DNA of 64,000 nt, taken from Corallochytrium limacisporum Hawaii (lineage: Eukaryota; Protista; Pluriformea). Location of the stretch: assembly GCA_002811645.1 (NCBI GenBank), contig PDIP01000105.1:1-64000 (forward strand), given 5' to 3'. The position numbers were made by a program, and so were the translations under genes. Shown here piece after piece: positions 1 to 64,000 of this stretch. The notes under the pieces are model-generated. The model made no database searches. It was not told the origin of the DNA and was given only the letters and a program-made list of their open reading frames with translations. How positions within the stretch are numbered: position 1 is the stretch's first letter; each line of letters begins with the position of its first letter.

Positions 1-14
1 CCTAACCCTAACCC
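1..14 (-). repeat. Telomeric repeat (TTAGGG)n, chromosome end
   Basis: Window begins CCTAACCCTAACCC, the C-rich strand of the canonical TTAGGG telomere; only about 2.3 units are present. Confidence 0.75.
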
Positions 15-2406
15 TTTTCAAACCCCAATTTCCTATTTACATAAACATAGGACCGGGCCATCGCAAAATCCGCCAGGGATACGCGGAGGGAATATAGCGC
101 AACACGAACAGGGGCTTGGCCGTAAGTTGAGGATTCCTGTGCAGGTTCGCAAATTGATCAATAATTACCCAAGCGGCGCCAAGCATTTTGCTGCGGAGAT
201 TTGCTCGCGAGAACAGGTGAAGGGGGAGGAGGAGGGTCGCTAAAAATAGGCCCCCTTGTAGCAATGGAACTGTCCTCCAAATCCCGACTTCAGGTGACGC
301 GACCCCTGCAAAACCAAGGAGGTCCATTGATGTTTTAATGTCGCGCAAATCGCCGTGATCACAGTAGACATAGCGAATCCATAGGGCAAATCACTCTCAC
401 AATCCCAATAAAGCGATGAACAAGCCGCCACCTGTGTGCTTCCTCTGTCTTGTCTTTCTCCAGGGCCGCTAAATATGCTCGGCTAAGCTGAAAGTTCTTC
501 CAGTTGTTTCTTCCGCATCGTACTCTGGTCTCTGCCGTAGATTCCCATTCCCTCTAGAATCTCACAACCCTTTTTCCACGGTCCATGAATCATAGGCCTT
601 CATAATTTCTATTGCCCATTTCTTGTGTTATCGTTCTCTGGATGCATTATGGTCCCTACCATGCAGGAATGAAAATAGCTCCGTCACGCACGTCTTGAAA
701 AATTCGATGACATCTGAGCGACCAAAAGGTGTTAGGAGTGTTACACGACATGGTCCTCGTGGGTCAACTTTCTCAATACTGTGGTCTCAATACTGTGGGG
801 AGAGGCGGTAGTCACTATGATTTCCATTCCGGCAAGTTCACTTCCTTTGAGATCCAATCATGGCCGCCAACAACATTGTACTTTGGAAGGCCTTCCATCC
901 AGTGTTGGTTGCAAAAAACTTGGGATTGTGGACACGTTGTCGAATTCGCACATCTTGTTACGGAAGGGGAGTGGCATTTCCATCGGATCAGAGCAACAAT
1001 ATGGGCACTCACAACAATGGAGTTAAGCGAGCAGGCGTAGAACCTGTGACCGCAAACCTATTCACCCACTATAAAATTCACCGCATCCTAGAGAAACGGT
1101 TCCCCCCACCCTTTACATGTCGCCGCCCTCTCCTCCTCCCTTCATGAACCACCACGACTTGGTTCCTGCATGTCTACTTCTAACCCCTTGGATTGTCATC
1201 AAGCTGGTTGATACATTTTCACCGGAAGTGGGGTCCAGAACGGCCGTTGAGTCCGTGTTAGTCGGCACCAATTCCTTAGATCGCGCAGGTTCGACCGACA
1301 AAGAGGCGAAGCCAATACTTAGATTCTGAGGTACGGAAGTGTGTCTCCGAGAGGGCGCGGTGGTAACATATAACTGATACTTTATTCGGAGGGCAAGGTT
1401 TGTGATATCCTTTGTGATTGAAGAAGGGAAGGTATTGCGACCTTGTTGAATCTCCCTCGCATATCTTGTTTGCGACAAAGAATGCAGATGGTAATAAGCC
1501 AGGAGAAAGGCGTCGTCAGAGAAGGCCGGCCGCCGGTGGGGGCCTCTGCGGCACAGTTTGGAAGTGGCCTGGCCAGCCGCCAGGGATGAAGGCCTTGGGG
1601 GGGAAGGGGGGGGGGGGGGNNNNNNNNNNNNNNNNNNNNNNNNNNNNNNNNNNNNNNNNNNNNNNNNNNNNNNNNNNNNNNNNNNNNNNNNNNNNNNNNN
1701 NNNNNNNNNNNNNNNNNNNNNNNNNNNNNNNNNNNNNNNNNNNNNNNNNNNNNNNNNNNNNNNNNNNNNNNNNNNNNNNNNNNNNNNNNNNNNNNNNNNN
1801 NNNNNNNNNNNNNNNNNNNNNNNNNNNNNNNNNNNNNNNNNNNNNNNNNNNNNNNNNNNNNNNNNNNNNNNNNNNNNNNNNNNNNNNNNNNNNNNNNNNN
1901 NNNNNNNGGGGGGGAATGAAAAGGGGGCGCGGAAGCGAAGTTGCCATTGGATCAGTGTACAATATCCCCACTGCAGCGTTAAAAGACAGGTTTTAAAAGC
2001 TACGCCAGCTTGCTTGCCTTATCGTAAGACATTTTAAAAAACGGCTGGACAGCCCTGTTTGCGGTCGAAACCATGCCCACCAGGCCCTCATTCACCGGAG
2101 AGCTTGGAGAAAGCATCGGGTATGACTGGATAGCATCAGACACTTCCATCTCTGTCTTGGGAGCACAGACGCCTTTGATTGCTCAATCAGTACGTTATGA
2201 AGCAAGGACATCTAACAAGACGTGAGAAACTACGTCACAAACTTGATGAACGAATCTAAAGTTAGCACAATTCTTTGGAAAGACTCGTGGTCTAAGATCA
2301 CGCAGCTGAGGTACTTAAGTCAGATCGTTTGGAACCGACAGAGCCATGATCTCTCAGCTTTGTGTCAAGTTTTGAAAAAGAATTCAAATCAAATTTCTCG
2401 TCCACA

Positions 2407-2676
2407 ATGAAGTCCTCTATCTTTGTCGTTTGTGCCCTGGCCATTGCTGGTGCAATGGGAGCGCCCTCTGAGCAGGACCAGGTTGCTCAGTTCAAGGATG
2501 CAGCAGCTGAGGTCACCGCCAAGGCCAACGCTGACTACAATGCTGCTTACGTCAGAATCTTCGGAGAACAGCCCCAGGGATGCAGCCCAGTTCCCAACTA
2601 CCCTTGCAGCAAAAACTCCGACTGCTGCTTTGGAAACTGCTACGATGCATACCCGGTAGGCGTTTGCAAGTGGTAG
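2407..2676 (+). CDS. Secreted prepro-peptide with C-terminal inhibitor-cystine-knot (knottin) motif, 89 aa
   Basis: ATG at 2407 (ORF track starts at a non-ATG codon upstream). Signal peptide MKSSIFVVCALAIAGAMG, acidic Ala-rich pro-region, then C-x7-C-x5-CC-x3-C-x8-C (GCSPVPNYPCSKNSDCCFGNCYDAYPVGVCKW). Confidence 0.85.
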   Translation: MKSSIFVVCALAIAGAMGAPSEQDQVAQFKDAAAEVTAKANADYNAAYVRIFGEQPQGCSPVPNYPCSKNSDCCFGNCYDAYPVGVCKW

Positions 2677-3198
2677 ATAGAAACATTCCACCCAAATGGG
2701 AATGAACAGCCTAATGCTTTTCTTATCATTGGACCAATTTCAGGTTATTGGACGAGGCATACGTCGTCATTGTCCAGGAACTCAGTAATGAGTTTGAAGC
2801 AAAATCCATTAAATGCATTAAAGTTTCAAAGCTGTTATGTGATCATGTTGCGGGTCACTGGCGAGAGCACACTACTTTGTGCTCATGGTTTGAACAACCC
2901 AAACTAGAGTAGCCACTGTATGTGGCAGGAGTCTAACATCCTAGATGGCTCAGGTCGTTAACTGGACAGACAAGGGAGTGTTAATTTGAGGTACAACCTG
3001 GTTTGCGAGTAATGGTCCATGTGCGAGTTTCACCGGCAGCGGGTTCAAAATCAAAGCAGTCACGGTCATAACGGCCAGAATATTCTCTGGGTCAAAGGAA
3101 GCACTACCAAAGAAATCCTCATCATCCTCAGAATGGCGCTTGCCTGAAGGCGGACATTCTCGAATCGTAGGAGGGAACTGCTCAGCAAGGAACTCATC

Positions 3199-3717
3199 TC
3201 AGATATCGCCGGATATACTGTCCTTGTCATAGAAGTTTACCTTTATCTTGAGGGCCTCGTCCGCAGTCGAGGTCGCTTTGCCTGAGACGGTGGGAGAGAT
3301 CAGCGAGTCCAGGAAGAGATAGCTCCAGTCTGCACAATTTGGCTGCTTCTTTCATGTCCCTCAGTGCGGCTAAGTCGCCCTCTTGATAAGGTCCGAAACC
3401 TCCCCGGAGGGGATGTCTATAAAACCGCCCTGGATCCAGGTCTTAACGCCATCTCTGTCCTTGTTGTAGACCACGTCACCGGCAATGAACACATCGGCTT
3501 GTGTCTGTGCCGTATAGACGGTAACGTTCACGACGGACAGGGGTGGGATATGGATGGTGGAATCCCACGTCTGGGAAATTGTTGTGCTTGTGGTTCCGGA
3601 GCTTGTTGTCGTATAGGCCGCGGCAAAGGTATTGGATAGACCGGCCTTGATCGTGGAGGTACCCTCAACATCAACAATGCCCCCAAATTTTGTGCTAATG
3701 TTGTTGTGCAGAAAGAT
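3199..3717 (-). pseudogene. Disrupted aerolysin/ETX-MTX2-like beta-pore-forming toxin domain (not in ORF track)
   Basis: Stop-free frame 3717-3373 (115 codons, no ATG) reads ...ISTKFGGIVDVEGTSTIKAGLSNTFAAAYTTTSSGTTSTTISQTWDSTIHIPPLSVVNVTVYTAQTQADVFIAGDVVY..., i.e. amphipathic hairpin, Ser/Thr tract and IPP-x-S-x-V-x-V. Three in-frame stops at 3372-3352, then the frame continues ...SPTVSGKATSTADEALKIKVNFYD to a stop at 3201-3199. Confidence 0.6.
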
Positions 3718-4468
3718 CTAGTTAGAATATAATGATAGTGAGCTTGGATGTACATTACAGTAGGACCAGTGCTGATTACATATCAGTGTCCGACTATGGA
3801 ATGATCCAAAGCAGCAATGGGACGGGTAAATAGGTTTCTACTCTTGAACCCCTATCACACTGAAATCAAGACTTCGCGGTAACCAAGCATTTTCAAAAAT
3901 GTCTGTGTTTGGAGGAATAGTACCCGTTCTAGCTGAAGCCGCCGACCGTATCAGCCTTGGGTGCAACTCTGATAGAACGCCATTCCTCACCTCGGCTTGC
4001 CCCCCCCCCAATCCCCCATCCCCCACCAACGGCGGGAACCGATGCCCACAGTTTTTTTCGCCATCATTCCCTTACCCGGTCTGACCCTTGCCCACTTTGG
4101 TAGATCGCTCGGGCAAGCGTGCGGGCTCGGGAGAAGGCAAGGCGCAGAGGGCGGGGAGGGGAAGCGGACCCGGTGCAGGAGCGAGAGAAGAACTGCCCCA
4201 TGATCGATCCCTCTTTACCTATCACCAAAAATATCCGTTCACAGAGCGTAAAAGAAGTTATGGGATGAACAAGAGAAATTCGTGGGTACCACGGGTGCTG
4301 AGCCTTCTTCGGTCGATTCGTCTCCCCACCCCGAGTCGAAGGGGATTAGTGTGGGGTATTCGCTTTGGCTGTACGTTTTCTGGGGAGGACAGAGGGGCGA
4401 CTCCTAGGGAGCCAGCCGTGTACTAATACAGTAGATTATATTACCTTTTTGGTGAATAAACCGTAACA

Positions 4469-5587
4469 TTACTGCTTTGTGAGCTTTCCCAATACTCTAG
4501 AAAAGTGAACGGGTCTGTTTTTCTGGTAAGGGGGCTTATTGTCGCTGTCGATATTCCAGTACATGAAACCCCGAGGTTGGCAACCGATCGCATGGTTCTT
4601 GTAGTAGTCTACCGCTACTCTAGGCCACACAAACATTGAGCGCCCCTCAATACCATTGGAAAGACCAAAAAGGAGTTTGTTTGCGGGGACATGGACATAG
4701 TGGACCTTACTGGCACGTGATCGGGTGCTGTCCAGAAGTAGCCATCCGTCCTGGTATCGGTTACAGTAATCTTGGAACACTTGCCACACGGGGCGCCCAT
4801 CCTGAAAGTCGTAGAATGCTCGGCCGCCAGGCTCGTATAGCTGGACGTCAATGATGTCCCACAAGTCGAGGTCTTCCCAAATCAAGGCCGCGTACGCATT
4901 GTAAGATTTGAAACTGTCGGTATAGATGGGTTCGAAAGGACTCAAATTGGTTGTTCCGGGTACGATACTGTTGAGTCGGCCATCTTTTCTTGCGATTCTA
5001 GAGAAACTTATCATGAGGTTTACTGTTGCTTGTTTGAGATCCCAGTAATTTCCGCCTTCAAGGTCCCAGTCCACTCCATCAAACCGCATGTCAGGATACC
5101 CAGCTTGAGCAAATCCGTCTTTCTCCCAATCCCTGAAAGCGCGGTACCATTCTTGACCAGAGTAATCAGGATTGGGATGTGGAGCAAGCCATCCACCAAT
5201 ACTGACGAAATGTACCGCGTCCGGATTGATAGCTTTACCTTTGTCAATGGTTTGCGCAATGCAAGCCATGTCCATGGGAAACTGCGGATCAGGGTTGAAT
5301 TCAATTTTAAGATCGTCAGAAAACCATAGGGCAAACCAAATGAAAACGTTTACTCCGTCGTCCATTGCAGCCAAAAGCTTCTCGTCTGGACCACCAGGTG
5401 GGCATTCTTGATTGTACGCTGCCACGATGACATCCGGTAATGTCGCTGCCTTTAGAGCCGGGCTTGCTGGAGAATTGTCGGGAACGTACTTGTCATCATC
5501 AACATTTTCTCCGTTGGTATCCTCACGAACAGAAAGTGCCGTGATGCCCAAAGTTAAGGCAAGTAGGGTAAGCAAGAACCTCATCAT
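4469..5587 (-). CDS. Secreted glycoside hydrolase family 18 (chitinase-like)
   Basis: Signal peptide MMRFLLTLLALTLGITA (alternative start at 5623), SIGG motif (FVSIGGW), intact catalytic DxxDxDxE (FDGVDWDLE), VQLYE and GFMYW motifs. Confidence 0.85.
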   Translation of the reverse strand: MMRFLLTLLALTLGITALSVREDTNGENVDDDKYVPDNSPASPALKAATLPDVIVAAYNQECPPGGPDEKLLAAMDDGVNVFIWFALWFSDDLKIEFNPDPQFPMDMACIAQTIDKGKAINPDAVHFVSIGGWLAPHPNPDYSGQEWYRAFRDWEKDGFAQAGYPDMRFDGVDWDLEGGNYWDLKQATVNLMISFSRIARKDGRLNSIVPGTTNLSPFEPIYTDSFKSYNAYAALIWEDLDLWDIIDVQLYEPGGRAFYDFQDGRPVWQVFQDYCNRYQDGWLLLDSTRSRASKVHYVHVPANKLLFGLSNGIEGRSMFVWPRVAVDYYKNHAIGCQPRGFMYWNIDSDNKPPYQKNRPVHFSRVLGKLTKQ

Positions 5588-7044
5588 TCTTGTAATGTTT
5601 TGCTTGGAAAATCTATCGCTCATCTCCTTAAGATCTCGCTGGTCGCAGTTCTTGACCTCAAAAATACCTGGCCAGTCACCACTGCGGTTTTACCATCCCA
5701 ATTTCTGACACATGATCCAGAACTGCAGGACCATAGCCTTCGCATCATTCGAAATCTACTCTGAATTCGCTGGAGGCCATAACCTAATGTAGTCAGCATC
5801 ATCCCTTCCCCCCCCCTTAAACCCGTACACCTTTAGGTCCCAAGCAGAATTTTGACACAGATGAAGATAAACACGTTGATGATCTCCGGCTGTACACTAA
5901 CCGGTTGGCCGCAGGGGAAATACTATCCCTCCGTATTCAAGATCCGAAGGACAAAAACGACAAAGATTTTTTCTCTCACTAAACAGTCCTCAGCCGATCC
6001 TGTGTTTACCAACGCTGAGATGCGAAGGTAACAGTGGTACTCGCATGCAGTATCACCAGAAACCACCCGCCGGTCAAAAGGCTATTGCGATTTAATCACA
6101 GTATTCGACATTTGTCAAATCACACGAACAATGAAATTTTCGAAACCATTAAATGTAAATAATGTGGCACTTGAACGTTTAGCCAGCCGCGCCAGACGTA
6201 GTAGAATGGCTACTAGTCCTGGGAGCCTCTGCAACCGCGACGAAGACCCTGGTTCCCTTGAGGCCAGCACAAACTGGCCAGGACGACTGCGATCGATCAC
6301 CTTCAGGAGAATATTGGGCGGGCAGGACGAGGTTGTAGAAAAATCTTAGCAATTTTTTCTGGCGGTAAGCATGCGACAGCGGTATAAAAAAAATCAAAAC
6401 AGCGACGCACTCTTCAAATCATACACAAATAATCGCATCAAGATAAGTAGTTCGTACTGATGCCCTGCGCAATGTCCCGATGTTGGCGATGAGGCGGGGG
6501 AGGCTCGTAGGTTTTCCCACAAGTTCCCGGTCACCACGCGTAGGCGGAAGAAACCAAGGTACAGTGCCCATACGCACGTCCGTGCGCACACACACACACA
6601 AACACACACACCCCAAGTCTCGCCTCCATAATTGTTAGATTTCCAGAAAACAATTAGGAAATCCTTGCAATCTGTGTCACAAATTTGTGAGCAGAAAACT
6701 GAGGTTATCGTCCTCTACGACTCAATCAAATGCTCGCCCAAGCGAAGAGAATGCGCAGAAGGATACAGCTCTCCTGAAATTCCTTTTTTCTGCAGGCTCA
6801 GGTGAGAACACTGTAGGCATCAGGGATGTGGGGTAGGGGGTTTAGCTAACAATCACTACGGCTCACAGTCACCAGAAATCAAATTAGAACAAAACAGGAA
6901 ACACTAACAAGGCAGTTGAGTAACTCAATATTTCCTATGGGCTCATATAATTCATACTGTACGAGGGCTTTGGTCAACTCGACAGCCCATTTTATTGCCC
7001 AATAGAGATATTGACCAGGAAGAGATCTGGTCCCGTCGGATGAC

Positions 7045-7572
7045 TTACCCAGCCACAGCCGACCAGGCGATGTCATCAGCATCAATCTCTGGGCATGTGC
7101 CGTGTTGGGCGAAGTATTCAGGAGTGCAAACGGACAATTTGACATGCATGTTGTTCTGCTCACCGTTGTCATCGGTTCCCTGCAAAACAATAGAAATGAC
7201 AGTCGCAGCCTTAAAGTTGCTTTTTGGTGGATCGTAGGCTTTGTCATCGATGAAGTTGGGAATACAAATTTGGTAGTCATCGTCCCAGCGGAAGGTCAGA
7301 GAGAACACGGTTCCGTCATCGTATTGTCCAATCGGGGCAATAGTCATAGTGACTTCGTGGGGGCAGCTGACGTCGTTGGCCACCGTTAACCAGGCATAGT
7401 TATCGTTGGGCAGGTCCATGGGGAATTGTTGGGCGGGGAACAAGGAGGTATCATCCACCATGATGCTCCATCCGTGGTCGATGTAATTGCCGATCATAAC
7501 ATAAGACCCCCATCCGCCCGAGGCCGGAGGGACCTGGGCAATGTAAGGGGTGGTAGTAAACTCGTTAGCCAT
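7045..7572 (-). CDS. Hypothetical acidic 175-aa protein, probably beta-rich, no signal peptide
   Basis: Clean ORF with gtcATG context, upstream GGTATTTAAAG motif and downstream AATAAA (~6990); no recognisable family. Confidence 0.7.
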   Translation of the reverse strand: MANEFTTTPYIAQVPPASGGWGSYVMIGNYIDHGWSIMVDDTSLFPAQQFPMDLPNDNYAWLTVANDVSCPHEVTMTIAPIGQYDDGTVFSLTFRWDDDYQICIPNFIDDKAYDPPKSNFKAATVISIVLQGTDDNGEQNNMHVKLSVCTPEYFAQHGTCPEIDADDIAWSAVAG

Positions 7573-7664
7573 GACTATGGATTTTCGTTAATGGTTCCTA
7601 GCTAATCTTAAAGACTTGTTAGTGCCTAACTGCGACTTTCTTTTTTCCTGTGCGGATTGACGAT

Positions 7665-7675
7665 CTTTAAATACC
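7665..7675 (-). promoter_or_regulatory. TATA-like core promoter motif GGTATTTAAAG
   Basis: Identical 11-mer about 92-101 bp upstream of three minus-strand ATGs (7665-7675, 12108-12118, 14487-14497). Confidence 0.55.
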
Positions 7676-10600
7676 CTTCCGCTCTGTGTGTCGTCGTACA
7701 GATTTGAGAGAAGGTCAGGCCTTACAATCAAATTCATCAGAAATACTATCTGCGTTGTAAGGTTCCATCACATTTGGAACTGCACGGAAATGAAGCCTTT
7801 TTGTTGCCTGTTTGGTCGCAATGTCCTAGCCAGTGACCGTATCTCAGCGCATCTGCTCTGCAACATAGTGGAAGATACCAGATGTAACAGGCCCGTGAGT
7901 ATATGTGAAAAGTGTAGTTTGGCATCTAGAATCCACTTCCGACACCTCATGTCTGCGTTACTCAAAGCAGGCACTATTCTATATGAGATCAAGGTCTGGG
8001 AGGCAACGTGCTACAGCCAGGTCGACCCTGTCCAGTCTCTTGACGCATCGATTTTTCCCTTCGCGCATTATTCTACATTTGAATTCCTAAACAATATAAA
8101 TGAACTCGGAGCCCTACACGCATACACACATGCTGCCACTCTCTTGCCGAGAGCCTCAATGCTTTAAGATGCGGTACCATGCCTCACGGCGCCCGAAAAT
8201 GGGGCGTACGGGGGATGAACCCCCTTTCAAATTCTACAAAAAGGACACAACTGAGCGCAGAGCGCCGGACAAGATTGAGAATGGGGGGGTTGACTCCGTA
8301 CAGGACACACCCGAGAATATACTGCCATTAAACAGTAGCCAATATATGGAATATTTTATACATTGAGTCCTGCCGACCACACCTCGCGGACGCGAAACTG
8401 ATGTCCAAAAAATTCCTGGAAAGTATCGGACATACCTACCAGGCGAGGTCCGTTTCCGGCCGCAACCGGGGGTTTACTTCAGTATGGAATGGTGCCGGCC
8501 TGGAAGCCTCAAACAAGCAAAATTTTCTCGCAGCCGAAGTAGAGGGCGGGAATAAGGTACCACTGGTACCTCTACGGATTTCGCGTTTACTGCGAAATCC
8601 CTAAGCAGCCGAATTGTCGACACTGAACGTGTGCACACTCCGATTGCTCCACAGCACAATCAAAGAAGGCACGGATATGAGAGGGCACGAAACCTGGTCA
8701 AGTCCACGAGGGTAGTTAGATTACCGTGCTAAAGATAATGCTCACACTTAGTGAAGTCCCACGGCGACACAGGTACAAGTTGTTCACACCTTCGGGCTCG
8801 TTGAAAAAGCGCTCGGCTACCGAAGTAAGTCATATTGGACCTCACTGGCCCTCGTAGTAGATGTCTTAGTTTAGTAGTCTCTGCAATGTAGCCGCTGTCA
8901 CATACAAACCAGACGTTTCCGCAGCCAATCACATAGTGAACTTAGCTGTGGCTTGTGCCAAGGCGCGGTTTCTGTTTCAGTTGAATCCCGACCCACTGTT
9001 CCAAACCTGGGACAGCACGGAGGGCCCTATACCTCTCCTGGTTCCTTTGGGTGTACACATGGCCATGAAGCTCTCAAGAGTGGAACCTTCCATTTCTTGC
9101 CCAAGTCATCAACAGGAATCGCTGCGACGTTTTAGAAGAAAACGCAGATGATATCGATAATGCCAAAAAGAGTAAAAGCATTCATGCTGTTGAAAAGATG
9201 TGACCCAATGGGTGGCTGATGTTACCCCTTTGTCTTAAATCCCGGATCAGATCTTTGTAAATGACAAGAGACACCTGTTTGTATATCTGTGCCAAAGGAT
9301 TCAGCGTTTCGCGAGGAAGTTCCGTCCAAATCTCCTGATTTGGTTTCTGCCATGTGCCGCACAGCGTTGATTGTGAACAAACCACCCCTTTCCGAATCCT
9401 TCTGCACCAGTTAGTTGTATTGAATTCTTCACTTTATCGGCCTAACAATACTTGGCTTCTGTGTTGTACCCCAGCGCATAAGCTTTGCATGGTGCTGCTC
9501 TGTATTACGCAGAAAATAGGACTGCATCTAGGGCACACTTTGTACCGACATACTCTTTTGCTTCGTACTTGAAGCATCGGGAAACAGGCAATGATGACTT
9601 TGGGGCTCCTTCTTATGCCCATGATCCAGATGGTCATTAAAGAGGGAACCGATACAATGAAGACATACTTTGAAGCTGATATCAATTCTTCGGTTACCAA
9701 AGAGACTGGTCTACCAAGAGTTCAATGTTCGTGTGAACTTGGCCCATATCCAAAGTACTTGAGGCAATTGACCCGATAAGAACGCAATAACATAAGGTAT
9801 CGGATGAATGAATGCAAACAGCATCAACCGATTAAGATGCACGCAATGGGCTTGAAGGCAATGATAGGGACATACTGCAAACCCGCTCCGGCCGGGGTTC
9901 TTGGTTCTTTCCGTTACCATGGCCGTTATCGTGGTTGTTTTATACGAATTCTTTTATGTTGCTGTGTCCACTTATGTTAGTGTGTGCTCAGTTTGAAAGA
10001 TTGTAATTGTGCATCATTTGGGCAACCGTTGCTCACCAAGACACACAGACCCGTAGTGGTGGGGGAAGTACGTGCACAGACCATTTCGAATTCGACTAGA
10101 CAGAGCCAATACTACCTTCTCGCTGTCGAACACTGCGGCAACTTGAGACCTCCACATCGTTCTTACTACTAGTGTTCGGTCGATAGACTTTTCCTTGGAT
10201 TCGCCCGCCGAACTCTACTAATGGAATATAATTTGATCAGCAAGGCTATCGACTTGCGTAGCGCAGAGGAGAGGCCAAAAAAACTTGTCTGTCTGGAGAG
10301 GTGTGAGACTGATGTGCCGCAATTGCCAATTTCCGGGTATTCCAGACCACGCCACAAAGTTGTGGAACCCAATCACGGGGGTATTCTATGCCCCTTTGTG
10401 GAAACCGCGTAGCAGCGAAAGCCTATACTAGCTCTCAAATATCGCGGGAGGGCACTCAGCTGTCAATTTTTCAACTTTGCGGTGTACCACGTAAGCTACA
10501 GTTCATTGCGTGGGGAGGGCCCACCTGAGTACTTCCTATATGTATCCTTACCATAAAAAGAAAGTCATTGCGCTGAAAAAGGAAAGAAGGTCGGTCCAAG

Positions 10601-10890
10601 ATGCAAAGTGCCGTTGTGTGGTGTAACTATCCGATTCCACGATACCTTGCAATGACGTTGGAGAAGGAACTCTACGTCAGTGACGCTGAGCGAGTAGTCT
10701 AAGTGGCACACACCTTCCGCCATTCAAAAAGGCCATCACCACAGCGCGGCACTGTGGACGAGAAGTGACGCAAGATCAGGTATTTTTGTCAGATCCGTTT
10801 CCAAAGATCTGAATCAACAACGCTCATTCTGGCTTGTACTTCATTCCCATTCATGTTTAGCACCGGCAACACACTTGTATAAAATTAACC

Positions 10891-11235
10891 ATGAGCTGTA
10901 CTTGTGATTGTTCTGCTCATTATTCGTTTGTGCAGACACTCCATGTGCCCGGTGAAACATGTACTCCAAGCCTCTGTGTTGCGGCTTGGCCTAAGTACTG
11001 CAGTTTGGATTTTGGAGTTCAGGTCGAATATTCTTCCAACGAACTGTCTACCGGTGCAATTGTTGGTATTTCAATGGCCCTAATTGTCTTTGCTGTCCTA
11101 GTTGCTTTCCTGGCATGGTTGGCTACTTTCTATATCACAACCCGAGTTGCAGTGGCACCCAAGGTAACAGATGCTGACCCGGACGCTATGTCCCAGGAGG
11201 AAATGGGTACCTTAATTCCTGCAATGGCCTCCTAG
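10891..11235 (+). CDS. Small single-pass membrane protein with N-terminal six-Cys module, 114 aa
   Basis: CxCxC-x16-C-x4-C-x7-C followed by the LSTGAIVGISMALIV TM helix; paralogous to 11531-12016. Confidence 0.75.
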   Translation: MSCTCDCSAHYSFVQTLHVPGETCTPSLCVAAWPKYCSLDFGVQVEYSSNELSTGAIVGISMALIVFAVLVAFLAWLATFYITTRVAVAPKVTDADPDAMSQEEMGTLIPAMAS

Positions 11236-11530
11236 TTATTGGCCAGCATGCCACAAATTGCTCCAATTTAACATACTCTTCCATAGGGGGTGGTTCTCAA
11301 CAAGAAAGTATGTCGATCGCCATGGAGCAAGAGTAATAGAGCTATTCCGAAATCAGGCCAAAGATGCGGCCGCCCCCTAGCAAGCTGATGACGTGCACAT
11401 GAGATGGCAGAAATGACACCCGACACACTATCATGGGCCTTACCAATGTTTATTATTGACGAATACTAATTTGAATAGACAAATGTAATGCTTCAGTGGA
11501 ACTTATCATGGTCGCCACTGACGTACCGAA

Positions 11531-12016
11531 CTAGGCAGTTTCCTTTTGCATAGAATCTTGAACACCGTAAGAGGGTTCGTAGGCAGGAGGAGAGGTTTCT
11601 GTGGACGCAGCGGCAGGATATGCCATAGGATACTGACCGGTTGATGGATCATAGTTCACTGGTGCAGCCGGCTGACCATAAGTTCCTGGTGCGGCCGGCT
11701 GACCATAGTTTACGGGTGCAGCGGCAGGCTGGCCGTACACTGGCACTGCCGTCATGGCGACGACCTTCGGCTCAGGGTCAGCCCTCCTCCGGCGGCAGAG
11801 GCAGCAGCACAAGATGAGCAACATAAGGACAATAATGATAGCAATGACAATTCCCACGATGGCACCAACCGTTAGATCCCCATCTGAGAACTCTGCTGTA
11901 ACTCCGTCTGCCAAATTGCAGTTACCGGGAAAGACGAGGACACAGTTATCCACCGTGCAATCGACATCGACGAGGTTGCCTTCGAAGCCATCGCTGCAGT
12001 AACATGTACAAGTCAT
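11531..12016 (-). CDS. Shisa/WBP1-like architecture single-pass membrane protein, 161 aa
   Basis: CxCxC-x12-C-x4-C-x7-C, TM helix LTVGAIVGIVIAIIIV..., juxtamembrane CCCLC-RRRR, three YGQPAA(A)P repeats and a PPAY motif. Confidence 0.8.
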   Translation of the reverse strand: MTCTCYCSDGFEGNLVDVDCTVDNCVLVFPGNCNLADGVTAEFSDGDLTVGAIVGIVIAIIIVLMLLILCCCLCRRRRADPEPKVVAMTAVPVYGQPAAAPVNYGQPAAPGTYGQPAAPVNYDPSTGQYPMAYPAAASTETSPPAYEPSYGVQDSMQKETA

Positions 12017-12107
12017 GACTTTTGTGTTCTGTAAAATTGATTGTTGTAGAAATATAAGTAGCTTTATTAGAGATCCCAGGGAGTTTTAAGTCTCTGAATG
12101 ATCTTCG

Positions 12108-12118
12108 CTTTAAATACC
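12108..12118 (-). promoter_or_regulatory. TATA-like motif GGTATTTAAAG
   Basis: 92 bp upstream of the ATG at 12016, followed by GATC. Confidence 0.55.
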
Positions 12119-13504
12119 CACCCGCGGGTAGGTCCGCCGGAAACTGTGGGGCATATCACCACTGATGAGATCCTGTATTATTCCTAATGTTCAACACTCT
12201 GGGTTTCAGGTGTCTGTTTTGGTCCAGCTATATTCTTTTGGGATCCTTTCTCTTCCCCGTTCCCAAACCACCGGTTGACAAGCTGTGCCCTGCCTACGAC
12301 CTACGTTTGCGGCCGCAACAACGGATCCTTTTGCTAGTCCCCCGTTACCCTTCTCCCCTCTCCCTCCCCGGCGTCGTCCGTACACGCTCATACATACATG
12401 TCACACCCAATTTTCGAACGCAAACCACGCCTGCTTTCAACACTGCCATTGCCGCCCCTGGCTTGTTGCCCCTGAAAAGTAAAATTTTGAGCCGCTCCCT
12501 CCCCCTCCCCCCCCCTCCCAGCCGTGCCGTCCTAGGCACACAGACACCCACACCCACCCACCCCCTTTCCTTTTCTGCTTCCTACCGCCTGTTTGTGGAC
12601 GAACGGAACAGGGTTACAAGGCGAAATGCACCAAAGGAATTTTTTTTATTAACAGGATACAGGATTTTTTTTTTGGCAAATGAGCAATGGGGACATATTT
12701 CCAATCATTAAAATCTGATTCATTCTTGCAGGGTGGCATGGCTTTCTTCATGCGCATGATTGAGAAAATCATAATGATTGTCGGTGGGTGGCAAGTGGGG
12801 TCCCCGATCCGCGCAGCTTCGTTTCCTACACTACGAAGTCACACTGCGACATGCCTGTGTGCGATTTCTAAGATTCCTGACCGGATTTTGGCTTTTGTGA
12901 CACTGGGTTAAGAATTCTCGATGCTACACTAGTATGCCGGCGCTTTTTTTTTTTTTTTCCCCTTCTCAAATGAGTTTGGACACGATGCCATCCATCAATG
13001 TGAACGAAAGAGGCTGACGGGGTGCCTTCCTGAACGCGGTCTCCCAGGCGGTTTAGCTGCTGGATGGGGGGGGGGAATCTACCCGGGCCACTTGCAAACC
13101 GACGTACATCGGCCTAGCTTGGCATTCGATTTGGGTACGTCGAAAATAGCAGACTTCCTCACCCATAATACCAAAGACAAGGAATGGAGTAGGCAGCCGA
13201 CGACGGCATAAACCGACATCCAAAGTGCACCTGCCGATCGCAGTCCCCAAAGTATGGGTGCAATATGTTGCTGTAGGAGTGCGCACTCGGGGTCTGGGTC
13301 TTTCATCTGGTGAGGAGATGTTATTCTTATTACAACTATATTTACAATAACAACAAATCAAAATCAAGCTGGTGCGCATCTTTCTTGAACGTGCTTGAAC
13401 CGGAAGGGTATGCGGCCGCAAGGAGGGAACATCGTCGGAGGAGGATGGTCATGAGCCTTTGAACAGAGCCACCCTGGTTCTTGCACTCATAGGCGCCACT
13501 CGCC

Positions 13505-14386
13505 CTAGGATGATCGGGGGCATTCGATCCCGATTGTAGAAAATCCTTCCTCAGACACGACCACCAGCTGGTTGGTGAAGGACGTTATAGTGGATCCAAC
13601 AATATTCTTGCACTCGTTTTGGTAACTGCCACTCTTGCTTTCGTAGACTTCACCATACAGGGTACGGTCCTCGTCCGTGTACCCGCTGTTGCCAGCATAA
13701 TGAACAGTGGCCCAGGGAGCGCAGCCGCCACAGGAGGAGTCGTGACGAATGGTGCCTAGGATCCACTGGTTTTCATCTGTGACTGTCAACTGGATGTGCT
13801 GAGAGCACATATTTCCATTCCCGCAACCCGAACCTCCGTTGCAAGGGGTGCACTCAATTTGGTCGTAGCCGTCAATCGTGACGGTAGCGGGTGGAATCTT
13901 CCAGTCGCTCTTCAAGTAAACCTTGTCCTCAGGCTGCTCGCTGTTGACAATGTAATACTCCTGAGAATAATCCACAGGTGACGGACCTGACAGACCCTGC
14001 AGGCTAGAGAAAATAGGCACATGGTACGTAACTGTCTGTGTGCCCGCGTCAATTGCTTTACAGTATGGGTCGCTCTGGTAGGGGGAGGTGGTCAACGCAC
14101 CAAAACTATCCTCGACAAGCCCGTCAATTTGAAAGCCCCAGAGGGTCTGCACCACACAAATTTCGTAACTTCCCGACGAGGGCACCTCCACAGTGGCTTG
14201 GGCGGTGAGATAGTCGTATTTGTTCTTTGGGTCGACGTCGTTGTCGAAGACCGCATTGATACCGTTTTCATAGACAAGTTTGGCTCCAGTGATGATCGGA
14301 TTGGTGGTCTCCGTCTCTGATGGGGCGCCATTGGTCAGTACAGAGCCAAGCAATAGAGCAGCAGCGAGAGGTACGAACTTGTTCAT
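13505..14386 (-). CDS. Secreted hypothetical protein, 293 aa (probable beta-sandwich plus Cys-rich region)
   Basis: Signal peptide MNKFVPLAAALLLGSVLTNG, alternating beta-strand patterns, Cys/Gly-rich CTPCNGGSGCGNGNMC and SSCGGC segments. Confidence 0.8.
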   Translation of the reverse strand: MNKFVPLAAALLLGSVLTNGAPSETETTNPIITGAKLVYENGINAVFDNDVDPKNKYDYLTAQATVEVPSSGSYEICVVQTLWGFQIDGLVEDSFGALTTSPYQSDPYCKAIDAGTQTVTYHVPIFSSLQGLSGPSPVDYSQEYYIVNSEQPEDKVYLKSDWKIPPATVTIDGYDQIECTPCNGGSGCGNGNMCSQHIQLTVTDENQWILGTIRHDSSCGGCAPWATVHYAGNSGYTDEDRTLYGEVYESKSGSYQNECKNIVGSTITSFTNQLVVVSEEGFSTIGIECPRSS

Positions 14387-14486
14387 TTTGGTGATGGGTA
14401 AGGTGTCCGTGCAACCGTCAGATGAATCATATGGTTGAGTTCAGGTCAAGTCCATGTTAACTCCGAGTTATCCGATTTCAGGATCA

Positions 14487-14497
14487 CTTTAAATACC
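14487..14497 (-). promoter_or_regulatory. TATA-like motif GGTATTTAAAG
   Basis: 101 bp upstream of the ATG at 14386, followed by TGATC. Confidence 0.55.
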
Positions 14498-16587
14498 AAC
14501 ACTGTTTAGGATGTTATTAGCAGATAATGATGTGGGTAAGGTGGACAACGTGAGAAAAGGGAGCTACGCCGTGTTGAGTTGAATCATCATGACCACGACT
14601 ATCTGGACTTGCAGTAGTGCTATCCCCAGCCCGGTGGTGGGGTTGTGGGGTTTGGAGGGACAAAAAGGTCATTCTTGCTCAAAACGGGAGGCATCAGCCA
14701 TTACCATTTGGCAGTACCCCAAATTCTCTACGGCGGGCAAGCAACCTGCGGTTGCCAGCCACGTTCTGTTTTGAGATACATACAGACTACAAGCTGATGA
14801 CGAGAGTGGAACTACTACTTTGTTCCTTCACACATTTCTCGCCCCCACTCCCCACCCAAATCCCCGTTCAAAAAGATCGGTCCAGTGGACGAAAAAAAAA
14901 AGTTTACTGCCAACTCCAGGTCCTCCGACCTCTCGTGCGAAGTACCAGGTACGGACCTTTGGCTGTGGACCACTACAACTTTCACAAGTGTCGATACGCG
15001 CGTATCCTGGTTAGGTCTTTCACGAGGGGTTTCGGACCTTAACTATCTCCAGCGGGAGACGCACGGGCACCTAAAACAGCTAGAGACATTTCCCGTAATG
15101 GGAACGTGACTCGTTTTTCTCGCGTGCCTCTCGTTTCCCCGCTTTTCATCTGTTTCCAGCCGTTTCTATCAATTTGGGCGCTTGATGTTCGTGAGTGAAG
15201 AAGGTTGGGGCCGATCTGGGGGACATGGGGCAGATTTTGTGGTCAGCGATCAAATATTGGCATCATGCGTTAAAAACAGAGATGTCCAACGCGTCCAAAT
15301 CGAATGATGTCCGTAGTCAAAATCGCGAAGAGAAAACCATAGATAACATTTTCGTTGCTGTCTTACGTTGCCGACCACGACGTGGCGCAGCCCCTTATCG
15401 CGCCGGCACCTTATGTCGACACTGGACAACCTTCTATATCCTTCGCTCATTGCAGTAGTAAACCTATGAAAATAAACAGCGTCATTGGGGTGAGGTTTGG
15501 AAATTCCATCTCGGTGCGTACAATTTTTCTGAGCACGGACTCCTCACTCACCACATATGGCAACCCTGTCTCTATATTTATGTGCCGAGAAATGGGTAGG
15601 CCATGTGACAAAAGGTAATTGCTGGCCGACACAACTTGGCAAGCAAAGCAGAATCTACACAAACAGTGATAGGCATAGTGGCCTGCGAGAACTGACTTCA
15701 CACTGTATACATAGATGCTGCTCCTACTGATCAACAGCAGGAATCTGTCTGTTCCGTGCACACACCCCTATGCGGGCATTGGTAGCTGTCAGGTATTCAT
15801 CCAATTCGTCCATAGGTGTCCTGAATTGGGATCCAAACACGTTATATATGGCAGTGGTACCTTGCCAGCATGTACAAGAAGATAACCGATCTTGAACTCT
15901 TCAAATTGCCGCAAGAGTACCAAGAGAGAGAGCATATCAGACATCCTGCCATGGTGTGAGGCCATGTCTCCAGCACGGATACTGAACCACCGGTTCAGAG
16001 CGGGCAGCTCCAGTAACTGAACCCGTCATTAATTTGCCTAGCCTCAACCACAGCGCTCCCCTTTCCCCCGGACCCGGGGGGGGGGGTGTGCCCCACACAC
16101 GAAAGTTTCTCTTCTCACCGCAAAGGGAGCCAAACTTAAACATTTTCTTCTCCTGCACCGGCGCTCGTTGGTAATCATCATTCAAGGGCACATCTGGTCG
16201 TGAGGGCGGACCCCGGGAGACGGTTGAGGAGCGCCGAGGGATCAGTTCTCACTGGTGTGCGTCAGAGAACAGCCGCTTTTACTGGCTAGGAATGCTCCCA
16301 AAGGCAGGATGAGTTCTTATCCAGGTGCGCCCTTGGCGTTAAAAGTACTATCATGCTACCCGCGCCGCATGTTCAATGCCAGCTCACTGAGGGTATACCC
16401 CGCAGGAAATACTGGATTTCTGCTACCTGTGACAACCTTTCCTGCCGATTGTACGAACGTCGTGGTTCGCTTACGGTGGCAAAAATTATGGAATGTTAAG
16501 AAATCTATTGTACGATCTATGCATGACGTGTTTACGTTTTGAGGTTGCGCATCATAACGAACTCTCTTCTAATATGATATGAGACTT

Positions 16588-18027
16588 TTAGTGTTGCCAG
16601 TTGGGTTGCAGTTGATAGCTTGCGGAAGCGTCGGGCTTGTTACGGCCGGTGATTTGTGGCCAGTACACGGCCAAAAGGACACAGAATGCGCTTCCCATCA
16701 TAAAGGCCCCTGCCATCATGAACGCAGCGGTGGGGTTGAAGGCGAGGATAGCGCCGACGGCAACTGGACCAACCAGCTCGCCGAGCGCACGTCCAGATCC
16801 CGAGAGACCCACAAGATCTGCTCCATCCCGATTCTTGTACCAATCACTAATCACGCACGCTTGAATAGCAAATTGACCACCCGTTGACCAGCCATAGAGA
16901 ATGCCAAAGACGAAGATCGACCAGGTTGTCGTGCAGAGCGGCCAGATGAAAAGCAAAACTCCAGCCATGGCCAATGAGGAATACAGTACCCGATCACGTC
17001 CGGCTTTGTCGCCAATCCACCCTGTTACAGGCTTTGAAGCGGCGTTTGCTCCGGCCAACAGACCAGAAGCAATGGCAGCAAGCTGAGAGGAAACACCATG
17101 ATCTTCGGCCCATGAAATCAGGAAGAAGAAGGGCGCAGCGTAACCAAAACTGAATAACACGTTGGAAAGGAAAATGAGTGTAAACCGACCGTCGCGAAAC
17201 ATATTCCACGGAATTTTCGTCTTCTTCGCATGGCGTTTCGGGGGGATGCGATCCTCTGTCAGAAGAACGGCCGCACCAATCACACAGAGTATAAAGATGG
17301 CAGTAATTCGGAACGTATCTCTCCAGCCAAGCGTATCGTTCAGATACGAAGCAATGGGGGCGTAGATAAGGCCGCCAATACCTGTGCCACTGGCTCCAAG
17401 TCCCATCATGGAGGCCTTCTTTTCCTTAAACCACATGACCAAAAGGCCCAGTGAAGGGTACATGCACATGCTCAGACCAGTGCCGACCATCAGACCGTAT
17501 GTAAGGTACAATTGCCACACTTCTGTGGTAAAACTGCTGACCAGTAGTCCTAATGCTGTAAGGATACCTCCAAAGAGAATGACGATCTGTGAGCCAAAGC
17601 GGACAGCCCATGCACCAGAAATAGGGCCACCCAATGCACGCAGAGTCAAACACAATGCACCCGGCCAAGCCGCCAAGGCAAGAGAAGCGTTAAAATCATC
17701 AGCAATGCGAGGCAGGAAAACACCCCAGGTCAAACTGAGCATACCTACCACAATCGCGGCCAGAAAGAGGACAACCACCTGGCGATATGCGTACTTTGAG
17801 TCAATCAAGTGTGCCTTGTGGGCAAAACGCTTCTTGGTACTCGCACTACGAGGGTCAGACTCCTCAAGTTCTGGTTGAGGAGCTTCATTGTGAGATAGCA
17901 TGGGAGTTTCTGTCAATTCTACCTTGTTGTTGAGCGGCCTAGGCCTTGTGACTCCATCTGAGCCGTTCATTGGGTCCAGCCCAATGTATTCCTGGGACCG
18001 GATCGAATTATGATTTTGAGGCGACAT
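16588..18027 (-). CDS. MFS transporter, monocarboxylate porter (SLC16/MCT-like)
   Basis: About 12 hydrophobic segments; DSKYAY..V N-terminal motif, LYLTYGLMVGTG, WFKEKKASMMGLGASGTGIG, LGWRDTFR, GWIGDKAGR. Confidence 0.88.
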   Translation of the reverse strand: MSPQNHNSIRSQEYIGLDPMNGSDGVTRPRPLNNKVELTETPMLSHNEAPQPELEESDPRSASTKKRFAHKAHLIDSKYAYRQVVVLFLAAIVVGMLSLTWGVFLPRIADDFNASLALAAWPGALCLTLRALGGPISGAWAVRFGSQIVILFGGILTALGLLVSSFTTEVWQLYLTYGLMVGTGLSMCMYPSLGLLVMWFKEKKASMMGLGASGTGIGGLIYAPIASYLNDTLGWRDTFRITAIFILCVIGAAVLLTEDRIPPKRHAKKTKIPWNMFRDGRFTLIFLSNVLFSFGYAAPFFFLISWAEDHGVSSQLAAIASGLLAGANAASKPVTGWIGDKAGRDRVLYSSLAMAGVLLFIWPLCTTTWSIFVFGILYGWSTGGQFAIQACVISDWYKNRDGADLVGLSGSGRALGELVGPVAVGAILAFNPTAAFMMAGAFMMGSAFCVLLAVYWPQITGRNKPDASASYQLQPNWQH

Positions 18028-20185
18028 GAGCGCAGGGGTGGAAGGTGCTGTCGTGTCTTTGGAACATGTGCAATTTCCTCACTGTTCTAGATTTCAAATC
18101 AGCTACCTTCATCAAGTAGCCAAATTTGCAAGCATTCCCATTTCCCGCCGTAAGCGAAGGGCCCTATGCATCGCTGGGTGATTATCAGATATGTCGATTT
18201 CAAAATATAGTCGCCTCGGCTAGTTGTTGCATACAAAGACACGGAGGCGATTCAGAGTTACGAATGTTCCTACCCAAGCGGCATATCTTAGTTTTCCCTG
18301 CCTGCGATTTCATGCCTTGGTAGGGGTATAGCCGACAGGCGTGGTCTCTGTGATTCGAATCCCCTGTCAATACAATTTCCGTTGTCCTCTTCCCCGGTTC
18401 CTGCCCTGAGCCGAGATGGTTGGGGAGAGGGGGTTGTATTAGTTGAGTGTGTGCGGTGGGGAGAGAGAAAAGGGAGGGAGAGTCCTCCTGTGGGGGGGGG
18501 GGAAGGGTGGCGGGGTTGAAAGGTGAGAATCCACAGGGTGTGTGCCCTCCCATTCAGTCAAGGCATTAGCAATGACCGCGAATACTTTCGATCCCCCATC
18601 CTGCAACGCCTGCCAAGTACGAATGAACCACCCCGTTTTTTTCTTTTGCCCCTCCTCTCTTCTCAGCCCTGACAGCTCGCTCTCCCCCGTTTCGCAGGGG
18701 CAGGGTGGTAGTTTAATTTGCTCATTGGTTTCCCGGTTTCAAAACCCACCCCGCGCGACCGGGCTACACATATTCTTCTCCTCGCTATCGTATCCTGGCC
18801 CCCGCCCCTCCCCCCCCCCCGCCTTTTTCTTCAAGTCCCTCTGTTGCCAGCAAGTTCCGGTGTGGGCTATCCACAAGAGGGTGACAACCGGAGAATTTTT
18901 ATTCGTTCTTCGATTCCGCAGGGAACATGAGAAAACCGTTGATGGTTGAAAGATAGGGAGAGAGTTCAGAAGGAGCACTAGTGAATGAGATTCTGAACAG
19001 AATTCACATCATCAACCACGAGGGGATGTGGGTCCCTATCGGCCCCTTTGCGCTGTCCTGCGCCGAGGCAATCATCTGACAATAGTCTCGCGCAAAGACC
19101 GAGCTGTTACTAGCCAAAACGTGGTAATAAAAAAACATCGGCGGGATAAAAATGTTGTGTGGAGTGTGTACAGTAGTGTACAGTGGTATATAATATGGTA
19201 GCAGTTCACAAGCGATACCCGGGTTCTTGTTTTTCTGCTTTGCGCTTCCCACTCGCTCCCTTTTCCCTCCGTCCACACTCGCGTTCCAGCACGCTGCTGT
19301 TTCTACAGAATTCCCAGGAAGAAAATTCTTTTTCTATTGCCAGCGTTCAGATTACGGAGGGGAGGGGGGCCGTCAATGTGGCTGGCTCACCGTCTTGCCA
19401 GTGTAACAATGGAGAACTTGATCTCAGACCCCTTGAAGAGGAGTCTCCTTGAATTGTACAGAAAGACCCGGGTGACTCAGCCTGAGGTTCCTGGACGCGT
19501 CGACCGCTGATGTACGACATTCTTGGATAGATTGTCTCTTTTTCAACCGAAGAGAGGATGTTGGTCGTTGTGAGGGTATCACCTGTCCACTATCTGCCGG
19601 TTGCATCTGAACAACCAGACGTATCACACTCTGTTGCAACAGGGCGCAAGGGGAAGGAACATCCTTCGCTGTAGTTTTCCGCATGAGGTCGGTGTCGATA
19701 TCTAAATACTGTGTTTAAGTACTGAGGAGAATTATCCGGAGCTGGACAGGCCGTATGAACATGTCAGACAGCAGAGCAAAGAGTGATTTGCTTGCATACA
19801 TCTGCTTCACCTGAAAAACGAACTGTGCTTCGTAAGCTCGTTCTTGTGAGTTGTGCCAGAAAGCCTGGTGCAGTCAGAAACCCTTGTTGCAGCCCAACCG
19901 GACCAGAGCAAAACGCTCTCGGGAAGTTTCATCAGCTGCTTCATGTTTGTATTGCTCATACGAAACTCTGGATTCAGTTCTGTCATTTCACTCTGGTCCC
20001 CTCTCACCTACCTACCCTCCCCTTTCCTGTTGGGGCAAAGGTTGCCTCTTGCCCGAAAGGGTGTGTTTCGTGCGCAGTACATTCACTATATACATATGGG
20101 GGACAAACGATCGGGTATCCCCTTCCACCCGGGGAGGGGGAGGGGGTTGTGGGGAGGGGGTTGATGATTTCCGCGGACATGCCAC

Positions 20186-20764
20186 CCTGAGTTCTCGATG
20201 TACCCTGAGTTCTTGACGCGCCATTAGCAGAAAACTGTGACAGCTGGGGAACAACCCACGGTCCGCTGAGGTGCTTTTGCTATAAGTCAAATTCCAGTCC
20301 TTCTTTTTATACGCGTGCGTCCGCACATGGACAAACGGTTTCTCAAATAAGCACATCAAGATAGACAATCAGCAGCTGCGGGTGGAAAGAGAGGGGCACA
20401 TGTTCAGCACTCTGATCAATTAAAGCTCCGCAAATGGGCAAAGGAACCCTAACCCAAAAACAGAAAGATATTGAGTAGCACGGTGGCTACGTCGTCGTAT
20501 TTATGTGTCCAGTTCGGGCGCCCAAGCAGAACCGTGCGAAATCCTGAGTTCTCGACATGAGTTCTTGACCTGAGTTCTCGATGGGCGGCGGTTGCGGGTG
20601 CTGTCATTTCGTCTCACTCGGAATTTTACACACTAAGGGTCTGAAAGTGGCTGTGTTGCACATTCTAGTGATTTGAGGCTCCTGAGTTCTTGACGGCAAA
20701 TTTCGATTTTCCAATCCCTCCTGAGTTCTCGATCGCATGTTCTCTTGGTTTCCTGAGTCCTTGG
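20186..20764 (+). repeat. Cluster of eight 13-bp motifs CCTGAGTTCTYGA
   Basis: Copies at 20186, 20204, 20543, 20556 (CATGAG variant), 20569, 20681, 20720 and 20752 (degenerate), all in one orientation. Confidence 0.85.
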
Positions 20765-22829
20765 CCCGAACCGGGTTGTAGTCAAGTTAAAGAAATGTGG
20801 GCGAGAGGCCCAAACGAACTGTATACGAGGAAAGTTTTGCCAAGATCTCCGGAAGTATGTTTCCTCTGCCCCCTTATTTCGTAATTGTTTCGGGGTCATT
20901 GCGATCCCCAACAGACAAGACGAGCCAGTACTCGGACAGACGCGGCAGCCAGTCCATGCAAACTGTTATCGCCCGGCTCTCAATGACGGTGTCACTTCAT
21001 GAGAACTCTTCCATGGTAAAATCTCTGTGTACCCTGTGCGCCCTTGCGGAGCGGCCATACAATCCGACATCAATCTCAAATGCTACCACTGCTACAGGCC
21101 TTCGGTAGGCTCGAAGCCGTCAGGACTCTCTTGTGGCCATGCTCCATGTCTCGGCTTGCTCATGTGGGGCTTGTGGAAGCAGGTCTGTGCGACGCTGGGT
21201 GTTTACAAAGGAATGGAAAAGTAGCAGAGCGTATCCACCACCAGACGAAACGGAGGGATTACACCTCTGATGGCTATTTTCGCAGTTCGTAGCCGAGCCT
21301 ACAGTGCTGCACGCTGCTAAAGTTAACGTTGATCCTTGGCTTTCCTCAGGCTTCCACCGCTCATCCGGAAATTCCGTTCCCGTCTGGACGTCCGTCGGCT
21401 GTAGGAAGCGAGGAGGAGGAAAAGATTTTACTGCTATCAATACTTAGGGACAGGAAGAGATCTACAAACTAACAACAGCGAGGGGTTACGTCTGTGACTG
21501 GCGCAAATTGATCTCGTAAACTGCTGGCCGTACCAAACAACGAAAAAAAAACAGTTCTGTATGACTGACGACACAACCGTCATTGCATAGTAAAGGCCAT
21601 GTAGCCCAGTGTGATTGGTTTTCCGTGTTCTCTGCTGCTAACCTTGTAATAAACTGATACCGTAGCGCGGACATGTAAGCCATCATGGCAGGTACCCTTG
21701 AGTGGGCGACTCGCTCAGACGGCGGAACGCCGGAGAGGCACTCACTTTCTAGCGTATGAGGGCAATGCTCACCGCTAAACTCAAAGGGAACGATCAATAC
21801 GTGAAAGACCAGGCCATCCAACAGACTTCAACGAGTTAGATCCGCGGTCACCGAACAAGACCAAGGTGACCCAGGCGTAGCAGCCATTCGCTTATGCTAC
21901 CCGCCAGGCTTTCAGCAGATCTACCCGCAATGGAGGGGTCCATCTGCTCCGCAATAGAGACACGTTGAGCCTCATGACACGGCCAGGCGTCACCATGATA
22001 CAGTCGGTGAGTGCGAAGATCGAAAACTGTGCCCAATTGTTCGTGCAATGTATCACTGGGTGAATCTTTTTCATTATCCGTTTATCGCTTTTCCTCCTTC
22101 TTAGCAAAATTGTTCTACTTTCTCATGGGATCCAAATGGCGAGCGAACACGTACACTAGGGTACCCCTCAGGTACTAAAGAGACTTGCGTACCCGGAAAA
22201 AAAAAGAAACTACTTCCCCGAACGAGATCGTGGACGGGAGCCCAGATTTTTCTTAGGCAAGAGTGGGGACGTTTGGTCCCGGATTCGGAGCAGAGATCGT
22301 TTGGGGGATTGACATGCGCAAATCTAAATCGTTTGCGTAAACAATGTGCAGACTATTTAAAGGCACTCTTTCGATCCCTTAGTACTTTATGCTGCTTAAA
22401 CAACTCCGCATAATGTCCATAGAGATATTCATGGTTATTTATTACTACTCTTAGGCAGCACACGTAGAAAAGTTAGACAACCAAGCCGACTAGGTAGCCA
22501 ATATGCCATACGTCAGGGGTCCTGCCTACCGTCGTCGTCCGGTGCGCCGCCGCCGTCGGCCTGTGCTTGCTTCAAGGCGTCGCCGCCGTAGTCCCGTCCG
22601 AGGACTCGCGGGCCTGTTTTGCATGCCGGTCAGAGCCTTCCGCGGCTGCGTGTGTGTCCCTCGGCGCAGATGCTGATCATCTTTTTCGCCAATTTTGGCA
22701 TGATCATAACAATTACTTCTGCAAGATCATGTATGCGTATCGTTCTGATATTCCTAGTTCAGAAATTACGAGGCTTACTTGTTTTCTGTCTTTCTCATTC
22801 GTACCAGATCCAATACATTCTCGCGACAA

Positions 22830-23690
22830 CTAAAGTCGTGCTTTGGCCGACTCTTCGGGGCTCTGATCGAGATTGAAGACCCTCTGCGCATTTCCGGCCA
22901 GGAACAGATCCATGGTCTCGTCGTCCAATCCCAGTGTACTGATGTCTTTTAGACACTGTGCAGGAGGGATCATTGGGAAGTTGGTGCCGAACAACACTTT
23001 CTTCTTGCCATTGGTACGCATGTACCGCACCAATTCAGGAGGGTAGCGTTTGGCTGTGTAGGCAGAGGTGTCGATGTAGACATTCTGGTGCTTGGTGGCC
23101 ACAGCAATGGCCTCTTCCGTCCAGGGGTACCCAATGTGACCGCCCACAATTGTGAGTTCAGGAAAGTCGAGGGCTACTTGGTCAAGGTATATTGGCCGTC
23201 CCACTTCGCTGGGCATCAGCGGACCGGTATGCCCAATTTGTGTACAAAAGGGCACGCCCATGTCCACGCATGCGGCGTAGACAGGATAGAATCGACGATC
23301 GGTTGGAGGGACTTCCCATAACCAGGGCAGTACTCGAATACCCACAAAGCCCAGCTCCCGCACACATCGACGCACCTCGCGGACGGCTTCCATTGGCTTG
23401 GAAATGTCCACGGAACCTACGCCGTACAACATGCCCTTTGGGCCCTCTGATACAAACTGGGCCACTTCATCGTTGGAAATCATGCAGTTTCGAGGAGCAT
23501 ACCAAGCTGAAATCAGTGCCTTGGATACGCCACCTTGCTGCATTGCTCCCACTGTTACCGATACTGGTATCTGTTCCTTCGGTATTTTACCACCGGTCCA
23601 ACGACGCAAGGAGTCAAAAATTGGGTCTGCAGCATGACGTGCTGTGGGATGTTGCGCCCATGCATCGATGATCAGTCGTTTAGCTGCCAT
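22830..23690 (-). CDS. Amidohydrolase superfamily (Amidohydro_2-like) protein with peroxisomal PTS1
   Basis: IIDAWAQHP, YPVYAACV, QIGHTG, GHIGYPW, NVYIDTSA, KVLFGTNFP, GNAQRVF motifs; ends in -ARL. Confidence 0.88.
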   Translation of the reverse strand: MAAKRLIIDAWAQHPTARHAADPIFDSLRRWTGGKIPKEQIPVSVTVGAMQQGGVSKALISAWYAPRNCMISNDEVAQFVSEGPKGMLYGVGSVDISKPMEAVREVRRCVRELGFVGIRVLPWLWEVPPTDRRFYPVYAACVDMGVPFCTQIGHTGPLMPSEVGRPIYLDQVALDFPELTIVGGHIGYPWTEEAIAVATKHQNVYIDTSAYTAKRYPPELVRYMRTNGKKKVLFGTNFPMIPPAQCLKDISTLGLDDETMDLFLAGNAQRVFNLDQSPEESAKARL

Positions 23691-24324
23691 ACTTCAGCAA
23701 CACCGTGTCTACTTTGTGGTTTCCTTGAGCTTCACACTGACGCAAGCTAGGAGGCCTTCCACGAGAGAAACATGGGGTATTTAGCGATAATGTCAACGAC
23801 CCTAGATCAAATAGCTAACTTGGTAAAGTACTAATTAAACTTGAAGTTCATTTTTGCACACAGGATAAACACTACAGAGGATTGTTTCGATACGATGGTA
23901 CTTTTGCAAGACTGGCAACATCTCCCATTCCGGGCGCGTACTTAAACACTCGCCCAACCCCCCCCCCCAATTTCTTTTTCGTTCTGCGCGGATGGAATAC
24001 CCTTGGTGCGTATTAAGCGTTCGCAACCCAGAGAGGGCTAGTAGGAAATTGAGGGTGAAACTGTGTGGAAGGGGAGGGGCCGCTATTTCTCGATCTTCCG
24101 AATTTTGCCATCTATTTATAGGCCCTGGTCCTGCAAAGCGTGACCAATGGGTGTCATATGATGTTTCGCTTTTGCGCACTTTCATGGATGCGGGAAACGT
24201 GAGTCCCTACCTCTAGCCAGTGTACTTGTGTCTGCAACACCAGAGTAGTCCCGTCTGAAAGTGACCATGGCAAAGCGAGGTTTATTAATGCCAATTAGTT
24301 CCTCACGGGTCCCAGGGGATACCC

Positions 24325-26199
24325 TTACATCCATGCCGGTTCGTCCTTGAAGTCGATCGTTTTCTCGATGTCAGCCATGACGCGCATGATGAGCTCATCT
24401 TGGAACGGCCGCGCCACAACCTGAACACTCATGGGCAGACCCTCGGAGCCCTTCATAACCTTCTTGGCTGCCTTGGTGAGCATATCCTGGGGGGCATCAG
24501 GGTTGTTGTAATGGGCCTCATTGGCACGGATCCTCGTGACTGGAGCCACACCTGCAGGCCAGTGCATCAAGTTCCAGTAGAACATATAGATGTAGGTGGG
24601 AAGCAGATTCTTGGACATACCGAGAGGCACAGCGGGCAGCGCCAGGGCAGGAGAGATCAGGACATCAATGTCGGCGGCATCGAAGGCACGCACGATATCC
24701 TCCTGGTATTGCTTCTTGTCCTTAATATCCTCCCAGTGTTCGTCGACAGTCTTGATGCCGATAGCTCCAAAAACGCGGGCCATACGTTCCTGTCCAAGAA
24801 GCTTCATCATCTGCACAACGATCGGGCGGACCCAACGCGGAAGAGCGTTTCCTGCATCGGTGAGGCCGTAGTATTCGTGCAGATCCTCTCCCTCCGCACC
24901 CTTCTTAATCCAGCGCATGTTACCGTCGGCGCTCAGGACAGCGGACAGGGTTAGCTGAATCTCCTTTGTGTTGGGAATCTTGAAGTCAACACATTCGTGC
25001 CCAAGCTTCTTCATCTGAGTCTTGACCTCACGGACGGCACGCTTCGCGGTCTCGCAAGCGTGGAACACTTCGTACATGTCTTCACAAAAACCGATGCGCA
25101 GCTTGGCCTTGCCCTTCTTACCAGTATAGACATCTTCACGCCAAGGGACGTCGGGGATGAACGGGTCCAACTTGCGAATTTCCGGGTCGCTCAGCCAGGG
25201 CTCCAGGACCAGCTTCATGTCCTCTACACTCTTGGCCAACGGGCCTGCCGCACTCAACACCGCGGTGTTGCCAGATATGTTCCGCAGATGAGGATAACGC
25301 ATGGAGTAGCAGGTGGATCGTGTTGGTGTGGGGCGCATTCCGTAGATACCGTTGTAGGCGGCTGGGATGCGAATGGATCCGGCAATGTCGGTACCGAGAC
25401 CCAGTGGGGACGCGCGTCCTCCAACGAGAGAACCCTCACCACCACTGGAACCGCCTGGGGTGCGCTTCAGGTCCCATGGATTCTTCGACTCTCCCCAGAT
25501 CAGGTTCACACTCTCCGGAAGCATGAGGCTCTGTGGCACGTTGCTGCGCACGAACGGAATCGCCCCGCGTTTACGGAGTACGCCGACCAGTACACCGTCC
25601 TCGGTGTCACGGGTCTGGGCACGAACAGCCAGACCGCAGGTACTCAAGGCACCCTTCTGCTGGTACTGATCCTTGACGGAGATTGGCAGACCGAGCAAAG
25701 GCAGCTCGCTGCGCTTCCAGCGACCGCTTTGGATCAGCTTGTCAGCCTCCTCCGCAGCTTCCATTGCTTCGTCGTAGAACTCCTCAGTCACGGCCAGCAG
25801 TTCACGGTTAGCACGCACAGACTGCTTGCAAAAGGCGCGCATGACCTCCTTAGCTGTGAGTTCCTTCTTCTCCAGGGCATCAAGAATCTGCATGGCCGTA
25901 GACTCCAGGATCTTGCGCTCTGCGGCTGTGATGCGCTCATCAAGCTTGAACATGCGGACCATCTTGTCGTGCTTGGCGTCGCGTTCGGCACGGGCGCCAT
26001 TGGCAATCTTGACCAGTTGAGCATGGCGTGCGGCCTTGGTTGTGCGGTCAATCATGTTAAGAGCCACACGGTAAGTCACATAGGCGACGGCAAGGACGGG
26101 TATCACCGCCGGGATATTGACCGAGCTTACAGTTTCCAACGGTCTGCCCTGGATTGTGCCCTGATAGGCAGACTGGATAATTGCCAGTACGTTCGACAT
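24325..26199 (-). CDS. Amidase-signature enzyme, fatty-acid amide hydrolase (FAAH)-like
   Basis: Lys-Ser-Ser triad motifs GLPISVKD, TPGGSSGGEG and GTDIAGSIRIPA; N-terminal hydrophobic anchor. Start at 26199 preferred over 26367. Confidence 0.9.
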   Translation of the reverse strand: MSNVLAIIQSAYQGTIQGRPLETVSSVNIPAVIPVLAVAYVTYRVALNMIDRTTKAARHAQLVKIANGARAERDAKHDKMVRMFKLDERITAAERKILESTAMQILDALEKKELTAKEVMRAFCKQSVRANRELLAVTEEFYDEAMEAAEEADKLIQSGRWKRSELPLLGLPISVKDQYQQKGALSTCGLAVRAQTRDTEDGVLVGVLRKRGAIPFVRSNVPQSLMLPESVNLIWGESKNPWDLKRTPGGSSGGEGSLVGGRASPLGLGTDIAGSIRIPAAYNGIYGMRPTPTRSTCYSMRYPHLRNISGNTAVLSAAGPLAKSVEDMKLVLEPWLSDPEIRKLDPFIPDVPWREDVYTGKKGKAKLRIGFCEDMYEVFHACETAKRAVREVKTQMKKLGHECVDFKIPNTKEIQLTLSAVLSADGNMRWIKKGAEGEDLHEYYGLTDAGNALPRWVRPIVVQMMKLLGQERMARVFGAIGIKTVDEHWEDIKDKKQYQEDIVRAFDAADIDVLISPALALPAVPLGMSKNLLPTYIYMFYWNLMHWPAGVAPVTRIRANEAHYNNPDAPQDMLTKAAKKVMKGSEGLPMSVQVVARPFQDELIMRVMADIEKTIDFKDEPAWM

Positions 26200-29100
26200 G
26201 GCTATTGCTCTTTGATTTCCTCTTCTTTCGTCTCCTGTCTTTAACTGCGTATTTCGGACCGCCGTAAGGTGTGGAAGCTCAACAATGTCGTTCTCTCTAA
26301 TTATTAGTAACGAAGAATCGGATTGCTGTAAAGTACAAGTACCCGAAAGGGTAGGGCCCTTGCGCATAAACTGATCTTCATGGTATCACTATCACACAAC
26401 ATCGAAGGGGAATGTCACGCTGTAGCAGTGTCATCCATCCACAACCAAAGGACAGACGTGGCGGACGGTCTGCGCAGTGCTGGGTAAACTCCACGTAAAC
26501 CCCCACGCCCCCAGTAGACCCGTGTAGGATGCACCCCGAACTCCGAAACTCTTCTTCCTTGGGTGGGTGAGTCATTTTCACCATATCTAAATTGAACACT
26601 TTCTGTTTGTTCCAAAAACACCGGAAACTGCAGCAGATGATACTCTTGTTGTGCAACCGTCCAAACTCGCTTAGGTGTACTACTCTTCCTTGCCTGCTTG
26701 CGGCTGGAGGTTGGCTACTTTCTCTATTGTGGAATTCTCTACCTCGGTACATTGAGCACTATGAATCGAAGGTCATCTCATGGTATGGTTGGATTAGCAG
26801 GTGATCTTGTGCAATCATTACGCAGCCTCTTCAGCACGCCTCCCAATTTGACTACGCACAAGCAAGCAAGTACTGCACTGCTGTAGTTTTAAGCACGCGA
26901 GGAAGGACTATTACCTCTGAGATAAACCCAATGCGGACATGCTCGACAAGTTCTGCTGAAGGCGGTGACTGGATTGACGGCTTACATACACCTACAATGA
27001 CGATATCCCATAGCTGCCAACGAAAATGCGTGCCCATTCGGCCACCCCCCCCCCCGGGGGTGAATTGGGCCCGACGACTGTCTTGCTTGGGAAACGTACT
27101 TCAGGTTCGCCACCGCCCAACCTCTCTCACACCGACACATTTGGGCGAGCACTATCTATCGCCTAACCACCACCACACCCCAACCCCCCGGGGGTGAGTG
27201 GGCTTCCCTCCCTCTGTCTTGTCAGCTGTGTTCTCTCCTTTGTAGGTTGGTAAGACACACTCACGGATGAAATAGGTCTGATACTGCTGGAACGTTCGAA
27301 TCTCCGAAGTTTTGAAGGGTGGTTTTTTTTGGTTGGTTTGGTACTTTTTTTCTTCCCTTAATTTCTCTCCCTCTCTCTCTCTCTCTCTTTTAATATATTT
27401 TTCTTCCTTTCTCTCATGTTTCATTAGCTCTTTGGATTTCCTCTTTACTCTTGCTGTACCCGTGTGCGGTGCAAACAACCCAGTAGTGTATGTACCAGTC
27501 GGTGGCCAACTAGTTTGCCACATACTGTTGGTGCAACCCCCGGAATAGCCACAGCAGTGCCCCCTGATGCCATTAAGTTCGCCAGGAAGGCGGTGCTTAC
27601 GATCTCTTCTTGGTTTCCTCGACTGGATGCTGCTGTCTTGCTGTTGTCCGGGTTTTGTGCGCTTCTAAATATATGCAACCCGAGTATTGAGCACACACTG
27701 ACAAGTGCGCATCTTCTATCGATGTTCGGTGGGGTGGCGGGCGAACGGGGTGGAGTGACTTTGGAGCTGAGTGTGCGCGTACGCAATCGGGGAACTCGGA
27801 TCGCCAATCTTCCGAAGCACATGCACAAAATATGTTCATAGGCGTGGTCAGACAGTTTGACTGTAGGGGGCCAAGAACCTAAGATTCGCATGCTACATGA
27901 GCCGGTATTGTTCCGGCTCTGACTGCTAACGGTGATGATGCCAATAAAGTGTGCCTGATTACACTCACCAATTGATTCTGCCCCGCACAGAAACCCTCTG
28001 ATTTTGGGCAAAGGGGGGGGCGAGGAGGGTGTCAGCTGACGAACCCCAATCGTCCAACGCCACAGTTTACGAACACATTGTACCACATATGCTGGTTGTC
28101 GCTTACCCACCGCCGCCCTTCTTCGGGTAAAGGACATTTTCCACCGAAATTTGTGTGTAGCAAGAGAGAAAAACTGGGCGGTTGAAACCCCAGGCAAAAT
28201 ACTGGGGCGTGGGATGGGCGGCTGGTCCGGGTCTCCATTGAATCTATTTCGAATCTAAACAATTTCAGTGCAAAATACACTGTAGAATAAATAGTATATA
28301 TTAAAAAATCAGTATCATTATTTTTAAAGTATAGTGTCAAATAGATTTATGATTATTAAAATATTTGTCTCCAGTAAATGGGAGTCTATTTTCCGGGCCG
28401 TCACAGCGGAAACCAATATTACCGGGGCGGGGTACACACAGATGAGCCCCCTTGCGGGCGATCGTATCCGGTGACCCCGACACCCCCACCCTAGCACCGA
28501 CGTACGGAAGGTATGTTTTCGTCTGGTGTATAATTTACGCCCACCCACCAACCTCACCCTTCCTTCTTCATAAAATCACTCAATTTGCGAAACCATTGAG
28601 TCTAATGGCATTGTGCGTGCGGCGTCCTTCCTTCCCGCCGTGCCCCTTCGATCGCCTAGGGGGAAGGTGCTTTTTGTAGTGTCAATTTGCGACGGGAATG
28701 ATTCCTATGATGTATATACCCTAAATATAGGCCCCAATGGTGGTGTTTCACACAGTCCCGAATGGATCCCAGATCGCTCCCCCGTTCCGGTTCTGTTGGC
28801 TTCCCGACCAGGCGCAACCCGAGAAACATTCAAATATTCCGTATATATAATTTCGTACTGCATTTACTTGATTTCATGATACTATTTAGTTACCAATTTC
28901 GAAACTATTAATATATCCGTATATTATATAAGCGATGCAATGCGGTGGAAAAGAACGGAACGAGTCATCGAATTCATCATCAACATTTTACTCTCTCGGG
29001 GTCTAACCCTCCTCCACTAATTCCGACCCTCGTTTTCTATACTGAAATAGTCTACCAACTGTGACGAATCATGCATTTTGAGTCCACGGAGCTCGAGGGC

Positions 29101-29587
29101 AGGAAGAGTCCAGGTGGATAGTGCCTCTCAGTTCCACAGTTTTTCCGGTCTTCTTCTGCAATTTATTCCGCCGGTTACCGTCAACGCGTATACTTACTGT
29201 CCCCAATTTCTTAACTAATTAAGTACCAAACAAAGAGGAAATTGGAGAATGGGGAGGAGTGTTGCCGCCGCAACCTCCCTTCGTGAAGGTTGGGGGTGGG
29301 GGTTTTTTGTCCGTCAAACGGGGGACAAGCGCCGAACCGCAGCAACGTTTTGAAACGGACCTGAAGTGAAAAAAAAAAGGAAAACAATGCATAAACCAAG
29401 GAGAAGAAGAACCCCCCAAAAGAAAAAATGAAAATGGAGAGAAAATGAAAAGATAGACAAGGAGCAGACTCGAACGACCCAAAGGAAAATAGAGAAATAA
29501 AAAGAAAAGAACCCGTGTCCGTCGTTCCCTATTTTGGTCATCGCTGCTCCTCCGTTCAATTTACGGGGCGCGCAAGGTGCACCGTGC

Positions 29588-29664
29588 TGCTGGCTTGCTG
29601 GCTTGGCTGGCCTGGCTGGCTGGCTGGCTGGCTGGTTGGCTTGGCTTGGCTAGACTTGGCTGGC
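29588..29664. repeat. Imperfect (GGCT/GGCTT)n microsatellite
   Basis: Direct reading of the sequence. Confidence 0.85.
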
Positions 29665-30572
29665 GCCCTAGCGAACTTTGAGGGGTAATAAAAAAGAGAA
29701 AGCCCCCCCTCTCCCGGTCCACGTTCCACTCCGCACGGGTCAAAAATTGAAAAATATAAAAATAAAAAGGGACGTTAAACCCGTCCACAGCAGCGCCTTC
29801 TTATGGTGATAGTTACAAATCACTGCAGGAAAGCTGCTGTTTTTTAGGCTATTAAGTACTAGAGTTGTGAATAAACTATTCAGAAGTGAAGGAAGGTAAT
29901 ATGTAATACGTTGCGAGTCTGCAGCGGTACGAGAGCGATGTCTGGTGCTGGGTCGATTAGATCGGTATGCCGGCAAGAATATTAACGACTTTCCATTGTA
30001 ACCTGACAATGAAAAAGACTAGTATATTGTATATACAAATTAGCTACCTTTATGGAAGCGATGAGGTATCAGACTGCGTAGTAAGACCCCAGCAGGGTCG
30101 GCCCGATAGCCGCGTTCCGCGATGTTCTTCCCCCCCCCCCCCGGGGCTTTTCCCCCGGGGGGTTCGCCCCTACTGTTCCTTCCCTCGTTCTGAGAAGGGG
30201 GTTCTCTCCTGGATACTCCGGGACCTTTAGGGCAAAGCTCTTCCCTAGCGCTCCCCCCCCCCCGGGGAGGTGCCAATGGACAGCAGGGCAGGGCGTATGT
30301 TCGTGTTGCACAAAACGCATCAATGCGAGCTGAATTTGGGGGTTTGGCACTGTGCTTTACCACGCGAGGGATAACATATACTAGAGAATGTATTCCGAAA
30401 GTGGAGAGGAAATCATGAGGGTGTTTCAGGCGCGCAATTGCATAGGGTTAATGAACCTGATCTATTCGCATCAACGAAACCCACGGGAAACCACGCACTG
30501 GGGTATACACAGTTGGCGGCGAAAAGGAAAGCTTTCGTTCTTTAAATAGTTTTCTCCTGCTTTAAGACGACC

Positions 30573-31109
30573 ATGGGTTTCTTTCATTTCTTCTTCTTCG
30601 GCCTCGGTCCTTGGCTGTGCGCCCCTGCCATTGCCGTCATGACCAACATCGCTTTCAATCTCGACGACTTCGAGACCTTCGGGACATTGGAGACATGTAC
30701 AACCACAGCAAAGGTGCTGCCGTTCGTGGTCTACGGGCTATTGATCATCCTTATCTTCCCCCTCCACATAGCGCGGCTCTACCACACTCAGCTGTGGATG
30801 ATCTTGGCGTACTTGGTGCTATTTGTTCTGCACTTTGGATCATGGGCCGCAGTCGGATGGGGAATGCGCGGCTGGTGGGGCTGTGATTTCGACAAAGCTC
30901 GGACATCTGGCATGTCAATTTCGCAGGTAAGCAACTACCAGGAAGACCTCCGTGACATCGGTACCCTGTTCCTGGCTCCTGCGATTGCGGCCCTGCTGAC
31001 TTTCATCTACGGTATGATCTTCATGCACGGCTGGTGCACTACCCTGCCAATTGAATTCCAGCCCGAGTACGCTGAGAAGGTCAAGACCGGTGAGATCATC
31101 CGCTACTAA
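30573..31109 (+). CDS. Hypothetical multi-pass (about 4 TM) membrane protein, 178 aa
   Basis: accATG start, C-ending codon bias, four hydrophobic segments; a decayed paralogue lies at ~36050-36410. Confidence 0.8.
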   Translation: MGFFHFFFFGLGPWLCAPAIAVMTNIAFNLDDFETFGTLETCTTTAKVLPFVVYGLLIILIFPLHIARLYHTQLWMILAYLVLFVLHFGSWAAVGWGMRGWWGCDFDKARTSGMSISQVSNYQEDLRDIGTLFLAPAIAALLTFIYGMIFMHGWCTTLPIEFQPEYAEKVKTGEIIRY

Positions 31110-31400
31110 TAGCACAGCAGACCCGTATTCTGAAAATCAAAGACTGTTCACAGGTCTCTTGGAGGACTTGGATCAAAATCCCTAGCATTATCAACTTTGT
31201 CATATCATACACTAATACATTGTCCATATTTGCACTCTTTTATCTTGGGTCTGGGAAAGTCTCTTGAACACTTACCGGATCTGTTGAAGAACACCTTGGA
31301 CAGTGGAAATCCATTCTGCTCTTGTCATGTTGACTTTTTCAATAGTTGGTGTATTCTCATGGGACGATGTATGTATACTATTAGGTGTGACTGATGGTCA

Positions 31401-32870
31401 CTATGCAAATACAAAGTTGCGGTAGTCCGGGGTTGCGGTCTTCCGCCAGTATTGGTACGTCGTGTTGGTCCAATTATTGGTGACAATACCGTGCTCATTC
31501 TTGTACCATGACGAGCATCCGCCAGCAGCCCAGACCGTGTCCTTGAGACTCTCCTGGACCTGTGTGTTATACTCGTCATACACACCTCGCTTGACGTCAA
31601 TGCTGGCCTTGCCGACCTTCTGCATCTGTTTGATGCACTGCATGATGTAATTGCACTGGCACTCGATCATGAAAATGATCGAGTTGGTTCCGAGGTTCGT
31701 GTTAGGTCCATAGCACATGAAGAAGTTCGGGAAACCAGAGACAGTCAAGCCGAGGTGAGCCTGGGCACCCTTCTGCCACATTTCAGAGAGTTCGACGCCG
31801 TTTTTGCCGTATACCTTCATTGGAGTCAGGAATCGTGTGGTCTGGAAGCCAGTGGCAAAAATTATGCAGTCAAAGTCCATTTCAGTGCCATCCTTGAGCC
31901 TCACACCGGTCTCCGTCAGCGCCGCAATGTGGCGATCCTCGATGCCGCAGTTGGGGCGCTGGACGGCGGGGAAGTAATCATCAGTAACCAGAATACGCTT
32001 GCATCCAGGCGCGTAGTCGGGAGTCAGCTTCTCCCGAAGCTTCTCGTCCTTGACGGCCAATTTACGCTCAAGGTTGAACAAAAACTTGAAGATTATGCCC
32101 AACCAAGAGCCAACCTTCAGACTGTGGAACATAAATTCACCATACAGCCAGGTGCGGAAGCGGTAAAACTTCATAACCCCTGGGACATAGCGGAAGAGCA
32201 TTCTCTCGATCCACCAGAAGGCACGGTCGCCCTTGCCCGTGATCCACATAGCAGACCTCTGAAAGACGGTCAGCAGCTTGGCCACTTTGGCAACTTCAGG
32301 CACTAACTGTACAGCAGAGGCACCGTTACCTACGCAGGCAACAGTCTTGTCCTTGAGATCGTAGTCCTTGTCCCAGCGGGCAGTGTGCATGGTCTTGCCT
32401 CTGTACTTGTCCATGCCAGGAAGCTTGGGGTAAGAGGGCTGGTTCAACTGGCCCACGCCGGAGATGATGACATCAAAGAGAAACATGATACCATCTTTGG
32501 TCTTGACTTCCCACTGCTGGCGGTCCTCAAGCCACCTCATCATTTCGACCTCGGTGTTGAAGCGAGCGTGCTCGTAGAGTCCATACTTGCGGGCGGTGGC
32601 CTCCATGTAAGCCAGGATCTCAGGCTGGGGAGCCCAGAAACGGGTCCATTCGGAGTTGAGGTTGAAACTGAATGAGTACAGATGGCTTGGAATATCACAA
32701 GCAGCACCAGGGTAGCAATTGTCGCGCCAAGTGCCTCCGAAGCCATCGCTCTTTTCAAAGATTATGAAATTGTGGTTGCCCAGTTTGTTCTTAAGGTGGT
32801 GGCCGGCCACAATACCGGAAGCACCGGCACCAATGATCAGGACACTCTTATTGCGGTTCAACCCGGTCAT
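31401..32870 (-). CDS. Baeyer-Villiger/flavin-containing monooxygenase, copy 1
   Basis: GAGASG FAD motif, GGTWRDNCYPGAACD, BVMO fingerprint variant YRGKTMHTARW, GNGASA NADPH motif, ATGF. Confidence 0.92.
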   Translation of the reverse strand: MTGLNRNKSVLIIGAGASGIVAGHHLKNKLGNHNFIIFEKSDGFGGTWRDNCYPGAACDIPSHLYSFSFNLNSEWTRFWAPQPEILAYMEATARKYGLYEHARFNTEVEMMRWLEDRQQWEVKTKDGIMFLFDVIISGVGQLNQPSYPKLPGMDKYRGKTMHTARWDKDYDLKDKTVACVGNGASAVQLVPEVAKVAKLLTVFQRSAMWITGKGDRAFWWIERMLFRYVPGVMKFYRFRTWLYGEFMFHSLKVGSWLGIIFKFLFNLERKLAVKDEKLREKLTPDYAPGCKRILVTDDYFPAVQRPNCGIEDRHIAALTETGVRLKDGTEMDFDCIIFATGFQTTRFLTPMKVYGKNGVELSEMWQKGAQAHLGLTVSGFPNFFMCYGPNTNLGTNSIIFMIECQCNYIMQCIKQMQKVGKASIDVKRGVYDEYNTQVQESLKDTVWAAGGCSSWYKNEHGIVTNNWTNTTYQYWRKTATPDYRNFVFA

Positions 32871-33536
32871 TATGATTTCTATGTTTGATATACTACGGAC
32901 CTAAGAGTAAAACTTGCTCGTGATCCCGAAGCTTCAGTCGTCGTTGTTGACACAGGAGGGGCAGGACACCATAGAATGATCTCTGTATCCACCCACTCTT
33001 ATACCAGGTCAGACCGCAACAGAATCGCATACGAGGACAACATATCAGAATACAAGAGAATGCATCTATGCATTCTGTTCTAACAATAACCGTCAGGACC
33101 AGAACTATCATCAACAGGAGTTTCATCACCACCATCCGCGATTGTCCCGCATGACCCACTCACGCTTTTCCATCGAATCCATCCTTTCCCCTTCTGCCCC
33201 CCCCTTTTCCTTCTCAGTCAGCTCCCCGCGGCCCACTGCGCGTAATCCCGAATTCTCAGAACGACCCGGCTCTCTTCGCAAACACGCACAACCGCCCCTA
33301 CACCAAAGCGGTTTCTAATAGTCCGTGTGCTTAGTCAAAACTAAGATATGTCCACTGGGCATTAAAAAACTGACAGCAAAGTGGGTTTCGATGGGCGAAA
33401 TAAGCCCGCCGTGCTCCGGTCCCCCGCCAGTGGGAGCGCCGAAGTTGTGTCCCTTAGCGATGCAGTGGTAAACGCATCGAGCGTACCCGGGCACAGTGTC
33501 AACTTTGGGATAAGCATGGAGCGCGATAAGACAGAA

Positions 33537-33562
33537 GGGACCCCAAGGTACCTTGGGGTCCC
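33537..33562. other. Perfect 26-bp palindrome GGGACCCCAAGGTACCTTGGGGTCCC
   Basis: Self-reverse-complementary, read directly. Confidence 0.9.
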
Positions 33563-36049
33563 CCCCCCCTTGCCGACTAAAACCTTAAAATCGCAGGGAT
33601 GCCTGGGTCACCGGCCCTGCCTGAACTTAAGCCAGAAACACAAGAAAATGTTGGTAACGGAGAATCGACCACTCTCAGTGCTCCTTAAGGCCCCTCGCAC
33701 CATTCCTTGTCCAAGTACAACACTCTAAAGACCCCTTTTTCTCTTTTTTTTGCTCACGAGTATATATGGTCAGGAAAAGGCCCAAAAGCCCAAAACACAC
33801 CACTGTGGGGCTAGAGCGAGAGAGAAGGCGGGGATGAGGTTTTTCTATGGTGGGACTTGCAGCATGCGGCACAGTGTGAAAAAAAAGGGGATTTTTCGTC
33901 ACCGAGCCCGTAAAAACAATCACGAAGAACCTAATTTTTCTTACCTGTGTTTTTGTTGCAAAGTTTTCATCACTTGGCCCTTCGAGCTTCGAGTCAGCGG
34001 CGCGCTCTGTGCCACCACAGAAGAAAGATAATGCTAATATAGGATCTATGGAACGGATAGTGCAAAGAAATGAAGGTCCCGGAGATGGTGATGGTGTTGT
34101 TGCTGTTTGCTTGCCCTGGGCTCGGCAAGGCCCGTACACTAGGCCCCCCCGGGGGGGNNNNNNNNNNNNNNNNNNNNNNNNNNNNNNNNNNNNNNNNNNN
34201 NNNNNNNNNNNNNNNNNNNNNNNNNNNNNNNNNNNNNNNNNNNNNNNNNNNNNNNNNNNNNNNNNNNNNNNNNNNNNNNNNNNNNNNNNNNNNNNNNNNN
34301 NNNNNNNNNNNNNNNNNNNNNNNNNNNNNNNNNNNNNNNNNNNNNNNNNNNNNNNNGGGGGGGGGGGGGGGCGCAACGGAAGGAGCGGTCTCGGGTGGTG
34401 CTTTTAGTTTCCAGGATCCAAAGGCAAGGAGAGAGAAGGGGAGAGGGAAAAAATGAAAAAGGGGGGGGGGGGTTTTGGGTTAACCGTAGATACCGGGAAG
34501 GTCTGCACGTGAAGAGCAAAACATAAAAGAAAAGAATGGGAAAAATGGGGGTTTTAAGTGCCCCACCAGGGTACTGAAACCGTTTGGCCTTATCACTCAA
34601 AAAAAGTCTTGCAGCAAAAATGCTTCCCCTCTCCCTCCCCCTCTTCACCCTTTCTTTCCTGTCTCCCCCCTCCCCACTTTTGGTCTGGCAGCAGTAGCAG
34701 ACGAAGAAGAAGAAAAAAAAGAAAAAAAATCAAAAGGACAAGAATGCGAGCAACCTTGTCAGGAAAAGTCAAAGAGGCTTGGGGTAGTAGTAGATTCCGG
34801 AGAGTGAATGGCGCTTATAGTGAGCATGTGCATGCAATACGGCAGTGTGGCAAATGATTGTCACGGACCCCGTTCGCGGCCCCCCCCCGGGGGCATAATA
34901 GCACCAAATTCTTTCTTTGGTTTTCAAAAGTTTTTATCACTTCTCCGGCTCAAGGTCGCGCGGTGGTGGCCAAGAACGATAAGGAATAGTTCTATGTAAA
35001 ATAAATAGTGAAAGGAAGAAAAAAAACAACGAAATTGCGCGATGGTGTATTGGCTTCTTTGCTGGACTTGGTTGGCCGCTCCTCTGTGCCTGGTGCTTGG
35101 GTACGGAAGGAGCGGTCGGCTCACATTGATCGCGAAAATCCGAGGAAAGGGCGAGGTAGCGAGGGGTTTATCCCAGGGAGAGGGGGGGGTAACCGAGAAG
35201 CAAGTGCTGCTGGTGGTGGTTGGTGGGGGAACAGAAACTGCTTGGTCTATACACAACCTTCGACACAGTATTTTCACCTCCCGACGCCTGTTTCGAAGGG
35301 AGAAAAAAAAAAAAAGAGAGAGGAGACAGGGAAAGCAAGGACCGGGAAAAAAGGTTCACATGGACGCCCTACCGAAAGCATAGTTAAATCAAAAAGGGAA
35401 GGACGACGATGAAAAAGTGAGAGTGCCAGAGAGGGAGAGTGAGTGCGTGAGGTGGGGTCCCCTTTCCTCCCCCCCTTCCCCACTCCCTCACCCGGGGGCT
35501 CCCCCCTTCCGCAAAGCACACACCACTCCACGCAGAAGACCGCCGCGGCGGAAGACAAGGAAACCGCTCAAGAGTGTCCATATTTTCCAGTTGATTGTAC
35601 ACCACAGCCCTCGATTGTGTAACCGCCCCGGTAGCAGTTGTCTCGGGAGATGTGTGGATGTGTGTGTGTGTGTGTGCGTATGAGGCCGCAAAACACGGAC
35701 ATTTTGCCACGAATTTACAACCGCACCGGGGGGGGGGACCCAGGAGGGCAGAGGAGGAGGGGAAGAGACAAAGTATGGTATGCAAAGCAACTAAAAAGTT
35801 TTTTAACACTTTTTTCGGGTAGCTCTCGTCCCGGTACTGCTGTGGTACGCTGTGGTACCACGGGTGTTTCAGTTTGGAGGAGAGGGGATCGGAGATCAAA
35901 ACGGAGGAGTTGTCCCTCGATTAAGGCAGGCCCGAGCCTCCAATGGCCCTAGGTACACCGTCGAGACGACACTCGGAGCGGGTGCACATCGTAAGTACTC
36001 ACTGACTGGGCAGTACACGTCAGCATAGATAAAGAGAAACACACCACGG

Positions 36050-36410
36050 TACTACACATCGGTACCATGTGCTACTCCTTTCGTCTTTCACAGTTCGTGC
36101 GGTGGATGTACAACGCTTATCGCATTGATGACAGATAATGTGTACTGGGTAGAAAGTAGATACATCAACGTCACTGCTGGTGCTATTACTTCCAAGGGCG
36201 CTCAGCAAAATGGCATGCCCACTGTGCATATTCAGATTCATCAGGAAGAGATGTACGCAAAACAGTGGTATACTCCCTTTCCTGGCGCCGGAGATCCTGG
36301 CTCTACACGCATTCATCCACGGGATCATCTCCATGGACCCGCTGGCGTTACTCCACCACGAATCGCAACCAAACCCACTGCTTGAGACGGTCAAGGTCGG
36401 GGTCACAGCG
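36050..36410 (+). pseudogene. Frameshifted relic of the 30573-31109 membrane protein gene
   Basis: SKGAQQNGMPTVHIQIHQEE aligns with DKARTSGMSISQVSNYQED; after a frameshift GILPFLAPEILALHAFIHGIISM...ESQP...ETVKVG aligns with GTLFLAPAIAALLTFIYGMIFM...EFQP...EKVKTG. Same convergent position relative to BVMO copy 2. The 5' boundary is uncertain. Confidence 0.7.
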
Positions 36411-36549
36411 CAAATGTCGTCCACGCTGAACACCTCCAGTGGCCTTATGGTACAGATTTCTCCTTGACATGTTTGACTTTTTATATATTAAGAGATTACA
36501 TGTTCTACAAACTATATGTCCTGCCGCTATTTGCCTGTCGAGCTAGGCC

Positions 36550-38031
36550 TTAGGCAAAGATGAAGTTGTTGTAGATGGGCCAACTTGTCTTCCGCCAGTA
36601 CCGATACGTCGTGCTGGTCCAATTATTGGTGACAATACCGTGCTCATTCTTGTACCATGACGAGCATCCGCCAGCAGCCCAGACCGTGTCCTTGAGCATT
36701 TCCTGGACCTGTGTGTTATACTCGTCGTAGACACCTTGTTTGACGTCCATGCTGGCCTTGCCGTCATTCTGTAGCTTCTTGAGACACTGCATGATGTAAT
36801 TGCACTGGCACTCGACCATGAAAATGATTGAGTTGGACCCGAGGTTCGTGTTCGGCCCGTAGCATATGAAGAAGTTCGGGAAACCAGAGACGGTCAAGCC
36901 GAGGTAGGCCTGGGCACCCTTCTGCCACATTGCAGAGAGTTCGACGCCGTTTTTGCCGTATACCTTCATTGGAGTCAGGAATCGTGTGGTCTGGAAGCCA
37001 GTGGCAAAAATAAGGCAGTCAAAGTCCATTTCAGTGCCATCCTTGAGCCTCACACCGGTCTCCGTCAGCGCCGCAATGTGGCGATCCTCTATGCCGCAGT
37101 TGGGGCGCTGGACGGCGGGGAAGTAATCATCTGTGATCAGAACACGCTTGCATCCGGGTGAGTAGTCGGGAGTCAGCTTCTTCTGCAGCTTCTCGTCCTT
37201 GACGGCCCACTTACGCTCCAGATTGAACACCCACTTGACAATTTTATGCAGTAGAGAACCCTCAATCAAAGCATGGAACATAAACTCTCCGAACAGCCAT
37301 GTACGGTAGCGGTAAAACTTCATGGCACCCGGCACGTAACGGAAGATCATCTTTTCAATCCAAGAGAATGGACGGTCACCCTTAGCGGTGATCCACATGG
37401 CAGACCGCTGGAAGACGGTTAGATGTTTCGCAACCTTGGCAACTTCTGGGACCAACTGCACAGCAGACGCGCCGTTTCCGACGCAGGCAACAACTTTGCC
37501 CTCGAGACCGTACTGCTTGTCCCAGCGGGCCGAGTGCATAATCTTGCCCTTGAATTTCTCAAAGCCAGGAAGATTGGGGTAGGAGGGCTGATTTAGCTGG
37601 CCAACACCAGAGATAACGACATCAAAATGGAAAACATCGCCGTCCTTTGTCATGACTTTCCACTGCTGGCGGTCCTCTAGCCACTGCATCTTTTCCACTT
37701 CAGTGTTGAAGCGGGCGTGTTCGTAGAGCCCATACTTACGCGCAGTGGCCTCAAAGTAGGCGAGGATTTCAGGTTGGGGGGCCCAGAAACGGCTCCAGTA
37801 GGGGTTAAGGTTAAAACTGAAGGAGTATAGATGGCTTGGCACATCACAGGCAGCACCAGGGTAGCAGTTATCGCGCCAGGTGCCTCCGAAACCATTGCTC
37901 TTTTCGAAGATTGTAAAGAGATCGTTGCCCAACTTGTGCTTGAGGTGGTGCCCAGCCACAATGCCGGAGACACCGGCACCAATGATTAAGATACTCTTTT
38001 TGCGGTACGGGTCCACGTTCAGACCCGTCAT
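36550..38031 (-). CDS. Baeyer-Villiger/flavin-containing monooxygenase, copy 2
   Basis: GAGVSG, GGTWRDNCYPG, FKGKIMHSARW fingerprint, GNGASA. ATG at 38031 (MTGLN) matches the start of copy 1. Confidence 0.92.
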   Translation of the reverse strand: MTGLNVDPYRKKSILIIGAGVSGIVAGHHLKHKLGNDLFTIFEKSNGFGGTWRDNCYPGAACDVPSHLYSFSFNLNPYWSRFWAPQPEILAYFEATARKYGLYEHARFNTEVEKMQWLEDRQQWKVMTKDGDVFHFDVVISGVGQLNQPSYPNLPGFEKFKGKIMHSARWDKQYGLEGKVVACVGNGASAVQLVPEVAKVAKHLTVFQRSAMWITAKGDRPFSWIEKMIFRYVPGAMKFYRYRTWLFGEFMFHALIEGSLLHKIVKWVFNLERKWAVKDEKLQKKLTPDYSPGCKRVLITDDYFPAVQRPNCGIEDRHIAALTETGVRLKDGTEMDFDCLIFATGFQTTRFLTPMKVYGKNGVELSAMWQKGAQAYLGLTVSGFPNFFICYGPNTNLGSNSIIFMVECQCNYIMQCLKKLQNDGKASMDVKQGVYDEYNTQVQEMLKDTVWAAGGCSSWYKNEHGIVTNNWTSTTYRYWRKTSWPIYNNFIFA

Positions 38032-41000
38032 CGTGGTTGCGTGAGTCAACGGCTGAACAGTGATTGACCTTCGCTGGCGATCTCCAGCAATTATTCTCGT
38101 CGCTATTGCGCACTACGCAGACACCCACGATTGAAATTTGCGTCCAATGACTCTTGTACCTTTTGTCCCCATAGGCGAAACATCAGTCACGGGTGGATGT
38201 ACCGTGACAAGCTTTCACCGAATATGGAACTAACGACTACCCCTTTGATATGATTGCTGGGACTGGCATCAATGCGTCCTAATCGTGCTTTGCCACACCC
38301 GTTGATACACATACGCCGGTGCCCTTCTTTATTTCCGCATATTCGGCCCATGTTTCTGTGTCCACATACAAGACATGTAAAGACATGATGAAAGAAACAG
38401 GACAGTTGGGCGGACGCGCATGCAAGACGAAGAGGCATCATCACTCAAGCCCTTACTCATCCTGTCCTTGTCATCCTCCCCACCTCAACTCAACCACACA
38501 TACACATATTACCTCCCGTGGCTTCTTTTTGCCGGTTTCCTCGGTATACACCCAGGACAGGACGCACCGAGACACACTCAACTCAGATATGGCGACTGAA
38601 ACCCACACATCCGAATGATTCTGCCACCCGTTCCTCTTCTGCCGCGGTGTCCGAAGGAAGATAAGCTGCGCAGAATCCGAAGGTGTCTGCGTGTCAGTAG
38701 ATCCGCGCGTACCCCGTTCTGCACTCTCCGCCGCCTGTTTGTTTCTGTCAACCGTGCAACGAACAATCATTCGCCCGGGGCATTTACGATATTTTTTTTT
38801 GGTTCGAAAGCTCTTTCCAACACACCCCACCGTCTGCGGGCCCCCTCGTCCCCGCGGGGCGGGAAACACGTTTACGAGAGAGTACGAGAACGGGGGCCAC
38901 GGAAGGCAGCGTAATATATATATATACATACATACACACACGCACAGAGGCGGCGGCGTGTGTGGTGTATGCGCGTAAAATCAGCGGGTGTGCTGATCGC
39001 CTCCGGCTCGCCTCCCGGATGGTCAGCCGACAACGCCGTCCCCGGCCCATCCCCCCCACCCCCTCNNNNNNNNNNNNNNNNNNNNNNNNNNNNNNNNNNN
39101 NNNNNNNNNNNNNNNNNNNNNNNNNNNNNNNNNNNNNNNNNNNNNNNNNNNNNNNNNNNNNNNNNNNNNNNNNNNNNNNNNNNNNNNNNNNNNNNNNNNN
39201 NNNNNNNNNNNNNNNNNNNNNNNNNNNNNNNNNNNNNNNNNNNNNNNNNNNNNNNNNNNNNNNNNNNNNNNNNNNNNNNNNNNNNNNNNNNNNNNNNNNN
39301 NNNNNNNNNNNNNNNNNNNNNNNNNNNNNNNNNNNNNNNNNNNNNNNNNNNNNNNNNNNNNNNNNNNNNNNNNNNNNNNNNNNNNNNNNNNNNNNNNNNN
39401 NNNNNNNNNNNNNNNNNNNNNNNNNNNNNNNNNNNNNNNNNNNNNNNNNNNNNNNNNNNNNNNNNNNNNNNNNNNNNNNNNNNNNNNNNNNNNNNNNNNN
39501 NNNNNNNNNNNNNNNNNNNNNNNNNNNNNNNNNNNNNNNNNNNNNNNNNNNNNNNNNNNNNNNNNNNNNNNNNNNNNNNNNNNNNNNNNNNNNNNNNNNN
39601 NNNNNNNNNNNNNNNNNNNNNNNNNNNNNNNNNNNNNNNNNNNNNNNNNNNNNNNNNNNNNNNNNGGGGGGGAGGGGGGAAGGGGGGCGGGAACAGTTGG
39701 CTTTGTCAGGAGGGTGTACACGCCCCAGTTGCCGGCAAGTGTAATCCCTACGCGGTGTGCCACTCCCCGTATTATATTAGACCTGGAATTTCCGCAAAGG
39801 CTCTTGACGTGCCGAGTGTGACCTGAGAGGTTCACGGTGTAGACAGCATATTGCGCCAGCAGACGATCGATTTTAGCGAAATTGGCAAAGTAGGGTCCAG
39901 GTAGAACCACTGGCCGTCTCTCGGGTTTCCCTGTGCCTGCGCCTGCACTTGCTGCTTTCCCTTATTGTTCAAAGTGCTGGAGGGCCTCCGTTGTGGTGCT
40001 GGGATTGACCGAGGCGAACATGCACACCTCGGTGGCTGTCGAGGGCGGCGGGTGGTGTGCTTCGTTATTTATCTCTGCGGTTCTCAATGATTATATATAA
40101 TGTTGCCGTGATAAACACGGTGGTAGGGCAAATGTAGCGATCGAGACAGGAACAATCAGCCCAGCCCATCCATCGGATTCTGTCCCCTTTTTCTTCAGCC
40201 TCACCGGCAACCTTCCGGTATGTTTTCTACCGCAGTGCCTCACCTTTGACCAGGCGACCTCACGCGAGCTTCGGTCCCTGACTCCCACTGTCCCGCCGGT
40301 GGCTTTTACCGTAGTGTCACGGCGTCGGACCTTGGCGTATTTAAACTGACACTGGTGCCCCCCCCCTATGTTTTCTCTGCGCACGATAGCTAACAATGAT
40401 AACCAAAAACCTTCTCTTCGCATAGTCCAACGACGAGATGAAAATAAAACCAACAACGTACCACCGTAGAACTTAGGCCCAAGACAAATATAAGAAAGAA
40501 AAAAAAGGAAAAATGAAAAAATAGGGCAAAAAAAAGAGTCCGAACATCGAAGCCACGGGAGTGTGTGAAAATGAAAGCGCCCCAAGCGGCTGTTGTGCTG
40601 GAGAATTCTTGTCAATATACCTTAGACAACAGCCCTGGACTAAGCGATAGCATTCGCTTTCACACAGATTTATGATGCCCTCGATGTCTTGCTGTCCCAG
40701 TCAGTGACCGCCACGGTGTCTCGAATGAATCAAGCGAATTAGCAAGGGAGCCCAATGATCAAAGTTACGTTTCCACCATTTCGAAATAACGTATTCGCTC
40801 GGCATCTGCACGATGAAAGCAGAGATAGCATACAAATCGGAGATGTGTTGGTGTCGATGACTGTTGGATGTTCCTAGGAAGCTAATTCCATACGAACTGC
40901 ATTGGTAGTGTGCACCACGCCTATTTTGCCGCGGCAACACGGGACTGGGAGCGGGAGATCTAGCAAGGCTGGGAGAAGGCAGAATGGCTTCACTATTATC

Positions 41001-41657
41001 GGATCCGCACCGTTTGGGTGGTAGCCGCAACCCGCTGCTGTTTGTGAGTGTCACCGGTCTCGTTGGACCCGCCCCGCTGACCAGCAAATGGCGAGCAAGG
41101 GACCGGGCCTATTTTTAGCCGCATCCAAGACTCTACCCTGTCACACTCGAACGGTGCATGTCTGCGTCACTCCATCGCATTCGAGAGGCGACATGCTCGA
41201 AAGGGTGAAGAAGGGAAAACAGCGAAGGGGGGAATGATGATTACTAAGATTCTCATATATTTCGGGATATGAAATATTGGTCAAGTCTTTGGAGAGATTC
41301 TGGGCACGGGCCGGGGAGTGGTTTTATTTTTAGCCGTGTTCGGTGCTCCTCCTCGGCCCCCCGCCCCATCGCCCACCGTTTTCGTTTCCTGCTTCCTTGC
41401 GCGGAGGAGCGGCAGGTGCCGGACGTGTACGCAATCTATCACAGGTGCCCTCGAGGTTTGAGGTCAGGAACTGTGTTTTTGGAGATCGTTTGTTGCCAGT
41501 GTTGTTGCTATTGTTGTCATCCTCTTTTATGTACCTTACACAGGTACTTGTGCAAACGTAGGCAACCCTGAATGTCGCCGTATCCCAGCAAGATCTGAGT
41601 TCTTGTGTGGCAGGTATAGCTGGGCTGAAATACCACGGAGCAACGAGTAACATAGAC

Positions 41658-42566
41658 ATGTCTTCAACGAAGGATAACCCTGCAGGTCGCCCAGGCGAAC
41701 GCCTGTCTCGCATGGTGCAGCAATTGGATCCGGACCAAATCGACGCCACTAAGATGAGTCGTAGCCTCAAGGGTCGCTGTGCCTTTGTAACCGGAGCTGC
41801 ATCTGGGATGGGCCGGGCCACTGCGCAGGCATTGGCTGAGCAAGGCGTGCGAGTCGCCATCACGGACATCAACGAGGACGGTTTGAAGGAAACTGCAGAG
41901 TTTATCAATACCAAGATCCCCGGAGGGTTCGCGAAGTGGCGGGTATTGGATGTCGCCGATGAGAAGGCCATTCAAGAAGCTGCACGTTGGGCCAACACTG
42001 CCGTCGGGCCCATCACGATCCTCATCAACAACGCCGGCATCACGGGCATGTCTTCCATTGAGGACACAGAACAATTCAGCTATCAAATGGACCGCAACTA
42101 TGCCATTAACGTAAAGGCGCAAGGTTTGTTGGTCAGTGCCTTCCTTCCGGAACTTCGGGCCAGTGGTGGCCTTGGACGGGTGGTCAACATTGCGAGCACT
42201 GAGGGCATTGGTGGCACTCTGAACAATTCGCCCTACACTGCCATGAAGCACGCCAGTGTTGGTCTGACCAAGGGTCTGGCCATAGAATTGGGATCCCAGG
42301 GCATCACAGTCAATGCCATCTGCCCCGGACCGATCCGCACCGGCATGACGTCGGTGATTCCGGACAAGGCCAAAGACATGTTTGCCACACGCCTGGTTCC
42401 ATTGCGGCGCTACGGCTTCCCTGAAGAAGTCGCCCAGGTAATTGTCAGTGTTTGTTTGCCTTCATCATCTTATCTAAACGGTGCCATCATCCCTGTGGAC
42501 GGTGGTATTCTAGTTAACAATGCCCTGCTCCCTCGCAAACTGCCCTGGGAACTTGATGACAAGTAG
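41658..42566 (+). CDS. Classical short-chain dehydrogenase/reductase (SDR)
   Basis: TGAASGMG, NNAG, NIAS, catalytic YTAMK, VNAICPG, IPVDGG; first ATG at 41658. Confidence 0.9.
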   Translation: MSSTKDNPAGRPGERLSRMVQQLDPDQIDATKMSRSLKGRCAFVTGAASGMGRATAQALAEQGVRVAITDINEDGLKETAEFINTKIPGGFAKWRVLDVADEKAIQEAARWANTAVGPITILINNAGITGMSSIEDTEQFSYQMDRNYAINVKAQGLLVSAFLPELRASGGLGRVVNIASTEGIGGTLNNSPYTAMKHASVGLTKGLAIELGSQGITVNAICPGPIRTGMTSVIPDKAKDMFATRLVPLRRYGFPEEVAQVIVSVCLPSSSYLNGAIIPVDGGILVNNALLPRKLPWELDDK

Positions 42567-42718
42567 ATGGCGGGGCACTACAACAATTTGACGCTTTGTT
42601 TTTACAATTTAGAATACGTGTAGCTATCTATAGTGTTGACAACTAAATTATTGCCTTCTATGATTATGGTACTGTTAGATATTAATGTGATTAGAAACCT
42701 TTGTCAGCCGTGATCATC

Positions 42719-43753
42719 TTATAGGGACACTTCAGTAACGAAATCCGTGCACATTTTCATGTACTCAGGGGTATGCTTCAGCATGTGCAACACGTGCGGA
42801 CTGTCTTCATATAACTTTGATGACACCTTGGAACCGCGATTTACCTTAACATGTTCCATGTAGCGTTCTACTGATGCCTCCGAGATGAGAACGTCCTTGC
42901 TTGAGTAGATGAAGTGCATGCGCGTGCCAAGCGGAGTGTGCTTTATGGGAGCACAACGCTCCCAGCTTACGTCCGCCATGCCTTTGCCGGCAAAGTACGG
43001 ATCTGCCAGACCCAAATAGGCCAGACCAGCACGCAGGGTGATGCCCCAGAATATGGTCAATCCAAGCCACGGTGTGTAGATTGGATGGAAGTGCTTGCCA
43101 TTCGCGATCGACGGCATGGTAGGAATCGTGAATATCATGCTCATGCGTAGATTTTGGTATAGAACTGAAGCCTTTGGTGGTGTCCAGGGCACTGTAGGAG
43201 CAGAATCAATGATCATACCTCCAAGAACCTTGCTGTGGTCCTTGAAGAGCAGCTGATGCTCCGGCTTGGAATCCTTGCGGTCGCAGAAATATTGCTGGAA
43301 CTGGCCCCATGTGTAGACCCCGTTGTTGCTGTAGAGATGGACCACCACCTTCGTGTTTCCCCATGCGAGGGTATCACCGTCTACGTCGCCTACGGCGGAC
43401 TCCTGCGCCACTCGTAGAGCAGCAGACATGCACTGGTCCATAGCTGCGTCAAAATGCTCGGTGTAAGTCAAGCACATGCGTCCCATGGGAGCAATGTAGC
43501 TGATCGTCACCACTCCGACATTATCTCTGTAGTGCTCCAGGACTCGCCGCAAGTGCCGTCTCTTCGCACCACCCCATCCGAACAAGATTACTACAGTGTT
43601 CTTCTTGCGTTCCTTAGGCTCTGTGATCACCACTGTGTTGTCCTCTTCAGTGGGTGCCATACGGGCATGCCAATAGGGCACACTGAAAATTGGGATGGCA
43701 GCCCCAAGAATGAGCAGTGCCCAGATACCGTAGTAGACAAATGATGAGTTCAT
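42719..43753 (-). CDS. TMEM53/DUF829 family alpha/beta-hydrolase
   Basis: VILFGWGGAK.RHL, HLYSNNG (Ser), IIDSAP, FIYSSKD (Asp), DSPHVLH (His); N-terminal TM helix. Confidence 0.85.
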   Translation of the reverse strand: MNSSFVYYGIWALLILGAAIPIFSVPYWHARMAPTEEDNTVVITEPKERKKNTVVILFGWGGAKRRHLRRVLEHYRDNVGVVTISYIAPMGRMCLTYTEHFDAAMDQCMSAALRVAQESAVGDVDGDTLAWGNTKVVVHLYSNNGVYTWGQFQQYFCDRKDSKPEHQLLFKDHSKVLGGMIIDSAPTVPWTPPKASVLYQNLRMSMIFTIPTMPSIANGKHFHPIYTPWLGLTIFWGITLRAGLAYLGLADPYFAGKGMADVSWERCAPIKHTPLGTRMHFIYSSKDVLISEASVERYMEHVKVNRGSKVSSKLYEDSPHVLHMLKHTPEYMKMCTDFVTEVSL

Positions 43754-45660
43754 CCTTCCTCCTTGTACACACTTCCTTTACTTTTTTGCATCACGGGACT
43801 TATCAAACCAAGCCATCCAATCCTTCAAATACCTCTCCAATCGAATCCTGTACGGTCCAGGTCCAGTCCAGTCCGCTCACCTGTCCGAAGACTAATCACC
43901 CCAACCCCGCACCAGACCCAATCTCCACTAAACCGGGGCCGGTTGGGCGGTTAATCTGCGTAGGTAGGCCTGACTCAGCTGATAACGCGTGAAGAAGGGA
44001 CGAAAATGGGGGAGGAGGCAAGAGGGGTTGGCTGGGGGGGGNNNNNNNNNNNNNNNNNNNNNNNNNNNNNNNNNNNNNNNNNNNNNNNNNNNNNNNNNNN
44101 NNNNNNNNNNNNNNNNNNNNNNNNNNNNNNNNNNNNNNNNNNNNNNNNNNNNNNNNNNNNNNNNNNNNNNNNNNNNNNNNNNNNNNNNNNNNNNNNNNNN
44201 NNNNNNNNNNNNNNNNNNNNNNNNNNNNNNNNNNNNNNNNNNNNNNNNNNNNNNNNNNNNNNNNNNNNNNNNNNNNNNNNNNNNNNNNNNNNNNNNNNNN
44301 NNNNNNNNNNNNNNNNNNNNNNNNNNNNNNNNNNNNNNNNNNNNNNNNNNNNNNNNNNNNNNNNNNNNNNNNNNNNNNNNNNNNNNNNNNNNNNNNNNNN
44401 NNNNNNNNNNNNNNNNNNNNNNNNNNNNNNNNNNNNNNNNNNNNNNNNNNNNNNNNNNNNNNNNNNNNNNNNNNNNNNNNNNNNNNNNNNNNNNNNNNNN
44501 NNNNNNNNNNNNNNNNNNNNNNNNNNNNNNNNNNNNNNNNNNNNNNNNNNNNNNNNNNNNNNNNNNNNNNNNNNNNNNNNNNNNNNNNNNNNNNNNNNNN
44601 NNNNTTTCTCCGGCGGGCTTCTCTCCGGGCGCGGGTCAGCTGACACGCGACCTTTACTTTTTTTTTTAACTAAGTGTGACCCAGGCACCGACCGCCGCAC
44701 ACGATCGCGGGCTGACCGGGCGACCGTCGGACTGAAACCCGGCGGTGACTTTGTGTACTACCCCACTGCTGCGCTGCTCCCAGCCCCCGCCCCCCAAGCT
44801 CTCCTCTTCTTCCTTCCCAACACGCACCCTGTTGGCCGGTTGTCTTGACCCCCCCCCCTTCCAACGCCAAGGGGTCTCCAGGCCCCCTGTCTCTTCCCAG
44901 CTGACAGGGTGCCGAGGGGGGGTGTAGAATGACCACGGTAAATCTCCTGCTGCGCAGGACATCCAAACGTTTGGAATGGTTGCTGTGGATGGGCGTGTCT
45001 GCATGAAGGAGTGCTTAAGAACAGGAGTAGGGACTGATTGATTTACTGACTAAGCAAATAGATCAGCCATGATGGCAGTTGGCAGCAGTGATGGACAGCG
45101 TGAGTGGATTCTGCGGACTCTCATTGACGTTGGCTACGATGCGTGACTGCACGAGAAGTGTTGGAGACAGACCTACGTGAGTGATCGATTGACTGGGCGG
45201 CTGACAGGCATGACTAACCATGGCAGCAGTGATGTAAGGCACAGGTGGGTACTGTGGTGCTCAACCCTCGGGCCATGGAGCGGATATGACAGGCGACCAT
45301 GATCATTTTTAAAGCAAATGCAGATTCTCACAACTCATACTATTGCTTGATTCGAGTCTTCTGTGTGTGTATTAGTGTTTGATTGAGTGTTTTTTTGTTT
45401 GGTGATTTGAAAAGAAGATGTTGCAAAGTCTTCTTGAATAATATGTTCATGACGCAAATGTGAAAGGGCGCGTGCTTCCAAATTGTTGGTACTTGGTGAT
45501 GAGTTGAATGAACATGACGCGGGGATGGAGTGACGAAGAGCAGGAGAAAAGCAGAGCGTTCGCCATGAAACACGCACCGAAAAGGTTATCCTTCGAACAC
45601 ACACTGGGTGGAGAAACGACATCCATTAGAGCACCATGACGCAAAGGCTACAGTCTTCTT

Positions 45661-48093
45661 TCAGTCATCAAAGGACTCTAAGCCACCGGGTTTGGCGTTC
45701 TCGTTGCTTTCTGTCTCTGCCTGCTCCAGTTGGGCTCGCTTGCGACGCTCTTCCTCTCTGCGGGCCTCCAGTTCGGCCTGTTCACGCTTGCGTGCTTCTT
45801 CCAGCTTGCGTCGCTTCTCCTCCACCTCTTGGCGCTCTTTCTCTGCAGGATCAACTGGTTTGGCCTGTCGTTGTTGACAAATAGATTTGTGTTAAACTCT
45901 TTCTCTGCGATTAGTCTAAAACTGTTCCCTTTGTGCATACTTTTCTCTTCAAGACGCCATTCCACGTACCTGTTCCGTGTTGCCATTTTGTTCATTGCTC
46001 TTGGATGCGTCACCCGATGCGCTCTGCTGCGCCATGTCCCGTGCCACAGCCTCAGAAGTCGAAGAAGGTTTCGGGGCCGGTGTGTCATCGTCGACATCGG
46101 AGTCCTCGCTCAGTTCGAGGCCAAGCTGCTGCGGGCGAGCCGGTGCCACTGCCTGGGGAGCAGCGGGCGGCTGGACAGCAGGCGCAGGTGCCGCAGGCAC
46201 CGCCTCCATATCGTCGTCAGAGTCCATGGCTTCTCCCTGCTGTTCGGCAGGAGCGGCTGCGCCAGGTGCCGGCGCAGTTACAGTGGAAGCGACAGGCGCA
46301 GGTTGTGCCGCCGGCTCTGCAGCAGGTGCGGGTGCAGGTGCGGCAGCTGGCTGTGCAGCACGGTCACTGATAGTGTGCGGTGTTTGGTGCTGTGGTGCGT
46401 TGCGCTGATCGTCCTCAGAGTCGCTCGAGCTGAGACCCGCCTTGCGATCACTGTCGGAGTCGTCAAGTCCGCCACTGCGCCGCTGCTGATTCCGTTGCTC
46501 GTATCCCTGGGCAGCTGGTGCAGTGCGGCGTTTCCAACTCTTGACTTCCTCCTGAAGTTTGCGCAGAGTGGCTGCGTCAAGGCTGTACAGATCGATTTCA
46601 AGCTCATCCGCGGTAGAATCCAGGTTGAGACGTTTGGAGACGATGTCCACCACTGCCTGCATTCCGTTCTCATCCATGTTGGAAATATCTGTGTGCAGCT
46701 GTGTTTTTTCTTCCTCGGTGAGATCACGGATGGGATCAGCGGCAGAACTGGAGGCGCTCTGCTCGGGCTGATATCGGGGAGTGTTTCCAGCAGAGTTGCG
46801 ACGCTGGCGCTTGGCTTCAGGCTCTTCGGCAGTGCTGCGCTGTACGGCACTCTGGCGGCGGGTGGGCTGAGAGGGCTGGCGGGTCGCCTGTGATGGACGG
46901 CGCTTGCGTGCCTGAGTGCTCTTTTTCGAAGACTGCAAACCATGGATTTGTTCCATAAAGCTCTGCTGCATCCGCTTCATCTGGTCCTCCAGGTCTTTCA
47001 TCAATTTTGTCTTCTGGCGATCCTCTTCGTCCTCTTCCTCTTCTTCCTCTACGGGCTGCTCTACCCCTCCTTCACTGGCCTTCATGGCTGCAACGTCATC
47101 CTTGCGCACGTAGTTCTTGCGGAAATCCTCGTCGTACCAATCACGTTTGACCCACATCCATTCAAATTCCTCCTGGAAGCGCATGAGCTGAGTGTGAATG
47201 GGGTTTTCCCGGGAGTTGTAGACCCGACAGTTCTCAAAAATCTGACGCATGTCGGACTCAAAGTCCAGAGGGTCCCGGTATTCGCGGTACTCAAGCTTCT
47301 CTTCAATGTCCTTTAGACATATCGGCTTCTCGACCAGTTCCCGGTAGTTCGGGACTAGATTCAGGTCCACGGGGTCAATGAAAGGCCACACGTATTCGGA
47401 GTGCTTTGGCTTCAGGAACTCCCGGACAATATTCTTCAGGCACCACTGCAGTTCGCGGGACAAGGGAGTGTTAGGCTTCGGACGATGTTTCTGCTTAACT
47501 TCTTTGCTCGGGTCAAACTGCTGCGGTTTCTTGCGCTGCCGGCTGGGTAGATCACGGGCCACGTTACCAAATGAATTGCTTCTGCTGAGAGGACCACCTC
47601 CTGCCTCTGCTGTTCCTCCCACAGGCAGAGCGGCGTTGTATCCATTCAGTGCCTGCACTTCACGGGCCGGATTCGCAGTTGACTTGGGTGCCGGAGCCTT
47701 AGCAGGCTTTGCCATGTTAATGTCGTATTCTTCTCCCGGCATGTCCTTCAACAGTTCTTCCAGTTTCTTTTGCGTGTGGTTGGCATCTTCATGTGGTTGA
47801 GTGCCCGCAGGATTGAAGCGTCGTGCATTATCGAAAATTAATTCGAGATCTTTAGTCACGTCATCTGCACGTTGGTAGCTGTAGTCCATGATTTTCTTGC
47901 GCACTGTCGCAAAGTCCATAGGATTCTTAATAAAATCATAGTACTGCGGCAAAGCCTTTGGATCCACGGGTTTCTTGAACCAGTGGGCCGGAGGGTACTT
48001 GTTCAATGCTGGCAAGACCTTGTCCTTGATAAATTTGATCTTGTTAGTGGTAATCTTTCCACTTTCAAGTTGTTCGCTTGCAGTTTCCGGCAT
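45661..48093 (-). CDS. BET-family double-bromodomain + ET protein, two exons (48093-45970, 45864-45661), about 775 aa
   Basis: BD1 (HWFKKPVD...NPMDF...NARRFN), BD2 (WPFIDPVD...NCRVYN), ET domain (LTEEEK.QL...EIDLYSL...TLRKL), Ser/Asp tract. A phase-0 intron CAG|GTACGT...ACTAAT...ACAG|GCC restores a 67-aa charged helical tail. Confidence 0.88.
45865..45969 (-). other. Predicted 105-nt spliceosomal intron
   Basis: GTACGT donor, ACTAAT/TTAAC branch candidates, CAG acceptor; A-rich, two in-frame stops, flanked by same-frame coding-like sequence. Confidence 0.75.
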
Positions 48094-51000
48094 GATTCTG
48101 TTTTGTGCTTTGTAATTTTGTAGATAATATGTGTTAACACTGTCCCGAATTATATGTTCCCGTTTCTAATTTCCGGAAGAATATACTATTGTACAAGATT
48201 AAAATAGGTTCGTGCGAACGGGTCTGATTCTTTAAAGCCCAAGACAGGGTGCCAACATTTCCTGCAGTATTGATTCTTTGAATTGTCCCGAGAAAGGGGT
48301 TCTCCTCTTGCGACGAAACGTACTTCTACGATTGCGATCAAGCAAGAGGTTCTCGAATAAAATGGAATAAAACTATTCAATTACCCGGATTCGGTGAGAT
48401 TTACCCCGAGGTTACAGAATAATTTGTGCTAAAACATTTTTCTATACGCACCAGGACCCATTTGACCTTTTATGTAGCTCTTGGTGAGATATCGCCGTGG
48501 TGATGTTCCTAATTCACAATCCAAAGACCACCGAGACAAAATTGTACCACCGTAGACCCGGCTGCTGGTGGTGGACCCCCGTCTTGCTGACCCATACACG
48601 GTAAGCCGTCGGTCGCCCTCTCACACTCTGACTCCGTACTGACACTATGGCCAGCAGCTTCCCTCTTTACTTTCCGTTTCCCAGTCGGTGCCCCACATCT
48701 CCTTACCCCCCGAAAGCTCGGTTATGTTCCCCCCCCCCCTCTTTTTCTCCGAGAGAAAGAAAGCGGAGCGGTGGTGGAGAAGACTGTGTGGCTATTTTCT
48801 CCACTGGCCAGCTGGAAGCTGGATCACCTTAACTTTGACGAGTGCCTGTACTAATACGCAAGGGGACAGTGCTTGTAGCACCCGTGGCTTCAAGTTTGGG
48901 GTTCCATTTTCCCTTTCCCAAACAGCGCGCCCTTTTTTTTTTCTGCTTTTTCTTTCTTCCTGTGAAAACCTCTCTCCCCTGTCCCCATTTTCGGCATTTT
49001 TCAGTAGTGAATATACTGCGGTTTTTCTAGGGCATGGAGTCACCAGAAGGGTTTGGGAACCTGTTGGAGATTGTTTCTGGCAGGGGTTTTGCAGTACAAT
49101 CACAATAACCAAGAAATGGGCGCGGAGATGTTGCGGGCGCGAAAAGACCCGCAAGTGTGTTTTATTCAATAGTACATTCACTATGGCTGTTCCCAAACAT
49201 GGACAATCTAGTTGGTGGTTGAGTGTCTATGTTGAAAGTGGCGCCCAACCATAGGAATGATGTGCAAACTTCATTTATCCATCTGTAGCATGTATTTGTC
49301 AGTGCGGCATATGTTGTGTGTTCAATGCATCCTCATGATCATATGTCAAACACTTTTGTTAGATGACACACTATGCACCATGAGGATTGCAGACGTCACG
49401 GAGTCATCTGTACGTGTGCCAGTTTGACTGTTCACATACACTGCTCACAAGTGGCAGGCAAGACTACTCCACGTGGTGGTTAGATGGCAAAGGAAAGTCA
49501 AAACAGTAGGTCCTACCCATACTGAAACTATGACTGGTACACCATCAAGATAACATCACTTTTGCATTCGATTGACGCACCCGCTGGGTCGGTTTGGTAA
49601 GCCGTGGCCACCCCACCAACTCCTGCAAACAGCAACAACAGTGGCCCATGCGGGTGACGGAAAGCTGAACACTGGGAAGCGGAGGACTCCCGGGTACCAT
49701 ATTCGGTACATTTAGTACTTGATTTCATAGATTTTGTTATATTCTGCCATATGCTTCTGTTTTGACTCCCAGATTCGATTTTCATTTTGATTCTTCTCTC
49801 CGTTGGTAACCGTGACGGTACCAGATGGGGGGAATGGGTCGACGGGTCTCAGCCTTTATCTGCGTAGTGGGTTCGCGCAAGGGTACTTGGTGGCTTACCA
49901 TGTCATTCTGGGTGTGCGCAAAGCCGATACACACGCAGCGGTCCCTGTTTGGGTACGAAGCTGACTCCAACGCAGGCTGTGTGAGGATTATAGACACGGA
50001 TGCGAAGGACCTGTACAAGGTAGTTGATGTGTGGTCCTGAAAGGTTGGTTCGGGGACTTGCGACCCACTTAATCCGCGAAGCACTGCATCTGATAAGCAC
50101 ACCAATTGCATGCCAAGGAACCATCACCATCATGACCATAGTGACAGAATCACGATTGGACCGGGCCAAGAGTACACAGCTCAACAGCAGCAGTACACAA
50201 AAGAAGATGAAAACCTACAGCAGCTATGATCTCAAGACAGAGAGCTATGACACGGCATTCATGGGTCGGCAATTGAGCCGTTGATCCCGAGTTTGTTCTG
50301 CTATGAGCAGTAGTGGCCTATCATCATGCGCCAACCTGTGCAGTGTTTCTGGCCTCGTCAGACGGGAAAAGGGTCTCACGACACAGATCAGAGCCCAGCG
50401 TGAAGATATTCGGGACACGCTGAAAAGGGCGGCTGCCGCGGAGCACGAGTTGGACACGCAGATGACCATGACAGTTCCAGACGAATATGAGGGGGCCAGT
50501 CTGGCCTCCGGAGGGTCCAACGGCTGGTGCGCCACAGCGGGCAGCTCGTCTAGCAACAACCTTCTGAGCTCTGAGGGCTCGTCACGGCAGAGGATGCCCA
50601 GCCCCAAAACTTCGCACCACAATCTGTTGCGGTCCACTGGATTCCGCGTTAGCATGAGCAGCACCGAGAATGGTGCCAAGCTCCCGATCCCAGGTCACAG
50701 CCCAGCTTTTCCGCAGGGCATGCGGAAGCATCCTTACCAGTCCGCGCCATATTGAGAGAGGCTACACCCACAACTAGACGAAATCATTAGAAAGCTAAAC
50801 TAGAATTTGCACCACACGTAAACAGTGATCATCCTCAGCGCAAGAGTACAAAGATATCGAACCCAGGGTCTCCGATGCGTGGACATCGGCGATGCTCGGA
50901 ATGGCAAACGATTCCCCCCTTGAGCTTCAGTTCTCCTCAGGGCGCCCCCGCCATCGGCAACTAGAATCCCGCAAACAAGAGGGCAAACCTTTCTCAAGAG

Positions 51001-53933
51001 CACACAAAATCTCTCCGCTTCTCGGGTGGTGGTACAAACTCCATGGTAAATGGCCCGCGATTCCTCCCTAATGTTGAAGGTACTCCGATTTGTATGACTC
51101 GCAACAGCTGACGAATCCTACCAACAAAGCGCACAGTCGCCTTTCCCGGGTTTGACACTTTCCGCAAAGTTCTCGCTCGATTCCTCATCATGATCAAGTC
51201 AGCAAGAATCTCACAACAGACCGCCATCATTCGTTCATCCGGTTGCCATTCGTGGCGATGTGCAGCTGGGGACGGCCGGTGCCGCAAGCTACGCTGCTCC
51301 CTAAATTGGATATCCCTTCTCCAGTATCGAGCACGCAGAGCACGCAATGCTGTTGTTCGAGGTGAAAGAGACGGAGAACAGCAGGAATGGCGGATGGGTC
51401 GCGCGATGCCGGGATCCCTTCCCGGTGACGCCTCTCGAAACCCACCCTACTCGATCGTCATTCTGGCCCGCATCGTCCGTCACAACCCTTCCCACCAACC
51501 AGTCCCTCTTAAACAATTGCGCAGGTGGTGACGACCGCGCGTTAAAGGCTGCGGAGACAGGCGTGATGGATAGAAGTCGGGTCCGGATTCCGGCGCGCCC
51601 CCAGGGGGAAGGGAGGGTGGAGGTGTAGAAGAAGGAACAGGCGAAAAACCAAACGGGGGGGCACACTACTTCCTGATCACGACCTGCCACAAACCCCCAT
51701 CCGTGGCCTTGTATGAACCGGTAATAGAACGCCTAAACAAAACAAACGTCTAAAAAAAAAAAGAAAGACAAAGGAATGCGAAAAACATTCTTCCCTGCTT
51801 TTTTCTTGAGGTCAGTAGAGTTTTCTGTGTCTGCGTCAACCGCGGTGGACAGTGTTTGACGGTGGACATCCTTATTCAGCAAACGGGGCTCTTTTCTGCC
51901 GTCGCGCATCCAAAACTGTCCTTCAACGTAGCCCTCTTGCCAAGCAAATCCCCAAGGTTCGGCCCTCTGCCTCCTAGGGGAACCAATCCATGGCTGTGCG
52001 TGTCTCGTTCCTGCGCGTTCACTGGCGACAACGAGAACAAACACCACAGCCCAGAGCCAGGCGGTATAGAATTACTACGCGGCGGACCCAGACAGATCTT
52101 CACCCCTTGACGTTTCACTTTGGCCGGGGCGAATTCACGCCTGCTGGTAGCAGTGTGGTGCGGTGGTCTTTGGTTTTCGGACGTCACTGACCGGCACACA
52201 GCCGATTTTCTTCAGTCCAGTTGCTGCGGGGACGTCTGGTGTCGCAGACGAAGATGTTTGCTGCAATGTCACTATGCGTGTCATTTTCGTTTCGAAGTGG
52301 ACCACCGAAGATGTGCTGTGTGCTACAATCATGTCGACTGCGAGAATCAAGGGGTTAGTGTGGGTGGATGTATCTCTGCATTTGGAATGGGTCTGTCTTG
52401 GCGCGGTTGGTCCTCACAAATGTCGTTGACATCATCTACTTCTACCAAGCATCGTGCTCTTGAAAGCGTGTTGATCCGTTCGGAATGTGAATTACTTCTA
52501 CTAAAACACCATGGTAGTAGATGGCCGCGATTCGTCATTGGGGATCATTTAAGATCATTAATGGCACTTTCGTCAACCGCTCACGGTGCGGGTTGACCCC
52601 TTAATCAGTGCAGGCATGAACGTTCGGTAAGCGACCCGCATCCCCACGCCTCACAAGCATTGCTCTTCGGTAAGTGCCCCATAAGGTGAAGCCATCTACG
52701 CCCACTTCTGCGTAGACTTACTGAATCGCTCGGTGATGGATGACTGCATCGTTAACCATGTACGCGCGGGCATGATAGTCACAATGATCTCTGGAAGTTG
52801 TTGCTCGACGGATGGAGTACTGACTCGCGCAGGGCACCATCAAATATTGCAATGAGTGTCAACATCTCCATGGCTAAAAGAAGCAGCTGCGCTATCTGCC
52901 ACCGACTCTGTAGATGACGGATGTGCTTCCATGTTTCCAATTGATGTGATCGTATTTAACCCACAGAGCACAATCTTCACTGCACCAAAAGGAGGCAGAG
53001 CCTCTGAAGCAGGTGTGCCCAATTTCTCAACTGCCTCACTTCTGTCGTGATGTCGTGAGGATCTCCCGCGTTTGGGTGTCGGTACTCGTGTGGGCGTTTT
53101 ATTACTCGTCTGAAGATGATCACCATGCTCTGCGTGGCAAACAGAAGAAGAACAGAAGTTGCCATTGCCATTCCTTTTCGGGCCCGCGAACGACAGCAGA
53201 GATGGCGCACCACTTCGTTCCCGGAGTTACGTCGAGCCACCACCCGCTCTCTCCCCTCCCGCGCGGGGCCTCCCCTGCACTTTCCCATACTTCCCGGCCC
53301 AGCCAATAGTGCATTCCTCTGCACATCACGCCTGCAATCTTAGAAAAAAAGGTTCCTACATCCCCGGACTCGGTTCCCGCCTCGAAAGCGGGTTTTTCTG
53401 AAAGCGGACCCCTTTTTTCTCCGTTTTGTCGGTTTTTTTTTGTGTGTTTCTCTCTCTCGCTCTCTCTCTCTCGCTCTCTCTCTTTGTTTCGCAGGTTTTG
53501 TTTGTTGCAGAGCTTCTGGACGGTGTCTCATGTCCCTCCTGCGGTGTGTGTGTTGCTCAATTCGATTTGAAGTATCTGTCTTCTGCGGGTAATGTCTCTG
53601 ATCCTACCCCCCCTGGGGGCCAAATCTTCCTCATACGCACTTTCTCTTTGCCATACTTTACACAGATCTCGTCGCTCTTATCTTTTTTGTTGTTTGCAAG
53701 AAGCTCACGTTTCTCATCACCGTCTTTCTCCTATTACTATCTTCATCCTGAGCTGCTTTGTCCAAGGCCATGATCTGGCTTCATACCCCCCTCCACATAA
53801 TGTATGTTTGCAATGACTCTGGGGTCTAGAGTTTTTACAAGACGATTCGATTACACGGTTCCTGGGCATAGACGATCTCTCATACTTTGGTTTCTTCCTG
53901 GCTCTCGATCAAGCTCTCTTATTAACCGTTCCA

Positions 53934-54451
53934 TGTGTGTGTGTGTGTGTGTGCGCAAACCACCGCCCCTCCACACGGAGAGTGCACAATTTCAACAGGA
54001 GAACGCGGTATCACCGTATCCCAGACCATGTGCGCTTATCAATAATATTATGGCGCACAGTGGTCCTACGATGCTCGCTCTTCCGAGCCTTGAGTTTACC
54101 TTCTTTCCCCGCTTCTCGCACACACACACACACACAGAGCAAAAGTGTCCTCGCTTTAGAGAGAGAAGAAAGAAGGGAGAGAGAGAGAGTGAGAGAGAGA
54201 CGAGAGCGATAGAGTCTCTACGTCACTTTTCCAATTTGACGTAAGCCCACGGGCAAAGAGAAAAAGGGAAAAAAAAAAGAAGAAGCCAGAAGGGTTCGGG
54301 TGGGGGGGGCCAGATTTTTGAGAGGCGGAGGTTGTTCCCGGGGTGACTCTGTCCGGTGCGTGTCAGGTGCGGCCCATTCTTTTGTTCTCTGGGCCGTTGG
54401 AATTGCGGTACTCAAAATACCCGAGCTGGGTAACCACCGCCTCACTCGCTG

Positions 54452-54485
<34 letters not shown>

Positions 54486-54491
54486 CCTCTC
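53934..54491. repeat. Cluster of (GT)n, (CA)n, (GA)n and (CT)n microsatellites
   Basis: Direct reading; similar tracts recur across 53.4-62.5 kb and at ~6590, ~27370 and ~35660. Confidence 0.85.
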
Positions 54492-57400
54492 TCCGTGTAC
54501 TCCAGCCACGAGCGCCGCGCTGAATTTCTTCTGCTGGAAGCTAAAGTGTTTCCAAGGATTTCTTCGTTCCTTTCCAGAGTTTCCGAAAGATTTGCGGTTT
54601 ACTCGCTATGCAAAATTGTCTGTTTGTCTCTCCGTCATACAAGCGAAAGGGAAACTTTCCGCTCCGTGTCCATTCTTGGCCTCTTCCGGTCCAACGGGAG
54701 CGATTCGGTCCGGGTGGGAATTTGAAAGGGGGACTGGACTGAGTGACAGATTAGCCACGATACGATCGCAGCGGCCCATTTTTTCCCATTCTTTCTTAAT
54801 GAAAAAAAAAAAAGAAACGAAGGAAACATCCAACGGGTTCCCATTCCTTCGACTGCTTTACTAGCGCACATGCGGATCCATAAACTTTATCTCCGAGGTG
54901 TGCATGATCAAGGAGCTGGTGGACAGCAGCCTGGCGTACTTGAGAGAGGAGAACCGGCAGATCTCTGGTGGGATTTGGTGGATGTTTCAAACGAGCGCCT
55001 GGAACAGCTGTCCGGCTCTTTTTGCAAACGGCTCCACTGGACCAAGACATTGTCAACGAAGGTGGATGTTGGACTCTTGGCACCGCGCGCACTTGACAGT
55101 TGGAAGCAGCAACTCTCTAGATGAGAAAGATTCCGGATCCAATAGTAAAGATCAAGGAAACGGGGAGAAGGTATTTGCTCCGGGCTTTTCCATTTTCTCT
55201 TGAGTTTTACCATTTTTTTAGAAAAATTGACAAGGTTGGCTGTATACATTTCCAGCTTGCTTTCTTTCGTGAGAGCTCGCCCCTCCCCCCACCCCAACTC
55301 TCCTCTCCCTGAGAATGTAGTCGCCACCCACAGATCCTTCCTCCCTGCCCCACATCTTCTTCGTTCATCCAGCAGCCTCTGGGTATCTATTGCTGGTGCG
55401 CTCACAGACATGGGTGGGATTGAATGACAGTCAGTGTTGTAATCGCGTCAAGAAGAAATACCAGGCTGCAACTATGCCCGCGCAACGTTGGCCCTTCGTA
55501 CGTCGCAGTCGGGAGCGGTTGTATTCTCCTTGGTTCGGGAAAGGCTTTGGGTTGATGATCAACAAATTCGCGCATTCGTTGTCTTCTTCGGTGTTTCTCC
55601 TTCGGTTGTCGGTGTTTATAGAAGCTGATCAATTGCGTTGCAAGCTCCAATTCCTTCTCTGTGTCGCGTCCGTCCGTACTGCATGTGTTCCATGTCTACA
55701 AATATGCATAATCGAATAAATGAAACAAGAAAAGATTTGGTCAAGGATACGTTGTTGTTACCAACTCCCCACAACACATCCATTACCTACTGTGCAGCAA
55801 CACAGAGCAGCTGTGTCAGCAGAGCGTGGCCCGTGTACCGGCGTTTTGCTATCGTGATGTATGCTTCGCAAGACACCACACCCACCTCTCCAACGCAAGC
55901 CCTCCTCTGTCCATGCACTGTGCCGTCTGTGTTCTCTGTCTCGTCATCTCTGGGGCTGCCTCGTCGCAGTGATCTCTTGACCAAGAACGCGCTCCGGTGG
56001 CTGTTTGTGTGTATGATACGAATGCAAAATTGCCCGTCCAGTGGAGTATTTCGTCGTTGTAACGGGTTTGCGTGTCATGCGTGAGCAGGTCAGTAACTGA
56101 ACCAGCTCAGCACCACAGAGATCAAAGCGGATACGTTGTTGTGATGCAAGTCCGCCACATAGTAGAGCAGTCCAACGGCAGCGCAGAGCAAGCAGTCGGG
56201 TGTGATGTTGGGATCACATCACGCAGGGACAAGGCATCTACCAAGATCCCAACCCCCTGCTAGTCAACGCTTCTCCACTCGTTCCTCTAATGATCCAGGA
56301 AAAACTGTTTGAGATGTTCATAGCATGCTCGACTTCAAGTCTTGTAGCAGGGATTGGACTCCTCTCGGTGGCGGTAGATTATAGAAACGAAAGTTGCTCG
56401 CGCATTCATAAACAGATCCTGCTAGTGAGCGGGTGAGTGCCAAAGCGAGTCGCAGAGCTTCCGTTTCTCGCCTCAACAATTCTCTCTGTCAGTTTCTATT
56501 TGCATCCGATCGGTGTGTTGCAGGCACCAGTTTGTCCCGTCCGGCTTTCCGTGACCTGCCAGGCACTCACGCCTTTGTTTTGCTGCTGTGTGGTGTCAGT
56601 GAAGTTGTCATCTACAGGTTAATGAAATTGCACGTAGGTCCCGTTGCCCTTAGTGCTCTCCTCCTCCCCCCCCCCCGGGGGTCTCCCACAGAGTTTCAAA
56701 TTTCATTTGACACCCCCACTCTAACACCGCCAGTATTTTGGACATGTGTGCCAGCCCCAGTTTTGCTTCTTTTCATTGCTTCGTTTTTGTATGGCTCTCT
56801 CCGTTCTTTACAATTTTCTTTTCGGTCCGCACCCCTCCCGCTTGCCCTCTCTCTCTCTCTCTCTTCCCTTTCCTCGTTTCGTTTTCTTTCTTTTTTTTTC
56901 CCTTTTCTTTAATACCTCGTACTCAACAACCATCACGCCTGCATTACCACTTGGTCCGTGGCACACTGTGGACAAGCGGCCTACCAAGGTACACAGATCC
57001 ATAAACGGTAGCAAGCGTTCGAACGCGTACGGTCCTCTTTCTAAGGTCCGGTGTTTTGTCTTTTCGTTTCTTGACGAGGCCCCTCGTTCCCGACGATGTT
57101 GCCATTCTTCCCTAGGGTTTTCAGTATGGAGTGTGCGTACAGTGGGTTTGTCATATCTTTCTGTGTCATAGTTTCCTGGTCGCAAGCATGAAGACCGAAA
57201 ACGGAAACATTCTGGAAGCCGGCGCAATAAAAAGAGAGACGGCAGAAAGAATAAAGCCGAGACTCACGCCTCATACCCGATATGATCATGCCATCCCCCA
57301 ATACCCTGGCTGTGCAGTATATAAACTATTGAATTTACTGCGCGTTCTGTGCTGCTCACGCCTGCGGTAAGCGAATATAGGAGAGTGCTCAGACGAGAGA

Positions 57401-57621
57401 CGTCGAGCTCAGAGTGTGTCTGTGTGTATGAGACCCAGAACGAGAAGGCGAGTATTGAGCAATACTTGCAAAACAACCGGGGAAGTAAACCGCCGGGGGA
57501 AGAGAGACAAGAGACAGAGGGAGAGTGTGTGTGTGTGTGTGTAAGCTAGGTGAATCCTCTTGTCTCTTGGGGGGTAAGTCTTACATCCTATCCTTTCAGC
57601 ATGCGCACGAATTAATAATCT

Positions 57622-57660
57622 TTGAAACTTGAGCAGCAATTGCTGCTGCTCAAGTTTCAA
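57622..57660. other. 17-bp perfect inverted repeat with 5-nt loop
   Basis: TTGAAACTTGAGCAGCA-attgc-TGCTGCTCAAGTTTCAA. Confidence 0.85.
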
Positions 57661-60600
57661 CTGCTGCTCCAGCGGTGGGAGGCCAAAAGCTGGCGTGTTC
57701 AAGTGACCATGCGCCGCTTGACTTTTTTCTGTGCGATACACCCACCTTTTAGGGCTATCTGTTTCATATACGCCTATTCGCACTCTTCTCCCACACCTCC
57801 CCCTTCCCTTCTTCTTTTTATTCTTCTTCTTCTTCTTCTCTCTCTCTCGCTCTTATTTTGGGTCTCTCGTGTCTCTCGCTCGCTATGGTGGTACTCAAAC
57901 GGGAAACCTTCAGCCGTTTATCCCGGTCGCGAGAGAGAGAGTGCTATGTGTGTGTGTGTATGAACGGGGAACTAATCGTTGGCCAGCAGAAGATATATTA
58001 TGACTCTGGCGCCAGCAGACACCGACCGGGACAAGTATAAAACAAGAGGAATTCCTTGATGGACGTCGATGAGAGTATGTCCGCAACCATGAGACTCGCC
58101 GCGCACCCTCCCACCATTTTCAAGAAAGGGGAAGAAGATCGTGTCCAGGGTTTCTGAAATTAAAGAAAAATGAAACGATTAGAAAACCACCGCGGCAAAT
58201 GTACATTCATTAAGTATCGATTTGACCGATTGTGTAGGTTGGATCCGAGTTGTTCGTGACAAGAAAGCAGAGAGTCGGAGGCGGGATCCAGGCCCTTTCA
58301 TCTCCCGGGACCAACGTACATGTCCGTAGGGGAGTGGTTGCTGATACACCCCCGCAAACCAGCCTGTGTCTTCCCGAAAAAATTCTCATATTTTTACGCA
58401 TTTTGAATACGCAATACCATCTCAAAACGTGGCGCGGTGACGCAGGCCAAATATCAGAAGCGTACACAAGTCCATGCCACCGCATCGGAACATCTTGATG
58501 TATGTGCCACTGGTTTCATCTAGGGTCAAGTCTGGATGCCAATCTGGCATCAGGATGTGATGGATGCCATGCATAATATCCGACTTGGGACGTTGATGTC
58601 CTCCATCTACATGGCAAGCACACGGACACACACACACACACATAGAGAGAGAGATTGTGTGTATGTATGTGTGTGCAGTTTCCCTTCGACTCCAACGCCC
58701 TTTCCTCGACTTTTCTCGCGCCCAAGTTTTTCCTTCTTTCCCGTTGGATCGGTGAATGTACACAAGGTACGTGTGAAGGCTCCAGTGACCAAAAGGAGGA
58801 CCTTGTTGACAGGGGGCAAAATCAGTCGCCCGGGCAATGGAAGGGATCAGAAGTTGGTGTCGGAAGCAGATGATGCCGTTTCGAACACCCTTTCTTAATA
58901 AACTTATGCCATGGATACTTGGCCAGGCTACGGGTGATGGGAACCATCGTTTGCTTTTTGCGGCAGCGCGTATTGACCTGCGTTTGGAGAATTGACGCTC
59001 TGGTGTCTGTGTTTTAAGGTCTTGCGTTTGGTTTATTTGGTCAACTACAGCCAGACGCGTGTGGTCCGTGTCTGTCTGTCATTTTTTTTTCATTTTGTTG
59101 TCACAATTTAATCTCTGGACATCAGAATTGGTTTGCAATTGGTCAAACGGAGCACCGCCACAAAATCACGCCGCACGTCCCGGACAGTGTGGGCAATGGC
59201 TCTTTATGTGTGTTGCGTAGGGTCGTCGACTTAAACACAGACAGAGAGGGAGGCACCAAGATTGGAGGGGCGCCTGTGTAACACTTTCAGTACTGCATCG
59301 ACGTCCAGCAAAAGTCCACCTCGACTGGGGAAGGCGGGGGACCGCCGCTGTGTCCCCAGGCAAGAAAATAAACAGGGGGATCCCCGTACCCCCCCCATCT
59401 TTGCACACCTTTAAACCTCGCCCTGCGAAACTGTGCATCTATTGTCCATAGATTTTGTATTCCGAAATGATGGAACCATCTAATCCCCTGTGGGCCCAAA
59501 GTAGACAGTTTTTCTTCCGAGAGCGACGTATTGCGAAGAGTGCGGTATGGCTCTCTGCTGCCGCATGAAGGAGAGGCATGGTACACATGTGTGCGGCATG
59601 TTTGCTTCCCCTGTGCGCAGAGGTGAGATGTATGAATTCAGGATGCTTTCCAAAGCACTTATTCAATTCGTTCTCAGCTTTCAGAGGTCTTCACTTGCGG
59701 CAACTGCGATTTCTCATGGACCGTGTTGGGTTATGTGCGGTGTCCTTCGTCTTGTCTTGAAACTTTGTGCCAGAAAAAGCCCACGAACGTCGTCAGCGGC
59801 ACCCGTCACACACACTCTCTTAGATCACTTCCCCATTTGTCAAATTCCCCGCCGTACACTTGCTCCCATTCTCAAGAACCATGTGTACCTTCAGTATGCA
59901 AAGGCCCATGACCTAGGCCCTCGTCATTTGGAGGAGATTTTGGCGTCCAGGCGTGGGTTTGTTTTGGTGAGTGTACCGTAAGACGTGAACTGAAGAATCT
60001 AAACACACATGGCATTTTCAGGCCGCCACCGCTGATATACACACATATCCCGTACCCGTCCTTTTTGTTACCCCCTCGCTTGAGGACGTCTCATTCCATA
60101 TTAAGAGAAGGCGGTTACTAGCTAGACACCAGCGTGTATTGCACAATACGTGATGTGGCATGAAAAACAAAGCGCAAAGACTGCGTAGAATGCGCGTCAG
60201 GGCGGCACATGGGGCTTCGTACCCACACTCTCTCACTCTTTTTGTCTCGCTCTCTCTCTTCTCTCTCTCTCTCTATACACCCCTACCGGGCGAAAGAAAA
60301 GGGGGGGACGGGGGGAGCGCTCGGCCAAAATTTTCTCCCTCATTTTTTTCTGATGGATTCTTCACCCGAATGGTACTATATGTACTGTACAATCCACACA
60401 CATGGATTGGGACGTCCCAATTTTCCCCTAAGAAGGGGGTACGGCGTGATAGATGAGAAAAAGTTGGGATGGATGGGTCTCGGGACCTTGTACACCCGTC
60501 AGAGTCCAAGCGAGCCCAACCCTCTCTGGGTGCGTATTGTATAGTACCAGAATGGCCTGCGCCGCTGTTGTCTTCCAACGTTTGTTGACATGAAGAAATT

Positions 60601-62982
60601 TCTCCCCGTGTGTTTTGCGCATCTCTTAGTTTCTCTTCTTTTGTTTTCCTCGCTTGGTCTTCAGATACGAAAATTTGAGAAAAATTCTTCACATAAACTG
60701 CGCACTGGGTATTCAGATCCAATCCACGTCGTCCGTTTGAGAAGCATCTACGGACATCAACACAGCGGGGGTGAGAAAATTTTCCCGCGAAATGGAATTT
60801 CAACAGACGAAAGACAGAATTCGGTCGAGCTGCAGCATACCTTCAGTACATTAGCTACTGAGGAGAGCAGAGTAGAAGAGCAAGCGAAATATTGCGCAAA
60901 ATACGGAAGGCGGTGTGATACCGTGGGCTTTGCTTATCTCCATGCACTGGCCTAATAATAATTCTTTGCCATCTCCTTTTATTCTCTCCTTCCCCTCGGT
61001 CTCTCGCTCCCGTGCTCTTAAACCCTCGCTCCCGTGCTCTCTTGACTAATCTCTCTTTCTCTCTCTGTGTCATCTCGAAAGGTGTATATATTTTCCCGGC
61101 TCTCGGCACCGTAGCCATGAAGTGAGGGAGACAGCCGGAAAAAAAAACAAAAAAAAGGGGGGAGGCACCCATAAAGCACAGCAAACAACAATTTCTTCAA
61201 GTGCCCGGTGTGTTATTGTACAACACTTCGGGAGACATGGAGGCATGCAGGCAGGGAGACAAGAGTTACCCCGTGTCTCTTCTCTGAACGGCCCTAATCT
61301 TTTTCCCCTCGTCCTCCCCTTCTCCCCCCCGGGGACCAACTTCTCAGCCAAACAGCAAACACCAAAGAGAGCCTTCCGTTCTTCCTTTCTATAAGTTTTG
61401 TTTTGAAAAATTTATCTTGGGATGGCTTTTTTCTCAGTTGTTGTCATATGCCACGGTAACCGGCCATTCGTACCCTTTTTTTTTCAGAGCACGGGAGGGC
61501 TGGACAAGGCACGTCGGAACTCTGATCGGTCTCGCTTCTCAATTCGCTCATCTCCTGAAGAATAGTCAGACCTTGAAATAGTCAATAAAAATCAAGGCCA
61601 AATACTATATTGAAAATAGATTCCAATACAAACACAACATGGGAGCGAGGGATGCCACTAGATCAAGAACGGGGCACAGGGGGGGGGGGAAGGTTGCAAT
61701 CCGCTTCCCAACGCGCAGCACGCTGTGCAACGGTACGGGAGAGGAGACACCTTACAATGTTCTGCACTAAAAGGAGGAACATTCATATTAAATATATGGC
61801 CAAAGTACCCAACGTACATGTTCCGACTTTTTCTCATCCGTGAGTGTTTGCTATGAGACCGGTGCTCGCAGACCAAGAGACCCGACGGTATTGCTATTAG
61901 CCCTTCCCTTTTTCTTTTCTTTCTTTTTCGTCTGTGTTAGGACTACGGGCCCGCCCTGTACTCAGTGTATGCCTCGGGGAGAATAGGGGGGAGGNNNNNN
62001 NNNNNNNNNNNNNNNNNNNNNNNNNNNNNNNNNNNNNNNNNNNNNNNNNNNNNNNNNNNNNNNNNNNNNNNNNNNNNNNNNNNNNNNNNNNNNNNNNNNN
62101 NNNNNNNNNNNNNNNNNNNNNNNNNNNNNNNNNNNNNNNNNNNNNNNNNNNNNNNNNNNNNNNNNNNNNNNNNNNNNNNNNNNNNNNNNNNNNNNNNNNN
62201 NNNNNNNNNNNNNNNNNNNNNNNNNNNNNNNNNNNNNNNNNNNNNNNNNNNNNNNNNNNNNNNNNNNNNNNNNNNNNNNNNNNNNNNNNNNNNNNNNNNN
62301 NNGGGGGGAACAAAGGAAAAAAATGGACGGTGATGCGGAATGAATGGTATCGTCTGGGTTCGGGATGAAATGGCGGGATTTGATTTATATACTTAATGTA
62401 TAGCACACGGGAGGCCCCAGTCGCAGATGTGTCGTAACTTTGTGCTCACTTGCGGGCGTGCTGACAAAACGGGGCAGAGGGAGAGATGTGGGTGTCGCGG
62501 CCGGGGAGAAGAGTTCGGGAAGGGAGGGCCTACCCAAGTCACACACACACACACACACAGAAGGGGAGCCCCCCGGGGGAGGGGGGGGAAGATGGAGACC
62601 CGGCAGCGATTGAAAAGGGGGGGGGAAGGGGGGACGAAGGAGAGCGTGAACCGGAGCTTATGGTGTCCTACCCACCCCACACACAGCACACACGGGAGAG
62701 GCCCATGGAGGATGCCTTGTTTGGGATGTGGCTCATTCATTGGCGGAGTGTGAACCCAGAGGGACAACACTAGTTTTTTTGCAAACCATCCTTCTATCCT
62801 TCATCCTTCAGCACGCCGGCTGTGTCGCAGCATCTGCGGACCGGGTATTTAAGTAATCGCGATCGGCTCACTGTCAGAGGGTGAGTGGATCATTCCTCAA
62901 CCCAATTACCAAGTCAACTGTTCATTGACTGTTCATTCAACTCTTAAAGAAACAAATTCAAGGTACAATACAAACAACAACA

Positions 62983-64000
62983 ATGGCTAAGGGACGTGGA
63001 CTTAAGATTTGCGGTGGTGTCACCATCGGTCTTGGCCTTGCGGCCACCATCATTGGTGCCATTTTCCCCCTGATCATCAGCAGCGCGACCGAGACAGGCA
63101 TCAACGACACCCTCGTTGTCGACTCTGCGGACCACGACGACTACGATGATTTCCTGACCAACAACAGCGATGATCCCTCCAGCATTGCGTACTACGCCAT
63201 CTCCGTTTACAACATTACCAACGCCGACGCCCTGGCCGCTGGTACCGCTACTCAGATTGAATCTACCGAGACTGGTGTCTACTGGTTCCGTTACTACTCC
63301 ACCAAGTACAATGTCAGTTTCCCTCAGGACGGCAATGAGGTGCATTACAATGAGTACACCACATTTCAGTTCGACGCTGCCAGGACCGCTTCCGAGAACC
63401 CTGGACTAGAGCTGTCCCAGGATGACATTGTCACCGTGCCTTCTCTGGCATATCTGGGAGCCATGGGCTCTCTCCAATCTGAAGCCAACGCCCGGATTGC
63501 ACTGGGTGCTGGTGTCCTCGCTTCTCAGCTGGAAGCTGCCTCCAGCGTCCTCACTGCTGCCGGTGCCGATATCAGCCCTGCTGGTGTGTTTGTGGCCGAG
63601 GGTCCCCCCGTTCTGACCGCTGATTCTGGTAACCCTGACCACGATCAGTCATACTACACCCAGGTCGATGAATTGGCTGCTCTGGTGCCATTCCAAAACA
63701 CTTACGTCAACATCTTCGACTACTCCCGCGACAGCGGCTCCAATACCTACTCCACTATGACTGAGGACCAGGCCAACTACCTGCTCTTCAATGAAGCCGT
63801 TGGTATCACCTTGACCGGCGCTTCTGGTGTTCCTAACTCTCTGTTCTTTGCGAGTCTGGCTTTGTCATGCGTGAGTGGTGACTGCACCAACTTTGCTGCC
63901 TACGCTCCTGCCTTCGCTCAAACTGACGGTCAGATCAATGCCCAGGGTAGGGGCCAGGCCGCAGCCGTTTTGCTTTTCCTTTCCGAGGGTATTGGTGGCG
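62983..64000 (+). CDS. CD36/LIMP-2 (scavenger receptor class B) family membrane protein, 5' part; runs off the window and is absent from the ORF track
   Basis: Open frame from acaATG: MAKGRGLKICGG, TM helix, then SVYNITNADALAAG...ETGVYWFRYYSTKYNVSFPQDGNEVHYNEYTTFQFD...DDIVTVP, matching the CD36 pattern FNVTNP..G..E.GPY.YR...K.N..F...V.Y....F.F. Confidence 0.82.
   Translation, partial: MAKGRGLKICGGVTIGLGLAATIIGAIFPLIISSATETGINDTLVVDSADHDDYDDFLTNNSDDPSSIAYYAISVYNITNADALAAGTATQIESTETGVYWFRYYSTKYNVSFPQDGNEVHYNEYTTFQFDAARTASENPGLELSQDDIVTVPSLAYLGAMGSLQSEANARIALGAGVLASQLEAASSVLTAAGADISPAGVFVAEGPPVLTADSGNPDHDQSYYTQVDELAALVPFQNTYVNIFDYSRDSGSNTYSTMTEDQANYLLFNEAVGITLTGASGVPNSLFFASLALSCVSGDCTNFAAYAPAFAQTDGQINAQGRGQAAAVLLFLSEGIGG

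Follow-up and report, generated by a model that had tools for sequence, protein, structure and literature searches.

The window analysed here is a stretch of 64,000 nucleotides at the start of a contig of Corallochytrium limacisporum Hawaii, and it carries on its forward strand, at 2407-2676, an intact ORF of 89 codons with its ATG at 2407 and its TAG stop at 2674-2676 (Table 1). The encoded protein is predicted to consist of three parts. Its N-terminus reads as a signal peptide, in which MKSS is followed by a 13-residue hydrophobic core and by small residues at positions -3 and -1 (A-M-G/A-P, the slash marking the predicted cut). This segment is followed by a spacer of 40 residues and by a Cys-rich tail of 31 residues with a net charge of 0, five aromatic residues and four prolines. 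Two of the elements described in the earlier note on this DNA, namely a signal peptide and a tail of about 32 residues with a C-C-CC-C-C framework, were recovered in this analysis. The n-, h- and c-regions together with the -3/-1 motif were recognised by inspection in all nine members of the paralog family described below, of which the signal peptide, as predicted by this rule, is the best-conserved part, and the six cysteines of the tail are invariant in nine of the nine copies.

Table 1. Features at the start of the window and loci of the peptide family; positions are those of the window unless a contig is given
Feature	Position	Strand	Description
Telomere-repeat remnant CCTAACCCTAACCCT, CCCTAA-type	1-15		Contig start
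Subtelomeric duplication block, ~1.8 kb	1908-3697		Inverted relative to C76:2947-1146, 84.8% identity (blastn, 1837 columns)
Peptide CDS	2407-2676	+	Complete, single-exon; 89 codons and a TAG stop; ATG preceded by A at -3
Signal peptide (predicted), residues 1-18	2407-2460	+	Predicted cleavage after A-M-G, from the -3/-1 rule
Acidic spacer, residues 19-58, net charge -3	2461-2580	+	Helix predicted at residues 20-52; putative propeptide
Cys-rich domain, residues 59-89	2581-2673	+	C-x7-C-x5-CC-x3-C-x8-C; predicted knottin-like, with C-terminal beta-hairpin
Relic with three TGA stops and one TAG stop	2984-3711	-	Truncated; C-terminal part of a 519-codon ORF
Chitinase-like ORF, 384 codons	4469-5623	-	N-terminal hydrophobic segment, DGVDWDLE; 1.8 kb from the peptide gene
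Peptide paralogs	C6:2407 (window copy), C76:2175, C76:7106, C3:524, C62:2882
Peptide paralogs (continued)	C233:1524, C77:280583, C38:16106, C172:26313

A chance origin of the ORF can be ruled out, since its Cys pattern occurred once in the six-frame translation of the 64-kb window and in none of 20 shuffles, and since the cysteines are invariant in the nine paralogs. The antisense ORF at 2389-2691 on the reverse strand was likewise rejected as the true gene, because both the Cys invariance and the dN/dS below 1 belong to the forward frame. An identical 89-aa protein is already recorded in a protein collection, which indicates that a gene caller had accepted the window ORF. The locus is very probably a real gene for a secreted, disulfide-rich and knottin-like peptide.

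The genome of C. limacisporum, a free-living marine unicellular holozoan, has been published as 24.1 Mb (PMC5560861). Six-frame searches of its 24,109,830 bases, first with the protein and later with a profile, identified nine ORFs of 79-91 codons, all single-exon, that share the same layout and in which the homologous Met is the start throughout. Three of these paralogs are recorded in EukProt under EVM gene-model names (Clim_evm2s76, Clim_evm80s77 and Clim_evm1s3), and the published Corallochytrium annotation drew on ab initio as well as transcript evidence (PMC5560861), which does not by itself prove the window gene. Six copies start with MKS and have loops of 7/5/0/3-4/8, and the three remaining ones form a divergent subgroup that starts with MRS, has loops of 6/4/0/4/7-8 and ends in Cys-Gly; the framework common to all nine allows the pairing I-IV, II-V and III-VI. 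Mean pairwise identity in the nine-way alignment was 61% for the signal peptide, 28% for the spacer and 31% for the non-Cys positions of the domain. The domains carry a charge of -2 to +1, two to five aromatic residues and two to five prolines. When a domain-only profile was run against the own genome, exactly the nine copies were retrieved at E <= 4e-10, and the next matches (E 0.41 and 9.6) were without the Cys framework.

The closest duplicate of the window copy, C76:2175, encodes a protein with 82% amino acid identity. Between these two genes 15.2 synonymous differences over 58 sites and 23.8 nonsynonymous differences over 209 sites were counted (Nei-Gojobori), corresponding to an overall dN/dS of 0.38 (Fisher p = 0.011); judged from these substitutions, the reading frame of the window copy is under constraint. 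By region, dN/dS increased from 0.20 (signal peptide) through 0.25 (spacer) to 0.65 (Cys domain), and in two other close pairs it reached up to 1.3 in the domain and 0.20-0.32 in the signal peptide, values from which positive selection is not claimed because the counts are too small. Across the family comparisons the signal peptide showed a dN/dS of 0.03-0.57, and distant paralogs could be aligned as DNA only over 2403-2501, which is the region of the signal peptide. A conserved signal, invariant cysteines and fast-changing loops constitute, as far as can be read from the alignments, the pattern of toxin and host-defence peptide families.

The contig starts with the remnant of a telomere repeat, which places the peptide gene 2.4 kb from a chromosome end. 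Elsewhere in the genome the CCCTAA-type repeat was found at contig ends only, and a control pattern gave 0 matches. Contigs C62 and C233 also start with telomere remnants, with peptide copies located 2.9 kb and 1.5 kb inside, respectively. Six of the nine copies lie at most 7.4 kb from a contig end, and telomere repeats are present at three of the ends concerned. Against a generous background, in which 17.6% of the genome was taken as lying that near a contig end, this clustering has a binomial p of ~0.0015, a value to be read with the qualification that duplicated subtelomeres are not independent. The window copy is comprised in a block that is duplicated in inverted orientation on C76 and that also holds part of a decayed neighbouring gene. 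Separately, a 162-bp element at 2028-2189 is 93% identical to C233:2145-2306, and is thus shared by two subtelomeres; in the window it is located just upstream of the peptide gene, and on C233 it lies downstream of the paralog. In the region 1600-1907, a poly-G run adjoins an assembly gap (1620-1907), and C76 begins with poly-C/poly-G; the assembly of these subtelomeres seems to be interrupted at homopolymer tracts.

None of the curated families that were searched reached its threshold. Among the nine members the best match to Pfam Toxin_12 (PF07740, cut-off 21 bits) had an E-value of 0.16, and a genome-wide scan with Toxin_12 gave no match on any of the nine genes. The window protein scored 7.8 bits with Conotoxin (PF02950) and 11 bits with Conotoxin_I2 (PF17557), for which the gathering thresholds are 25.1 and 27; E-values were 1.5-8.6 for Conotoxin and 0.49 for Conotoxin_I2, all below the cut-offs, and a genome scan with both HMMs gave no match. 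Hevein/CBM18 and CBM14 were not matched at E <= 10 by any of the nine members, and no hevein-type fold was present among the structural matches described below. Membership of the conotoxin, Toxin_12 and hevein families was ruled out on the basis of these scores. The earlier note had associated the peptide with conotoxins, spider toxins and plant or fungal knottins; in terms of family membership this association was not upheld, and the product is better described as resembling a venom peptide without belonging to any of these families. The same note had listed a chitin-binding domain as a possible identity of the Cys module, for which the hevein/CBM18 and CBM14 searches gave no support. As a side observation, the Toxin_12 HMM gave ten sub-threshold matches elsewhere in the genome (15.7-19.8 bits), several of them inside frames of 760-1316 codons and including C99:144621-144683, C238:4044-4145, C34:1266-1328 and C10:70596-70661, which may represent other knottin-like modules on large proteins.

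Word searches, run once with the full protein and once with only its Cys domain, returned proteins of the own genome only, and an exhaustive profile search of 1.84 billion representative proteins returned three Clim proteins and one spurious match. The latter, P0005 (997 aa, MMETSP), was rejected as a relative, since it matches the helical spacer only, in five repeats. A scan of metagenome contigs gave no relative outside the own genome, and an exact-sequence look-up of the encoding contigs found none on record. Because a domain of 30 residues limits the reach of such searches, "lineage-restricted" is used here in the sense that no relative is detectable by sequence. With this definition, the sequence data describe a real, lineage-restricted and telomere-linked family of putatively secreted, knottin-like peptides.

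Structure prediction was in line with this description. In an AlphaFold model of the full-length protein, built with the paralog alignment, residues 20-52 form one helix and the Cys domain has a pLDDT of 84-89, with values <50 for residues 1-18; the domain modelled alone reached a pLDDT of 81.5 and showed a C-terminal hairpin with strands at 22-24 and 30-33 (model numbering). A Foldseek search of the PDB with the domain returned 39 matches, nearly all of them knottins, comprising spider, scorpion, cone-snail and anemone toxins, squash inhibitors and sponge asteropsins; the best TM was 0.66, with an rmsd of 1.8-2.1 Å over 32-34 residues and an insignificant E of ~1. An exhaustive VIA search over 48,161 chains, which is independent of Foldseek, gave 26 with Z >= 2, of which 24 were knottins (best Z 3.2), and the superposition on ICK peptides showed 24-41% identity over 25-33 aligned residues. 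The domain profile matched 14 PDB chains, all of them ICK peptides with their cysteines in register (best E 0.061), and the language-model neighbours were spider and cone-snail toxin precursors with scores of 0.75-0.87, below the level at which they count. The shape search with the full-length model was dominated by the long helix, with pilin-like matches, and was therefore uninformative. The assignment to the inhibitor cystine knot (ICK) made in the earlier note is therefore kept as a prediction: the modelled Cys domain is knottin-like, matches almost only ICK/knottin peptides and has no competing fold, but none of the scores is strong on its own (Z no higher than 3.2, TM no higher than 0.66), and AF2 may be recalling an ICK template from the Cys pattern.

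The spacer had been interpreted in the earlier note as an acidic pro-region of about 40 residues with a possible monobasic cleavage site, YVR/IFG. An acidic spacer of this length is indeed present, and so is the motif, at residues 48-53; however, the motif occurs only in the window copy and its closest duplicate. A dibasic site at the junction of spacer and domain is present in none of the nine copies, no basic residue before Cys I is conserved, and a single internal RK was found in one paralog. As no basic site is conserved in the nine paralogs, the term pro-region is an assumption. The only recurring feature of the junction is a loosely conserved hydrophobic-Gly-Glu motif, situated 3-8 residues ahead of Cys I. 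In two copies the spacer contains an odd Cys, which mildly favours its removal. One kexin/furin-type P-domain was found in the genome (PF01483, 82.6 bits), at C7:128711-128971, and the gene concerned lies ~15 kb from a telomere-bearing contig end. A genome scan for Cu2_monooxygen (PHM) gave no match, as did a control query, and on this outcome the final Gly of the MRS subgroup is not read as an amidation signal. Two small species-labelled runs, neither of them shown to hold this stretch, were compared with 1910-6000: no contig lay on the peptide ORF, and contigs of one run (X2) cover 4689-5547, within the chitinase-like neighbour.

The decayed neighbour of the peptide gene has an intact counterpart in the 519-codon ORF at C76:328-1884, which lies within the continuation of the duplicated block. 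At least 50 loci, most of them close to contig ends, make up the family of this ORF. Pfam ETX_MTX2 is matched by two of them, in one case above the curated cut-off; the member at C76:328-1884 reached an E-value of 0.06. Based on these matches, the relic's family is probably a large expansion of aerolysin-type pore-former-like genes. Members are located 1.8 kb from the peptide gene on C172 and 12 kb from the one on C77, and as many of them lie near chromosome ends, this adjacency is regarded as a shared subtelomeric neighbourhood rather than as a functional pair. The chitinase-like ORF showed a weak match to the solved chitinase 9i2p (E 0.0035) and no Pfam match at E <= 0.01.

We propose that the gene encodes a secreted, knottin-like peptide that acts against other organisms. 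The signal peptide of 18 residues would direct the product into the ER, three disulfides would form by oxidation in the 31-residue domain to give a knottin-like (inhibitor cystine knot) fold, and the product would be released outside the cell. The 40-residue helical spacer would either be cut off by a non-dibasic protease or be retained as an N-terminal helix. The nine paralogs, mostly located at chromosome ends, diversify in such a way that the signal is kept, the cysteines stay invariant and the loops change fast, and the compact, neutral, aromatic- and Pro-rich knot would bind a membrane protein, channel, lipid or enzyme of another organism, which would be a competitor or a grazer. Corallochytrium is osmotrophic and walled, and it is because of this lifestyle, of the evolutionary pattern and of the subtelomeric setting among toxin-like families that use against other organisms is considered most likely. 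For the explanation as a whole, in which we infer secretion, processing, disulfide pairing and antagonism, the chances of being right and of being wrong are about equal. With regard to the antimicrobial activity suggested in the earlier note, the neutral domains make a classical cationic, membrane-disrupting antimicrobial peptide unlikely.

The same peptides could also serve other purposes. As a protease inhibitor, the knot would shield the osmotrophic, walled cell or its secreted enzymes from foreign proteases, or would block the digestive enzymes of a competitor, with its rigid, Pro-rich loop 1 serving for binding. Knottin-type trypsin and elastase inhibitors (SOTI-III, EETI-II, MCTI-A and MCoTI) are among the structural matches, loop 1 is Pro-rich in six copies (S-P-[VI]-[PY]...P), and in two copies of the divergent subgroup it starts with Lys and hydrophobic residues. 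However, the squash framework is without the adjacent CC, a P1 Lys/Arg position is not conserved in the family, loop 1 is strongly variable between copies, and no sequence match to inhibitor families was obtained; inhibition of proteases is regarded as unlikely. The confidently modelled spacer helix and the lack of a conserved site between spacer and knot would also agree with an uncleaved helix-plus-knot protein of ~70 residues with a structural, cell-wall or carbohydrate-(chitin-)binding role, for which the aromatic-rich domain and the nearby chitinase-like gene could be cited as well. Six-Cys hevein-like peptides have the arrangement CC-x5-C-x6-C, from which the loops of this family (CC-x3/4-C-x8-C) differ, the domain searches gave no hevein, CBM18 or CBM14 match, and the structural matches included no hevein-type fold. 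The odd spacer Cys of two copies would moreover be awkward in a segment that is kept, and such a protein is considered very unlikely.

Own-species signals, such as pheromones, mating-type, self-recognition or density cues, were taken into account because small secreted disulfide-rich peptides act as pheromones in other eukaryotes, and because the family is both species-restricted and fast-evolving, as is often the case for recognition molecules. On the other hand, no receptor or mating-locus context was found, the lone Pfam Attractin match (E 0.12, one member) is noise, and nine divergent copies at chromosome ends beside toxin-like families fit an arsenal better, so that a signalling role appears highly improbable. 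A further alternative concerns only the window copy, which might be a silent or decaying subtelomeric duplicate in a family that is functional as a whole. Its CDS identity to the C76 duplicate (~85%) is the same as that of the flanking DNA (84.8%), and the neighbouring gene of this block is a truncated one with four stop codons; because its CDS is no better conserved than the flanks and the neighbour has decayed, the copy could be drifting. That no contig from the two small runs lay on the ORF adds weakly to this, without being proof of silence. The ORF is nevertheless intact, with its six cysteines kept and a dN/dS of 0.38 (p = 0.011), and the identical protein is on record; decay of this copy is regarded as distinctly unlikely. 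Action against other organisms, the explanation preferred here, could also be taken further, to a telomere-linked, fast-diversifying arsenal in which true knottin toxins directed at channels or membranes of competitors or grazers are combined with ETX/MTX2-like pore formers, on a scaffold that is possibly ancestral with that of the animal ICK toxins. This extended version has a slim chance of being correct.

Judged from the models, the family resembles animal venom knottins in its fold and in the layout of its precursor. Its best structural and language-model neighbours are tarantula ICK toxins of the huwentoxin-I type (Pfam Toxin_12), such as JzTx-34 (also named Mu-theraphotoxin-Cg1a), Hm1a and the DkTx lobes. 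They share with this family a signal, an acidic spacer and a ~30-residue C-C-CC-C-C domain with the cysteines in register, as well as the flavour of the motif "...S-x-x-S/D-D-C-C-x-x-x-x-C-x-x-x-x-P...C". In contrast to these toxins, the Corallochytrium family is without the Arg-terminated propeptide motif and belongs to a unicellular organism that has no venom apparatus. The O- and I2-superfamily conotoxins share the framework VI/VII Cys pattern, the prepro layout, the conserved signal and the variable mature region, whereas the matches to their Pfam models (E 0.49-8.6) are far below the gathering scores and the signal and spacer sequences are unrelated. [quoted passage not shown] Asteropsins of the marine sponge Asteropus, found among both the profile and the structural matches, are similarly marine, non-venom, neutral or acidic and Pro-rich, but show no significant sequence similarity (E 0.83-2.7). 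Among the structural matches, plant knottin AMPs and squash inhibitors (Ep-AMP1, EETI-II and SOTI-III) have this class of fold as well. The knottin AMPs of plants are as a rule cationic and squash inhibitors are without an adjacent CC pair, whereas the Corallochytrium domains have the CC pair and a charge of -2 to +1.

Most of what is known of knottins comes from animal venoms, plants and some fungi, and a search of one paper collection found none tying Corallochytrium or other unicellular holozoans to knottins or toxins. The nine genes are a family that is new in sequence but of a known kind in structure, in a lineage without described knottins. If they were part of an arsenal, a single-celled relative of animals would possess chemical weaponry resembling a venom, and if their scaffold shared its ancestry with the ICK toxins of sponges, cnidarians, spiders and cone snails, its origin would predate animals. 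A lineage-specific family of nine genes at chromosome ends, with the conserved signal and variable loops of toxin families, suggests that an osmotrophic protist invests in secreted binding peptides. Together with its pore-former-like neighbours, it opens a testable route to the chemical ecology of the unicellular organisms closest to animals, a field that is almost unexplored. The family also offers new, very small disulfide-rich scaffolds, and Corallochytrium is both culturable and transfectable (bioRxiv 10.1101/2020.11.12.379420).

Finally, some genes located further inside the window are reported here for their own sake. Two convergent ORFs, at 10891-11235 on the forward and at 11531-12016 on the reverse strand, encode small single-pass membrane proteins whose N-termini both read M-x-C-T-C-x-C-S, and the second of these matched Pfam RCR, a family of chitin synthesis regulation, at E 1.4e-4, which does not reach the cut-off. 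Two orphans on the reverse strand gave no Pfam match: one of 293 codons (13505-14386), whose N-terminus is signal-like and whose C-terminal half is rich in Cys, and an acidic one of 175 codons (7045-7572). With these two, the subtelomere looks all the more like an island of lineage-specific, putatively secreted proteins.
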